Of a stretch of 64,000 nucleotides of DNA, positions 1 to 64,000 are shown in pieces. Position numbers and translations under genes: made by a program. Numbering within the stretch: position 1 is the stretch's first letter; each line of letters starts with the position of its first letter. The stretch is from an uncultured Phycisphaerales bacterium (GTDB lineage Bacteria > Planctomycetota > Phycisphaerae > Tepidisphaerales > Tepidisphaeraceae). The DNA lies in contig CAVWVQ010000003.1 in assembly GCA_963758525.1 (NCBI GenBank), positions 1,696,001 through 1,760,000 of the forward strand, in the 5' to 3' direction. The notes under the pieces are model-generated. The model ran no database searches. It had not been told where the DNA came from and saw only the letters and a program-made list of their open reading frames with translations.

Positions 1-222
1 GCCATAAGTGATGGCGTCCTGGTCGCGTTTGTCGCCCACTTCCCCGAGCCATTGGAACAGATCGGGGAAGAAATGGCTGACCGTCCTGGCCAGTGTCGCG
101 CCCAGGTCTAAACCCTGCCGGCGCGCCGGGCTTTGTCGGTCCGGTGCAGTTGGATCAGGGCCAGCTGCAAATTGGTGATCTCCTGCAGCAGACGTTTGAG
201 CCGCCGATGTTCCTGCACCCAT
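1..222 (-). mobile_element. Transposase N-terminus (partial, runs off window) of an IS element
   Basis: Minus frame reads ...LARTVSHFFPDLFQWLGEVGDKRDQDAITYG, resembling DDE transposase N-termini (HFFP...DxR...Y); in-frame ATG at 222 overlaps upstream ORF. Confidence 0.55.
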
Positions 223-416
223 GCCTCCACCTCATCCTTGAGATCCTTGGGGACGTAGACCGTACGGGTCTTGCCGCGGCGCTTGAGGGTCAACTGGCAG
301 CCGCCGCCGCGTTGCGTGCCAAGGGATGCGGCCAGGGGCGGACATCGCGGGACAAGTTCCTTGACCCTGGCGTCCCGCATCCGCCGCAGCAGAGTGGGGT
401 GATTGGGAAGCTTCAT
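108..416 (-). CDS. Small basic IS accessory protein (DUF6788-like)
   Basis: LTLKRRGKTRTVYVP...EVEAWVQEHRRLKRLLQEI pattern; GAGGAGG SD before ATG at 416; directly upstream of transposase. Confidence 0.6.
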   Translation of the reverse strand: MKLPNHPTLLRRMRDARVKELVPRCPPLAASLGTQRGGGCQLTLKRRGKTRTVYVPKDLKDEVEAWVQEHRRLKRLLQEITNLQLALIQLHRTDKARRAGRV

Positions 417-432
417 GGCATTCCTCCTCATG

Positions 433-464
433 ACTAAGTGTAACTACTTAGTGTATGAGGTCAA
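433..464 (-). promoter_or_regulatory. sigma70-like promoter TTGACC-N16-TACACT overlapped by inverted repeat ACTAAGT-N6-ACTTAGT
   Basis: Read directly: -35 at 464-459, -10 at 442-437, IR arms 433-439 and 446-452. Confidence 0.45.
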
Positions 465-837
465 GAAAAACCCGGACGCGAAAAAGAAAAATTGAACAAC
501 GGAGAACACTCCCCGCCCTTGTGCCCCCGATTATGCTGCAAAAAGCCTTTTACTTTGGAGCTGAAAGGTGCGAGAAATTACGATTCGTCACGGCTGCTGA
601 ATAATAACGGCGGTCTTCGGGGCTTTCCCGGGCTTTCAACGGACGCGAAGTGAGCCGCGCCCCCTTCTTTGAACGAACCGGCTTTCTTGGACGTAACCAG
701 CCTGTCGCGTACGCCGGAAATGCGAAGAGGGAGGAAATGCGAAGAGAGAGGAAACGCGAAGAGGGACGCCCGTACTTCCTGAACGGCGGAAACGCGACCT
801 TCCTCGGAACACGCGGCGAAGTGAGCGTTCAATCGTT

Positions 838-1165
838 TCAAACGCTATTCGCGATTTCCCTGCAGCGCGGGTAATTTCGGCAACCCCAGAAGGGCCGACC
901 GGCACGCTGCGCGAGACAGTGGAGCAGTAGAACAGGTGAGCAGTAGACGGGGCAGCGCTCCGGCAGAAAGCCGGCCTGTATGTGCTGACGGCGGGAGCCA
1001 GCGGATTCGTCGTGGCGAACATGGATAGGAGCGTCGGCCCGTCGATGAGCCGGATCGGCTTGCCGGCGGCGAAGGCGCGGGCGGCTTCGCTGAATGTTCC
1101 GCAGGTGACGAAGATTCCTTCGCATTGTCGCTCCCGCTGTTCCGCTTCATGCGCGCCGGCGCCCC
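838..1165 (-). pseudogene. 3' remnant of Mrr-like restriction endonuclease with C-terminal topoisomerase-type Zn ribbon
   Basis: GIFVTCGTFSEAARAFAAGKPIRLIDG (Mrr_cat C-terminus) then frameshifted CP..C...FWGCRNYPRC; 5' part absent at REP junction. Confidence 0.7.
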
Positions 1166-1292
1166 AAAGCCAACGGATTGTCATCCGTTGGGCATTTTCT
1201 GCGAGCGAACAGCGAACGAGGGGAGCGATGGGAAGAAACGCGGGACTGCAAATGGGAAAACGGGGACCAACGGATGGCAATCCGTTGGCTTT
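1166..1292. repeat. Inverted REP doublet downstream of RAYT
   Basis: CCAACGGAT-TGTC-ATCCGTTGG (1170-1191) and CCAACGGAT-GGCA-ATCCGTTGG (1267-1288) with AAAG/CTTT outer ends. Confidence 0.85.
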
Positions 1293-1914
1293 ATTGTGGA
1301 AACGGACCGGCGCGATCGAATCTCCAGACCCGGGCCCCGCGCTTCGTGTGATCGAGAATGTACTTGAATGCTTCGACCTGATGCCCTCGGTCGGCGATCG
1401 GCTCAGCGCGCGAGCGTTTCGCCCACAACCCGCCCTTCGCGCTGCGAAGGCCCAACTGACGAACGGAGTGCGACGCGTGCTTCTTCGCAAGGCCGATCCA
1501 GTGTCTCGGTTTGTGATCGGGGAAGCGAGCGAGGACGTGGAGGTGCCGGGAATCCAGCGAGACAATGAGAACTTGAATCCCGTTGCGACTGAGGTTTTCC
1601 GCGATGGCGCCGGCGACGAGTTGCCGAAGCTCCGCGGCGATGCGCACCGCGTCGCGCTTCATGAGCGCCTTGGAGAGCTCGTGGAGGTTGTCGTACTTGC
1701 CCTTGGGCGGCGGATGCTTGTAGTCGCCGTCGACGTGTTCGCGGTGATGCAGGGCGCGCCATCCCCGGGGATCGCCGCGGAGCCAGGCGCCGTAGGCGTG
1801 GACGGTAACGTGATACCAGTGGTTCCAGGGAGGCTTTGGAGCGCTGTCCGAGGGAATATTTGGCGCCTTTCCCGTGACCTGTGCGAATGTCACGCGCGGA
1901 GAGCGGGATTGCAA
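1291..1914 (-). CDS. REP-associated tyrosine transposase (RAYT, IS200/IS605-like HUH Y1)
   Basis: YHVT..YG.WLRGDPRG N-terminus, HUH motif HLHVL, LWAKR, catalytic Tyr in FKYILDH; flanked by REPs; true start may be downstream of 1914. Confidence 0.85.
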   Translation of the reverse strand: MQSRSPRVTFAQVTGKAPNIPSDSAPKPPWNHWYHVTVHAYGAWLRGDPRGWRALHHREHVDGDYKHPPPKGKYDNLHELSKALMKRDAVRIAAELRQLVAGAIAENLSRNGIQVLIVSLDSRHLHVLARFPDHKPRHWIGLAKKHASHSVRQLGLRSAKGGLWAKRSRAEPIADRGHQVEAFKYILDHTKRGARVWRFDRAGPFPQ

Positions 1915-1937
1915 ATGGGAGCGGGAGGCTCAGCGCC

Positions 1938-2027
1938 AAAGCCAACGGATTGCCATCCGTTGGTCTTCTCCGAGGGCGGGAATCAAAGCTGAAAGCAGGA
2001 ACCAACGGATGGCAATCCGTTGGCTTT
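1938..2027. repeat. Inverted REP doublet upstream of RAYT
   Basis: Palindromes at 1942-1963 and 2002-2023, same sequence family as 1170/1267. Confidence 0.85.
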
Positions 2028-2185
2028 CGGGTGCGGCCGCGATGTCAAAAATCCACGCACAGTAAATGTTTATTTGCCTGCCCGGAATGTTGTAAATGAC
2101 GGGCATGCAAAAAGTCACTGCATCTCTATCGGGTTTGCCCGGCCCCAGTGAGGGCCGGCAAACAGGACGCATCACAGGCGCCGGA

Positions 2186-2255
2186 GTGAGGAAAGGGGGA
2201 GTGAGGAAAGGGGGTCAAGTGAGGAAAGGGGTTCATCAGGTTCATCAGCCTTTTC
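2186..2255 (+). repeat. Short tandem repeat (AGTGAGGAAAGGGG)x3 plus (GGTTCATCA)x2
   Basis: Seen directly. Confidence 0.6.
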
Positions 2256-2332
2256 AGACGAGATGGCCATGATGCCAGACTCGTCGTCGCGTCGGGGTTT
2301 CACGTCCTCGGTCCGATCCGACTACCGCGTCG

Positions 2333-3456
2333 TTACTTCGGCTGTGCCGATGGAATCAAACTGACGGACGCGAGATTCATCAATGTGCCGTGAGCGATTT
2401 TTACCGGCTTCACGCCGATGATGATATCCCCGGCATCTTTCAGTTCGAGTTCCCCCAGCGATAACGTCTGATAGTCGTCAGGCCCCTTTGTCGCTGTTAC
2501 GTTGCCGTCCAGTTTCCCGGCACCGGCAGTGAGTGTGAAGGTGCTTCCGTCACTCTTCGCGGGGCACGCATAATTGATGCGGACCTCAAAGCGCCCGGGC
2601 TTTGTTATCCGGACGCTCCACTGCACATAATCAGAGGGGTCGGTCCAGGACACGATGTTTGAAACGTTGCCCGGCTGTCCAACAAAAGCGGTGTGCCCGA
2701 CAACTTCCGCCCGGCCCGCATTCAGAGTAATCACTCCGTCGGATCCCTGTTCGAGCGGGGCCCTCTCGTCGAGCTTAAAGGGCTTGCCGAACCGAACTCC
2801 CTCCACCTGCAGTAAAGAGAGGGAACCAGCGCCTGGATCGCCGCCGGCGGCGCGTCGGGAAGCCCGGCCGGATCGACGATTTCCAGCGTCATGCCGTACG
2901 CGCTGAGAACTGGATCACGAATCTCCTTCCCTGCAAGTTTGGTCAGTCCGCGAATGGTCGTTTTGCGCGTCGCAGCCAGCAGCACTTTGAATCGAACAAC
3001 CATTGAGTCGTCCAGAGGCTGCTTGAGCGGAATGGAACGGAATATTCCGTCATCGGCGTCGCCGCTCCATCCCGCGCGATCGTCATCAATCTGCTGGGCG
3101 CCATCGGGGCCGATCACTTCGACGTCGGTTACGATGGCCTTGGTTTTGCGAATGTGGAGATAAATTGCAGGACCATCGAGAAGATAGCCCGGCGCCTGCT
3201 CCCGTATGGCCGCCGCGTCCAGCAGCAGGATTGTCACCCCGCGTTCCGCGAGCGCCGGGTCGGCCAGTTCCCTCCCGGTTGCGCTTTTGGGCGCCTTGAT
3301 CTCAACAGTTTTGGAATCGAATGCGACCACTGGCGCAGTGCTTGGACCAGCCTCTGGCGGGTCATTGGCCCAGCCGGCCGGGGCAAGAATGCCGAGCAGG
3401 CAAGATACGGCCAATATTGTCGAATGGTTTGTTCGACGCGGAACGTGGGCTGCCAT
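2333..3456 (-). CDS. Secreted protein with C-terminal carbohydrate-binding (CBM6/35, DUF5077-like) domain; frameshifted near 2800-2850
   Basis: Signal peptide (ILAVSCLLGILAPAGWA); C-terminal WTDPSDYVQW...PGRFEVRINYAC...LGELEL galactose-binding-like motif in second frame. Confidence 0.55.
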
Positions 3457-3638
3457 GGTTCCTCCGCGGATCGAAATCGCTGATGGAGTCATCCGATTCC
3501 CGGACTCGCCATTATCGCACCGCGGAAACAATATTTCGAATAATTCCGAATACTGAAATCGCAATACACAGCGTCATCGCCGAAGCGGAACTACGGGCCG
3601 TTGCAATCCGTCGCCTGGTGAAACAAGATCGTGGGTCG

Positions 3639-4232
3639 ATGCCGTCGGTGCCGCTCGATCCTCCGACATTACTCTCCGCCTACGCGCAGGGGCTGTTTCC
3701 GATGGCGGAGCGGGACGGGAAGATTCAGTACTTCACCGCTGATCCGCGCGGCATCCTTCCGCTCGACAAATTCCACGTTTCCAAAACGCTCGCGCAATTC
3801 ATGCGGAAGGAGCCGCCGGTCTACGAGCTTCGCATCAATCATGATTTCCCCGGGACGATCCGCCGCTGCATGGAGACGCCGCGCAGGGGGGCGTGGATTA
3901 ATGAAAGACTGATCGACGCGTATTGCCGGCTGCACGAGATCGGCTTTGCGCACAGCGTTGAAACCTGGTGGAACGGCGAGCCCGCCGGCGGTCTCTACGG
4001 GGTCAGCCTGGGCGCGGCGTTCTTTGGTGAAAGCATGTTTCACACCCGGCGCGACGCGAGCAAAGTCGCGCTGGTTCATCTCGTCGATCGTCTGCGAGAT
4101 CGCGGATTCGAGCTGCTGGATACGCAGGCCGTCACCGCTCATCTCGCGACGTTTGGCGCGATCGCCATCCCGGCCAGTGAATATCTCGGCCGACTCCACC
4201 GCGCGCTCAAACGCGAGTGTGACTTTGTGTGA
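3639..4232 (+). CDS. aat: Leucyl/phenylalanyl-tRNA--protein transferase
   Basis: LLSAYAQGLFPM, AHSVETW, GGLYGV.LG.AFFGESMF, DASKVAL, LLDTQ. Confidence 0.95.
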   Translation: MPSVPLDPPTLLSAYAQGLFPMAERDGKIQYFTADPRGILPLDKFHVSKTLAQFMRKEPPVYELRINHDFPGTIRRCMETPRRGAWINERLIDAYCRLHEIGFAHSVETWWNGEPAGGLYGVSLGAAFFGESMFHTRRDASKVALVHLVDRLRDRGFELLDTQAVTAHLATFGAIAIPASEYLGRLHRALKRECDFV

Positions 4233-4254
4233 AGAGGGTTCAGGGTGTCAGGGT

Positions 4255-4597
4255 TCAGGATTCCTCGGCCGCTTCGATCGAGACGGTGAGTCCCTTGGAT
4301 TCGAACTGATCCTTGTATAACTCCGCCCGTTCTTTGTGCGTCACCAGGAGCAGGGAGACATTCTCTTTATCGGCCTCGTGGGTGCGCAGAACGCGCTTCT
4401 TGTTCGTTCAGCGGCGTGAGTTCCATAATCGTCATCACGACGAACTCCACGCTATTTTTGTCGTCATTGTGAAGCAGCACTTTCCAAGGCGGCAGCATTT
4501 TGGGCGGCTTGGGTTTGGACGCAGGACGCCGCTTCGGCTTCGCCGTCGCCGTGCCCGCGCCTTCCGAGGGAGGAGGAGATTGAGTTTCGTCGGACAT
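4255..4597 (-). CDS. clpS: ATP-dependent Clp protease adaptor ClpS (one frameshift ~4390)
   Basis: WKVLLHNDDKNSVEFVV then second frame ...LLLVTHKERAELYKDQFESKGLTVSIE. Confidence 0.9.
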
Positions 4598-4697
4598 GAG
4601 GTGCGTTATTATATCGCCTCGGTGGCTCAACGCTCAACCGAAAAAGTGGAACCGAAAAAGTGGGGGTGTGGTGCTCGAAAGTGGCGATCGGCTCCGA

Positions 4698-4765
4698 GTA
4701 GGGCGGGATTCATCCCGCCGATTTGTTGGCCGGCTGAGAAAACGGCGGGATGAATCCCGCCCTAC
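4698..4765. repeat. GTAG-type REP doublet (REPIN-like)
   Basis: GTAGGGCGGGATTCATCCCGCCG ... CGGCGGGATGAATCCCGCCCTAC perfect inverted pair. Confidence 0.85.
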
Positions 4766-4812
4766 GATCGCAAAATCTGCAATCGCCACAAATAAAAGTT
4801 ACACCCAAAAAT

Positions 4813-4958
4813 GGAAGCCAGGAGTCAGGAGCCAGAAGTAAGGAGCAATGAGGGAAACGCAGCGGCATTGTCCCTACCTCCGATTTCTGCTTCATTGATT
4901 CTGACTTCTGACTTCTGACTTCTGACTTCTGGCTTCTTGCTTCTGACTCCTGGCTCCT
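4813..4958. repeat. Inverted heptamer tandem-repeat cassette (AGAAGTC-like / (TTCTGAC)n)
   Basis: Left arm 4813-4845; right arm 4899-4958 with four perfect TTCTGAC units. Confidence 0.85.
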
Positions 4959-5003
4959 TCCTTCCGCCTTCTTGCTCGTCGCTTCTTCCCGTACATTCGT
5001 TCC

Positions 5004-6135
5004 ATGTCAACGCGTTTGCTGATCGGGGCCATGAGCGGCACCAGCGCGGATGGGGTCGATGTTGCACTGGTGGAAATCGAAGGTCACGGTCTGTCGATGC
5101 GATGCACCCTTCGACGGCACGTGCAGCGGTCATATTCCGCGGGAATTCGCGCACATTTTCGCGATCCGCGGCTTGGGCCGCGTCGCGCTGGGAGAGTTGG
5201 CAGGGCTCGCTCGTGAAATATCGGATTGCTACGCCGAGGCGGTGAACGCACTGCTCTCGATCACCCAAACGTCAACGGCGGATGTGGAGGCTGTCGCGGC
5301 CCACGGACAAACATTGTTTCATTTGCCGCCTGACACGATTCAGTGGCTCGATCCGGCGCGACTGGCGGCAAACACCGGCTGTCGAGTGGTAAGCGATTTT
5401 CGTCGGGCGGATTGTGCCGCGGGCGGACAGGGAGCGCCGCTGGTGCCGTTTGCGGATTACATTCTGTTCCGCGATGCCAAGCGATCGCGCGTGCTGCTGA
5501 ACCTGGGAGGCATTGCGAATCTGACGTATCTGGGCGCGGGCGAGCCGATCGATCGGCTCATCGCATTTGATACCGGGCCGGCGAATTGCATCAGCGATCA
5601 TCTCATGCGTCGGCACGATCCTGAGGGCCCCGGGTTTGACGCGGGCGGGACACTCGCCGCGAGCGGGCATCCGATCGAAGAAGTGGTCATGCGTGTGTTG
5701 GAAGACGCCTGGTTCACGGCAAGGCCGCCGAAGTCCACCGACAGCCCGGCGATGATTCGGCTGTTTGATGATGCCGTTGCGGAAGCGGGCGCAGACGGCG
5801 CGGCGATCAGCGACCTGCTGGCGACGAGCTGCGCGATCGCGGCGCGTGGAGTCAGCAACGCGATCGCGCGATGGTTGCCGGGCAACGTGGATGAAGTGAT
5901 CGTCAGCGGCGGCGGGAGTGAAAACCTCGCGTTGATGCAACTGCTCAACGGCTTGGCGCCGCGCGTCGTGCGCAGCGATTCGCTGGGAGTGCCTTCGAAC
6001 GCCAAGGAGGCGATCGCATTTGCTCTGATCGGGGCCGCAACGCTCGATGGGATTGCGTCGAACGTGCCGGCAGCGACGGGAGCGCGTTCAGCGGTAGTAT
6101 TGGGATCGATCACACCGGCGCAGCGCCGAAGCTGA
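5004..6135 (+). CDS. anmK: Anhydro-N-acetylmuramic acid kinase (frameshift ~5140)
   Basis: IGAMSGTSADGVD, HGQT, DFRRAD.AAGGQGAPLVP, NLGGIAN, FDTGPAN, PPKST, KEAIAFA. Confidence 0.92.
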
Positions 6136-6159
6136 ATGCCACCAAACGCAAGGTGTTGA

Positions 6160-6783
6160 TCAGGCGCTCCAAATCTCTTTGAGTCGCACCATCAGGCCGG
6201 GGAACAGAGATGGGCGGATCTCTTCGTCGCCTTGGCCGACGGCATCGTCATCGAATGCGCCGTCGCGGAGAACCAGGCACTGCAATGTCCGCTGAAATGG
6301 ATCGAGCAGCCAATAATTCGGAACGCCGAATTCGCCATACCAGCGGCGCTTGGTGCGGTGGTCGTGCTTCTCGTGGCCGGGGCTGATGCACTCTATGATG
6401 AGTGCCGGCGGGATGAGAATACGGGTGCGTTCTGGATCCTTACGGCCTGCCGCCACCGCGGCTTCGCGTTGCCGCTGCTCCTCGGCTGCGGTCAAAAAGG
6501 CGGCATCCGCTCGCGCAACGCGATCCTCGTCCACCACGATATCCACTTCCGTGGCAAAGCTGCCGACCTCTTCGCCGATGTGGAGGACCACGCGAGAAAT
6601 CAATCGTAGAAGCGACTTGCCGCCGACGAAATATGCGGGAGCCATTGTGGTGAGTACTCCCTCGACGATCTCGTAGCGGCCGTTCCACCACTGTCGCTCG
6701 ATTTCCGGATCGTCGAGATCCTGCGCGGTCCAGCCGGTGGTGCCAGGATTGAACGGGCGAGATTCCTTCAGGCCGGAAGACAT
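6160..6783 (-). CDS. Uma2-family PD-(D/E)XK endonuclease-like protein
   Basis: YEIVEG..MAPA, ADAAF, P.LIIECISP...D...K..Y..FGV..YWLLDP. Confidence 0.85.
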   Translation of the reverse strand: MSSGLKESRPFNPGTTGWTAQDLDDPEIERQWWNGRYEIVEGVLTTMAPAYFVGGKSLLRLISRVVLHIGEEVGSFATEVDIVVDEDRVARADAAFLTAAEEQRQREAAVAAGRKDPERTRILIPPALIIECISPGHEKHDHRTKRRWYGEFGVPNYWLLDPFQRTLQCLVLRDGAFDDDAVGQGDEEIRPSLFPGLMVRLKEIWSA

Positions 6784-6987
6784 GACCTGATTATAATGGG
6801 GACGGAGCGACTTGCGAGAAAAATCGGGGTCGGGATCGGGAGTGCGCCGGCATCCCAAGTCGAAACAGGTAAAAAGCTTCTTCAATCGCGGGGGGGCTGT
6901 CTCTGATGATTTGGCGCCGCGGATTTTCCGATGCAGCCAATCTGTTTCGTTCAGTCGACGGCGTACCGAACTGGAATGCCGCGGGGT

Positions 6988-8142
6988 TCAAAACGGCGGC
7001 TGCTCGCCCTTTTTCCACCAGTCGGCGGCGTCGCGACGGGGTTTGTCGCGGTCGTCGTCGAGAGTGTTGCCGCCGCCGGGGAGGAAGGGGTTGTCGTCAT
7101 CCTTCTGGTCGGGCGAATTGCCGCGGACCATGGAGGCGAGGGAAATCGCGAAGATGGGGCTGATGGAGCGGAGGAGGATCTGATCGTCGCCGGTGAACGG
7201 GGTTCGGGCGTCGCGGAAGAACATGATGGTGGCGAGCGATTCGCCGAGATAGGTGCAGTTGACGGCGAGCAGGTCATGGCCGCCGAGAAGGTGAAGCTCC
7301 TGGGGAGTGAATTTGGCCGCGAGATTTTGGATCCGCGTGTGCAGCAGGCCGTCGCGGAAGGTCGGCGGCAGCACCACGCGCTTCAGGGCGTCGGTGAGGA
7401 TGCGCTCCCCGGCGACCGTGTATTTCATGTATGCGCCAAGCTGGAATTCTCCATCGTCGGCGGCGAGCCAGATGGCGACGTTTGAATAGCCGACCTGGCG
7501 CATGAGCCAGTCCATTGCATGGCAGAGGAGTTGCTCGAGATCCGCGGCGTTGTCGATGTATTTGCGAAAGCCTTCCTGATGGCGGACGCCATCGAGTTGC
7601 TTTGAGAGCTCGCCGTACGCGGTCACCAGGTCGTTGCAGAGCAGATCGACTTTTTTGCTGATGACCCGCCGGGCCTCGCCGAGCCGGCGCACCGCGACCT
7701 TGAGGCGGTCCATGCGTTTCTCGCGCCGCGCGCCTTTCGCCTGGCGGTCCAGCGCGCGGCGCAGGCGGTCGGTGATCTGTTCGTAGTTGAAGGGTTTGGG
7801 CAGAAAGTCGACGGCTCCATGCCGCATCGCGTTGACCGCGCGATCGACGCTGGGAGAGCCGGTCATGATCACCGCCGACGCATGCGGCTGATGCAGACGA
7901 AGCGTATCGAGGAGAGTCGTGCCGTCTCCGTCGGGGAGATGCACATCGGCGATCATCAGCTCGATGGTCTGGGTCTCCAGAATGCGGCGCGCTTCGCCGA
8001 CGTTGGCGGCACGCAGCACGGTGCAGGAGAAGCTGCGATGAGCCATGTCTTCGACGAGCTCGAGCAGGGCCGGCTCGTCATCCACGAGCAGAATTCGGGC
8101 GGGCTCGGCCATCTCAGATTTTACGTTCAGGACCGGCGCCAT
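6988..8142 (-). CDS. Response regulator (REC + coiled coil + GAF-like region)
   Basis: ILLVDDE, DVHLPDGDG, AVDFLPKPF. Confidence 0.85.
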   Translation of the reverse strand: MAPVLNVKSEMAEPARILLVDDEPALLELVEDMAHRSFSCTVLRAANVGEARRILETQTIELMIADVHLPDGDGTTLLDTLRLHQPHASAVIMTGSPSVDRAVNAMRHGAVDFLPKPFNYEQITDRLRRALDRQAKGARREKRMDRLKVAVRRLGEARRVISKKVDLLCNDLVTAYGELSKQLDGVRHQEGFRKYIDNAADLEQLLCHAMDWLMRQVGYSNVAIWLAADDGEFQLGAYMKYTVAGERILTDALKRVVLPPTFRDGLLHTRIQNLAAKFTPQELHLLGGHDLLAVNCTYLGESLATIMFFRDARTPFTGDDQILLRSISPIFAISLASMVRGNSPDQKDDDNPFLPGGGNTLDDDRDKPRRDAADWWKKGEQPPF

Positions 8143-8185
8143 TCATTCGCTCCTGTTGCGCTGGCGGCACTCGCATGCCAGCGCG

Positions 8186-10498
8186 TCAAAAATTCTCCGC
8201 TTTGCGTTGCGGCGCCTGCGCTTCGGACGCGCCGGCTGCAGCCGCGGAAAGCAATACCACGATGCGCGTTCCCTGGTTGGGGCGGCTCTCGAGGCGGATC
8301 GATCCGCCGCTGGCTTCGATCCATCGCAGCGCCTTGGCCAGCCCCATCCCGCGGCGTCGGCCGGCGGGCTTGTTGCTGAAAAATGGATCGAACGCGTGCT
8401 TGACCGTGTTCTCGTCCATTCCGCAGCCGTCGTCGCTGATCGTCACCACGACGCGGTTCGAGAACGGATCGAACCCTGCGTGGACGCCGATCTGACCTTT
8501 CCGCGGGTCGGTCGCGTGGATCGCGTTTTCGATCACCTCGCACAACGCGGCAGATACCTGCTTCACATCCAGCACCACCGTCGGGGCTTCCCCAATGGTC
8601 AGCTCAATGGACCTATCGGCCGGATCGTTCTGCATCTTGGCTTCATGCAGTGCACGTTCCAGCACGTCGGCAATTTCGGCCGGTTTGATCTGCGGAGCTT
8701 CAGGGCGCGCGAAGTCCATTAACTCCGTGATGATGGCGCTGAGTCGATGCGCCTGCTCGTGGATCAGGTGGGCGGCGGCCTTGAACTTCGGATCGACCAG
8801 CTGTGTGGCCAGAAGTTGCGAACGGCCGCTGATGACCGCCAGCGGATTATTCATCTCATGCGCCGCTCCCGCGGCCATCTCACCCACGCTGATCATCGTC
8901 CGGCTGCGGAGGATTTCCGCCTGGGCGGTGTGAAGCTGGCGATTGGCCTCGGCAAGCTGCTCGGCCAGGGCCCGCGCTTCTTCGCGCACCTGCGACGACC
9001 GCAAGGCCATCGCCCAGCCGTTGGCAATCGCGCACAGTTCCTTGACCTGCGCACCGAGGCGCGTCGACTCGCCGTCGGGCGCGCCCCACATGACTCCGCC
9101 GATGCAGACGTTGTCCGCCTGCAGGCAGATCCAGTATCGCCGCTCGTTGGGAAGCCGCGGAGAGACGACTGCGGAGAGCCATTCCAGATCGTCTCCAACT
9201 GCCATCACCGGGCCGTCGCCCACTGGCGGCCTCAGCGGGCGCGCGCTGCCGGATGCTCCATCCGTGTTGATCGCGACGGGGAGGTCGACCAGAGATGTGT
9301 CGAAGACGGTCCCGGTGTCGTCGCACATCAGCACTTCGGCGTAATCATGAGAAGCAGGCAGCGAGAAGGCAGCTGCGCAGGGAACTCCCAGGACCCCCAC
9401 TGCCGCCTGAGCGACCGCCCGCAGCACCGTTCCCGACTCCGCGTCGGGATGCAATTCCCCCTGGAACCCGCTGAGGGCGTCGAAGAATTTCGCTCGAACC
9501 GCGAGCCGTTTGTTCTTTGCCTCGAGCTGTCCTGCCGCCCTTCCCAGTTCCCGGTTGGCCTCGGCCAGCGCCTTTTGATACAGCTCGGCCGAGCTGACTT
9601 TTCCCAGGCCCATCGCCTGGGCGCGGGGCTCGATGGTTTCGACGAGCTGGCGGAGCACCTGCTGGACATCGCTTTCGGAAACGCCGGCGGCGTCGAGCAG
9701 TTCCTGGCGCGGACGCAAGAAACTGTAGTTGCCGCTGTATCCCAGGTGGTGCTCCCGCACGAGATCGTCGGCGAGCGCCACAAGACACACGATGCGCGGC
9801 TGCTGCACCGTCGCGGGAAGCGCGCGCGGGAGTTGTCCATGGAGCCATGCGCAGTCGCGGATGATGGCCGGCAAATGCCAGCGCTCCGCGAGGCGTTTGC
9901 CCACCACCATGTGATCGAGGCCGATGACGCTGCGCTCCACGTCGGCGATGTTGCCGCGAAGCATGTCAGCGGCTTCGATCACCCGGCTGTAGCTCTTGGG
10001 CAGCATCGCATCGAGCGCAATCTTGCCCAGATCATGAAGCAGCCCGCAGATGAAGGCAGTGGATCCCGCATTGCGGTCGGCGAGGGACGTTTGCGAGCCG
10101 CTCGTCGCGAGCAGCTCGGCACAACAGGCCACCGCAATGCAATGTTTCCAGAATTCCTCGCGATCGAACGGCGCGCCGGCGCCGCTGTCGGCGCCGTTGA
10201 ATGTCTCGAAGACTGAAAGCGCAAGCACGGCATTGCGAACGGATTCAAATCCGAGAAGCACGACCGCCCGTTCGATGCTGGTGATGTTGCCGCGTGCGCC
10301 GCTGTCTGCCCGGTGCAGCAGTTTGAGGATTCGGGCGGAGAGCGACGGATCGGAGCCGATGAGCTTGGCGACTTCGTCGGCGGTAGACCCCTCCTTGGCC
10401 GTCACTTCCAGCACGCGCGTCGCGACCGCGGGAAGCGTCGGAAGCTCTTCGAGCTGCTGGAGAATGAGCTCGATGCGTTTTTCGCGCAGGTCCGACAT
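8186..10498 (-). CDS. HDOD-domain cytoplasmic histidine kinase
   Basis: LPTLPAVA, FWKH, GLLHDLGK (HDOD); AHEMNNPL H-box, DDGCGM, FDPFF, GMGL. Confidence 0.9.
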   Translation of the reverse strand: MSDLREKRIELILQQLEELPTLPAVATRVLEVTAKEGSTADEVAKLIGSDPSLSARILKLLHRADSGARGNITSIERAVVLLGFESVRNAVLALSVFETFNGADSGAGAPFDREEFWKHCIAVACCAELLATSGSQTSLADRNAGSTAFICGLLHDLGKIALDAMLPKSYSRVIEAADMLRGNIADVERSVIGLDHMVVGKRLAERWHLPAIIRDCAWLHGQLPRALPATVQQPRIVCLVALADDLVREHHLGYSGNYSFLRPRQELLDAAGVSESDVQQVLRQLVETIEPRAQAMGLGKVSSAELYQKALAEANRELGRAAGQLEAKNKRLAVRAKFFDALSGFQGELHPDAESGTVLRAVAQAAVGVLGVPCAAAFSLPASHDYAEVLMCDDTGTVFDTSLVDLPVAINTDGASGSARPLRPPVGDGPVMAVGDDLEWLSAVVSPRLPNERRYWICLQADNVCIGGVMWGAPDGESTRLGAQVKELCAIANGWAMALRSSQVREEARALAEQLAEANRQLHTAQAEILRSRTMISVGEMAAGAAHEMNNPLAVISGRSQLLATQLVDPKFKAAAHLIHEQAHRLSAIITELMDFARPEAPQIKPAEIADVLERALHEAKMQNDPADRSIELTIGEAPTVVLDVKQVSAALCEVIENAIHATDPRKGQIGVHAGFDPFSNRVVVTISDDGCGMDENTVKHAFDPFFSNKPAGRRRGMGLAKALRWIEASGGSIRLESRPNQGTRIVVLLSAAAAGASEAQAPQRKAENF

Positions 10499-10718
10499 AG
10501 AGGGTTCAGGGTGTCAGAAGTCAGGGTTCAGGGTGTCAGGGTTCAGTGGGTTCAGGGCGTTCGGGTCGTTAGTAGCTCATTTGCGCTGAACGGGCGTTCC
10601 TTTGCGACTTAATGGAGCCGGTGTACATGGATCGGAGCTGGGTGGCATTCGCTAAACCTGAACCCTGAACCCTGAACCCTGAACCCTGAACCCTGAACCC
10701 TGACACCCTGAACCCTCT
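10499..10718. repeat. Inverted heptamer tandem-repeat cassette (GGGTTCA)n / (CCTGAAC)n
   Basis: Left arm 10499-10557; right arm 10657-10718 with six perfect CCTGAAC units; terminal 19 nt perfectly complementary. Confidence 0.9.
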
Positions 10719-10726
10719 CCTTCTGA

Positions 10727-11290
10727 CTACACCGTTAAGAGCTCGCCAATGCGTTCGATCAGCTTCTCGATATTGAAAGGCTTCTTGACGAAGTCGTCGG
10801 CGCCGGATTTCAGGAGGTCATTGATTTCTTCCTGGTTGACCACGCCGGAGACAATCACGATCTTCATGTGCTCGAAGTTGGGGTTCTTGCGGATGGTCTG
10901 GCAGACGATGTTGCCGTTAATGTCCGGAAGCATGTAGTCCAGGATGATCAGGTCCGGGAGGAACTCCTGGGTCAGAATTCCCGCGTCGTATCCCGTGGCG
11001 GCCGTCTTCACCTCAAATCGGCCGTCGCGGTCGAGTACGTCGACAAACAATTCCACAATTTCCGGGTCGTCGTCCACGACCAGCACCTTCTGCTTGCCGG
11101 TGTCGAGTGCATCAGGCGGAATGTTATTGTCACGCATGAACGCGATCAGCGCCTCGCGCGGGATGCGACGAAAGCGGCTGCCCGGAACGCGGAAGCCCTT
11201 GAGCCTGCCGCTGTCAAAGCAACGGATAATCGTCTGCTGCGAGACTTTGCAAATTTCTGCGGCCTCGCCGGTGGTGAAGACTGTCTTCAT
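10727..11290 (-). CDS. Excisionase-like HTH + receiver domain response regulator
   Basis: MKTVFTTGEAAEICKVSQQTIIRCFDSG HTH; VLVVDDD, LDYMLPD, KKPF. Confidence 0.9.
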   Translation of the reverse strand: MKTVFTTGEAAEICKVSQQTIIRCFDSGRLKGFRVPGSRFRRIPREALIAFMRDNNIPPDALDTGKQKVLVVDDDPEIVELFVDVLDRDGRFEVKTAATGYDAGILTQEFLPDLIILDYMLPDINGNIVCQTIRKNPNFEHMKIVIVSGVVNQEEINDLLKSGADDFVKKPFNIEKLIERIGELLTV

Positions 11291-11469
11291 GCGTACTCCA
11301 TCCCAAAATTTCCCTCGCCGGTATAATCGGCGAATTGCGAATAGTGTATCAGGCTTCTCCTGATACCCCATATTCCCTATTTAACCATCGGCAACGGCTT
11401 TTGGCAACTTGAGGGAGATAGGAATCTTCGGGCGGAATTATTGGACGGAGGGGAGGGGCGAAAGAAGCC

Positions 11470-11656
11470 CGAATGACGAAACCAGAAACCAGAATCAGAC
11501 CAGAAATCAGAATGACGAATGACTGAGACGAGTCCAGGGGCTGCGTTCAATTCAGTAGGCATAGCCACTGACGGGAATCACTGGCGCGCGAACTCGTTCA
11601 TTCAGGCATTCGTCATTCTGGCTTGATTCGGCATTCTGGTTTCGGAATTCTGGTTT
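11470..11656. repeat. Degenerate inverted heptamer cassette (GAATGAC/GAAACCA vs CATTCTG/CATTCGT) downstream of rpsD
   Basis: Left arm 11470-11523, right arm 11598-11656. Confidence 0.75.
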
Positions 11657-11667
11657 GTTTGGCCGTT

Positions 11668-12264
11668 TTATCGGTAGAACTCGATCACCAAGTTCATGTT
11701 CACTTCAAACGGCACTTCTTCGGTGGTCGGCAGCGACTTGATCGTCGCGGTGAGTTGAGCGGGGTTCCACTCCAGCCAGTTGGGCACGTTGTGACCGGCG
11801 TTTTGCTCCATGTTTTCGCGAAGCAGCTTGTGAATGCCTTCTCGGAAGGTAATCACTTGCCCCGGCTTAACGGAGTAACTCGCGATGTCGGTCTTGCGCC
11901 CATCGACGATCACATGCCCGTGGGCGACGATCTGGCGGGCGGCCCAGATCGTACGGCCGACGCCGAGCCGGCGAAGGACGTTATCCAACCGCCGCTCAAG
12001 CAGTTGAATCATGGTGCTGGCGGTGTTGCCCTTCGACTTCTTGGCATGGTCGAGGAAGCGGCGAAACTGCCGTTCCATCATGCAATAGTGAAAACGCAGC
12101 TTCTGCTTCTCGGCAAGGCGGACGCCGTACTCGGTATTGCGCCGGCCGCGATAGCCATGCATGCCTGGGAGGGTCAGGTCTTTGCCAGTATGTTTTGGGA
12201 CGTCGGCAATCGGGACGCCGACACGACGGGAGAGCTTGACCTTCGGTCCGGTATAACGGGCCAT
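11668..12264 (-). CDS. rpsD: 30S ribosomal protein S4 (form lacking Zn-binding Cys motif)
   Basis: MARYTGP, L.EKQKLR, LERRLDN, AARQIVAHGH, LVIEFY. Confidence 0.97.
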   Translation of the reverse strand: MARYTGPKVKLSRRVGVPIADVPKHTGKDLTLPGMHGYRGRRNTEYGVRLAEKQKLRFHYCMMERQFRRFLDHAKKSKGNTASTMIQLLERRLDNVLRRLGVGRTIWAARQIVAHGHVIVDGRKTDIASYSVKPGQVITFREGIHKLLRENMEQNAGHNVPNWLEWNPAQLTATIKSLPTTEEVPFEVNMNLVIEFYR

Positions 12265-12410
12265 GGAAGAAACGCTTTCTATGCCGGCGAACCGGCACTC
12301 AAAACATGCGAGGCGGCTCAGATATGAGACCGACTGATACGCCGTGAAGCGCCGGCATGGTTCTGAGGCATGCCGAAGCCCGTCACCCGCAAGCGGCAGG
12401 TGACCGACGA
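12265..12410 (-). promoter_or_regulatory. Structured 5' leader of rpsD (four hairpins)
   Basis: Stems at 12382-12404, 12353-12375, 12315-12331 and 12282-12297 (UUCG loop). Confidence 0.5.
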
Positions 12411-12867
12411 AAGATAGCAGAAGCGGGCGGCGGACGCCAGAAGGAGGGCCATTGTTGAGATCTTTTTGAACGGTGGTCACGGGTTAGAATAGTCGTCGGC
12501 ATCGCCCTCGGCGTGCGAGTTCGTTGGATGCGCGGTTCCACCGCATTTATTCACGCATCCGCGTCGGTTTTTAACTTCCACTTCAAGCCGCACCTGCGGC
12601 GACGCATCGTAACCAGCGAAGTTCAGGATTCGCGCTCCAACCGCCTACAAGTCCAAGTCTCCGCACTTGTTCGTCACGGACCGCTCGGCACCGTTTAAGC
12701 GGTTTGCGCCAAAGCGCATAAGTCGTTTATCAAAAGCATTTTTACAAAACCGATTAGTAATCCGATCGGATAGCATTAAAGCACTCGCTTCAGGCCCAGA
12801 ACGGCAAATAACGTGCTAACGTAGCCATTACGACATCGGCAATATCGTCCTACCATCGCTGCTTCAT

Positions 12868-13085
12868 ATGACACACGGTAACCGTCTCATCCAGCTTCGA
12901 AATCCTTCCATACGACCGATCGAGATTCGTAAGTCACTGAACTGCCTCACGCAACTGGAGAGAAGCTGCGCGTCGTGCCATTTGACGGGCGACTGGAGCT
13001 CATCCCTGTACGGGAAATTCGATCCATGCGCGGTTTCTTACGTGGCATGGATACCACTATCGAACGTGAAGAGGATCGCCTGTGA
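12868..13085 (+). pseudogene. vapB: Degenerate AbrB/MazE-type antitoxin
   Basis: Frameshifted remnants IEIRKSL and GEKLRVVPFDGRLELIPVREIRSMRGFLRGMDTTIEREEDRL; GTGA overlap with toxin. Confidence 0.65.
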
Positions 13086-13593
13086 GTGCAGCCAACGTGG
13101 TTGACTCGTCCGGCTGGCTGGAATATTTCGCGGGGAGCGATCGGGCTGATCTGTTCGCGGCGGCCATCGAAGACACGGCCAGTCTCGTGGTACCCGTTGT
13201 CAAGAGGTCTTTTCTCGCAGCGCAGCTGAGAAGGATCCCTAATTCTTCGCCAGAAGAGATCGGCTCCTAATTCGAAATGTTCCAGCTCGGCGACGTCAGT
13301 AGATAGACGCTCTGCGTCAAGTTTGGCCAGTACGCCCGCTTGGTTTCGATTTACGAAGTCTTTAAGAAGGTGCACGAGAACGCGGTGAAAACGACGCGCT
13401 GCAGGTCGCCAGTGTCATGCAGGCTGCCCGTGTGATTGAACTGGACGCCGCGTTGGCAATGGACGCTGCTCGCTACTCGCTGCCTCTGGCAGATAGCATA
13501 ATTTACGCTACCGCAATCCTTCACGCCGCGACGCTCTGGACCCAGGACGAACACTTCAAAGAGTTGCCGCAAGTACGTCATTTTCCAAAATGA
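13082..13593 (+). pseudogene. vapC: PIN-domain toxin split by ~145 bp insertion and a frameshift
   Basis: NVVDSSGWLEYF...LVVP | SIYEVFKK...LPLADSIIYATA...LWTQDEHF. Confidence 0.75.
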
Positions 13594-14112
13594 TCTAATC
13601 AACATCTTTGCTGCGATGTCGACCGGATCGTTGAACGCGGACGTGCCGACCACCTTGCGCAACGCGCTGGAGTTCGCGGTAGATTGCGACGACTGCGCGA
13701 ATCCCGGCCTCCCACATCGCTTTGGACTAAAATGCTGATCCAGTTGCCCACGCGGGTGCGAGAGCCGTCCGAAAACTTCATCAGCAAATCGTCAAAAGGG
13801 AGCCGTCCGAATACTTCATCAGCCGAGTCAGAAATTTCGGCTTCGCGCATCTTTCGCAGAAACGCACGGCGGATTTCCTCTGGCACACCGTCGCCGCGGG
13901 AGCGCACATCGCCAGGACACGACATGCCGCAGCTCGCGGTGTCAAGCAACAGACTCACCTATGGTCATGCCCGCGCCTTGCGCTGCGAATCTCGTTAGTG
14001 GTTACGCATTCAACGGGTTTCATCGGGTGCGTATCGCATCGAGCACGGTGGACGGAGAGGCGGTTTGCTCAGTGGGGTTTAGTTCGTGCCTGGTGGACGC
14101 GGTCCGCATCCG

Positions 14113-14187
14113 GTAGCGCGGGGTGCGTCTCGCCGCGGCTGAAGGCGCCGGGAGGAAAAATAGACGGCGGGATGAATCCAGCTCTAC
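14113..14187. repeat. Degenerate GTAG-type REP doublet supplying stop codon of adjacent gene
   Basis: CGGCGGGATGAATCCAGCTCTAC at 14165-14187 matches 4743-4765 at 21 of 23 positions. Confidence 0.65.
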
Positions 14188-14837
14188 ACTCTCGCCTTTT
14201 CCTCCGCCTGGCGCAGCAGCGTTTCTGCCTCGGGGTAGCCGGCTGCTCGCGCCGCTCGGGCGGCGGCGATCGCTTTGGCGAAATCCGGCGGGGTCATCAG
14301 CATGTGGGCCACTGCTTTGTAGTATTGTGCTTCGCCCAGTTGGGGATTGCGCTCGACGGCGGCGTCGAACCATTGCAGCGCTTCAGGAAGGCGGTCCATC
14401 CCCAGATACACCCGGCCCAGCGTCGTCATGCATTGCTCGCTGGCCTGCAGCGCCTGGGGAAAATCGGCGGCGGCGGAGATCGCCTGATCATATTCCTTGA
14501 GCGATGCATAGAGCATCATCAACTGATTCAGCGTGACGGAGTTGGCGGGCGACGCGCGCAGGCTGTTGTACATGCCGATCGCCTGCTGCGTTTGTTGTGC
14601 GTCGGCCCGATCGATGTTGGCGCGCAACTGCTGTGGAGTGGTCGGAAACTGGGCCCCGCAGGCGGAGCACTGTACGAACTTGCGGGCGGTGCCCATCGGG
14701 AAGATGGGGATGAAAAAAAGCGCAAACCACACCCTCTGGAGCTTGGGAAGCATGTCCGCCTCGCGATGGCACCGAGGGCATAGGGTGCGGACGGAAGGGC
14801 CCGAATCATCGGAGACGATTCCCCGCGAGCCAAACAT
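14184..14837 (-). CDS. Zinc-ribbon + TPR protein
   Basis: CPRC...WFALFFIPIFP...CSAC ribbon followed by TPR-like helices; start uncertain. Confidence 0.7.
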   Translation of the reverse strand: MFGSRGIVSDDSGPSVRTLCPRCHREADMLPKLQRVWFALFFIPIFPMGTARKFVQCSACGAQFPTTPQQLRANIDRADAQQTQQAIGMYNSLRASPANSVTLNQLMMLYASLKEYDQAISAAADFPQALQASEQCMTTLGRVYLGMDRLPEALQWFDAAVERNPQLGEAQYYKAVAHMLMTPPDFAKAIAAARAARAAGYPEAETLLRQAEEKARV

Positions 14838-14895
14838 GACGAAGATGAACCCGTGACGTTTTCTCGTTCGGCGATTCACGCAGTGCACGTTACCG

Positions 14896-16149
14896 TTGCC
14901 GATGTTGATTTGGAAACCCCCGATGCCCGATAGAAAATCCACGATGCTGATTCTGATTGTGGGCCTGTGCGCCCTGGCGTCGTCGTATTGGGCAAAAGGC
15001 TTTTGGTATTTGATCGATGGCCCCGCGGGGCAGGGGGCGATCGATCTTCGGGTGCGGTGGGTCGATCAGCGATACGTGCTGCATCGCCAGAACCCGTTCG
15101 ACGTCTACTTCACGCATCACGGCGCAGCCGTGCCGGCAGTGGTCTGGCACGGGCGCGATGCATCGGTCATTCCGCAACTGGGCGCGCCGGCCGCTGTCGG
15201 CTACCCCGCCTGGTCATACTTCTCGGGCTACGTGCTGTTCTGGCCTTCGTGGCAAACGACTCGGGTATATTACGCGGCGATTCAGTTGATCTGTCTGCTC
15301 TGGCTTGTCCGCTGGGCCTTTCTGCAGGGCCGGCAGGTGGATGCGTGGTGCGGCGCATTCTGCGCATCTGCCGTCGCCGCGACCGCAAGCTTCTGCACAA
15401 CGCTGGCGAACGGACAATATGGAATCCTCGTGCTGGCGCTTCTGGCGGCCGCCCTGCAGCTCGACGAAGCCGGCTGGCCCTGCACTGCCGGATTGCTGGC
15501 GGGCGTCGCGTGCCTGAAGCCGAACATCACCGGGCCATTTCTTCTGTGCTTCGCGGTGCGGCGGCGCTGGCGCGTGCTTTCGATGGCGACCGGATATCTC
15601 TCGATTGCGAGCCTGTGGATCTGGGTTGCGGTCCGCACCAATCCTCTGGAGATGCTCGGACAGATGCTGCGGGGCGGTGCGGACTTCGCACAGACCGGCT
15701 ACGGCCTGGTCAGCGTCGCGATCGCCCTGGGAATGAAGCCGGCAACGGCCACGCCGATCATCGCATTGTCGGTGATGTCGGTGACGCTTGTGATCTGCCT
15801 GAAATATCGGAAACGACCGGCGCTTGAACTGTTCGCTGTCGCGGGCGTCGCCGCTCGGTTCTGGACCTATCACCAGACCTATGACAACCTTTCGGTGATC
15901 TTCCTGCTGGTCGCACTGGCGCGAAAGTCATGGGTCAGAGGCACGCCAGGTCAGTTGCTGGCGCTGGGCGCGGTTGGCGTTTCGTTGTGGCTGCCCGCGA
16001 AATTCACGGACCTGCTTTGGTTTCAGGTCGTTCAATGCTTCGTCTGGATCGCTGGAACCGTTGTGATGCTGATCGACGCCAGCGCCAGGAACAGGGGTTA
16101 CCGTGATTCGGACGCGATGGGCTTCACCGACGTTGCCGCAAGTGCATAA
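14896..16149 (+). CDS. GT87/DUF2029-like integral-membrane glycosyltransferase
   Basis: Multi-TM; YP motif, GQ, LKP, YD motifs typical of GT-C GT87. Confidence 0.7.
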   Translation: MPMLIWKPPMPDRKSTMLILIVGLCALASSYWAKGFWYLIDGPAGQGAIDLRVRWVDQRYVLHRQNPFDVYFTHHGAAVPAVVWHGRDASVIPQLGAPAAVGYPAWSYFSGYVLFWPSWQTTRVYYAAIQLICLLWLVRWAFLQGRQVDAWCGAFCASAVAATASFCTTLANGQYGILVLALLAAALQLDEAGWPCTAGLLAGVACLKPNITGPFLLCFAVRRRWRVLSMATGYLSIASLWIWVAVRTNPLEMLGQMLRGGADFAQTGYGLVSVAIALGMKPATATPIIALSVMSVTLVICLKYRKRPALELFAVAGVAARFWTYHQTYDNLSVIFLLVALARKSWVRGTPGQLLALGAVGVSLWLPAKFTDLLWFQVVQCFVWIAGTVVMLIDASARNRGYRDSDAMGFTDVAASA

Positions 16150-16152
16150 GTT

Positions 16153-17072
16153 ATGACCAGGCCGTTGTTCTCCACGATCATTCCCGTTTACAACCGAGCC
16201 CGGCTCGCGACGTCCGCGATCGATTCGGCGCTGGCGCAGTCGCGGAGCGATCAGGAAATCATTGTTGTCGACGACGGTTCGACCGATGACACGGTGCCCG
16301 TGCTGCACGAGAGATACGGGGATCGCATCCGCCTGCTGCAGCAGCCCAACGCCGGACCGGGGCCGGGCGCAATACCGGAATCGAGGCCGCCAGCGGGACG
16401 TACATCGCGTTTCTCGACAGCGACGATCGCTGGCTTCCCTGGACGCTGGAGACTTATCGGAAAGTTGCAGAGCAGCACGGGCAGCCCGCGTTCATCACCG
16501 GCCAACATCGCGTGTTTCGCGAGGAGCAGGAACTTGCTGAGGCAGTCGAAATGCCCTTGCGCGTGGAGGCCTTTCCCGACTACCTGGCTTCGAGCGATCG
16601 ATGGCGCTGGTTTGGCGCTTCCTCATTTGTGGTTCGGCGGGATGCACTGATGGCGGCCGGAAAATTCGCCAACTCGCGCATGAACGGGGAGGACGCTGAT
16701 CTGGCGATGCGCCTTGGAATATCGCCGGGCTTCGTGCATATCGAGGAGCCGATCACTTTTGGCTATCGCGAGCACGACGCCAACGTCCGCCGGGATCTGT
16801 CTCGGACTCTTGCCGGGTTGAACTACCAGTTGGCCGCGGAGAAGAACGGAAGTTATCCCGGCGGCGCGGCGCGGCGCATGGAGCGCATCCGCATTCTCGG
16901 AGGATATGCTCGCCCCGTCGCGCTGGCTCTGCTCAAAGCAGGAGATCGGCGCGCCGCCTGGGCGCTGTATCGCCAGACGCTCGGCTGGAATCTGCGCCTT
17001 GGCCGGCTGCGTTATCTGCTTGGCTTTCCCGCCTCCGCGGTCATCGCGCGCAAGGCCCGCTTGTCCCCGTGA
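16153..17072 (+). CDS. Glycosyltransferase family 2 (frameshift ~16370)
   Basis: IIPVYNR, VVDDGSTD, FLDSDD, GED.DL. Confidence 0.85.
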
Positions 17073-17171
17073 TCAGTCAGCCGTAACGAGTCGTATCCAC
17101 AACTGGAGCCTTCCCTGGATTTTCCACCCCAAGCCACCCTCGTCATCGCGACGCGCAACCGCCGGGAATCC

Positions 17172-18017
17172 TTGCGCGTGGCGTTGGCGTCCGCTCTGAA
17201 ACAAACCACGCCGCTGGAGATTCTGGTGCTGGATGACGGCTCGGACGACGGAACTGCCGACATGGTGAGAAGCGAATTCCCTCTCGTGCGACTGGAACGT
17301 TGCGAGGAATCCGCCGGCTATATCGCCCGGCGAAATCAGGGCGCCGAGCTGGCGGCCGGGACGGTGATCGTTTCAATTGACGATGATGCCGCCTTCCCCT
17401 TTGCCGGAACGGTCGCGCAGACGCTCGCCGAGTTTGACGATCCCCGGATCGGCGCGGTGGCGATTCCATTCATCAATGTCAATCAGGGCCCGGAGGTTAC
17501 CTTGAAAGCGCCGGCCGACGGCTGTTGCGCAACATTCAGCTTCACGGGAACCGCTTATGCAATCCGTCGCGAGGTCTTTTTGCAGTTGGGCGGATTTCGC
17601 ACGTGCCTGGTGCACCAGGGGGAGGAGATGGATCTGTCCATTCGTCTGCTGCACGCCGGTTACGTCGTGCGGATCGGACGGGCGGACCCGATTCATCATT
17701 TCGAGTCGCCGCGCCGCGATCTGCGCCGGATGGACTACTTCGGACGCCGCAACGACATCCTCTTCGCGTGGAACAACGTCCCGCTGCCGGCGCTGCTTCC
17801 GCACCTGATGATGACCACCTTTCATGGGCTGCTTCTGGGATGGCGCGTCGGCAGATTTTCGCGGATGCTGCGCGGGCTGTTCGCCGGGTACGGGGCACTG
17901 TTCGGCGGCTGCGCCAGTCGTCGCCCCGTGAGCTGGAAAGTGTATCGCGTGGCTCGCGACCTGAAGAAACGGACCGCGCTTCCCATCAGGCAGGTGATCG
18001 CAATGATCGCGCGCTGA
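17172..18017 (+). CDS. Glycosyltransferase family 2
   Basis: LDDGSDD, RNQG, SIDDD, GEEMDL; homology extends upstream of called start. Confidence 0.85.
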   Translation: MRVALASALKQTTPLEILVLDDGSDDGTADMVRSEFPLVRLERCEESAGYIARRNQGAELAAGTVIVSIDDDAAFPFAGTVAQTLAEFDDPRIGAVAIPFINVNQGPEVTLKAPADGCCATFSFTGTAYAIRREVFLQLGGFRTCLVHQGEEMDLSIRLLHAGYVVRIGRADPIHHFESPRRDLRRMDYFGRRNDILFAWNNVPLPALLPHLMMTTFHGLLLGWRVGRFSRMLRGLFAGYGALFGGCASRRPVSWKVYRVARDLKKRTALPIRQVIAMIAR

Positions 18018-18036
18018 ACCGATCTGGGGTCGAATC

Positions 18037-19574
18037 TCAGCTCGCCGCGCCGAGCGAACGCGACATCTTCACGAGCAACGCGAAGAGAATAAACGCGATA
18101 AGCATGGGCCACAGGTCGAGGAAATAGAAATTCCGGAACGTGCGGAAAATCCAGACGCTCAGGGAAAGGCTCAGGAGAATGGTAGTGGGCCGGCCTTGCG
18201 CCTTCTGGAGAACGCGCTCGAACAATCTCATCAGCCAACCCACCAGCATCCCCCCTTCGATCACGCCCATCAATCCGTAGCGGACGTACCAGTGCCCGGC
18301 CAGCCCCTGTGAGATGGTGGTGCCTTCCAGGCCGTTGGTACCCGCGACTACCTGGTTGTACCAGACCATCGCCGGATCCGACGGCTTGGTTTTCCACAGC
18401 GCCCGCGGAATCGGATGCAGCAGGAACCAGAGCAGTGTCTCAGGCATCACCCGCACAGCACCTTCCCCCGGGATTCGGTTCGAGAAGAACCCGACCTTGT
18501 CGGGAACCAGGTAAAATCCCGGCAACCCCTCGGAGAACATCGCGTTGCCGTTGTTGGAGAAGAGCTGGAGGTCGTGAACGTCGACCGCGGCATATCCCTG
18601 CGTTCGGTACGACCCTTCAAACTGGACCACCAGCAGCAGCACCAGCCCGATGAATCCCGCGACAACATACGCGAGGAGACTGTGCGGGCGAAAATTCTCC
18701 ACGGCGCTGGCCTGATACTTGATGAACACGATCGCCACCGCGGGCAGCAGCATCTTCACCATGTTTCCGCGCCGGCCGTCTTCAAATGTGTAAATTGTCC
18801 AGAAGATCCAGATCAGCGCGCCGATGCACTGCTTGCCTCTGGTTCGTCCAACCAGAAGAGCGTAGAAAATTCCGAACAGCCCGCTGACCGTGCCGATCTC
18901 CAGAAGCTGCGTAACGTATCCGCCCCAACTGTAGTTGTAGTTGCCGGTGCGCCCTCGGTCCAGCGGGGATGGCCGACCCATTGGCTGAACAATCCGCGGT
19001 AGACCGAGACGAAGAATGACTCGGAGGTAAAGAAAGCGAAGGCAGAGAGTCCCACGGCAAAGAGGGCGAGTGTGATCCAAAAGTAGAGATCCGGATCAGC
19101 CGGCTCTGGAAGCGAGAGCAGCAGCCGCTCGACCCGATGGCCCCAGGGCAGCAACAGGCCGATCGTCATCGAAATCGCCAGCAGGCAATGATAAAACGCC
19201 GACTTGGCAACAGTTTCCGCCGGAAATGGAGTCGTTGACGCCCGGAAATCCCTGCCGAGCCAGTTGCTCAGATAATCCTGACAGAACCAGACGAGGATTC
19301 CGCCGAACAGCAGAATCCCGCCGGTACCGAAACGGCGTGGGAAGCGTTGCAGCTCGTTGATGAACAGCACCGCGCAGATAAGCGACAGGAGGACAAACCC
19401 AACATCGGTGAGAATCGGGATTCCGCCGCCCACCCACGAAATCCCGCAGATCAGCAGCGGCAGCGCGAATGGAACCGGAAGATAAACTGAGCGCGGCAGA
19501 TAACCCGCCATCGGCTCGGCCAGAGCGGCTTCGGGATGCTGCTCGTAGGTGACGCCGCCGGCAAATTCCATCAA
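18037..19574 (-). CDS. Wzy-like polysaccharide polymerase / polytopic membrane protein (frameshift ~18960)
   Basis: Many TM segments, G.RG, PIPRALWKTKP periplasmic-loop motif, YG.MG. Confidence 0.65.
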
Positions 19575-19607
19575 TTCTCCAAACGCTCTGCGGCGTCTTG
19601 CCTGATA

Positions 19608-20889
19608 CTACGTGACCGGAACGCAATCTGTCTCGACTGGTACGCGATGCATCCAATGCTGGATCGCGTTTTCCAGATGCTCCGCCTGCTCGCGAAGTCC
19701 GAATTGTTGCGCCTTTCGCGGAGCGGCCAGCGACATGGCCCGCACCAATTCGCGATCGCGATGCAGCGTCAGGATCGCATCGGCCAATCCCCGGGAATCG
19801 GAAGCAGGGACGATCAGTCCATCAACCGAGTGCGTCACCACCTCGCCGCAGTTGGGCGTGGTAATCACCGGCAGGCCGAAGCTCATCGCCTCAAGCTGCG
19901 TGATGGCAAATCCGTCGGAGATCGTCGGCAGCACAAAGATGTCCGCCTCGCGGTAGAGGTCGCAAGTCTGCCGCCCGGCTGATGCGCCCGCGAAAAGAAA
20001 CGCTCGATGGCGCCGACGCAACCGCGTCGGCTGAAATAGCCAGCGGCCCCGCCACGATAAACTCAATCTGCTCGCCGGCCAGCAGTTTGGCCGCTTCGAT
20101 CAGATACTGAATTCCCTTGCGAAGGTTGACCGTTCCCACCCAAAGCACGCGCAGGGCCGCGCCCGGCTCGCGCTTGACGGCCGTGCCGGCCGCCAACGGA
20201 GGCTCGTATCCGACCGGCGCGACGATCAGCTTCGCCGGGTCGACTCCGCATTCCCGCAGGGCTGCGCCCGACCACCGCGAGTTGACGACGATCAGGTCGG
20301 CCAACTTCCATTCCCGGGCGATTCGCTCAAAATAATCGTCCGGAACTCTCCCCGGAGTCTCCTGCCAGCCCGGCCATTTGAGTGCCTCGCGCCGGACGAT
20401 TCTCTCTTCCGCCGGCCCCGGATCGATCTGATCGACGATTGTAAGAACGTCGCGGCTGCGCAGATATTCGATCGTCTCCAGTGAAGCGGTGTTAAAGCCA
20501 TGGAATGCGTCGAGGCCCGGCACGAAAGAACTTTTCTCCATCTCCGCGTTGACACGCTCACAGAACCACTCCCCCGCCTGCATGAATTGGAAGTAAGCTT
20601 CCTCTAGCGTGCGTGCGCGCCGGCCCCGGGCCGCATGCCATAGGCCGCTGGAATTGAAGGAGACAATCTTGTGCGATGGAATTCCGCAGTGATATCTCCC
20701 AGCCCAGCTCCGCGCCGCGAGCGGTCCGTGCGCCAGCAGGCTTCTTCCGTGGCGGCACCAGATGTCGGTGTAAAATCGGCGCAGATTTCCGTTGCTCTCA
20801 AAGCCGCGCGGAATCCCATAATGCTGGCGGGCGCCGATCTGTGAGACGGTCCAACGGAGCGCAGCCACGAGGTCAATCCTTGCTGTCAA
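19608..20889 (-). CDS. Glycosyltransferase family 4 (frameshift ~19970)
   Basis: VGTVNLRKG, ADIFVLPTISDGFAITQLEAMSFGLPVI. Confidence 0.88.
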
Positions 20890-21694
20890 TGAGTGCCGGT
20901 CCGCGATCCGTCATGCCCGTTGGCGGCTCCGTTCCGGGAAGCAAAACGCTGCGCGCTTCCGACAGGGTCACCTGCACGCTTGGCGCTCCGCCGGCGGCAA
21001 ACACCTCCAGCGACACCACGGCTTCGACGATCTGCCCGTCGAGGCGCACGAATCGCAGCCGGGAAGGCGACCGCGTCAGACCCGGACGCAGATCCGCAAG
21101 CCAGAGTTTAACCAGTTCCCGGTCGTCGGGATGCACGAAGTCAACCAGCGGTTCGTTCAAGAGGCCCTGCCGCCGGATCGGGCCCAGCAGCGCAACCATC
21201 GAGGTGTTGAGCACCCGGATAACTCCATCTTTCAACACCAGAATCGGCTCGACAGACTGGTAAATCACCGTCAGATATCGGCTCTCACTGAGCGCCAATT
21301 CGTTCGCGGCGGCACGCATCTGAAGACGATGGGCGCGCTCACTGAGCAAACTGATCAAAATCCCCAATCCGGAAAAAGAGATCAGGCGAACCTGGTCGAC
21401 ATAGTTGGACACATGCAACGACCACGTTGGCGGAACGACCAGCGCCGTAAACAGCACGGCAAGCCCTGTTGCGAGCAGCCCCGGACCGATGCCGCCGACA
21501 TACGCAGCGAAGAATACCGCAAAGGGCATCCCAATCAGTGGCAAATCTTTGCCGACGCGAGTCGCCATCTCCCGTACGGCCCACCCTAACACGACAAACA
21601 GGACTGCCAGAAGATATCGCACCGGCACCGAACGCCGCTTCGGCTGAAGCGGATCAGATTCCCAAATCATTGATGACACCATCGACAGCTTCAT
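20873..21694 (-). CDS. DUF4118-like membrane sensor + PAS domain, no output domain
   Basis: Four TMs with GGIGPGLLA motif; PAS FVHPDDR...RLDG. Confidence 0.7.
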   Translation of the reverse strand: MKLSMVSSMIWESDPLQPKRRSVPVRYLLAVLFVVLGWAVREMATRVGKDLPLIGMPFAVFFAAYVGGIGPGLLATGLAVLFTALVVPPTWSLHVSNYVDQVRLISFSGLGILISLLSERAHRLQMRAAANELALSESRYLTVIYQSVEPILVLKDGVIRVLNTSMVALLGPIRRQGLLNEPLVDFVHPDDRELVKLWLADLRPGLTRSPSRLRFVRLDGQIVEAVVSLEVFAAGGAPSVQVTLSEARSVLLPGTEPPTGMTDRGPALIDSKD

Positions 21695-21770
21695 TCTACC
21701 CCCTGCCGCATCATAGCAAATTGAAGGGTCCGTCAATGCAGGTTCTTCCCGAGGCTGATAAGATACGAGA

Positions 21771-22919
21771 TTGTTGCCTCCTCTCGCGATCACCCATTTT
21801 ATTCCTGCCGTCCGCCTTGCCGACGGCGGCGTCGTCCGCGCGGTGCTGGACTGGTGCAGGCTGACGGCCGGGCGAGGGCATCGGGTCAGTCTTCTCACCT
21901 ACGATGCCACCGACGCCCCCGTTGGATGGCAATCCGGGCGTCAGACCGGTTTACCGCAGCTCCTTACGCTTCCGCGAGCTAATCGGCTCGGCCGGCTCCC
22001 TTCAACCGCTTTGCGGGCCGCGCACGTTGCCCTCGAACAAACGGAGGTTCTGCATCTGCACGGCCTGTGGCTGCCGTGCAACCTTCAGCTTGCGGCGCTC
22101 GCCCGCAAGGCGGGCAAACCCTTTGTCCTGACCACCCACGGCATGCTCGATGACTGGGCCACGGCCCAGCACTGGCTCAAAAAGCGCGCCTTTCATTCGA
22201 TCTTTGGAGAACGCTTCCTTCGCCAGGCATCCCTGATTCACTGCATGGCCGAAGAGGAAAAACGCCAGGCGTTGCCCTGGATCGGCGATGCACCCGTTGC
22301 CGTTGTGCCCTGCCTGGTCGATCTTGAACCCTATCGCGATCTTGCCCAGCCTCCCCCATCGCCAAAGACGGCAACCTCGACTCTGTTGTTCCTCGGCCGC
22401 CTGCACCTCAAGAAAGGGTGCGACCTTCTGATCGAGGCGGCAGCCGAGTTGCGCCGGCGAGGACAACCGGTGCATCTGCTGATTGCCGGCCAGGGCGAAG
22501 CGTCCTACGAAGCGAGTCTCAGGGACTTGACCCGCCGGCTTGGTCTGCAGGACTGCGTCGATTTTTTGGGCTTGGTGACCGGCCCGGCAAAGCTTTCGCT
22601 CTTCCAGTCGGCCGATTTGTTCGTCCTTCCCACCAGCCAGGAGAACTTCGGCCTCGCCCTGATCGAAGCCGCCGCCTGCGGCACGCCGCTTTTAACAACC
22701 AAGGGCGTGGACATCTGGCGCGAGCTCGAACTTGCCGGGGCGGCAATTGCCGAGCGATCCGCCAGCGCCTTCGCAGACGCGATCGAGCGGCTTCTGCTCG
22801 ACCGCCCGCAACTGCAGGCCAAGGGCCTTTCCGCGCGGGACTGGGTCTTCAGCAGGCTCGACCCGGATCGGCTGCTCGCGGAGTACGAAGCGTTTTACGA
22901 ATCGGTCATCTGCCGTTAA
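21771..22919 (+). CDS. Glycosyltransferase family 4
   Basis: HLHGLW, HGML, LGRLHLKKG, ENFGLALIEAAACG. Confidence 0.9.
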   Translation: MLPPLAITHFIPAVRLADGGVVRAVLDWCRLTAGRGHRVSLLTYDATDAPVGWQSGRQTGLPQLLTLPRANRLGRLPSTALRAAHVALEQTEVLHLHGLWLPCNLQLAALARKAGKPFVLTTHGMLDDWATAQHWLKKRAFHSIFGERFLRQASLIHCMAEEEKRQALPWIGDAPVAVVPCLVDLEPYRDLAQPPPSPKTATSTLLFLGRLHLKKGCDLLIEAAAELRRRGQPVHLLIAGQGEASYEASLRDLTRRLGLQDCVDFLGLVTGPAKLSLFQSADLFVLPTSQENFGLALIEAAACGTPLLTTKGVDIWRELELAGAAIAERSASAFADAIERLLLDRPQLQAKGLSARDWVFSRLDPDRLLAEYEAFYESVICR

Positions 22920-22950
22920 TCCCTCACCGGGGTCGGACAGGGCTCAGGGT

Positions 22951-24207
22951 TCAACTCACGGCTTGCCGAAATAGCTGCAGCATTGCGGCGGCGTTGCCGT
23001 CCCAGGTCAATTGCTCGGCCACCAGTGCCTGGGCGGCAGCTCCCATGCGCAGGCGTGCTGCATCGTCGGAAAGAATTGCGTCCAGCGCCTCCTCGGCGGC
23101 GTCGACCGATTTGGGCACGATTGCACGTCCGTGCACCCCGTCTCGGACGACATCCGTAATCCCGCCGTCATTGGCGCAGATGATCGGCTTGCCCGCGCTC
23201 ATCGCTTCAACAAACACCGTGGCAAACGGCTCATCCCATCCGATCAGCGCAAACGCGTCGGACCATACCATCTCCTGCAACACCACATCGTGCGCCACTT
23301 TTCCCAGCAACTGCACCCGCTCCTGGAGATTGGCGGCGCGGATCGCCGCCTCGATCAGGCTCCGCTGCGCACCGTCACCGGCGATTCGCAGCACCGCATC
23401 GGGGTTCCGACCGGCAATCCTCCCGAAGGCTTCCACCAGCAGCGGGATGCCTTTGCGCTCATAGAACATGCCGGCGCTGAAGATGATCTTGCGGCCGACG
23501 AGTTTTGCCGGCCGAGGTGTATCCCAGCAGGCGCGTGGAATCGGATCGACGCCGTTGTGAATCGTGCACGCCCGCACCCCCGGAAAAATCCGCCGCATAT
23601 CCCCTTCCATGCGCCGCGACACCGCCACGACCGCGGAAGCATGACGATAGACTTCGTCAAAGAGCGCCTTGCGGGCGGGGAATTGGTCGCAGTAAGTGAT
23701 TTCCTGAAAATCGTGGTCGGTGACGACATAGGGAATGCCAAATTCCCGCTGCAGTTGTCGCGCGACAAAGCCATTGACTGCCGTATGGTGGGCAAAAATC
23801 ACGTCGGGCCGGCTCCGCGACAATCGCGTCGCGCAGGGCGCCGGCGGCGCTGTGCCAACCCAGGCTCAACTGCCGCGACGGAGCTGGAAACGCCCACTGT
23901 TTGAAAGGAGGAATGGGATAGAGAAGCCAGCGCGGATAGGCAACCTCCAGATCCCCGAAACGGTGTTCGGCAGGCGTATAAGCGTACGCCCGCGCCCGGG
24001 CGTGCGCGCCAGCGCCTTTGGCACCCATGGCGTGAGTGACACGACGCGAAAATCGGGAATGTGGCGTCGCAACGCCTGCGCCTGTGCCAGCGCCCAGGGC
24101 CCCAGCAGCATGTTCAGCGGACGCGGAAAGAACGTCGCCAGAAAAAGGACGCGCGGAACAGTTCCGCGCTCGCCTGATTGCGAATTCCGTTTGATCGCTC
24201 CATCCAT
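22951..24207 (-). CDS. Glycosyltransferase family 4 (two frameshifts)
   Basis: VLFLATFFP N-terminus; RKG, EPFATVFVEAMSAGKP. Confidence 0.85.
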
Positions 24208-24314
24208 GAAATGCGTTCTCTTCTGACAATTGTCCAAACAGAACCCGACCTTGCAACGTAAAGTTGACAACGTCGCCCCGCAGACCGTGTACGTTCTAGA
24301 TACCGCTAACGCCC

Positions 24315-26792
24315 TTGGAGCAACGTCCTTTGATCAGTAGCGCGCAGACACATTCGCTCATTGCGGCCTTCCTGCTGCTGGCCGTCTCGCATGCGCCGGC
24401 GGCGCAACCGGTTGACGATTTCCATCATTCCATTGAGCCGATCCTTTCGCACTACTGCTACGACTGCCACGGCGACGGCGAGCACAAGGGCGGCGTGACG
24501 CTCGATGGCCTGAGCTCGGACGACGCGTTGCTCAACAACCGCGATTTCTGGTGGCGCATCCTGAAAAATGTGCGCGCGGGCATCATGCCGCCTCAGAAAA
24601 GCGATCGGCCTTCGGAAGAGGAGAAGGGCCGGCTGGCAGATTGGATCAAGCACGGAGCTTTCGGCATCAACCCGCTGTCACCCGATCCTGGCCGCGTCAC
24701 GATCCGCCGGCTCAATCGCGTGGAGTACCGACACACGATCTCGGACCTGCTGGGCGTCGATTTCAACACCACCGAGGAATTTCCTCCTGATGACACCGGC
24801 TACGGCTTTGACACCATCGGCGACGCCTTGAGCGTTTCGCCGCTTCTGCTCGAAAAATACATGCAGGCCGCGCAGACGGTTGTCGCTCAGGGCGTGCCCG
24901 CTTCCGCGCGCAAACCGCAGGAACAGACAATCTGGAGCGACGCTTTCCACAGCAGCGACCGGTCGATCAACGGCGGCCATTTGAGTTTCGCCGATGAGGC
25001 CGCGGTTTCGGCCAGCTTCACCGTCACGCAACCCGGGGATTATCTGCTCCATCTGCACGTGCATGTCAACGGGGAGTTCGATTTCGATCCCGGCAAATGC
25101 AGATTGGTTTTCAAGTCGGGCGAAAAAGAACTTTGGCAGCAGGAGCTCGCCTGGGCGGAGGGGAAGAACATCACCGCCACCCTTGCCCAACAATGGCAGC
25201 CGGGCGATCACTCGCTGAGCTTTGAGTTGCATCCGCTTGCGTCTCCAGACAACAAGCGCTCCAACATTCACCTTCGGATTGAGTCCGTGCAGATCGAAGG
25301 GCCGTTGGACGAGAAGTTCTGGGTACCCGCCGAGAGCTATCACCGGTTCTTCCCGCGGGACGAGGCGCCGGCCTCCGAGCCGCAGCGAGAACAGTATGCA
25401 CGCGAGGTGCTGGACGCCTTCACGCGCAAGGCCTTCCGTCGTCCGGCCAGCGCGGAGGTTTTGGATCGGCTCGTCGAGATCGCGCAGCGCGTGTACCGCC
25501 AGCCGGGCAAAACATTTGAGCAGGGAGTTGCCGAAGCGATGACCGCCGTGCTGGCGTCGCCGCGATTTTTGTTTCGCGTCGAAGAAAGCGCCATGAGAAA
25601 TGCCGGCGAACCTTACTCGCCGGTGGACGAATACTCGCTCGCCTCCCGGCTCTCGTATTTTCTCTGGTCCAGCATGCCGGACGAGCAGCTGTTTGACCTC
25701 GCTTCGCGCGGCGAGCTGCGGAAGAACCTGCACGCGCAGGTCGATCGCATGATCCGCGACCCTCGGTCCGAGGCGCTGGTGCACAATTTCGCCGGCCAAT
25801 GGCTGCAATTGCGCGACGTCGACAGCGTGCCCATCAATGCCCGGATCGTGCTTGCCCGGGACGCAATGAGCAGCGCTGCCGGCAATGACCCCCAATTCAA
25901 CGGAAACGCGCGACTGGGGAAGCCGAGGATCAGGCTCGAGCCCCCGTTGCGCCAGGCGCTGCGGGAAGAGCCCGAGCGCATGTTTTCCCGCATTCTGCAC
26001 GAGAATCGGCCGTTAGTGGAACTGATTGACTGCAATTACACGTTTCTCAACGAGCGGCTCGCCAAGCTGTATAACATTCCTGATGTCGCCGGTGATGAGA
26101 TGCGCCTCGTAGAGCTTCCCGCGGATAGTCCCCGCGGAGGCGTATTGACGATGGGTTCGTTCCTGATCGTCACGTCCAACCCGACCCGCACGTCTCCAGT
26201 CAAACGCGGACAATTCATCCTCGACAATATTCTGGGCATGCCGACCCCTGCTCCGCCGCCGAACATTCCCGCGCTCGAGCAATCCGAGCAGGCCATCAAT
26301 GGTCGCCAGCCGACCTTCCGTGAAGTGCTGCAGATGCATCGCAGCAAGCCGCTCTGTGCCTCGTGCCATTCGCGGATGGACCCGATCGGTCTCTCGCTGG
26401 AAAACTTCAACGCGATGGGAATGTGGCGGGAGCATGAGCGCGGCCAGCCGATCGACGCGTCGGGTCAATTGACCACCGGCGAATCGTTCCACGATATCCG
26501 GGATCTGAAGAAAATCGTGGAAAACAATCACCGGACGGACTTCTACCGCTGCCTCACGGAAAAAATGTTGACTTATGCGCTGGGACGCGGGCTGGAATAC
26601 TACGATGTCGAGGCCGTTGACCGGATCGTGGACAAGATCGTGCGCGCCAACGGCCAGTCGTCGGCGTTGCTGGCCGGCATCATTGATTCGGTGCCGTTCC
26701 AGGAAAGACGCAATCATCCGGCCACCGACGCCACGGCCACGCAGCCGGCCGTCGCAACAGAGCCGCGGGTGCAATTAGAGGTGCGACCATGA
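24315..26792 (+). CDS. Planctomycete cytochrome c / DUF1592-DUF1588 protein
   Basis: Signal peptide, CYDCH, RRLNRVEY, LSYFLWSSMPD, TSPVKRG, CASCH. Confidence 0.92.
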   Translation: MEQRPLISSAQTHSLIAAFLLLAVSHAPAAQPVDDFHHSIEPILSHYCYDCHGDGEHKGGVTLDGLSSDDALLNNRDFWWRILKNVRAGIMPPQKSDRPSEEEKGRLADWIKHGAFGINPLSPDPGRVTIRRLNRVEYRHTISDLLGVDFNTTEEFPPDDTGYGFDTIGDALSVSPLLLEKYMQAAQTVVAQGVPASARKPQEQTIWSDAFHSSDRSINGGHLSFADEAAVSASFTVTQPGDYLLHLHVHVNGEFDFDPGKCRLVFKSGEKELWQQELAWAEGKNITATLAQQWQPGDHSLSFELHPLASPDNKRSNIHLRIESVQIEGPLDEKFWVPAESYHRFFPRDEAPASEPQREQYAREVLDAFTRKAFRRPASAEVLDRLVEIAQRVYRQPGKTFEQGVAEAMTAVLASPRFLFRVEESAMRNAGEPYSPVDEYSLASRLSYFLWSSMPDEQLFDLASRGELRKNLHAQVDRMIRDPRSEALVHNFAGQWLQLRDVDSVPINARIVLARDAMSSAAGNDPQFNGNARLGKPRIRLEPPLRQALREEPERMFSRILHENRPLVELIDCNYTFLNERLAKLYNIPDVAGDEMRLVELPADSPRGGVLTMGSFLIVTSNPTRTSPVKRGQFILDNILGMPTPAPPPNIPALEQSEQAINGRQPTFREVLQMHRSKPLCASCHSRMDPIGLSLENFNAMGMWREHERGQPIDASGQLTTGESFHDIRDLKKIVENNHRTDFYRCLTEKMLTYALGRGLEYYDVEAVDRIVDKIVRANGQSSALLAGIIDSVPFQERRNHPATDATATQPAVATEPRVQLEVRP

Positions 26793-28198
26793 ATCGTGAG
26801 TCGATAACGAAACCAAGACAGCACATCCAACGCCGCCCAGACTTGACCCGGCGGCGGTTTCTTCAGGGAGTTGGCGCGTGCATCGCGCTGCCTGCGTTTG
26901 AGTCGTTGATCCCTCGCGCCGGCGCCGCGGCCGCCGCTGCGCCGGCGCCGGCGGGACTTGCGACGACCGCCACCGGGGCGCCGCTGCGAATGGGCGTCGT
27001 CTACTTTCCCAACGGCGCCATCCCCGCCAAATGGCGGCCCGCGGGAGAAGGCGCGCTGGAGCTGGCCCCGACGATGCAGCCGCTGGAGCAATTGAAGAAC
27101 CAACTGCAGGTCTTTGAAGGATTGGATCAGGTCAATGCCCTCGCCGGCCCCGACGGAGCGGGAGATCATGCCCGGGCCAGCGGCACCTTCCTCACCAGCG
27201 TCCGCGTGAAGAAGACCGCCGGCGCCGATATTCACGCCGGCGTCTCCATCGATCAGGTCATCGCCAATCATGTCGGGCAAGCCACCCGATTTCCCTCGCT
27301 CGAGCTCACCTGCGATGCCGTCCGAAAGTCCGGCAACTGCGACTCGGGTTATTCCTGCGCCTACCAGTACAACCTCTCCTGGCAGTCGCCGACCACTCCT
27401 GTCTCTCCCGAATGCAACCCGCGCCTCGTCTTTGAACGCCTCTTCGGATCGGGCGGCCCGGGCGAGCGAAGATCCAACTTCAAGCTTCGCCAGCAGCAGG
27501 AAAAGTCGATCCTCGATTTCATCACCGACGATGCCCAGAGCCTTGACAACCAGCTCGGCAACCGCGACCAGCAAAAGCTCGACGAATATCTCACCGGCGT
27601 ACGCGAAATCGAAAAACGCATCGAAAGCGCCGAACGGCACGGCGACACGATCGATCCCAATGTCCCCACCCCCGACGGCATCCCCGCTCAGTTTCAGGAG
27701 CACATCGGGCTCATGTTCAGCATGATGCACCTGGCTTTTCAGACCGACTCCACCCGCGTCGCGACGTTCCTCATGGCCAACGAAGGGAGCAACCGCGCCT
27801 TCGCCGAGATCGGCATCCCCGAAGGGCATCACTATCTCTCCCATCATCACGGCCAGCAGGACATGATCGACAAGGTCGCCCAGATCGACCTTTTCTACAT
27901 GAAGCAATTTGCCGCGTTCCTCGCCAAGCTGGATCAGACAAAGGACATCGACGGCAATTCCATCCTTCACAACTCGATGATTCTCTACGGCTCGGGCAAC
28001 TCCGACGGCGATCGCCACACCCACACCAACCTCCCGATCATCCTCGCCGGCGCCGCTGGCGGAACGCTCACGCCGGGCCGCTGCGTCAACTTTGGCGGGA
28101 CGCCCATGGCAAACCTCTATCTGAGCCTGGCGGATCGCCTGGGAGTGAACGGACTTTCGCGGTTTGGAGATTCGACAGGAAGGATTTCAGGGATCTGA
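26789..28198 (+). CDS. DUF1552 (HXXSHH) protein, Tat-like leader
   Basis: TRRRFLQG, CDSGYSCAY, HYLSHH; ATGA overlap with upstream gene. Confidence 0.92.
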   Translation: MNRESITKPRQHIQRRPDLTRRRFLQGVGACIALPAFESLIPRAGAAAAAAPAPAGLATTATGAPLRMGVVYFPNGAIPAKWRPAGEGALELAPTMQPLEQLKNQLQVFEGLDQVNALAGPDGAGDHARASGTFLTSVRVKKTAGADIHAGVSIDQVIANHVGQATRFPSLELTCDAVRKSGNCDSGYSCAYQYNLSWQSPTTPVSPECNPRLVFERLFGSGGPGERRSNFKLRQQQEKSILDFITDDAQSLDNQLGNRDQQKLDEYLTGVREIEKRIESAERHGDTIDPNVPTPDGIPAQFQEHIGLMFSMMHLAFQTDSTRVATFLMANEGSNRAFAEIGIPEGHHYLSHHHGQQDMIDKVAQIDLFYMKQFAAFLAKLDQTKDIDGNSILHNSMILYGSGNSDGDRHTHTNLPIILAGAAGGTLTPGRCVNFGGTPMANLYLSLADRLGVNGLSRFGDSTGRISGI

Positions 28199-28294
28199 GA
28201 ACGCGGAACGCTTTCGCGCATCTGAGAACGGGGAACGCGGAACGCTTCCGCATTTCCACGGACCATTGCTCCTAATGCAGCGCAATCCGCCCGG

Positions 28295-28318
28295 AGCCGC
28301 GGATGTACATCCGCGGCT
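28295..28318. repeat. Perfect 24-bp palindrome resembling RAYT REP
   Basis: AGCCGCGGATGTACATCCGCGGCT; shares CGGAT-N4-ATCCG core with REPs at 1170-2023. Confidence 0.6.
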
Positions 28319-28421
28319 TCTTTGCCCCCTCTGCACCTTAAAATCCCCGCTGCATTTTTACACAACTTTTCGCGCGCGCCGCGCGTCCAAAGAACGTTCT
28401 CTCTTCTGACGGGAGTGACGA

Positions 28422-28997
28422 GTGGATGAAACCGACGAGGCGCTGGTTCGCAGGGCGCAACAACGCGACCGGGCCGCATTCGAGAAACTCGTGCGGCGGA
28501 CCGCGCGCCTTCTCTTCTCGCGGCTCTACCTGGAAACCGGCAACGTCCACCGTGCTGAGGACCTCGTGCAGGAGACGCTGCTGGTCGCCTGGAAGTCCAT
28601 CGGACAAGTGACCGATCCGTCGGGCTTCCGTGCCTGGATGATGACGCTGGCAAAAACGGTTGCGATCGACGCCAACCGGCGCGATTGGCGAAAGAAACGC
28701 TTCGGTGTCCGCATGAATCTCCAGGCGGCACAAGACATTCCCGATCGCGCGCCTGGCCCGGAACTGGAAGCCGAGCAGGAGGAATCTCGCCGGCAGGTGC
28801 TGGAGGTGCTGCGCGCGCTGCCGGAGGAGTATCGCCTGCCGCTGACGTTGCGGTACATCGCCGGAGCCGACTACGAAACCATTAGCCGGCAACTGGGCCT
28901 GACCAACGGTTCGCTGCGCGGCCTGCTGAATCGAGGGATGGCCAGGCTCCGCGAGCAGATGCAGGCGCCCAAGCCCGCCGGGAGAGGGCCGGGGTGA
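28422..28997 (+). CDS. ECF sigma-70 factor
   Basis: AEDLVQET, FRAW, LPEEYR, YETISRQLG. Confidence 0.93.
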   Translation: MDETDEALVRRAQQRDRAAFEKLVRRTARLLFSRLYLETGNVHRAEDLVQETLLVAWKSIGQVTDPSGFRAWMMTLAKTVAIDANRRDWRKKRFGVRMNLQAAQDIPDRAPGPELEAEQEESRRQVLEVLRALPEEYRLPLTLRYIAGADYETISRQLGLTNGSLRGLLNRGMARLREQMQAPKPAGRGPG

Positions 28998-29078
28998 GTG
29001 TGATTTCGAACGTCGAATGCATCCGGCGCTCGAAATTACCCTCATCCTCACCGTCTCCCGGAGTACCGGGAGAAGGGA
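28979..29078. repeat. GGGAGAGGG...CCCTCA-type palindromic element
   Basis: GGGAGAGGGCCGGGGTGAG...CTCATCCTCACCGTCTCCCGGAGTACCGGGAGA; contains sigma stop codon. Confidence 0.6.
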
Positions 29079-29132
29079 CCAGAGGCCGTTCACCACTGAT
29101 AAAGGTGACGCTTGCGGAAGAGAGCAAACGCC

Positions 29133-32100
29133 ATGAACACGACAAATACCGCAGACACCGAATCACACGTGCTCGACGACATTCCGATCTACCTCGCCGA
29201 CGGCCTGGGCGATGCGGAGCGAGAGCGGGTTGAGTCCCACATCGCCAACTGCCCGGATTGCGGCGCGGCCATGGTCGACGCCAGGGCGATGGACGATTCG
29301 CTCCACGCGCTGTTCGACCCGACGGCTCCCGATGGTGATTTCGAGGATCGAATGATCGCGGGTTTTCGTGAGAAGACGACGCACCGAACGCTGCATCCAA
29401 TGGTTCGCCGGGCGGCGATTGGGGTCGCAGCGTCGATACTGCTCGGGAGCGTTGGATACTACGCGCAGCAGAATATCGGGCGATTGGAGCACAGCTCGCC
29501 AACGTTGGCGATGTCGCCACCAGAAGCCGTGAGTGCGAAGCTATTGCCCTCCTCGGATTCGAACGGCGGCTTCACCCTGCGGGGCAGGTCTGTCACGCTC
29601 AAAGAGGCCCAACTCAGCGCGGGAATCTCAGATACCCTTGCTGTTCCACAACGACTGGGTAGGGCGTATTCGAACGCAAGCTCGAACGGAAAAGACGCGA
29701 CTCTCTCGTTATCGGGACAGAATTCGTACCGTGGTGCCACGTCTGTCACCGCCGGAACTGCGTACTTCGATGCCGCCGGGAAAAGAGAAACTCCTTCGCC
29801 AAGCCATCAAGGAGAAAATGTCTTGTATGGAGACGGCCACGTTGAGTTGGACCGCACCGGCGGGCGGCAGTCTGGGGACAAGCCTGCGGCTGACCCCCAC
29901 AACGGCCCGGTGGATGCCTATGACTCGATTCTCCTTCCAACCAGTGACGGCCCATCTGCTTCTTCTGCAACTCCTCCCCCCTCTCCCGTCGCGCCGATAA
30001 CGGCCCCCCGAGCCGCGACGGCAGCCCCTGGAGAAAGCGTCGCGCCGCAACAACTGGGCACTGACAACACGCCGCCTTCGCCTGGCGCCGTCAAGAAGCA
30101 GACACACGAGCAACTAACCCAGGCGACTTCGGGCGATGCTGCGGCTCGGGCCAAAGAACGCGACGAGGCCCCCCAAAGTGCTGCGGATGGTGCGAGATCG
30201 CTTGAGGCTGCGCCCAATTCGCCGGCCGCGCCCGACGAAAACACCGTCGCCTCCCGCAAGATCGTGCGCGAGGGCGAAATGACCTTCGAGATCGACAGCT
30301 TCGACTCAACAGTCATGACGATTGGCAAGATCGTCGCCGAGGAAGGCGGATTCGTTTCCACGACGGATTCGGACAAACTGGCCAATGGGAAGGTGAAGGG
30401 GACGGTGATCCTGCGGATCCCGCCGGAGCATCTGGATACGCTCGTGCTCAAGCTGCGCGGCATCGGCGACCTGATGAGCCAGAAGATCAACGCGCAGGAC
30501 ATCACCAAGCAATACACCGATCTGGAGAGCGAACTCCGCGCGGCACGGGCGATGGAAGAGCGGCTCCTGGACATCATCAAGAACGGCAAGGGACCCGTGA
30601 AAGATCTGCTCGAAGCGGAGAAGCAGCTCGGCGTCTGGCGCGAGAAGATCGAACACGTCGAAGGGGAATTGCGCTACGACAACAATTTGATCTCGCTCTC
30701 CACGCTCACGATCACGCTGATGGAGCGCGACATCAAGTCGGCCGCGTTCAGCTCGATCACCGAGCAGGTGACGATGGCGCTGGAAACCGAGAAGGTGGAG
30801 GAGGCGTACAACGCAGCCCGTGAGGCGATCGATAGCGCCAAGGGACGGATCATCGCGTCTGAGCTGAAGCAGTATGAAGCCGGGCAGTTTGGCGCCACGC
30901 TCAAGGCGCAGCTCCCGCCGGATGCCGCCGAGGCGGTGATCGGGCGGATCCGGCAGCTCGAAGGGCGCGTCGCCAACTTCCAACGCCAGCGCAGCCAGAG
31001 CGATCAGGGCGGGTCGGCCGCTCCGCTGGATGCGTCGAAGGTGAAGCGCGAGAGCGTCACGCTGTCGCTGACGATCTACAACCTCGCGAACATCGCGCCG
31101 CGCCGGACGACCACGCTGACGCTCGCGGCGAATAATGTCGAAGAGACCTACACGGCGATTCTCGACCAGGTCTCCAAGGCGGGCGCTCGCGTCGTCGCTT
31201 CGAATCTCAACCGCTCGCGTCCCGAGCAATCGAGCGGCTCGATCACGCTCGACGCCCCGACGGACAAAGCCGACGCCCTCCTGACGGCGCTGCGCGGCAG
31301 CGGGGAGTTGCTCAGCCAGGAAAGCAACGAAAACCCCGACACGCAGAACGTGACCAACGCCAAGCGCGGCCTGGTGGTGCAGGTGGTCTCCCTGGCGGGC
31401 GTGCAGGCCCGGCAGAGCGAGTCGTTGCAGCTTGCCTCGCTCGACGTGCCGGCCGCATTCAGCACGATCCTCGACGCGCTCCGCGCCGCCGATGCCCGCA
31501 TCATCGCTTCGCAGCTCAACCAGCAGGACCCGGCCAACAAGAGCGCGACGATCGTTTTCGACATCTCCCGCACCGCCCGTCTTCCCATCGACGCGGCCTT
31601 CGACAAGGTGGGCGAAATCGTCTCCCGCAACATCACCCGCTCCCAGGACACGGCCAACACGCTTGAAAGCAAATTGCACTTCGAGCTGGCGCTGCAGAGT
31701 GCCGAGGTGCTCCCCGCGCGTGAGACGACGACGCTCGGCGTGGAAGTGCCGGACGTGCAGAAGTCGGTTGATGATCTGCTTGCCCTCGTCGGCGAAGACG
31801 GCGGGCGCGAGATCGACAAGGACATTTCCCAGGACCCCAACGGCCGGTCGCTGGCACACGTGATCGTTGAAGTGCCGCTCGACAAGGCGGGAGCATTGAG
31901 CGAGCGGATCGAAAGCTGGGGCCATCGCCGGGTGAAGCAAGTGGCGAAAAACCCGCAAGCCGACCAGGGCAAGCTCGCGCACGGCCGGCTCGAAGTAACG
32001 CTTGCCGACACGTCAGCCAGCCTCGGCGGCGAAGAGACGACATGGGACGCCATCCGTCACGGCCTGGCCGTCAGCGGCGAAGGCCTGCGATGGAGCGCGC

Positions 32101-32219
32101 AGATGGTCGTCGTCGGCTTCTGCTTCGTCGCGCCCTGGGCCCTTGCGATCTGGATCGCCTGGCGCCTGTATCAGCGAAACAGGAAACGCAATCGTGGCTC
32201 GGGCGTCCCGCCCGTGTGA
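29133..32219 (+). CDS. Large anti-sigma factor: zf-HC2, TM, linker, DUF4349 and repeated ferredoxin-like units, C-terminal TM
   Basis: HIANCPDC; RKIVR...DITKQYTDLE..L...E.RL (DUF4349); C-terminal hydrophobic helix. Confidence 0.8.
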   Translation: MNTTNTADTESHVLDDIPIYLADGLGDAERERVESHIANCPDCGAAMVDARAMDDSLHALFDPTAPDGDFEDRMIAGFREKTTHRTLHPMVRRAAIGVAASILLGSVGYYAQQNIGRLEHSSPTLAMSPPEAVSAKLLPSSDSNGGFTLRGRSVTLKEAQLSAGISDTLAVPQRLGRAYSNASSNGKDATLSLSGQNSYRGATSVTAGTAYFDAAGKRETPSPSHQGENVLYGDGHVELDRTGGRQSGDKPAADPHNGPVDAYDSILLPTSDGPSASSATPPPSPVAPITAPRAATAAPGESVAPQQLGTDNTPPSPGAVKKQTHEQLTQATSGDAAARAKERDEAPQSAADGARSLEAAPNSPAAPDENTVASRKIVREGEMTFEIDSFDSTVMTIGKIVAEEGGFVSTTDSDKLANGKVKGTVILRIPPEHLDTLVLKLRGIGDLMSQKINAQDITKQYTDLESELRAARAMEERLLDIIKNGKGPVKDLLEAEKQLGVWREKIEHVEGELRYDNNLISLSTLTITLMERDIKSAAFSSITEQVTMALETEKVEEAYNAAREAIDSAKGRIIASELKQYEAGQFGATLKAQLPPDAAEAVIGRIRQLEGRVANFQRQRSQSDQGGSAAPLDASKVKRESVTLSLTIYNLANIAPRRTTTLTLAANNVEETYTAILDQVSKAGARVVASNLNRSRPEQSSGSITLDAPTDKADALLTALRGSGELLSQESNENPDTQNVTNAKRGLVVQVVSLAGVQARQSESLQLASLDVPAAFSTILDALRAADARIIASQLNQQDPANKSATIVFDISRTARLPIDAAFDKVGEIVSRNITRSQDTANTLESKLHFELALQSAEVLPARETTTLGVEVPDVQKSVDDLLALVGEDGGREIDKDISQDPNGRSLAHVIVEVPLDKAGALSERIESWGHRRVKQVAKNPQADQGKLAHGRLEVTLADTSASLGGEETTWDAIRHGLAVSGEGLRWSAQMVVVGFCFVAPWALAIWIAWRLYQRNRKRNRGSGVPPV

Positions 32220-32271
32220 GCGACTTGGTGGAAGAACACACTCCCCGGAAATTCGGCACGCCTCGCGGAAA

Positions 32272-32520
32272 CTACCGGCAACCGTCCGTCGGACACCATC
32301 CGGTTGCGGTCAATTGCAATCTTCCGTCCATCGTTTCGTATCGGCGCTCGCCGATGACTCGGACCCGGCGGCCGTCCCAGAGGTTGTACTCGTCCACCTG
32401 CTCCCGGTCCCTCGCTTCAGTCGCAAAAATCGGCAGCACGTCAATGGGAACAAACGAATAGGAGAGGGGATGGTCCTTCCCATTCTGATCGATCACGTTG
32501 AAAATCTGTTCTGGTCTCAT
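32272..32520 (-). CDS. Small hypothetical protein
   Basis: 82-aa ORF from ATG 32520; no recognisable motif. Confidence 0.35.
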   Translation of the reverse strand: MRPEQIFNVIDQNGKDHPLSYSFVPIDVLPIFATEARDREQVDEYNLWDGRRVRVIGERRYETMDGRLQLTATGWCPTDGCR

Positions 32521-32571
32521 GGCGAACATCTTAGCATTGGATGCCAGCGGGAATGCAAAAGTTTCATTCGT

Positions 32572-33135
32572 ATGATGATCCAATCCATGCGGCAATCTAT
32601 CCCCAAAACAAAGAACTCCATCCGCTCGCGTTATGAGTCGGTGGGCGTCAATGCGTTTTATCAAAATGAGGGGGACGATTATCGCAATCCCCACGAGGAA
32701 GCGATCGGCCAACTGCTCGCGCAGGTCGTGCCGGAGTGGCGGCTCGATCTGACCAGCGTTCTCGACCTTGCCGCCGGCAGCGGGGAAGTGACCCTGGCGT
32801 TGCGGGAGCTTGGAGCGGGACGCGTCGCGGGGATCGATCCTTTTACGTTTCGTGCATACGCCAGGCGGACCGGCGACGTCGCGGAGCGACTGACCTTCGC
32901 CCAGATCGCTGCCGGCGGGTTGCGCGGACGCGAATACAGCTTGATCGTCTGCAGTTTTGCGCTGCACTTATGCGAAGCATCGCGGTTGCCGGTGGTCGCG
33001 CAGGAACTGAGCCTGATCGCCCCGTCGCTGTTGGTGATCATGCCGCATAAACGCCCAGTGCTTCGGCCGGGGTGGGGTTGGTCGCTGAGGAACGAGACCG
33101 TAAGGCGGCGCGTGCGAGCGCGGCTCTACGATTGA
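32572..33135 (+). CDS. Class I SAM-dependent methyltransferase
   Basis: YRNPHE, VLDLAAGSGE, IVCSFALHL. Confidence 0.75.
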   Translation: MMIQSMRQSIPKTKNSIRSRYESVGVNAFYQNEGDDYRNPHEEAIGQLLAQVVPEWRLDLTSVLDLAAGSGEVTLALRELGAGRVAGIDPFTFRAYARRTGDVAERLTFAQIAAGGLRGREYSLIVCSFALHLCEASRLPVVAQELSLIAPSLLVIMPHKRPVLRPGWGWSLRNETVRRRVRARLYD

Positions 33136-33137
33136 AT

Positions 33138-34298
33138 TCAGCTTTCCGGCCGGTCGAGCGGCGCGGGAGCTTCGGGCGGGGCGGCGCCCGTCAACGCGGC
33201 CATGATCCGCTCGACATGCACGTGACAATTCTCGATGAACAGCGCGTACTTATCCTGCGTCCCGCCAGTCGCCGTGCCGGCGACATAAAGCCCCGGCACG
33301 TTCGTCTCCATGGTGCGAAGATCGTAGCGCGGCGCCCGGCATTCACCGAGCAATTCGACCCCCGCAAGCTTCAGCAGCGACACGTCTGCCTCATACCCCA
33401 CCAGCAGCAGCACAAAATCCGCCTGCACCGCCGCCCGAGCGGTAGAGTAATTCACAGTCGACGAAGAACTCGCGCCTTCCCCTCCCTCCCCTCCCTCTCC
33501 TTCCTCACCCTTCGTGCCTTGGTGCCTCCGTGCCTCCGTGCCTTCCCCCCCAGTGCCTTCCCCCCCAGTGCCTTCCCTCTCAAGCACCACTTCATTTTCC
33601 GTAATCTTCACCGGCAACGTTCCGAAATGGGCCTCGATGCGTCCGCTGGCGATGAGGGAGGCGATTTCCGGAGTCAGCCAATACTTGATGCTGCGCCAAT
33701 CCAGTTCGGCGCGTCGATAGCTGAGCACCACCTTCGCCCCGGCGTGATGGCAGCGCAAGGCGGCTTCGATTGCCGAATTCTTGCCACCGACGATCATCAG
33801 CCGCCGGCCGAAATATTCGTGGGGATCGCGAAAATAGTGGCTGACGTGCGGCAGATCTTCCCCCTCGATTTGCAGCCGCCGCGGGCGATCCGTCCCGCCG
33901 GTGACCAGAATCAGCCGGTTGGCACGGCAGCGCCGTTCTCCACTCTTCGGACGCGTCGTGATGGAAAAGCCGCCGCCGTCGTGGCGATCGATCCCAACGA
34001 CAGGCTCGTACGTCCGCACCCGCAGATCGAATTGCCTCACGACCGAGCGAAGATACGCAAGGTACTGCTCGCGCGTCGCCTTCGACTGGTCCGGCGTCTC
34101 CAATGGCACTCCAGCAATCGCGATCCGTTCGTTGGAGCTGAAGAATCGCGTCTGCGGCGCGAACCACGAAATGGTGTACCCGATCTGGCGTGCGTCAAAG
34201 TGCACATAGTCGATCCCGGCCCGTTTGAGCGCAACGGCCATCTCCAGCCCAATCGGGCCGGCTCCGACGATCGCGACGTCCGCGCGGCTCACATCCAT
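33138..34298 (-). CDS. YpdA/Bdr-like FAD/NAD(P)H disulfide oxidoreductase with low-complexity in-frame insertion
   Basis: GAGPIG, FFSS, REQYLAY, GEDLPHVSHYF..PH, GGKNSA, IKYW, METNVPGLYVAG, FIEN..H. Confidence 0.85.
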   Translation of the reverse strand: MDVSRADVAIVGAGPIGLEMAVALKRAGIDYVHFDARQIGYTISWFAPQTRFFSSNERIAIAGVPLETPDQSKATREQYLAYLRSVVRQFDLRVRTYEPVVGIDRHDGGGFSITTRPKSGERRCRANRLILVTGGTDRPRRLQIEGEDLPHVSHYFRDPHEYFGRRLMIVGGKNSAIEAALRCHHAGAKVVLSYRRAELDWRSIKYWLTPEIASLIASGRIEAHFGTLPVKITENEVVLEREGTGGEGTGGEGTEARRHQGTKGEEGEGGEGGEGASSSSTVNYSTARAAVQADFVLLLVGYEADVSLLKLAGVELLGECRAPRYDLRTMETNVPGLYVAGTATGGTQDKYALFIENCHVHVERIMAALTGAAPPEAPAPLDRPES

Positions 34299-34768
34299 CG
34301 GCAGGATGATAGGCGTGAGACCCCGGATTAAGCGCGCTTTAAACTAGATAGTCTCGGCGGGTGAGGTAAGAGCTTTCTCTCGCCCCTTAAAGCTTTTGCA
34401 CTTCCCCATTTGGCATGGCCAGATTACCCCATTCGCCAATGGTCATTCGAGAACGCCAACGCAAAACGGTGCGAAATAGTTGCGGCCAAGCCCGCTTGAA
34501 TGTCAATCTATTGCAGCCATGCATTAGCCTCTGGCAACGCCGAGGCGACAGTCATAAAGAGTTCACCTTCAACAAGTAAATGTCGAAACCCCCTCGCGGT
34601 GTGGCGGAAGTTGATGGAGCAGAATCTCGCCAAAAGATGGTGATCGACGCTGCTTCCCGGAGGCCGTTTGTCGCGTCGCGCTGCTTGCTTATGTCGGCGT
34701 TTTCCTGAGCGGAATGCGCTTGCGACGATTGCCTCAAAGCGCCTAAGCTGCACTCAGGAGAAAATGCA

Positions 34769-36022
34769 TTGGAACCCGCTGCTGCTACCGCCTATCGCAA
34801 TGCGCAACGCCTGCGCCCATCCGCTCGCAAACCGTCATTGCGCGTGGTGCTTGTCACCGAAGCTACGTCCAAGGGAACCGGGCGTCATGTCCTGGATCTG
34901 GCCGAGGGACTGATCGCCCGGGGATGTGACGTCCACCTGCTTTATTCACCGGTGCGGGCGGACACGTGGTTTCGCCACCGCATGTGGCGGATGCCCGGGT
35001 TGAATCACGTATCTTTGGCGATGCAGCGCAGCATACACGTGAAGGACATTTCCGCGGCCGTGGCGCTTCGCCGCTATCTTCGCCAAAACGGTCCGTTCGA
35101 CATCATTCATGGGCACAGTTCCAAGGGAGGCGCGGTGGCCCGGCTGGCGTCGATCGGGCTGGGAGTGCCGACCCTCTATACGCCCCACGCGCTGATCTTG
35201 ATGGCGCCCGACATTTCTGCGATCAAGCGCGGCGTTTATCATCTTGCCGAGCTTGTGCTGGCGCAGTTTTCGACGGGCATCATCACGGTGTCTCCCGAAG
35301 AAGCGCGAGTCGCCGCGTCGGCGCGGCTTGGGAAGTCGCGGCTCACAATGATCCCCAACGGCGTGGGCCCGATGGAGCTTCCGCCGCGCGATGAGGCTCG
35401 CCGCAACTGCGGGATGGGCGCGAAGGAAATCATCATCGGATGGGTGGGCCGTCTCGTCCAAAACAAGGCGCCCGACGTCATGCTCGAAGCGCTCGCCATC
35501 GCCGTGCGGACCGCGCCGCGCCTTCGCGTCGTGCTCATCGGCGACGGCCCGTTGAAGAAATCGCTGGAGGACCTGGCGGTTCGACTTGGCGTCGCGGAGA
35601 ACGTGGCGTTCATGGGCGAGGTGGACGCGCGAAGGTTCCTCCCGGCGTTTGATCTGTTCGCAATCTCCAGCCGGATGGAAGGGATGCCATACGTGGCACT
35701 CGAGGCGATGGCCGCCGGCCTTCCGATCGTTTCCACCAGCACCGGCGGCGTCGAACTCCTGGTCAAGGAAGGTGACAACGGGATGATCGTCCCCACCGAC
35801 GACCGCGAGGCGCTTGCCGGCGCCCTGGTGGCGTTGGCGTCCGATCCGGAAATGATCCAGCGGATGGGCAGCGCCTCCAAAGAGCGCATTGGCCTGTTCT
35901 CGATGGACCGGATGATCGACCGAACCTTGTCCTTGTACCAACGGTGCGCAATCGCTCGCGAGAATCGCAATGCACAATTCGCCGAAGACCCCGAGGGGCA
36001 GCTTGCCGGGGATCTGGAGTAA
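34769..36022 (+). CDS. Glycosyltransferase family 4
   Basis: HGHSSKGG, GRL..NK, EGMPYVALEAMAAGLP. Confidence 0.9.
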   Translation: MEPAAATAYRNAQRLRPSARKPSLRVVLVTEATSKGTGRHVLDLAEGLIARGCDVHLLYSPVRADTWFRHRMWRMPGLNHVSLAMQRSIHVKDISAAVALRRYLRQNGPFDIIHGHSSKGGAVARLASIGLGVPTLYTPHALILMAPDISAIKRGVYHLAELVLAQFSTGIITVSPEEARVAASARLGKSRLTMIPNGVGPMELPPRDEARRNCGMGAKEIIIGWVGRLVQNKAPDVMLEALAIAVRTAPRLRVVLIGDGPLKKSLEDLAVRLGVAENVAFMGEVDARRFLPAFDLFAISSRMEGMPYVALEAMAAGLPIVSTSTGGVELLVKEGDNGMIVPTDDREALAGALVALASDPEMIQRMGSASKERIGLFSMDRMIDRTLSLYQRCAIARENRNAQFAEDPEGQLAGDLE

Positions 36023-37051
36023 TTGACCATGCTCGGCTCGGTGCGGCGATTGATCCGAACGACTGACGCGGCAACGGCCAATGCGTATCTGTCGCTCTTT
36101 CGCGAGCGAAGCGCCGTCCTTTGTTTTCTGTTCCATTCGCTGTTCGTCGACGAAAATGAGTTGCGGCAGAATCTGGTTCATCCGCTGCAGCGAACGACTG
36201 TCGCGCAGTTTCGCCGGTTCATCGAATATTACCGGGCCCAGGGGTATCGCTTCATCACGCCGGAACACTTGCTGGCCGGCGTGGATGCCGGCGGCAAATA
36301 TGCGTTGATCAGTTTCGACGACGGCTATTTTAACAACACCCGCGCGCTGCCGATTCTCGAGGAGATTGCGGTCCCGGCGACGTTCTTCATCACCACCGAA
36401 AACGTTTTGCGCGGCAAATGCTTCTGGTGGGACGTGCACTGGCGGGAAAGCGCGGCGCTGGGCATGAGCGAAGACGCGATCGTGCGCGACGGGAGAGCGC
36501 TCAAGTCCATGACCACCGGGCAAATCGAAGAGGAACTGCTGCGCCGTCACGGAGCGGATGCATTTGTCCCCCGCGGCGATCTCGATCGATCCTTCACGCC
36601 GGAGGAACTGCGGGAGTTTGCAAGGAATCGACACGTTCGTCTGGGCAATCACACGTCAAATCACGCGATCCTCACCAACTATTCACCCCGTGAAGGACGC
36701 GAGCAGATCCTTGCCGCGCAGGAAGCGATTGAATCGATGACCGGCATTCGCCCGGTGGCAATCGCCTACCCCAACGGCGCCCACTCCACGCAGATCGAGC
36801 GATGGTGCGTCGATGCCGGGCTTCGATGCGGTTTCACGGTGGAGCCGAAGAAAACCGCGCTTCCGCTGAACATGTCATCGCAGGCCGCGATGCAGATCGG
36901 GCGTTTCATGCCCGAAGGCGACGAACCGATCGAAAAGCAATGCCGGACGTACCGCTCCGACCTGCAGTTGTATGGCACGTTTCACGCTGGTTATCAGCGC
37001 ATGGCCCGCCATCGGACCAGATATGCGTTGCAGGCGGAAGGTTCAGCCTGA
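36023..37051 (+). CDS. Polysaccharide deacetylase (CE4/NodB)
   Basis: ISFDDGY, GNHTSNH, AYPNG. Confidence 0.9.
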   Translation: MTMLGSVRRLIRTTDAATANAYLSLFRERSAVLCFLFHSLFVDENELRQNLVHPLQRTTVAQFRRFIEYYRAQGYRFITPEHLLAGVDAGGKYALISFDDGYFNNTRALPILEEIAVPATFFITTENVLRGKCFWWDVHWRESAALGMSEDAIVRDGRALKSMTTGQIEEELLRRHGADAFVPRGDLDRSFTPEELREFARNRHVRLGNHTSNHAILTNYSPREGREQILAAQEAIESMTGIRPVAIAYPNGAHSTQIERWCVDAGLRCGFTVEPKKTALPLNMSSQAAMQIGRFMPEGDEPIEKQCRTYRSDLQLYGTFHAGYQRMARHRTRYALQAEGSA

Positions 37052-37175
37052 CCTTGCATTAATAAATCAGAGAGCCGCCGGGTTTTTCTTGAATGCCGCG
37101 CGAGCGGCTCATACATTCGCCGACGGGGTTGGCCCGTCGCGATTCATCGAAAGACGATTGCATCTGAGAGCCTCC

Positions 37176-38432
37176 ATGACGATCCAGGTCCCAGCGCCAG
37201 CGGCATCCAAAGTGCGCGGCTCAGTCGAGCCGCGACGCATCCTGCTACTCTCCACCGCGATGGCGATGGGAGGCGGCGCCGAGGAGCAGGTGCTGCAACT
37301 GGCGTGCGAATTCCAGGCGCGCGGCTGGAAGACGCTGGTCGTTTCGCTGTTGCCGCCGGGCACGATGCCCCCGGGCTTCTCCGAACGCAATATCCCAGTA
37401 GCGCATCTTGGCATGCGTCGCGGAGTGGCTGATCCGCGCGGCCTTTTCCGGCTTGCCCGGCTGATCCGAAGCTTCCGCCCCGATGTTGTGCACAGCCATA
37501 TGGTGCATGCCAACATCATCGCCAGGGCCGCACGGCTCATCGCTCCTTTTCCGGTGCTGGTCTGCACGCTGCACAATCTCACCATGGCCGGCGAGGAGCA
37601 TGATTACACCGCGTTCTTCGAGGTCGTGCATCGGTTCACCGATGGACTTGCCGACCGCACCACCGCCATCTGCCATGCCGCGGCGGATTATTGCATCCGC
37701 AGGCGCGCAGTCCCGGCATCGAAGATGATGGTGGTGCCCAACGGAATCGACTGCCGGCGGTTCTTTGCCAATCCCGAAGCGCGGCGGCGCGTGCGAACCG
37801 AGATGGGAATCGATAACGACTTCGTCTGGCTCGCCGCGGGACGGCTCGAGCTGCAAAAGGCGTATCCCACGATGCTCCGCGCCTTCGCGAAGCTCGCCGG
37901 CGGGCCCAGCACATTGCTGATCTGCGGCGTCGGCACCCTCAGGGACTCGCTGATCGCGATGGCCGCCGAACTGGGGATTGGCAGCCGTGTCCGCTTTCTG
38001 GGACTTCGCAAGGATATTCCCGATCTGATGAGCGCGGCGGATGCCTTTGTCCTCTCTTCCGACATGGAAGGCCTGCCATTGGTGCTCCTGCAGGCGTGCG
38101 CCGCCGCTCTTCCGATTGTTGCCACCAACGTTTCCGGAAATACCGAGGTAGTCATTGAGGGCGTAAACGGGTATATGACTCCGCCGGGCGAACCGGACGC
38201 ATTCGCTGCCGCGATGGCCCGGATGGCCGCGCTTTCGCCGTCCGACCGCGCCGCCCTCGGCCGGGCCGGGCTGAAACGCGTGCGGGAAATGTTCGAAGTC
38301 GAGCCGGTCGTCGACCGCTGGGTGCAACTCTTCGACGAACTGCTCGATGCCGCCGCAGGCCGGGTGAGAAGACTTGCGCCCGCGGCCGCACATGTCGATG
38401 GCAAACAGAAGCTGATGCCAAGCGCCTCGTGA
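37176..38432 (+). CDS. Glycosyltransferase family 4
   Basis: GGAE, VHSHM, GRL..QK, EGLPLVLLQA. Confidence 0.9.
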   Translation: MTIQVPAPAASKVRGSVEPRRILLLSTAMAMGGGAEEQVLQLACEFQARGWKTLVVSLLPPGTMPPGFSERNIPVAHLGMRRGVADPRGLFRLARLIRSFRPDVVHSHMVHANIIARAARLIAPFPVLVCTLHNLTMAGEEHDYTAFFEVVHRFTDGLADRTTAICHAAADYCIRRRAVPASKMMVVPNGIDCRRFFANPEARRRVRTEMGIDNDFVWLAAGRLELQKAYPTMLRAFAKLAGGPSTLLICGVGTLRDSLIAMAAELGIGSRVRFLGLRKDIPDLMSAADAFVLSSDMEGLPLVLLQACAAALPIVATNVSGNTEVVIEGVNGYMTPPGEPDAFAAAMARMAALSPSDRAALGRAGLKRVREMFEVEPVVDRWVQLFDELLDAAAGRVRRLAPAAAHVDGKQKLMPSAS

Positions 38433-38460
38433 ACGAGGCCACGTCCAAGGAGAAAGAAAG

Positions 38461-40289
38461 ATGCAGTCGAGCGTTCTTAATGAGGTTGGAGTCTGCGAGG
38501 CCCGCCGTCCCGATGCCGCGGGCGCTGGCGCTTCAGTCGCTGCGCGGATCGCGGCGCACTCTGCATTGACACCGGATCGCGTTGCCGTCACCGACGGAAT
38601 CACTCGGCTTACGTTTGCCGAATTGGATCAAGAGTCCGCACGGCTGGCAGCTTATCTCCGGACCGCGGGTGTCGAGCCAGGTGCATGCGTGGGATTGTTT
38701 TTGGAGCGCTCGCCGCAATTCGTGGTGGCCGCGCTGGCGGCGTTCAAGGCCGGCGCCGCGTACCTGCCGCTGGATTCCTCGACGCCAGCGGATCGCGCCG
38801 CGTTTATCCTTGGCGATTCGGGCGCGCCGGTCCTGCTCACGCACCGCCGCAAGGCGATGGGATGGACCAACTGCCCCTGCCGAATCATCGACCTCGACGA
38901 GATCAATCTCGAAACTTCCGTCGGCGGTTTTCACGACGAAGCGACGCCGTCGGAGAGCCTGGCGTACGTCATCTATACCTCTGGCTCCACTGGAACGCCG
39001 AAAGGCGTCGAGCTCACGCATGCAAATTTGCTCAACCTGATCGACTGGCATCAGGCCGCGTTTCACGTCACGCCCGCCGATCGCGCCAGCCAGGTTGCCG
39101 GACTCGGCTTTGACGCGGCCGTCTGGGAAATCTGGCCGGCACTGACTGGCGGCGCGAGCCTCCATTTCGCCGATGAAATCACGCGGCGCTCGCCGCAGGG
39201 GCTGCGCGACTGGATCGTCGCCGAGCAGATCACCATCAGCTTTGTGCCCACGGTTCTCGCTGAGCAGCTTCTCCATTCCGAGTGGCCCGCCAACACCGCG
39301 CTGCGGACGTTGCTGACCGGCGCCGATACGCTGCACCGCCGCCCGCGCGGGCTTGCCTTTCACTCTCGTTAACAACTACGGACCCACCGAATGCACCGTC
39401 GTTGCAACCTCGGGAACGGTCGATGCAAACGAGGCGGTTGACGGGCCGCCGTCCATCGGCCGGCCGATCCGCAACACCACGGTGCTGATCCTGGACGAGT
39501 CGATGCGTCCGGTGGCAGATGGTCAACCCGGCGAGCTTTGCCTCGCCGGCGCGCTCGTCGGCCGCGGTTATCGCAATAATCCGCAACTCACTTCCAGCCG
39601 ATTCGTCAATTACTCGCCTGCTGCAGGCCCGTCCCTGCGTCTCTACCGCACCGGCGACCGCGCGCGATGGACCGCCACTGGCGAAATCGCATTCCTCGGC
39701 CGGCTCGACGATCAGGTGAAGATTCGCGGCTATCGCATCGAGCTCGGCGAGATTGTCGCGTGCCTCGATCGTTTCCTCGGCGTCGAGGCCAGCGCGGTGA
39801 CGGTTCAAGACGACGCGGAACTGGGCCCGAAGCTGGTGGCATATGTTGTTATGGCGCCAGGCGCCCGCGTGTCAGCCGTCGATCTGCGCATTTCTCGCCG
39901 CCCGGCTGCCCGACTACATGATCCCGGCAACGTTCATGACGATCGACGCATTGCCCATGACCCCCAACGGCAAGCTCGACAAATCGGCGCTGCCGCCGCC
40001 CAAAATGGAAGACCTTCTTCCGAGAGCGAACACCGCTTCGCCTGTGCCCGCGCCCGCTTCGGAATTGGAACAACGAATCGCGACCATGGTGGCGGCTCTC
40101 CTGGGCCAAACGTCCGTTTCGCGTGAAGAAAACTTCTTCATGGCCGGCGGCCACTCGATGCTGGGCGTGCAGCTCGTGGCGCGAATTCGCGACACCTTCG
40201 GCGTCAAGTTGAACCTGCGGCAACTCTTCGGCGCGCCGACAATTGCCGCGCTCTCGGCGGAAGTGGAGAAAATTTCCGGAGCTAAATGA
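38461..40289 (+). CDS. Stand-alone NRPS adenylation-PCP didomain (two frameshifts, ~39345 and ~39890)
   Basis: YTSGSTGTPKG, FDAAVWE, NNYGPTE, LYRTGD, GRLDDQVKIRG, NGKLDK; PCP FFMAGGHS. Confidence 0.9.
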
Positions 40290-40333
40290 GCGTGTGCGAG
40301 TAAGCCGGCTCCGGGGCGACCGAAAAATACAGA

Positions 40334-40426
40334 ACACGAATTGACACGAATTTCGCACGAATCTTCACGAAGCCGATTTCCCCGCGTCTATTCGTGAAGA
40401 TTCGTGCGCCATTCGTGCAGATTCGG
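40334..40426. repeat. Inverted ~10-mer tandem-repeat cassette (CACGAAT core / ATTCGTG core)
   Basis: Four units per arm; CGCACGAATCTTCACGAA pairs perfectly with TTCGTGAAGATTCGTGCG. Confidence 0.85.
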
Positions 40427-40517
40427 GTTCCCTCTTCATGGATTCGCGCGGAAGCTGGGAGATTGACAGGCGCGATCGCGCAAGGTATTGAAGTCCGCGT
40501 GAAGGAAAAGGCATCTC

Positions 40518-41777
40518 ATGGAGTCGTCCGTAACATCCGTTCCGCCGCAAACGGCTGAACCGCCGCTGAGCCTGTATCACCTGCTCGATCCGGAGGTGCT
40601 GGCCGACCCATATCCCCTGTACCGCCGGCTGCGCGAGCACGACCCGGTGCACTGGGATCCGTATCTTCACGCCTGGATCGTGACGCGATACGAGGACGTC
40701 ATCACCGTTCTGCAGCGCTACTCCGCCGATCGCACGCCCACGCCCGCTTTCTTCGAAGCGCTCGGCGCGCCGGAGGTCGCGCCGGTCGCCAAGCTGATGG
40801 TCAAGCAGATGCTCTTCATGGACGCCCCGTCGCACACGCGATTGCGCAGGCTTGCCGGGCTGTCGTTCACGCCCGCGCACGTTCGCCTGCTGCGGGATCA
40901 CATCCAGCAGATCGCGACGAAACTGATCGACGACGTGATCGCCCGCGGCTCCGGCCGGATGGAGCTGCTCGCGGACTTCGCCGAGCCGCTGCCGGCGATC
41001 GTGACCGCCGAGCTCCTCGGCGTGCCCGTCGAGGACCACCTCAAACTCAAGAACTGGTCCGTGACCTTCGCGGAGATGCTCGGCAACTTCCAGCACAACC
41101 CCGACCGCCTTCCCGGTGTGCTGGCGGCAGTGGAAAACCTCAGCGCGTATTTTCACCAGGCGATCAAGGACCAGCGCATTCATCCGCGGGAGGGCCTGCT
41201 GCGCGAGTTCATGATTGCCGAGCTGGATGGTGACCGCCTGACCGACGATGAGATCGTCGCCAACTGCATTGTCACCATGGTCGGCGGCCTGGAAACGACC
41301 ACCAATCTCATCACCAACGGCATTCTCACGCTGGTGCGCAATCCCGATCAGATGCGACGGCTCCGCTCGGAGCCGCAGATCATGCCCACCGCGGTCGAAG
41401 AGTTGTTGCGCTACGAGAGCCCCAGCCAGCACACCGCCCGCCTGGCGCCCGACGACGTGGTGCTGGGCGGCAAGAAAATCGCCAAACGCCAGGCGGTGAT
41501 CGCTGTCATGGCCGCGGGCAACCGCGACCCGAACCGCTTCCCCGATCCCGACCGGCTCGACTTCGATCGTCCCGACAATCGACATCTGGCTTTCGGATGG
41601 GGCGCGCATTTCTGCTTCGGCGCGCCGCTCGCGCGCCTTGAGGGACATATCGCCTTCGAGACGCTGTTGCGGCGATTTCCCGAAATTGAGCTTGAAGACG
41701 GGCCGCTGGTCTGGCGGGATAACCTCGGCTTACGCGGTCTTAAAGCCCTGCCACTTTCCTTCCGGACCAGCACATGA
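40518..41777 (+). CDS. Cytochrome P450
   Basis: GGLETT I-helix, EELLR, NRDP, HLAFGWGAHFCFG heme ligand. Confidence 0.95.
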   Translation: MESSVTSVPPQTAEPPLSLYHLLDPEVLADPYPLYRRLREHDPVHWDPYLHAWIVTRYEDVITVLQRYSADRTPTPAFFEALGAPEVAPVAKLMVKQMLFMDAPSHTRLRRLAGLSFTPAHVRLLRDHIQQIATKLIDDVIARGSGRMELLADFAEPLPAIVTAELLGVPVEDHLKLKNWSVTFAEMLGNFQHNPDRLPGVLAAVENLSAYFHQAIKDQRIHPREGLLREFMIAELDGDRLTDDEIVANCIVTMVGGLETTTNLITNGILTLVRNPDQMRRLRSEPQIMPTAVEELLRYESPSQHTARLAPDDVVLGGKKIAKRQAVIAVMAAGNRDPNRFPDPDRLDFDRPDNRHLAFGWGAHFCFGAPLARLEGHIAFETLLRRFPEIELEDGPLVWRDNLGLRGLKALPLSFRTST

Positions 41778-42935
41778 TTGCAGACTCCCAGGCGCCGACA
41801 GCCAGGACTCCAGCACCCCTTTCGCCGCCGCAACTGCGGCCGGCGCGGCTTGAGGACTACCCGCGGATCGAACGCCTCGAGGCGTCGCTCCTGGCGAGCA
41901 CGCTGCCGGCCGAGGAGTGGTCCCGCCTCTGGCTGAACAACCCCATTCGCCAGCGGCTGGGCGCCGACTGGCCCATCGGTTGGGTGCTGGAGGACGGCAG
42001 CGGCCAGGTTGTGGGATCGATGTGCAGCCTCCCGACGCTCTACTGTTTTCGCGGCCGAGAACTGGTTGCCGCCAACGCCCGGGCCTGGGTCTGTCATCCC
42101 GACTATCGCGGCTACGCCCTGTGGCTGATGGAAGAATTCTATAATCAGCCGGGCGTCGACCTGTACATCAGCACCACGGCGAACACCAACGCCGAGCCGA
42201 TCTGCAAGTCCTTCGCAAATCGCATTCCCCTCGGCCAGTGGGATCGCGCCAGCTTCTGGACCACCAACTGCCTGGGCTTTGCCAATACCGCATTGCGGAT
42301 GAAAAAGATTCCCGCCGCGACCGTCCTCGCTCCCGCAGCGGCGATTGCCCTCAAGCTCCGCAACAAGCTGACCAAACCCCAACTCCCTGCCGACCCGTCC
42401 GGCTACGACATTACCTTCGCCGCTTATCCCTTCGACGCCCGCTTCGACCATTTCTGGACGGAGCTGCTCGCGCTGCATCCCGACAAGCTGGTCGCGGTCC
42501 GCGACAGCGCCACGCTCAACTGGCATTACGACCTGCCCATCCGCCACGGCAAGCTCTGGACCACCACCGCCACCGACAAATCCGGTCGTCTCCGCGCCTA
42601 CTGCGTCTTCAAGCGCGAAGACCAGCCCCCCGGCTACCAGGGCCTGACAAGAATGCCCTGATCGACTACCAGACGCTCGAACCCGCCACCGACCTTCTCC
42701 CCGCACTCCTCAAACCGGCGCTCGCGCCTGCGCAACAGAAAAAATCCACGTCCTGGAGAACATGGGCCCCGGCGTCCCCAAGATGCATTCCTTCGACCAC
42801 TACGCGCCCCATCACCGCTCCCTCCCCAACTGGAAGTTTTTCTATAAGGCCGCCGACCCAACGATCGACGCCGAGCTCGCCAGTCCCGCCCTCTGGGACC
42901 CCAGCAACTACGACGGCGACGCCAGTTTCGATTGA
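41774..42935 (+). CDS. GNAT-like acyl/aminoacyl transferase (frameshifts ~42650-42750)
   Basis: LRPARLED, GWVLED..QVVG, WVCHPDYRG motif-A-like; ATGA overlap with P450. Confidence 0.55.
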
Positions 42936-43098
42936 ACGGCGAGGCATGCCATCGCCGAATCCGGGGCGGCGCTGAAGCTCTGCCCCGGCGTGATGGCCGG
43001 AGACATCACCTTGCCAGTCGCGCCGTCCCGGATTCTGCCTGCGGGGGATTTCGTCTCTGTGGTTCACGTTCCGCGACAAAAGCCATGCTGCGATGCTC

Positions 43099-45174
43099 TC
43101 ACAGCTTCAAGTCGGTCAGGAATTCAGAACCCGGCTCCACTGCGGTAACCAGCAGACGATCTCTTGCCCGCGTGCAGGCGACGTACAGAAGCTGCCGCTC
43201 AGAGTCGTACACGCTCTCGAGTTCCGATTCGTCCGCCACACTTTGCACGCGATGTTCGTCAGGGATGACGCCATCATCGCAGCCCATCACGGCCACCGCG
43301 CGGAACTCAAGACCCTTGGCGTCGTGCATGGTGCCGATCATGATCCGCCCCGCAGTATCCGGCGAAATATCCCGCAGCTCGGAGCCGGCGGTCGATGAGC
43401 GCTTGACGGATTGCCATGCTCGCTGTTTCTGTCCGCTGGAGCGAACGAAGATCGCGATTTGAGCTGGCGTAATCCCCGACGCCTTGCAGGATGAAATCCA
43501 CTCTGCCACGGCGTCGATCTCGGCATCTTCTGTCTTTGCAATCCCGATAGTGGGCGGTGGACCATTGAACACCGACTGCGTTCGATCCCGTTCATCGGCG
43601 ATCCCGTCCACGTCCGTCACCGTCTTGGGCAGCAGGCGATCCGCGTGTTTCCGAATCTCGTTGGATGTTCGATAGTTGATGCGAAGCGTGTGCGAACGGC
43701 CACGCACGTCCACCCCTAATGATTTCCAGGAAAACGGCGACTGAAAAATACGCTGGCCCAGATCGCCGGCGAACATGAGCCCATTCGCCTTGTCACCGGC
43801 AAGGGCTGCAAGAAAACGCAACTGCGCCACACTCACGTCCTGCGCCTCATCCACCACGATATTGTCGTACAGTCGTTGTTCCGAACTCTCAGTTGTGTTG
43901 GGCGTTACCGCCCCAAATACCTGAGCCATGGTCACAAGGCCCGCGCCGGCCAACTCGTTCTCAACCTGCTCGAAGATCGTCCAGAGCTGATCTCTCTGTT
44001 TCTCCGTCAGGCGCGTCTTTCGACCCAGACGTGCGACGTTGCGATAAGCATCTCGCGTGCGCAACTGCCATGCATCAACCACGTCGTTCCACTCCGCCCA
44101 CAGGAACGCATCAGAGAAGCGGTGCGGCGCCGCAACTTTTGACGCCTTTGCGAGCGCGTCCCGGATAGTCGCTTCACGTGCGATCACGGCTTTGCCATGC
44201 TGTTGAGCATAGATTTCGAGGCCGACATCGTCGATTGAGCTGACTGTCACGCGAGAGGCAATCTCCGGATAGCCCGCCAGCAGGGTTGCCAGACGGGATC
44301 GAAGGTGACTCGCCAGCAGATCCGAGAAGGTCGTCAACAGCACCTTGTTCTGCGGATATTTCCGGGCCAGGAAGGCGGCGCGGTGAAGCGCCACCACGGT
44401 CTTTCCGGTCCCCGCCGAGCCGGCGACCCGCGCGGGTCCGCTGAATTGCCGCTGGACCAGCTTCTTCTGGTCCGGATGAAGAAAGATCGACCACGTCTCC
44501 CACGGCGCCTCCAAGGCCTGCGCCAATTCGGCCACGTCGGTCATCAGCCGGAAACGCTGCTGCGCCGCCGGATGCTCGAACGGATCGGCACCCGCGCCGA
44601 CTGGCTCCGGCAGCGTCGGCGTGTACCCAGTCGCCAGGTCCAGCAGCGCCTCGGCCGCCTCGCGCGGCAGATGCTCGGCGACATCGAAAATCGTGTCTTC
44701 CGTCGCCCCTCTGACATCCGCGACCCATTCCGCCGGCACGCCATACTTCAGCAACTGATCGTCGGCGACGCTCAGAAATAGCGCCCGCGGCTTGGCGGGT
44801 TTGGCTGGCGGGTGCGTGTAAGTCGGAATGACGACCTCCTGCACGCGCTCCCGGATTTCAACGAGCTGCGCCGCTCCGGTCGTCGGATGCCGCTCGATCT
44901 TCCGCCGCTCCGCCCAGTCGTACGCGTCGTCATGATGACCGACATAGCAGAGCAGCAGGCTTGCTGCCGTTTTGTGGACGATCAGGCGAATGTCGCGGCC
45001 GACGCGCACCGACCAGAAATTCCTGTCTTTCGCCTTATCCAGCTTGTGCAACTGCATGCCCGGTGTGGCCGGGTTCAGTTGCAGATCAAATGCAGTGGTC
45101 TTGACGAGCTTCTGCTCGTCGTTGGTCAACCGGGCCATGCTGCCGGTGAACGTGTCGGCGATGCGGAAGTCCAC
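43099..45174 (-). CDS. UvrD/Rep-like SF1 helicase with N-terminal RelE/ParE-like domain
   Basis: GSAGTGKT, VVDEAQD, GDLGQRI, NYRT, HDAKGLEF, LYVACTRAR; N-term LHKL...FWSVRV..DIRLI...YVGHHD. Confidence 0.88.
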   Translation of the reverse strand: MDFRIADTFTGSMARLTNDEQKLVKTTAFDLQLNPATPGMQLHKLDKAKDRNFWSVRVGRDIRLIVHKTAASLLLCYVGHHDDAYDWAERRKIERHPTTGAAQLVEIRERVQEVVIPTYTHPPAKPAKPRALFLSVADDQLLKYGVPAEWVADVRGATEDTIFDVAEHLPREAAEALLDLATGYTPTLPEPVGAGADPFEHPAAQQRFRLMTDVAELAQALEAPWETWSIFLHPDQKKLVQRQFSGPARVAGSAGTGKTVVALHRAAFLARKYPQNKVLLTTFSDLLASHLRSRLATLLAGYPEIASRVTVSSIDDVGLEIYAQQHGKAVIAREATIRDALAKASKVAAPHRFSDAFLWAEWNDVVDAWQLRTRDAYRNVARLGRKTRLTEKQRDQLWTIFEQVENELAGAGLVTMAQVFGAVTPNTTESSEQRLYDNIVVDEAQDVSVAQLRFLAALAGDKANGLMFAGDLGQRIFQSPFSWKSLGVDVRGRSHTLRINYRTSNEIRKHADRLLPKTVTDVDGIADERDRTQSVFNGPPPTIGIAKTEDAEIDAVAEWISSCKASGITPAQIAIFVRSSGQKQRAWQSVKRSSTAGSELRDISPDTAGRIMIGTMHDAKGLEFRAVAVMGCDDGVIPDEHRVQSVADESELESVYDSERQLLYVACTRARDRLLVTAVEPGSEFLTDLKL

Positions 45175-45184
45175 CCCGGTGCCC

Positions 45185-45844
45185 CTAGTTCGCGACGTTT
45201 GCGTCGATTTGATGGATCATCTGCCAGAGCCGGTCAGATTCACCACGCTCGACGATCTGAATCGGGGGCTGTCCCTCGAAAGCTTCATTGGGCGTCCGCA
45301 GCCATTCTCCGAGATGCTCCGGCGGCATGATCTCGGCGAGGGCATCGAACAATCGCTTGGTTTCCGTCAATTTCTGACGCGCCGAGTCGCTCAGGAGCCT
45401 TCCAGCCTCCCAGCCGGCGACAGAGCGGGTCGAATACCCTGTGATCCGCCCCATATCCTCCTGCGAGACGCCGGCCAATTTTCGAACTTCGCTGACACTG
45501 ACCATCGCTTTCGTTGTCTCGTGCTGTCGCCGGATGATCATTTTGCCATGGTGCACAGCCGTCGCAGTGCCAGCACCTGAGTGCCAAAAACCTTTCATCT
45601 GAAGCGCTTGGCCTGACAGACCAGAAGATCTCGGCCCCTTGAGCCGCGTTCGGTGATGAAGGGCCTTGAGACCTCTAAGTTTTCCGCTGAGAGGTGTTAC
45701 CTTTGCACCAATGGCTGCCTTCCCCCCAACCGGATAATGGTGCTTTTTACCGCCGGCGACCTGCCTTTTGGCGGCTGCACCCTTTGACTTAACCGTATGA
45801 GGCATACGTTCTCCAAGCTCATGGACTATCGGCATTTTACCCAA
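45185..45844 (-). CDS. Xre/MbcA/ParS-type antitoxin (HTH + C-terminal toxin-binding domain)
   Basis: HTH VSQEDMGRITGYSTRSVAGWE; WLRTPNEAFEGQPP; start uncertain. Confidence 0.8.
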   Translation of the reverse strand: MGKMPIVHELGERMPHTVKSKGAAAKRQVAGGKKHHYPVGGKAAIGAKVTPLSGKLRGLKALHHRTRLKGPRSSGLSGQALQMKGFWHSGAGTATAVHHGKMIIRRQHETTKAMVSVSEVRKLAGVSQEDMGRITGYSTRSVAGWEAGRLLSDSARQKLTETKRLFDALAEIMPPEHLGEWLRTPNEAFEGQPPIQIVERGESDRLWQMIHQIDANVAN

Positions 45845-45851
45845 CAGATTA

Positions 45852-45867
45852 CATGCAATATTGCATG
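45852..45867. promoter_or_regulatory. Perfect 16-bp palindrome (candidate operator) upstream of antitoxin
   Basis: CATGCAATATTGCATG in the toxin-antitoxin intergenic gap. Confidence 0.55.
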
Positions 45868-45879
45868 CAATGCAGCATC

Positions 45880-46491
45880 TTACTTCTGTTTCCCAAGTTT
45901 CTCAAGCTCCCCGGCGTTCAGCACCTCGATGCCCAGGCTGCCCGTCAGGCCGGAAGGGAACAAAACAAGATTCACCCCGGCGGGATCCGGCCTCGAGGGA
46001 ACCAGCAGGCCCTGAATACCGGCGTCAAACACCGCCCGTCCGAGCGCCTGGGTCGCCGACTCATCTCCACGTCCCATAACGGCTCGCCAATTTTCAGCCA
46101 TCAGATTGGCGAGCGGTTCCGGCAATCCGGCTGCAATCGCTGGTTGAGTCAGGTCAAGAACGGCATCCGCTTTCACCCGAATGGCAATAACCACCTTCGG
46201 AAATCCCCTCCAAACGGCGGTCCCAAAGTAGCGGGCATGCTCATTTGCTTCATGCATCGCCGTCTCTGGTGCTCGGCTGAGATAGACGACGTTCATCACT
46301 CCTGGTGGATTCCACCGGCCGCCGCCGAGAAATGCGCCGACCCCAGCGATAATCTCGTCCGCAGATGTGTGCCGGGGTCCCGCCACGCGGTAGAAGACAC
46401 CGTCAACCCCCAGCCGGTCCGTCTGAACCGAAAGCCAGTGCTGAAATGCGCCATACCGAGGATGTGGCCCTAACTTCATATTTCCCCTCAT
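45880..46491 (-). CDS. RES-domain toxin (putative NAD+ phosphorylase/ART)
   Basis: YR, GGRWN, VYLS...E, VLDL, TQALG, GLLVPS, NLVLF. Confidence 0.88.
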   Translation of the reverse strand: MRGNMKLGPHPRYGAFQHWLSVQTDRLGVDGVFYRVAGPRHTSADEIIAGVGAFLGGGRWNPPGVMNVVYLSRAPETAMHEANEHARYFGTAVWRGFPKVVIAIRVKADAVLDLTQPAIAAGLPEPLANLMAENWRAVMGRGDESATQALGRAVFDAGIQGLLVPSRPDPAGVNLVLFPSGLTGSLGIEVLNAGELEKLGKQK

Positions 46492-49443
46492 TCCACCCGG
46501 AACACCTTCATCACCTCATCCCCCAGGTGATTGATCACCTTCACCGCGATCTTCCCATCCTTCGGCTTTGGGAACGGCCTTGACGTGTCGCTGTTCAGCG
46601 TCGCCCAGGCATCTTCGTTGATCTCGGCGCGGAGCGTCGTCTTCAGGCTCTTGTAGGGATCGTTCGCGCCGAGGAAGTACGCCTGGCGGACGAAGAAGCT
46701 TTCTTCGTTGTAGTTGGTATCGATGAACCAGCAGGCGATTCCTTCGGCGCCGTCGCTGCGAACTTCGCGGGAGTTGGGGTGGAAAACGTCCACGCCATTG
46801 ATGCGGACACGGATCATGTCGAAGTCTTTCGGGTCTGCATTTGCCGGAGCGTCTTCGGGCGGGAGGATCTGAATGTCCGGCTCGCCGAAGATCACAAACA
46901 GATTGCCTTTGCCGGTGTTCTTCAGCTCCGTTCCCATGTGCAGTTCGGCGTTCATCCGCGCCTTGAGCACGGGGATTCTTCCAAGCTTGTTGAATTCACT
47001 GGCATGGGCCTCATAGTTGAACGCGCAGGCGATCAGCACGTCGAAGTTGGCATCTCCAGCTTCGCGGGCAGCCATCACGAGGTTCTGCCTTCCTGCCGTG
47101 CCGAACTCGGGACCGATGAAGATGCCGGCCCTGTGGGGAGGGGGAGAATGTTGAATAGTGAATTTAGAATTGTGAATTGAGGATGGGGAGGGGAGGCGGA
47201 TTTGTGTTCACTTCACTATTCACTATTCCCAATTCACTATTCTCTTCATACGTTCCCACCGCGCAGATATACGTTCCCGGCCAACCCGCGAGCGAAGTGA
47301 AGTCGATCTTGTCCTTTTTGTCCGCTTGCTGCACGCCGGCGGTGCGCAGGTTGTCCAGGATCATCTGAGCAAAATCTTTCGCATCACCGTCCTGGCGGGC
47401 GGCTTGCTGCGGATCGATCAGCTCATCATCCGCGCCCACCGTCATCACCCGGTGCGGGGACAAGCTCTCAACTGTGAATGGCCCGGCAACGCGAACCTTC
47501 TTCTTGTCCTCATATGGCTTGTCGTAGAGAAACTCGAACTCCGCCTTGGCGGCAATCGAGGCGTCGATCTCCTTCTGCCGCCCAATGCGGAGCGCCCAGA
47601 AATTGCTGTGAAGGCCCTTGGCCTCGGCCGACCAATTCGAATCCCCGTCTCTCGGTATCTCCCATTCCTCCAACAGGCTCTTCGCCTTCGTCGCGACCGA
47701 CAACTGGCCGCGGATCACTGACAATTGGCTTTCAAACTTCTCCCAGATGACATCGATCTCCGCGTTGTTGGCGATCGACTTCAGAGTGATGTGCGGCACC
47801 CGCTCGTAGACGAATCCCTGCCGCAGGCTGTCGTGCGTGGGAGCGGTACTCGGCTCGGTCCGCGACACCTCCGCCTCCTTCAACTGCCCCTCCCGGCTGT
47901 CGGCTTTCAGATAAAACGGATACCGCGCCCCCATGATCCGCGCCCGTGCCAACGCCAGCGCAACCCGCGATGTGTCGATCGTGATCCACCGCCGGCCCCA
48001 TTGCTCGGCGACATAAGCCGTGGTGCCGGAACCGCAGGTGGGATCCAGAACCAGATCGCCAGGGTCGGTTGCCATCAGCAAGCACCGCTCGACGACTTTC
48101 ACGTTCGTTTGAACGACATAGATTTTGAGATCAGTAAATTGTCCGGTCGCGGTGTCATCCCAAACGTTCGCTCTTGCCTTGACCGGGAAGTCACCGATCT
48201 CGCGGATGTATCGCAGCGAGTTCTCGGCCATGTATATCCGGTCCCCTTTGAGCAATCGCAGCATTCCGTCTGGATATCGCGCTTTCCAATGCGAGTTAGC
48301 GGGTGGTCGAAAATCGCGCCCGCGAACTTTGAAGGGATGGTCGGCGGCCGCTGCGCCCTGGGATATTAGATTGTCTGGCTTAAACGCGCGGATGTCTTTA
48401 TTCAGAGTAGCCGTGCTAACGCTTTCCCCAGATTTGAGAGAACGGGTTACACCGGGCGCTTCCTTTATCCAGCGTATGCTCCCTCTTGGCGATCTTGACT
48501 GAAAACTTCCCAAAGCTGCCGATATTTTGTCCCATCTGCCTTTCGCCCGTACCACAGAACATGGTCGGCGATATTCGCAAGCTTGCCGCTTTCGAAGCCG
48601 CCTGTTGTCGTGAAAACGATATCGCTTAGAAAATTGGATTCTCCGAACACTTCGTCGAGAACTGCTCGGACCCGATGAACATTCGCGTCGCCAATCTGAA
48701 CGAACACAGAGCCTGTCTCACTCAACAAGTCGCGCGCGACCGCCAGTCGGTCGCGAAGGTATGTGAAGGTACGAATTGATACCGTCTCGCCAGGTATCCC
48801 GAAACGCCTTTACCTGCTCCGGCTCTCGGGTCATGTGATCGACGCTGCCATCCTTCACATCCCGGCTGGTGGTTGACCACTGGAAATTCGAGTTGAATTT
48901 GATGCCATACGGCGGGTCGAGGTAGATGCATTGGACTTTGCCGCGGAGGCCTTCGCGCTCGGCGAGGCTGGCCATGACTTGCAGGCTGTCGCCGAGGATC
49001 AGCCGGTTGGCCCAGTGGGCGTCGTGGGCGTAGAAGTCGGTTTTGGCGTCGGTGTCGGGAAGGCCGTTGAAGTCGGCAAAGAGGTCGATCTGCGGGCCGA
49101 TGCCGACATCCTTCTGCCGCAGCACCTGCGCCGCGAGGCGTGCGGCATCGGACTGGCGCTTGATGTCGTCGATCAGCACCTTGGGATGCACCTTCTCCTG
49201 AATAAACAGCGGCGGCGCCGGAACCACCAGATCGGACCAATCCTGCTCGTCCTTTCCGCGCCAGACCAGTTGCGGATCGAGATCGCGATTCCGCCGCTCA
49301 TAGGCCACCCGCAGCGGCGACTGCTGATCGGTGCGCATGACCGATTCGTATTCAGCCGTGGGAATGTTCTTGCGCGACGCTTCGTCGTGAGTGAGGGTGA
49401 CGATGTCCTTTGCTGATGCGGGCTTGGTTGTGCGCTTGGCCAT
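46488..49443 (-). CDS. mod: Type III-like N6-adenine DNA methyltransferase (three frameshifts; contains repeat insertion)
   Basis: ILGDSL, IYLDPPYGIKF, VLDPTCGSGTT, VAGPFTVESL, IAVKVINHLGDE; pieces 48718-49443, 48465-48728, 47164-48555, 46488-47190. Confidence 0.88.
47146..47242. repeat. Inverted heptamer cassette (GAATAGT)n/(ACTATTC)n inside methyltransferase ORF
   Basis: Arms 47146-47180 and 47207-47242 around a purine-rich spacer. Confidence 0.88.
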
Positions 49444-49447
49444 GGGA

Positions 49448-49478
49448 AGAATAGTGAATAGTGAATGTCGAATAGTGA
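49448..49478. repeat. (GAATAGT)n arm downstream of four-helix-bundle gene
   Basis: AGAATAGTGAATAGTGAATGTCGAATAGTGA. Confidence 0.9.
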
Positions 49479-49490
49479 AAAAGGAAGAGG

Positions 49491-49853
49491 CTAGCCTCGG
49501 GTGTTTTTGACGATTGTTGTGAGGATGGCGACGAGCTGGTGGGATTCGTCCACGAGATCAGCAAGTTTCTCGGCCGGAATGATTTGTACCGCTGCCAGCA
49601 ACCGGAGCCAGTAATTGGCTTCGCGTGCTTCTTTGCAGGCGATGCTCATCTTCGACAGAAAGTCAGCGCGGCTCTGTCCAGCCTGCGCTTCCTCGACGTT
49701 TGCGCCCACCGACGTGGCTGACCTGAGAAGTTGTCCTACGAGCGCCCGGTTTCCGGTTGACCGGTCGAAGGACTGGCAAACCCGCACCACGCGCAAAGCG
49801 AAAGCAAAGGTTCGCTCAGCGATATCCCGCGGCTTTCCAACTTCACTATTCAC
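49491..49853 (-). CDS. Four-helix-bundle protein (TIGR02436 / 23S rRNA IVP family)
   Basis: RTFAFALRV, QLLRSATSVGANVEEAQ..SRADF..K..I..KEARE..YWL. Confidence 0.92.
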   Translation of the reverse strand: MNSEVGKPRDIAERTFAFALRVVRVCQSFDRSTGNRALVGQLLRSATSVGANVEEAQAGQSRADFLSKMSIACKEAREANYWLRLLAAVQIIPAEKLADLVDESHQLVAILTTIVKNTRG

Positions 49854-49872
49854 TATTCACCCTTCACTATTT
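49842..49872. repeat. (ACTATTC)n arm upstream of four-helix-bundle gene
   Basis: TTCACTATTCACTATTCACCCTTCACTATTT; contains rhuM stop and the GTG start. Confidence 0.9.
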
Positions 49873-50882
49873 TCCTGAATTCGCTTTACCTCGCGATCGA
49901 AGTCGCTTTCAAAAACCTGATCCTGACGGACGCGAAAAACCGCGTATTGTTCTTCCGCCAGCTGGCGAGCGACTTCGGCGGAAACTGAACCGGCATCGGT
50001 GAGCACCTGGTACTCGTTGAACTGCAGAAACGCATCAAGCCGTTTCACCCAGTCGGTCATCTTCATGGGGATTTGCCTGGCGGCCTGGTTCTCGGCGTAA
50101 TCCAGATACATGCTGACGATGCGATCCAGCTCTTTGATTTCCTGCTCGATCAGGTAGTTCTTTGCGATCCGGACATCCGCTTTGAGGATTTTGCCCTGCG
50201 GCGCGTTCTTCCACGTGGTGAGTCCCATTGATGGCCTGGTAGCATCGGCGCGGCTGGCGATGATTTCGGCGGCGGTCTTGCCGCTGACTGCCCAGTGCAG
50301 CTTGTTCTGCACCGTCTGAAAAAACAGCTGGGTAATCGACGCGTTCTTGTCGTAGTCGATGCTGCATTGCTCGTAAATGTCGGTGATCTTGTGGTAGAAC
50401 CGGCGCTCACTGGCGCGGATTTCGCGAATCCGCTGCAGCAGTTCTTCGAAGTAATCCTTGCCGAACCGTTTGTTCAGTTTGAGGCGCTCATCATCGAGCA
50501 CGAATCCTTTGATGATAAATTCCCGCAAGGTCTGGGTCGCCCAGATGCGGAATTGAGTCGCCTGGGCGCTGTTGACGCGGTAGCCCACGGAGATGATGGC
50601 ATCCAGGTTATAGAACTCAATTTCGCGCGAGACCTCACGATTGCCCTCGCGTTGAACTCTTCGAATTTTTCGAATAGTTGGATCTTCCTGCAGCTCCCCG
50701 GACGCGTAAATCTCTTTCAGGTGGTAATTTATGGTGGGAAGCTCTACGCCAAAGAGCTCTGAGAGTTGCTTTTGGCTCAGCCAGAACGTCTCCGTCTGAT
50801 ACAGCACTTCAACGCGGACCGCACCGCTTGCGGCGCGATACAGAATAATCTGACCCTCGTCTGGACCTTCTGTGTCGCTCAT
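49857..50882 (-). CDS. rhuM: RhuM-family protein
   Basis: WLSQKQLSELF, YNLDAIISVGYRVNS..ATQFRIWA, KGFVLDDERLK, IRASERRFY. Confidence 0.9.
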   Translation of the reverse strand: MSDTEGPDEGQIILYRAASGAVRVEVLYQTETFWLSQKQLSELFGVELPTINYHLKEIYASGELQEDPTIRKIRRVQREGNREVSREIEFYNLDAIISVGYRVNSAQATQFRIWATQTLREFIIKGFVLDDERLKLNKRFGKDYFEELLQRIREIRASERRFYHKITDIYEQCSIDYDKNASITQLFFQTVQNKLHWAVSGKTAAEIIASRADATRPSMGLTTWKNAPQGKILKADVRIAKNYLIEQEIKELDRIVSMYLDYAENQAARQIPMKMTDWVKRLDAFLQFNEYQVLTDAGSVSAEVARQLAEEQYAVFRVRQDQVFESDFDREVKRIQENSEG

Positions 50883-53800
50883 GGCGTCACCTCGTGCGCG
50901 AGCTTGATCTGCGAACGAACATCGCCCGAGACGGCACATTCAATCATTTCGTCAAAGTACTTCTTCACCGTAGTCTCGAAATCGCTGCCGATTTGGTAGA
51001 CGTCGGCGAACTCGGCGAACGCCCAGCGCCCGAAGCTGTTGAGGTGATTGACGCCGGGCACCCAGTAGGTGTCCATCGTGGTCTTCTTGTCCTTGGCATC
51101 CTCGCCGCTATATCCCTTGATTTCGACGATCAGGTGGAGCGGATCATCGGGGCCGTGGCCGTCGTCGACGATGACGATGAAGTCGGGGCGGTACATGCGC
51201 GTTTCCGAGCCGTAGCGATAGGGAACTTCCAGACCGAGGTTGTAGTTCTTCACGTAACACAGCACGCGCGGATGGGATTCAGCGACCCGGCAGAACTCGG
51301 CTTCCCAGTTGCTGTCGAGAATCACCCAGTTGATCTGGCACTTGTCCGGGGAAGTCTGCCAGCGATCGGTTTTGGAAGTTGTGAAGTTGACGTGACGCGT
51401 GGAACTCTGGGGATTGTATGGATCAAGCACAGCACAGATCGGGCGTTGGCCAATGAATGCGCGGGTGATTCCGGCGGTGATGCGTTCGCAAGCCATGTCG
51501 GCCAGCGTCTGATACATGAGTTGGGCGGGAAATGTCTGGCCCTTGCAGACCAGATGCGAATCGAGCCATTGACGAGTGACGCGCTTGAGCTGGCCAAAGA
51601 GGTGCAGCTTGGGTTCCTCGCCGGGGTCGCGCCATTTGGTTTCCATGAGCCGCTTGGCGAGATGGAACAGGAGCGTTGACTGGCGGACGTCGCCGAGATG
51701 CTTGAGGTTCAAATCGACGGACGCCCCAATGATTCCCTCATTACGCGTGACACTCGGCCCCACCAGGTCAGGCGTGAGAACGAGCGTCGAGTCGTCATTG
51801 AAGACTGCATTGAGGCGCTCTTCGGGCAGTTCGACGCGATACCCTTCCACACGGGGAAATTCAATTTCCAGATTGTCGCGATCCGGGCGGACGGCCTTCA
51901 CCTGAACCGTCTCCCGCGGCGGCTGTGGCGGCGCGACCACCGGCTTTGCGGTGAAGTCGAACGGAATTCCCAGCACATCCGCATATTCGACATTGAACAG
52001 CCCCTCCTCATTGAGGTTGTACGATTGTCGGCGCAACGCGCGGCCGATGACCTGTTCGCAGAGAAGTTGTGTGCCAAACGCACGGACGCCCAGAACGTGG
52101 GTAACGGTGTTGGCGTCCCACCCTTCGGTGAGCATGGAGACGGAGACCACGCAACGGATCGATTCGCCAAGACGGCCCTTCTTGCCGACGGTGTTCATCA
52201 CTTCGCGGAGCAGATCTTCGTCGGTGAGCTTCTCGGCCTGCTGTCGGTCGCCAGTCCGCTCGACGATTTCCCGACGGAAGCGGTCAATTTCCTCGGACGC
52301 CATGTCGCGGAAGTTGGCATCGAGAGAGTCGCCGGATTCGAGTTGCTCGCTGTCGATCAGCAGCGTGCGCGGGCGACCGTACTGATTGCCGTGCTCGTCA
52401 AAATTGCGAAAGAGTTCGAGGCGGCCGTTTTCAAGCGTTGATGAGCCGTCGGACTTCTGGCGATGGAAGCCCGAGATGTAGTCATAGATCAACTTCGACG
52501 CGCTGGTGTTATTGCAGACGACAATGAAACAGGGCGGGACGCCGATGCCAGCCTTCTCCCACAACTCAAAAGTCTTGGCGTAGTGTCCGTAGAGGGCATC
52601 GAGCGCAGTGATGAGGGGCGTCGGAAGACTCAGCGGATCGAGATTGGCTGCTTTCCCGCGCCCTTTGCGGGGCATCTGCTTGCCGATGTGCTTCCACAAC
52701 TCACGGAAGATGGGGACCTCGGCCTCGGGAATGTTGTCTGCGACGGGCACGCGAGGCAGCTTGACGATGCCGCACTCGATGGCGTCCATCAGCGAAAAGT
52801 CGGTCATCGTCCATGGAAACAGCGTCCCTTCCGCGTAGCCGGAGCCACGGAGAAAGAACGGCGTGGCGGATAGATCGACGATGCGGTTGATACCGAGTTT
52901 ATCTTTTACGGCTTCGAGCCCGTTCACCCAGAGCCGGGCGGCTTTGCTGTTCTTCTCCGCCTCTTCCTTTTCGTCGCCGGAGAGATCCGGCTCGTCATCC
53001 AGCTCCGGCTTCTCGCGATAACAGTGATGAGCTTCATCGTTCAGCACCATCACGCCCTTCATGCCCATCAGTCCCGGCATGACCCGCTGGAGCATCTGCC
53101 CCTGAGATTCCAGCGTATTCAATTCAGGGCCATGACCTTGAAGCAAGGCACGCCCGCCTGCCGAGAGCTCAACCGTTTCGCGGAGCCGGAAGGCGTGGTA
53201 ATTGGTGATGATGATCTTCGCGCGGCCAAGATCGGCCAGCATATCGTTCGGGACAAGCTCGCGGCTCTGGTAATAGCTGTCGGGGTCGTTTGGCTGCAGC
53301 ACGCGCAGGCGATCGCGAATGGTCAGACCCGGCGTAACGACGAGGAAGCCGCGCGCAAAGCGCCTGCTGCCCGGTCGCCGCACGGCGTTGACGGTTTGCC
53401 AAGCGATGATCATTGCCATCACCGTGGTCTTTCCGGCACCGGTCGCCAGCTTTAGCGCCATGCGCGCTAACCCCGGATTCGAAGAGTCGTTCGCAGCGTT
53501 AAGGTGGTCGAGTATCGACTGGCCCTCTTTTCCGATGGCCGGCGCAACTTCAGTCAGCCAGATCGCGGTCTCGACTGCCTCAACCTGACAAAAGAAGGGT
53601 CGGACGCCACTGAACTTGTGATGGCGCCAGTGTTGAAGGAGTCGCGCCGTTTCAGGGGTGACCCGCCAATCTTCCGCGTTTGGAATTCCCCGCCATCGAT
53701 CAATAAGTTGGCGCAGATGGTTGATGTTGCTCGATGTCGCTTCGTATTGCTGGGCCGCCGTGGAAAGGCCCAGCCCTTCGTTGAAGACCAGCTCCTGCTG

Positions 53801-53971
53801 CGCCACCCGCGTCTGCTTTTTCGACTTGGGTATTGGGGTGACGAATTCGGCCCGCCGACGTTTTGGAGAAATCTGACTAGTCGGTTGACCGGTGCCGTCC
53901 AGCTCCCAGTGCTGGTTCGGGTACGCGTACGGCGAATTGAGAATCGGGTGATCAAAAAATGAAGTTGCCAT
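50879..53971 (-). CDS. res: Type III restriction Res-like helicase-nuclease (BPTD_3080-like)
   Basis: KLATGAGKT, NDEAHH, SATP, MLTEGWD, QVIGRALR, PDF...VEIKG nuclease. Confidence 0.9.
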   Translation of the reverse strand: MATSFFDHPILNSPYAYPNQHWELDGTGQPTSQISPKRRRAEFVTPIPKSKKQTRVAQQELVFNEGLGLSTAAQQYEATSSNINHLRQLIDRWRGIPNAEDWRVTPETARLLQHWRHHKFSGVRPFFCQVEAVETAIWLTEVAPAIGKEGQSILDHLNAANDSSNPGLARMALKLATGAGKTTVMAMIIAWQTVNAVRRPGSRRFARGFLVVTPGLTIRDRLRVLQPNDPDSYYQSRELVPNDMLADLGRAKIIITNYHAFRLRETVELSAGGRALLQGHGPELNTLESQGQMLQRVMPGLMGMKGVMVLNDEAHHCYREKPELDDEPDLSGDEKEEAEKNSKAARLWVNGLEAVKDKLGINRIVDLSATPFFLRGSGYAEGTLFPWTMTDFSLMDAIECGIVKLPRVPVADNIPEAEVPIFRELWKHIGKQMPRKGRGKAANLDPLSLPTPLITALDALYGHYAKTFELWEKAGIGVPPCFIVVCNNTSASKLIYDYISGFHRQKSDGSSTLENGRLELFRNFDEHGNQYGRPRTLLIDSEQLESGDSLDANFRDMASEEIDRFRREIVERTGDRQQAEKLTDEDLLREVMNTVGKKGRLGESIRCVVSVSMLTEGWDANTVTHVLGVRAFGTQLLCEQVIGRALRRQSYNLNEEGLFNVEYADVLGIPFDFTAKPVVAPPQPPRETVQVKAVRPDRDNLEIEFPRVEGYRVELPEERLNAVFNDDSTLVLTPDLVGPSVTRNEGIIGASVDLNLKHLGDVRQSTLLFHLAKRLMETKWRDPGEEPKLHLFGQLKRVTRQWLDSHLVCKGQTFPAQLMYQTLADMACERITAGITRAFIGQRPICAVLDPYNPQSSTRHVNFTTSKTDRWQTSPDKCQINWVILDSNWEAEFCRVAESHPRVLCYVKNYNLGLEVPYRYGSETRMYRPDFIVIVDDGHGPDDPLHLIVEIKGYSGEDAKDKKTTMDTYWVPGVNHLNSFGRWAFAEFADVYQIGSDFETTVKKYFDEMIECAVSGDVRSQIKLAHEVTP

Positions 53972-54403
53972 CGCTTCCCGATCCCCCGTTGGGCAGATTC
54001 ATTGCGACGGCGCATTTTCCAGGAGAGATTCAGCCCCGTCGGGGCCATTCTAATCACGCCAGCAAATTTGGCCAGTTCTCCGGCGACCCGGCGAGCCAGT
54101 CTGACAATTCTGAAGGAATGTGTCAGCGATCGCCCACGGGAGCAGACGAACGTCGGTGCCTGCTCTTCGTACGGAAGAATGTCTCTGACTTGTCGTAATG
54201 CAAGCAATTTTGCGTTATTTACGCACTCCTCGAAAGCGTAAAATTCCGTAAAGTTGTGTAAAGCGAACCGCTGATTCCGAGTGACAGATGAGGGTCGGCC
54301 GCCCGGCGGCGACCCGCGTTGTCCTGGATTGTAAAGCGGCTTTATGCCCGCTCACCTTCACTCTGCAATATCAATTCGTTGGTGCAGGGCGTCAGAGAAA
54401 AGT

Positions 54404-54456
54404 CGAATGCCCAAGGCCCAATGGCCAGCAAATGCCCAAGTCTCAAGGCCCAAGGG
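54404..54456 (+). repeat. Degenerate heptamer tandem (CAAGGCC/CAATGCC-like)
   Basis: CGAATGCCCAAGGCCCAATGGCCAGCAAATGCCCAAGTCTCAAGGCCCAAGGG. Confidence 0.55.
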
Positions 54457-54492
54457 AAGACGGCGGGGTCGGAGCCAGCGCAATCTCCCGGT

Positions 54493-54562
54493 GTAGCCGG
54501 CGAGCATGCTCGCCGTTGTGTTTCCGGGGAGCGGGAACACGGCGGGCATGCCCACCGGCTAC
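54493..54562. repeat. GTAG-type REP doublet (second family)
   Basis: GTAGCCGGCGAGCATGCTCGCCG ... CGGCGGGCATGCCCACCGGCTAC. Confidence 0.75.
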
Positions 54563-54774
54563 ACGAAGAGATGGTTTACGGAGAGCCGCAAGCAGGCGAC
54601 GGCTTCGCCCCTTTCGTCTGATCCGTGTCGTCCGTATAACAAGGGTGGCGTTCCAAAGAAGAAATCCTACTTCCTTCCCTTGGTGCCGCAGTTTAGTCGC
54701 CGCGGCGACCGCCGCAGTTTACCCGCCGCGGCGGGTGCCTTCGTGCCTTGGCTTGGCAGTTCCGGAGAACACGC

Positions 54775-55233
54775 ATGACCGAGGCCAAACCATCCTTTAC
54801 CCTGGTTCACGTCGACCGCGTCGTGGCCGACATGGAGCGCTCCGTGGAGTTCTACACGGACTCGCTGGGCCTGCTGGTGCTGGAGGATTGCACGGTCGAA
54901 ACCGAGGCGGCGCGTTTCCTGTCGGGGGGGAAGGCCAGCAAGATGCGGATGGTGTTCATGACCAGCGGCGCTGCGACGTCGCTGATGGTCGAGCTGATCC
55001 AGCTCCTCGACGAGAACGACCGGGAGGCATCCGGCGGGTGCCGCGACACCATTTTTGCCTTCCTGGTCAAAGACCTGCAGGACGCCATCCGCGCGATGGC
55101 CGTCGACGGACGGCAACCGGTGAGCGATGTGATCCCGATTGAGCTGCTCCACCTCGGCCGGGCGCAGGTCGTCTTCTATCGAGACCCCGACGGATACCTC
55201 ATCGAGGTCGTCGAGTTTATCAAGGCGGGGTGA
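54775..55233 (+). CDS. VOC/glyoxalase-family protein
   Basis: H...VADMERSVEFY..LG, VELIQ, FYRDPDG.LIE. Confidence 0.85.
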   Translation: MTEAKPSFTLVHVDRVVADMERSVEFYTDSLGLLVLEDCTVETEAARFLSGGKASKMRMVFMTSGAATSLMVELIQLLDENDREASGGCRDTIFAFLVKDLQDAIRAMAVDGRQPVSDVIPIELLHLGRAQVVFYRDPDGYLIEVVEFIKAG

Positions 55234-55279
55234 GCCGTTGAGCGATGGACATCGTGCCCCCGGATGCTAGAATTCCGCG

Positions 55280-55549
55280 ATGGTCATCGAAGGAATCTCA
55301 ATCCTCGAGCGGCTGATCGATCCGAGTCATGGTGATTTCACTCCCGAGGTCGCTCAATATTTCTTGTCGTTCGACTTTTCAACTGAGCAACACGCCCGAT
55401 TCGAGCTTTTGTCAGGCAAGGCGGCGGAGGGATCGCTTTCGCCAGAGGAGGCCGCCGAGTTGGATGAGCTCATCGCCGCCAACGCTCTTTTGACGGTGCT
55501 CCAATCCAAAGCGCGGCTTTCAATCCGCCAGCAGACGCCGGCCGCTTGA
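55280..55549 (+). CDS. Small acidic helical protein (HNH partner)
   Basis: 89 aa, stop abuts HNH start (TGAATG). Confidence 0.7.
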   Translation: MVIEGISILERLIDPSHGDFTPEVAQYFLSFDFSTEQHARFELLSGKAAEGSLSPEEAAELDELIAANALLTVLQSKARLSIRQQTPAA

Positions 55550-55969
55550 ATGCGCATCCCCAAGTCGATCGATCATGCCGTGCGTACGCGAGCTGGTGAC
55601 CGTTGCGAATATTGCCTGGCGCCGCAGTCTGCGTCCAAGTTCCGATTTTGGATTGACCACATCATTGCGTCCCAACACCTCGGTCCCGCGAATTCCGAAA
55701 ATCTCGCGCTGTCATGCCCCTTCTGCAACCGGCACAAGGGGCCGAATATGGTCGGGATCGATCCAACTTCCGGTTTACTTGCCCGGCTGTTCAACCCGCG
55801 CACGGATGAGTGGGAGCAGCATTTTCTCAGTTACGGCGTTCAGTTGGCTGGGATTTCTCCAACCGGTCGCGCGACCGTGGTGGTATTGGCGATGAATCAT
55901 CCGACGCAGTTGATGATTCGCAGAGCACTGGTTCGCGAGGGACTGTGGAAGGTAAACACCCAGGATTAG
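55550..55969 (+). CDS. HNH endonuclease
   Basis: CEYC, IDHI, NLALSCPFCNRHKG, LFNPR...W..HF. Confidence 0.88.
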   Translation: MRIPKSIDHAVRTRAGDRCEYCLAPQSASKFRFWIDHIIASQHLGPANSENLALSCPFCNRHKGPNMVGIDPTSGLLARLFNPRTDEWEQHFLSYGVQLAGISPTGRATVVVLAMNHPTQLMIRRALVREGLWKVNTQD

Positions 55970-55977
55970 AACGCGCA

Positions 55978-56763
55978 ATGGATCGAACAACAACGGACAA
56001 CGAATGGGAAAAGTGGGGGAGGAAAGATCCGTACTTCGGGGTTCTGACGGATGAAAAATTCCGAACGGCGAACCTGACCGACGAAATCAGGACCGAGTTT
56101 TTCGAGACCGGGCGGCAGCATGCGGAGCATGTGGTAAAGGTCTGCCGGGAAGTTTTTGATCCTTCCTTCACGCCCCGGCGGATCCTGGATTTTGGCTGCG
56201 GCGTTGGGCGTTTGGTGGTGCCGTTTGCGGCCAGCGCCCAAACGGTGGTGGGAGTCGACGTTTCGCCCGCGATGCTGGAAGAGGCCCGGCGAAACTGCCG
56301 GGAGCACGGGCTGGAGAACGTGGCGCTGGTTCAGTCAGACGATACCCTTTCACAGGTGGAGGGTGAGTTTGACCTCGTTCACTCCTATATCGTTCTTCAG
56401 CATATAGACCCTGGCCGGGGAACGAGGATATTTTTCAGGTTGGTCGATCTGCTCGCCCCCGGCGGTGTCGGCGCCGTTCATTTCACCTATGGCTGGCGAA
56501 ACCAGATTCCCGGCCCGAGCGGCGCGCAGCCGGCTGCTCCAACCAATCCGCTGCAAAAAATCGTGAGAAGGATCAGTCGGCGAGTGCGTCGCGCGTTTGA
56601 AAAACCAAAGCCACGCGAAGACCCGGAGATGCAGATGAATTTATATGACTTGGACACGGTCTTCGCGATGATTCAGCGCTGCGGAGCCGATCGTTGCTTT
56701 TGCGAATTTACCGACCACGGCGGGGCGCTGGGCGTCTTTGTGTTCTTCCGGAAGTCGCGCTGA
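55978..56763 (+). CDS. Class I SAM-dependent methyltransferase
   Basis: LDFGCGVGR, GVDVS, FDLV...VLQH. Confidence 0.88.
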   Translation: MDRTTTDNEWEKWGRKDPYFGVLTDEKFRTANLTDEIRTEFFETGRQHAEHVVKVCREVFDPSFTPRRILDFGCGVGRLVVPFAASAQTVVGVDVSPAMLEEARRNCREHGLENVALVQSDDTLSQVEGEFDLVHSYIVLQHIDPGRGTRIFFRLVDLLAPGGVGAVHFTYGWRNQIPGPSGAQPAAPTNPLQKIVRRISRRVRRAFEKPKPREDPEMQMNLYDLDTVFAMIQRCGADRCFCEFTDHGGALGVFVFFRKSR

Positions 56764-56794
56764 GGAGCTGTTTCAAAATCCCGCATCCATCCAA

Positions 56795-56876
56795 CCACGC
56801 CGAGTCTGACGTACTCCGAAGGCTCGGATTTCCGTCGCTCGATCCGAGCCTTCGGCATACCTCAGACTCGGCGTGG
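56795..56876. repeat. ~82-bp near-perfect palindromic element
   Basis: CCACGCCGAGTCTGA..CCGAAGGCTCGGAT / ATCCGAGCCTTCGG..TCAGACTCGGCGTGG. Confidence 0.8.
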
Positions 56877-56995
56877 GGCTGTCCGCGAGAGGGCAAGAGC
56901 AGGCAAATCAGTCCTTTCGGGTTCCACACCCTTCCACATCCTGCGGAGGGGCTCCCTTGATGTCCGCCTGAGACATTCCGTGCTATAAACTTGCC

Positions 56996-57866
56996 GTGAC
57001 GGAAGTGTCCCAATTCAGCCCGCCGAATGTTCGCGCAGAACCGTACGTGAAGATTCGCGCTCCGCGGGGCTGGGCGCCGCTGAATCTGCACGATGTCTGG
57101 CAGTTTCGTGACCTGTTGCTGGCCCTGGCCGGGCGCGACATCAAGCTGCGCTACAAGCAAACCGCATTGGGCGTGCTCTGGGTCATTCTGCAGCCGTTGA
57201 TGGCGGCGGGGGTCTTTTCGTTTGTCTTTGGCCGGATCGCACAGTTGCCCAGCGACGGGCTTCCCTACTTTGTTTTCAGCTATGCCGGCCTGCTCGGCTG
57301 GACTCTGTTCGCCGGCACGCTGACCAAAACCAGCGGTTGTCTGGTGGGCAACTCGCAACTGGTCAGCAAGATCTATTTTCCCCGTCTGGTCCTGCCTCTT
57401 TCGGCGGTTCCTTCGGTGCTGATCGACTTCGGCGTGGCGTCGGGAATGATGGTCGCGCTGATGTGCTGGTATCACATTCAGCCGGGGCCGGGAATTCTCC
57501 TGGTGCCGCTGTGGATTGCGATGCTTCTGCTGCTGTCGCTTGGCGTGGGGCTGGGCACGGCCGCACTGATGGTCAACTACCGGGATGTCGGTTATGTACT
57601 GCCGGTGCTGACCCAGATCCTGCTGTCGGCGAGTCCCGTCGCCTATAGTCTGCGATACGCCCTGACGCGCATCCCCCCGCGATTTCACGATCTGTATCTG
57701 CTCAATCCGCTGGCTGCGACGCTGGAGGCCTTGCGCAAGCCTGCTCGGAACGCCATGGCCCCCGACGCTCTCGGTGGCCTACTCTGCGACGGCGTCGGTG
57801 ATCGTCTTCCTTGCGGGCGCGTACAGCTTTAAGAAGATGGAAAGAAGATTCGCTGATGTCATCTAG
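56996..57866 (+). CDS. wzm: Polysaccharide ABC-2 transporter permease (frameshift ~57740)
   Basis: RDIKLRYKQTALGVLW..QPL, KIYFPR, YRDV, NPL, MERRFADVI. Confidence 0.9.
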
Positions 57867-59127
57867 CGATATCGCAGTCTCCGTGCGCGGCTTATGCAAG
57901 TCGTACACGATTGCGCACGACGACGAAAAACATATCACGCTGGCCGAGACGATTCTCAGCCGGCTCAAAAGGCCGTTGCGGAAAGCGAAGACTGAAACAT
58001 TCTGGGCGCTCAAGGACGTCAGCTTCGAGGTCAAGCGAGGAGAGGTCGTCGGCATCGTCGGCCGCAATGGAGCGGGCAAGAGCACACTGCTGAAAGTGCT
58101 CAGCCGGATCACTCAACCCACCTCCGGCGAGGGGGAAATCTACGGCCGCGTCGGCAGCCTGCTCGAGGTCGGCACCGGATTTCATCCGGAACTCACCGGT
58201 CGCGAAAACGTCTTTCTCAACGGCGCGATCCTCGGCATGACCAAGGCTGAGATCCGCAGGCAGTTTGATGCAATCGTCGATTTCGCCGGCGTCGAACAGT
58301 TCCTCGATACGCCGGTGAAGCGCTACAGCAGCGGCATGTACGTCCGCCTGGCTTTCGCGGTCGCCGCTCATCTGGACAGCGAGATTCTGGTTGTCGACGA
58401 AGTTCTGGCAGTGGGGGACGTCAGCTTCCAGAAGCGCTGCCTGGACAAGATGGAATCGGTCGGGAACTCGGGGCGTACGGTGCTTTTTGTATCTCATTCC
58501 ATGTCCGCGATCGCACGACTGTGCACCAGCGCAATCCTGCTTCACCAGGGCATGCTGCAGTTCAATGGACGCGTTGCAGATGCCACGAGGCTCTATCTGG
58601 GCGACGGAGGGCGCCAGTCGGCCCAGCGCCTGTGGCCGGACGCGCATCTCGCGCCGGGGAACGACATCTGCAGGCTTCGCGCGGTTCGCGTGACGAACGC
58701 GGCCGCGGAAATTTCCCCGCGGGTTACCATCAGTGACCCGGTCTACATCGAAGTCGAGTACGACCAGTTGAAGGACGGCTTGCCCAAGCCGCTCACCGCT
58801 TCAGTGCATCTTGTGAACGAAGCGGGGATCACGGTCTTCGCGAGCAATGACTTTGATAATCTCAAGTGGTACGGGTCTGCGCGCCGAATTGGAACGGTGC
58901 GGGCGCGATGCGAAATCCCCGCCCACTTCCTGGCGGAGGGCGCGTACACCGTGCTGGCGGCGGTGTGCAGTTATGATCCCAATGCGGTGCATGCGCTGGA
59001 GCGTGATGCGGTTGCATTCGAGGCAGTCGAAGACCCCAGCCAGGTGGGGGCTCGCGCAGAATACGCTGGCGATTGGCCCGGCGTCATCCGGCCACGGCTT
59101 GCCTGGGAGGCCGCTTATGCTTCTTGA
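57856..59127 (+). CDS. wzt: Polysaccharide ABC transporter ATPase with Wzt C-terminal domain
   Basis: GRNGAGKS, YSSGM..RLAF, DEVLAVGD; C-terminal extension. Confidence 0.93.
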   Translation: MSSSDIAVSVRGLCKSYTIAHDDEKHITLAETILSRLKRPLRKAKTETFWALKDVSFEVKRGEVVGIVGRNGAGKSTLLKVLSRITQPTSGEGEIYGRVGSLLEVGTGFHPELTGRENVFLNGAILGMTKAEIRRQFDAIVDFAGVEQFLDTPVKRYSSGMYVRLAFAVAAHLDSEILVVDEVLAVGDVSFQKRCLDKMESVGNSGRTVLFVSHSMSAIARLCTSAILLHQGMLQFNGRVADATRLYLGDGGRQSAQRLWPDAHLAPGNDICRLRAVRVTNAAAEISPRVTISDPVYIEVEYDQLKDGLPKPLTASVHLVNEAGITVFASNDFDNLKWYGSARRIGTVRARCEIPAHFLAEGAYTVLAAVCSYDPNAVHALERDAVAFEAVEDPSQVGARAEYAGDWPGVIRPRLAWEAAYAS

Positions 59128-59731
59128 CCGGGTCAAGTCGATGCTGCGAGGCCGGCGCCGACTCGCCTCCCCGGCTCCGCGCTTTATGAAGGATCATCCG
59201 GCATTCCAAGCCTACCAAATCGGCGAATTCACCTACGGCGTGCCAAGAGTCCTCCAGTGGGGCGAGGGCGCCACATTGCGGATTGGAAAGTATTGCTCGA
59301 TTGCCGACCAGGTCACGATCTTCCTTGGAGGCGAGCATCGGACGGATTGGGTTTCGACCTTTCCATTCGTCGAGATGATGGACTTGAGCCTCAAGATTGA
59401 AGGACATCCTTCGACGCGCGGGGACGTGGTGATCGGCAACGATGTCTGGATCGGGCTCGGTGCGACTCTTCGCTCGGGCGTGCAAATCGGCGACGGCGCG
59501 GTGATCGGCACGCGCGCGGTTGTTACCAGCAATGTCGCGGCATACGCTATCGTGGCCGGAAATCCTGCAAGATTGATCCGTAAGCGTTTTTCTGACGAAA
59601 TGATTGCAGAACTCATGAAGCTGCGCTGGTGGGACTGGCCCCCCCACCGGGTTGCGAGCGCTGCACCTTATTTAATGAGCTCGGATGTTGCCGCGCTCAT
59701 GGCATACAGCCGGCAGCACGGAAACTCCTGA
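59117..59731 (+). CDS. CatB/Vat-like hexapeptide O-acetyltransferase
   Basis: IGKYCSIA, STFPF, IGNDVWIG, GNPA..IRKRF, WWDW. Confidence 0.88.
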   Translation: MLLDRVKSMLRGRRRLASPAPRFMKDHPAFQAYQIGEFTYGVPRVLQWGEGATLRIGKYCSIADQVTIFLGGEHRTDWVSTFPFVEMMDLSLKIEGHPSTRGDVVIGNDVWIGLGATLRSGVQIGDGAVIGTRAVVTSNVAAYAIVAGNPARLIRKRFSDEMIAELMKLRWWDWPPHRVASAAPYLMSSDVAALMAYSRQHGNS

Positions 59732-59806
59732 CTGTATTGCGGCGCATGATTGCGCACCGTTGGCTGCGAACGTGCAACAGCGGGATCTGGCGATGGGAAG
59801 CGCGGT

Positions 59807-60568
59807 ATGGACCTGAAACGAGCAATCTTAAACCGTCTGAGGCCCAGACCGCCTCAGAAGGTCGATACGACCGTCTACGAGCAGGACGGGCTTCGGAGCA
59901 TACACAACCACTCCTTCATGCAGAACCCTCGTTTTCAAGCGGCGTATGCGCGGGGAGCGAAGGCGGCAAGCGACTATGCATGGCATTGGCGGGTGCACGT
60001 CGCGCTATGGGCCGCCGAAAGCGCAGCCCGGCTCGGGGGCGATTTTGTCGAATGCGGCGTCAACCGCGGATTCCTCAGCTCCGCGATCATGCAGTATCTG
60101 GACTGGGATTCTCTGGGACGCATGTTTTATCTGCTCGACACTTTTGCAGGAATTGACGAACGGTATATTTCCGACGAGGAGCGGAAAAAGGGAGTCATGG
60201 CAAGGAACAAAACACAGATCGATACCGGGTTCTACGTCACCGCGGTGGAATCCGTGGCGGCGAATTTTTCGCAATGGAAGAACCGGCGGATCATCCAAGG
60301 GCCCGTCCCCGAAACGCTGCCGCAGGTTGACTCCCAGCGCATCGCGTATCTGAGCCTCGACATGAATTGCGCCCCGCCGGAAATCGCCGCCGCGGAGTTT
60401 TTCTGGCCGCGACTGGTCCCCGGCGCGATCGTCCTCATGGACGACTACGCCTACTTTGGTTACGAACCGCAAAAGGCTGCATTCGACAAATTCGCTGAAG
60501 CGCGCGGCATTCCAATGCTTTCCCTTCCCACCGGACAGGGACTGTTCATCAAGCCACCAACGGTCTGA
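59807..60568 (+). CDS. TylF/MycF/NovP-like O-methyltransferase
   Basis: GDFVECGV, DTF.G, LDMN, DDY. Confidence 0.85.
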   Translation: MDLKRAILNRLRPRPPQKVDTTVYEQDGLRSIHNHSFMQNPRFQAAYARGAKAASDYAWHWRVHVALWAAESAARLGGDFVECGVNRGFLSSAIMQYLDWDSLGRMFYLLDTFAGIDERYISDEERKKGVMARNKTQIDTGFYVTAVESVAANFSQWKNRRIIQGPVPETLPQVDSQRIAYLSLDMNCAPPEIAAAEFFWPRLVPGAIVLMDDYAYFGYEPQKAAFDKFAEARGIPMLSLPTGQGLFIKPPTV

Positions 60569-60612
60569 CGCGCAGAGCGCGGCCATCGATCCGTTGTCGG
60601 GCGATCGTCGCG

Positions 60613-61449
60613 ATGACCATTACCCCGGCACATAGCATGACCAACGAATCCTTCCAGCCCGCCGGCCTGCGAGAGACGGGGGAGCGCATGCTGCCTGCGC
60701 TTTCTCATCGGACCGTCTACTGGGAACACGTAGAGCGTTATCGCTTCGCCTCGGGCTTTGCGCGGAACAACGACGTGCTGGATATCGCCTGCGGCGAAGG
60801 ATACGGGACGGCCAGCTTGTTGAAGGCCGGGGCGCGATCCGTTGTCGGCGTGGACATCTCACAGGAGAGCGTCGATCACGCCGCCAAAAAATACGGACTC
60901 CGCACAATGGTCGGTTCCGCGGAAGCAATCCCGCTTCCGGACGGCGTGCTGGATCTGGTGGTGTCATTCGAGACGATCGAACACGTGCGCCAGCCGGAAC
61001 TGTTTCTTGCAGAATGCGTCCGCGTCCTCAAGCCGACGGGCACTCTGCTGGTTTCCACTCCCAACAAACCTGTTTACGACCAGCGCACGCCAGACAATCA
61101 GTTTCATTGTTCCGAGATGTCACTTGCGGACTTCGAGAGCAGCCTATCGAAGTACTTTTCCAAAGTGGATCTCTTCGCACAATGCGAACCACCGCCATGG
61201 TACCTGCGAACGCGCGGGTTTGGCCGGCTGGCTGGGATAATTCGGCGGCGGCTCAATCCGCTCTCGATGGAACCGGTCACGGACGACATGAGGTCCCGCA
61301 CAGCCGATCTGTGTGCCCAGGCGCTTCCGTACGTCGCACGGCTGGTGACGCCCGAGGCCGTTAAGCGCGTTTCGCGACCCGCGCTTGAGAGGGCGTGCTA
61401 CATCGTTGCGGCAGCAACAGGGCCCCGTGCGAATCGCGCAGCCACATGA
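60613..61449 (+). CDS. Class I SAM-dependent methyltransferase
   Basis: GER, EHVERY, LDIACGEGYG, SFETIEH, STPN. Confidence 0.9.
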   Translation: MTITPAHSMTNESFQPAGLRETGERMLPALSHRTVYWEHVERYRFASGFARNNDVLDIACGEGYGTASLLKAGARSVVGVDISQESVDHAAKKYGLRTMVGSAEAIPLPDGVLDLVVSFETIEHVRQPELFLAECVRVLKPTGTLLVSTPNKPVYDQRTPDNQFHCSEMSLADFESSLSKYFSKVDLFAQCEPPPWYLRTRGFGRLAGIIRRRLNPLSMEPVTDDMRSRTADLCAQALPYVARLVTPEAVKRVSRPALERACYIVAAATGPRANRAAT

Positions 61450-62294
61450 CGATGAACGCTCCGTTGATTTCCGTTGCGCTCCTGGTCAGAAACGGCATGC
61501 CCGCGCTGGAGCGGCTGCTCGTCGCGCTGCGCTTGCAGCAAGGCGGCGCCGATCTTGAAATCGTCGCGGTGGACTCGGGCTCCAGCGACGGATCTATTGA
61601 AGCGCTTGCCCAGGCTGGCGCTAAAATCACGCGGATCGTCCCGGCAGAATTCCGGTTTGGGCCGACAAGACAACTCGCATTTAGTCTCACGCGCGGCCGC
61701 GTCATCGTCACGATGTCGCAGGACACGCTGCCCATCGACGCCACCTGGCTCCAAAGCATGACCGAGCCGATCCTCAACGGCGAGTTTGATATTATTCAAT
61801 CAGGCCAGCGTGCTCCCGATACGCTGTCCAAGGCCCTCTACCTCCAGCAGCAGGGAGGGGAACTGTATGGTCATTGGCGACGCCCCTATCGGGATTTGGC
61901 ATGCTGGGGCGTCGCGCTTTCCAGAGAGGCCTGGGAAAAAACCGGTTTCGGCGACGTCGAAATGTCGGAAGACAAATACCTGGGCATGCTGGCGTGGAAG
62001 CTGGGTCTGCGCATGCGGTTTGCCGCCGGACAACCGCTCTTGCACGGACACGCGTATACGCCCATCAGTTTGGCCAAGCGTTGCTTCAACGAAGGCATGG
62101 GCGCTCGAACGACCAATGGGCGCTACTCGCTGCGGCGGATGTTCCGTGACCTGGCACGTGCGCCGCTCTATCGCACTGCCTTGGGCGCCATCTTCAAATA
62201 CCGGGACTTGCGACCCAGTGAGGCATTGAGTTTTCCCCTGCGTCCCGTATTCATCTATATTGGATTCCGCTTTGGGAGGCATTACTGGCGATAA
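61446..62294 (+). CDS. Glycosyltransferase family 2 (rhamnosyltransferase-like)
   Basis: VDSGSSDGS, SQD, SED. Confidence 0.82.
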   Translation: MTMNAPLISVALLVRNGMPALERLLVALRLQQGGADLEIVAVDSGSSDGSIEALAQAGAKITRIVPAEFRFGPTRQLAFSLTRGRVIVTMSQDTLPIDATWLQSMTEPILNGEFDIIQSGQRAPDTLSKALYLQQQGGELYGHWRRPYRDLACWGVALSREAWEKTGFGDVEMSEDKYLGMLAWKLGLRMRFAAGQPLLHGHAYTPISLAKRCFNEGMGARTTNGRYSLRRMFRDLARAPLYRTALGAIFKYRDLRPSEALSFPLRPVFIYIGFRFGRHYWR

Positions 62295-62311
62295 TCCAAA
62301 CTCCCCACCCG

Positions 62312-63445
62312 ATGAAGATTCTGATCGACGGATTTGTCTTTACGTGCCCCGAAGGCTTCGCCGGCATCCAGCGCTATTTTCACGAGCTGCTTTCGCGCGT
62401 GTCGTCAGAGAATGCGGTGGATATCTTTCTGGATCGCCCCGCGGTGACCGCCCTCCCGGACGGTTGCCGGGTTCGATACCGCTTCGAGCATTTTCCGGTC
62501 TCCCGTTTGAATGTGGGCTTGAGGGCTTGGCACAAGTTCCAGCGGACGTTCGCGCCGACCCGGTTTTTCGAACATGACGTGTTTCATTCAACGTTCTTTA
62601 CGCCCAGCCCCAACCCGATTGTTCCCGAGGTGCTGACTGTTCACGATATGATTCCCGAGCAGCACGCGACGACGATGGGCGAGGCGACAGCCGCTCACGT
62701 CGCTCAAAAGCACGCCCGGATGCGGTCGGCGCGACTGATCATCTGCCCGTCCGAAGCGACCGCGGCCGACGTGCGGAAACTCTACCCGGAGCTGGCATCG
62801 AAGCTGCGAGTGATTCATCATGGCGCCGAGCACCTGCATTCACCAAAAACCGAGTCGGCCGCCGCAAGCGTGGCGGACGAATTGCCTTATCTGCTGTACG
62901 TGGGCCTGCGGGGAGCGTACAAAAATTTCCACTCGGTGCTCGACGCAATGGAGACTCCGTTTTGGCCGCGTGGCGTTTGCCTGCGCGTCGCGGGGAAACG
63001 CTTCCGCGACGATGAGATGCAGGAATTGGAGAAACGGCGGCTGACAGGGCGCGTGATAGACGAGGGACGGGTTACAGATGATCGGCTGGAGGCGCTGTAC
63101 CGTGACGCGATGGGTCTGATCGTGCCGTCGCTCTGCGAGGGATTTGGCTTTCCGCTTCTCGAAGCGCACTCGATGAAAACCCCAGTGCTTTGCAGCGACA
63201 TCCCGGTGTTCCATGAAGTGGCCGGTGACGCGGCGGTCTATTTCGGTCCGCTCAACCCGCGCTCCATCGCGGACGCGGCGGCGCTGCTGCTCGATCCGGC
63301 GCAAAGCTTCCGATTGCGCGAATCAGGCCGGGAAAATCTTCGCAGGTTTTCGTGGGGCCAATGTGCAGATTTGACGCTGGAAGTGTATCGCGAGACCAGC
63401 AGGTCTTCTCCTGCCTCCTCCCCTCGTACCCGGGGTGAGGATTGA
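62312..63445 (+). CDS. Glycosyltransferase family 4
   Basis: [26 protein letters not shown]. Confidence 0.9.
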
Positions 63446-63446
63446 G

Positions 63447-64000
63447 ATGGACCCTACCCCCCCGCCGCGCATCACGATCGTGACCCCAAGCTTCAACCAG
63501 GGAAAGTTCCTGGAGGCGACGATCCGCTCCGTTCTGCTGCAGAACTATCCCAATCTCGAATACATCGTCGTCGACGGCGGCAGCACCGATAGCAGCGTCG
63601 AAATCATCCGGAAGTACGAGTCAAAACTTTCCTGGTGGGTCAGCGAGAAAGACAACGGCCAGACGCACGCGATCAACAAGGGATTTGCCCGCTCGACGGG
63701 CCAGATCATGGCGTGGCTCAACAGCGATGATCTGTATCTGCGCGGTGCGCTACAGCGCGTCGCGGATCGTTTCGCGAATGATCCGCGCTGCGACATGCTC
63801 AGCGGCGGCTGGCTCTGCTACGCCTGGCCGGATGGTACGTTCATTCCTGTTCGACCGTGCGGCGTCGGGATTCGTCCCAATCGGGCCATCATGCTGCGGC
63901 GCAACGCTTACCTCGGCCAGCATTCGACGTTCTGGCGCCGCGAGCTGTGGGACCGGGTTGGACCTCTCAACGAGTCCCTGCATCTCGCGATGGATCACGA
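63447..64000 (+). CDS. Glycosyltransferase family 2 (partial, runs off window)
   Basis: [38 protein letters not shown]. Confidence 0.9.

Follow-up and report, generated by a model that had tools for sequence, protein, structure and literature searches.

Relation to Described Systems

In Coxiella burnetii, the 23S rRNA intervening sequence (IVS) is 444 nt long and closes in a 28-bp terminal stem that is cut by RNase III; tandem heptamers stand just 5' of a PF05635 (S23p) ORF in its loop, and the available part of the account reports that ORF as eroding and not expressed in vivo (PMC4990558). The bAvd protein of the Bordetella phage DGR is described, in the available part of a preprint, as pentameric, its five protomers each touching an RNA stem-loop (bioRxiv 10.1101/2023.10.23.563531). 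TAACTGA heptamers are dispersed in Beggiatoaceae (PMC4679880), and inverted pairs of GGGAATC occur in Xanthomonas (PMC4692102); in the available portions of these two reports, the period-7 arrays have 2-6 units and stand before starts lacking a Shine-Dalgarno sequence (SD) or in inverted pairs, and no four-helix-bundle gene is tied to them. PF05635 genes have also been noted inside cas operons (available part of PMC3936711).

The window analyzed here is a 64,000-nt stretch of the genome of an uncultured Phycisphaerales bacterium (G000; contig CAVWVQ010000003.1, positions 1,696,001 to 1,760,000), in which a cassette of ~430 nt consists of a four-helix-bundle gene enclosed by inverted GAATAGT heptamer arms. 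As far as the Coxiella IVS is described, the cassette resembles it in size (~440 nt), in terminal inverted repeats that form a stem, and in heptamers upstream of a PF05635 ORF, but it lies in a protein-coding operon rather than an rRNA helix, related copies occur inside coding sequences whose host frame is open, and its ORF, judged by substitution rates, is under purifying selection, whereas the Coxiella ORF is described as eroding. Because this IVS-like architecture is found outside any rRNA gene (between rhuM and mod, with no Rfam match), the cassette is a variant of the 23S rRNA IVS and not a member. The cargo shares its four-helix-bundle fold with bAvd, BT_0352 (2RLD), and Xcc0516 (2GSC) but, unlike bAvd, has no RT, template repeat, or variable repeat beside its gene; of the six RT matches that the genome contains, none lies closer than 0.8 Mb on this contig.

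Other inserts that keep the reading frame of a gene are Rickettsia palindromic elements and MITE/REP-type repeats. The inserts described below are similar in that hairpins are tolerated in frame in protein loops, but they differ in having heptamer-built arms and a cognate protein gene that can nest in another frame, and the cassette has no adjacent transposase. We found no published account of armed cassettes of this kind in the main text of the mainly open-access literature, and the class, which is real and non-random, is apparently undescribed in print as such.

Organization of the Cassette

The cassette is part of a minus-strand operon in the order res, a RhuM-family gene, the 120-amino acid TIGR02436/PF05635 gene, and mod. 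HMM searches identified the two host operon genes, res (50879-53971) as a BPTD_3080-family restriction subunit and mod (46488-49443) as an N6-adenine methyltransferase; the RhuM-family gene (PF13310; 49857-50882), whose ATG overlaps the res stop, is a variable passenger according to HMM and locus comparison. The 5', purine-rich arm (49835-49875, minus strand) comprises ~4.3 degenerate GAATAGT units; it carries the end of rhuM, stop codon included, then an SD-like stretch and the GTG at which the cargo gene (49491-49853, minus strand) starts, whereas the 3', pyrimidine-rich arm (49446-49490, minus strand) comprises ~4.4 ACTATTC units. Both arms were delimited by inverted-repeat and tandem-repeat searches and by folding: Tandem Repeats Finder places one period-7 array at 49449-49479 (4.4 copies) and a second at 49842-49871 (4.3 copies), and the top inverted pair of the region is the two arms themselves (37 nt, 78% complementary, 348 nt apart). 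The rhuM-family TGA (49859-49857) and the cargo GTG (49853) both fall within the upstream arm, the start lying one codon past the stop, and the last unit of the downstream array ends 6 nt short of the mod ATG (49443). These positions bear out the original observation that about four GAAUAGU units precede the gene and supply both the rhuM stop and the GTG, and that about four complementary units follow it close to the mod ATG.

The arms had also been expected to pair around the whole ORF, and folding agrees. The predicted stem of ~37 bp, which has several mismatches, contains the rhuM stop together with the SD and GTG of the cargo gene and terminates 3 nt ahead of the mod ATG; 37 of the 41 bases of the upstream arm pair with the downstream arm at a probability of at least 0.58. 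The transcript fold has an energy of -170.9 kcal/mol (z = -3.3), and none of 100 shuffled sequences was equally stable. Against an assumed anti-SD sequence, the cargo SD forms a duplex of -6.9 kcal/mol and the mod start has no SD (+3.6 kcal/mol). There was no Rfam match across 46000-54500, a search for sigma-70-type promoters found none, and no terminator-like site was found at the arms. The DNA 3' of mod (window 43099-46491) encodes a toxin-antitoxin pair of RES/Xre type as well as a UvrD-like helicase, which would fit a defence island.

The Cargo Protein

The assignment of the gene to TIGR02436 holds (96.9 bits against a cut-off of 24), and the same ORF matches PF05635 with an E-value of 4.7e-21 (75.5 bits, cut-off 33.8). 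The protein model has four helices (pLDDT 87.7) and, by structure comparison, belongs to the BT_0352 (2RLD)-like clade: its fold is similar to 2RLD (TM 0.82-0.84) and to 2GSC and, more distantly, bAvd (TM 0.73), although sequence identity to bAvd is 16-18% and the net charge is only about +3. Modeling with four copies favors self-association (score 0.45, best control 0.00), a result that may reflect likeness to the solved pentamers 2RLD and 2GSC; the mark used was attained by 21 of 30 solved homo-pairs and by none of 23 single chains, and the runs, all with four copies, gave at least 43% contact agreement and a pLDDT of at least 70. A pentameric ring, as in BT_0352, Xcc0516, and bAvd, is the probable form of the protein. 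Its closest homologue (L111) is 83% identical, and by the substitution rates between the two genes (dN 0.085, dS 0.90) the cargo gene is under purifying selection.

Arms and Words across the Family

Homologues were collected from this genome, 40 relatives, 80 metagenome loci, and four mod loci, the relatives' part being 30 loci returned plus 80 chosen from the matches listed; the set comprises 200 genes (191 unique proteins), 182 of them with full flanks. Inverted arms were detected at 145 of the 182 (80%), and homologues of both deep clades carry them; among controls, they were detected at 3 of 400 long genes taken from this genome and in 18 of 600 pairs of mismatched flanks. Arms and gene therefore form one unit, as had been proposed, and their association is not due to chance. 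Median arm length is 4.7-4.8 units, the purine-rich arm lies upstream in 128 of the 145, and the median cassette is 458 nt long; the rhuM-mod cassette is a typical member of the class, with additional evidence on read-through and decay. One exception is the L128 cassette, which has no 3' arm. The closest homologue is flanked by two complete GAATAGT-type hairpins (L111:2250-3150), which suggests local multiplication of arms.

The repeat word follows the protein clade and not the host. At the 122 loci where a word could be called, the arms become more alike as protein identity rises (Mantel rho 0.40, equaled in none of 300 permutations, with kin not independent), and paralogues of one genome almost never have a word in common. 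In 66 of 71 nearest-relative pairs a cassette's own arms pair better with each other than with those of the close relative; the arms thus change together. An AA-containing word accompanies 55 of 64 clade-II proteins but 6 of 44 clade-I proteins, and the clade-II core (RAAK) is conserved across many hosts while positions 5-7 drift. A residue-to-base code was sought but not established: the best columns had a mutual information of ~0.10-0.12, which lost support after phylogenetic control, and no residue-base pair was supported in the independent-pair tests listed, where independent pairs were too few for significance. The anticipated co-variation of protein and repeat stands at the level of lineage.

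Filled and Empty Junctions

Orthologous res-mod loci had been suggested as the place to look for empty sites, and they contain them. In a survey of 80 GTDB mod loci, the end of res and the start of mod are both visible in 74; the gap between the two is <260 nt in 25 of these and at least 260 nt in the other 49, which carry varied genes, YhcG-like and HTH/Fic-like by eye. In G010, the res stop overlaps the mod start. Across loci L032-L110, the junction between res and mod is a passenger hotspot. A related cassette lies directly 5' of mod in two loci (L035 and L047), and the order res, cassette, mod, without rhuM, occurs in the metagenome contigs L128 and L112/L119, the latter two being apparently one locus, of which L113 covers the cassette-mod part only. 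In L112 the change of sequence coincides with the outer edge of the 5' arm.

Among 165 cassettes of relatives, 43 have both flanks adjacent in G000: 40 of them lie between genes that are neighbors in G000, and three lie inside mod. Co-directionality was found in 41 of the 43. For 22 of the 40 junction-filling cassettes, at most 61 nt separate the flank matches in G000, several cassettes being at a common junction; at some junctions, cassettes differ in clade and word from one genome to another, and in G000 a repeat array occupies 8 of 42 junctions. Together with the copies nested in mod and dnaE2 (below), the 40 filled junctions support the suggestion that the cassette inserts between or within genes. 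In 80 of 127 cassettes (22 of 300 controls) the upstream stop is at most 10 nt away from the outer end of the arm, and in 77 of 127 (44 of 300 controls) an ATG stands at most 20 nt from the other end. The SD is weak downstream of cassettes (15%, against 39% in a control from one genome), a property that the pyrimidine arm confers automatically. By eye, the native spacer seems to have been replaced at filled junctions, the flanks being too diverged for a formal comparison of target-site duplications.

Copies within mod and dnaE2

The mod gene of the window itself contains repeat-derived inserts. Repeat search and locus comparison place a cargo-less GAATAGT hairpin in a variable loop of mod at 47149-47245 (minus strand; site B). 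By inspection of the sequence, 47695-47727 (minus strand; site A) is likely what is left, in frame, of decayed heptamers of another word; the L112 mod carries a full GAATAGT hairpin there. The L112 mod is open to the end of its locus, with two GAATAGT hairpins in frame, whereas the window hairpin at site B differs from that of L112 by one extra C in a C-run and is out of frame by one base. In the in-gene GAATAGT arms, the host frame has no stops and each other frame has two to five; three perfect units stop all frames, and the stop-making units are altered in the host frame. Tallied by hand, 12 mod genes contain 19 inserts derived from repeats, of which 17 are in frame; the exceptions are the window's mod hairpin and, in G002, a palindrome not built of heptamers.

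Whole cassettes are nested in mod in L035, L039, and L088 (one allele family) and in L003 (another mod subfamily), and in dnaE2 in G000 and G015. In each, the cargo gene occupies the +1 frame and the host frame stays open. Over all 185 genes, the host frame is open through the cargo in 15, against ~4.7 expected from synonymous shuffles, related copies being counted. Nested copies conserve the cargo frame (dN/dS ~0.09-0.2) but not the host-frame peptide. They point to a way in which one gene could reside within another without being spliced. The open host frames disfavor obligatory precise splicing for in-gene copies and argue that these are translated through. In the L046 mod, in the loop after GEPDI, a nested cassette lacks 72 codons from its middle yet keeps its arms and an open host frame; this internal-deletion copy is intermediate between gene-bearing and gene-less hairpins, and the latter can thus derive from the former. 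Unrelated palindromes occupy the same mod loops (L044, L051, and G002; L292 likewise), so that precise placement may be survival bias and not targeting.

The window's mod has three one-base frame changes (near 48765, 48470, and 47190). Since this exceeds a rough background of 0.05 per kb, both assembly error and real decay are possible; slippage may have occurred in the C-run, or mod may be a real pseudogene in this genome. The mod break in L039 is located outside its hairpins, and the broken-mod flags of L058, L059, and L066 look like stray-match artefacts; L059 has a 961-amino acid ORF. The dnaE2 gene of this genome (G000:C3:4375037-4378477; L272:2038-5475) has a nested 8-mer-armed cassette, a second in-frame hairpin, and an apparent frame change near its 3' end, and the cassette that G015 carries at this dnaE2 site is built with another 8-mer.

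Arrays Elsewhere in the Genome

G000 contains 620 arrays of period 7 or 8, most without cargo; for 415 of them an inverted partner lies no more than 800 nt away, against 6 at random places. GAATAGT-type arrays are found in this operon only, whereas the abundant words match the arms of other paralogues (104, 49, 41, and 14 arrays); most cargo-less hairpins of the window are thus sister families. They include AGAAGTC, GGGTTCA, GAAACCA/GAATGAC, and 8-mer types, at window positions 4899-4971, 10501-10716, 11478-11656, and 33509-33577. The proposal that the many cargo-less cassettes of the window are non-autonomous copies of this one consequently survives for the mod hairpin alone, since the others have the words of other paralogues.

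Cognate hairpins cluster near the gene for GAATAGT and for the dnaE2 paralogue (six arrays within 10 kb), and matches to a CAGTGG word fall within mod in 4 of 4 cases in G043 and 7 of 11 in G042, but in only 1 of 6 in G044. Such clustering is not general, as the GGGTTCA and GGAGCCA paralogues have none nearby and 104 and 40 elsewhere; where it occurs, it may be due to simple horizontal transfer of the module. Neither the cassette (whose cargo is PF05635 alone) nor its neighbors res, rhuM, and mod encode a transposase. An RT or a Y1 transposase as co-armed partner was rejected for G000: none of six RT genes has such arms, and none of the 19 Y1 transposase genes examined (of 23 listed) has period-7/8 arrays within 350 nt. 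One query of viral contigs returned no close relative.

Proposed Explanation and Alternatives

We consider it likely that the cassette is a selfish insert, present or absent at operon junctions, and that the predicted pairing of its arms in the mRNA would keep the host operon translated with the insert uncut. The stem would juxtapose the upstream stop and the SD-less mod start, preserving coupling, and would conceal the cargo SD and GTG, so that translation of the cargo would depend on ribosomes coming from rhuM. The protein, probably pentameric, would by analogy with bAvd bind the 4-5 heptamer units of its own arms in the form of single-stranded RNA or DNA, and this would account for the continued match of word and protein; plain co-inheritance could also give that match. 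In the third and weakest step, the cassette would be mobilized by a host or trans-acting enzyme, an outside enzyme being proposed because the cassette encodes no recognizable recombinase. It would also travel horizontally with the res-mod module.

An alternative is that the cassette is an mRNA intervening sequence, in which RNase III cuts the stem, frees the cargo loop, and splits res-rhuM from mod without re-ligation, the protein being incidental or an aid to spread. The architecture is that of the Coxiella IVS, with its RNase III-cut terminal stem and its heptamers before S23p (available part of PMC4990558), and the cassettes here have a comparable median length and predicted stem. Such a cut would, however, ruin the mod and dnaE2 messages that contain an in-gene cassette, and yet their host frames are open; it might also leave mod, which starts without an SD, poorly translated, and the stem has several mismatches. 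This explanation is unlikely for the class, although RNase III cutting of intergenic copies is possible. The abundance of arrays, most of them cargo-less, might instead mean that these are a general family of small palindromic hairpins that owe their spread to slippage, template switching, or some unrelated enzyme, with the gene as captured cargo whose match to its arms reflects shared descent. A GxxExxY gene with similar 8-mer arms, the failure to find a residue-base code, and the inverted GGGAATC pairs known in Xanthomonas, where the gene family is unmentioned in the available text (PMC4692102), would fit such passive cargo, but the frequency of arms in both deep clades, the RAAK core kept over clade-II proteins of many hosts while positions 5-7 drift, and the conservation of the protein would not, and we regard it as somewhat less probable still.

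Least probable of the three is a domesticated regulator, i.e., a host RNA-binding protein that recognizes the heptamer on its own leader and on dispersed hairpins and tunes downstream translation. Purifying selection on the protein and the match of abundant word families to paralogue arms would be expected of it, and TAACTGA repeats just 5' of SD-less starts have been proposed as regulator sites (available part of PMC4679880). Against it are the patchy presence of the cassette, its unrelated neighbors, the different cassettes at one junction among genomes, the confinement of the GAATAGT word to this operon, and the nesting of the gene in another frame within mod and dnaE2.

The selfish insert that we prefer may be one case of something broader, although here we are more tentative and hold the generalization to be somewhat doubtful: widespread minimal selfish elements whose Avd-like pentamer recognizes its own five-heptamer arms and drives insertion of the cassette and, often close by, of gene-less hairpins at translationally coupled junctions and in protein loops, the inserts being made harmless by mRNA looping or two-frame reading. 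Many unexplained heptamer repeats of bacteria would then stem from such elements, as would the rRNA IVSs that bear an ORF. If true, this would give a role to the large orphan family TIGR02436, known as 'S23 ribosomal protein', and would link the origin of ORF-bearing 23S rRNA IVSs with the 7-base repeats scattered through many bacteria; both puzzles are testable because each protein has a candidate word and filled and empty sites.

Other Armed Elements in the Genome

A parallel cassette type was noted in G000, in which a GxxExxY (TIGR04256) gene lies between inverted GCGAAGAC-type 8-mer arrays (G000:C3:275371-275900); one of the four GxxExxY genes of this genome has clean arms. Long head-to-tail clusters of nested 7- and 8-mer hairpins occur on the same contig at G000:C3:573900-575630 and 925667-926900.
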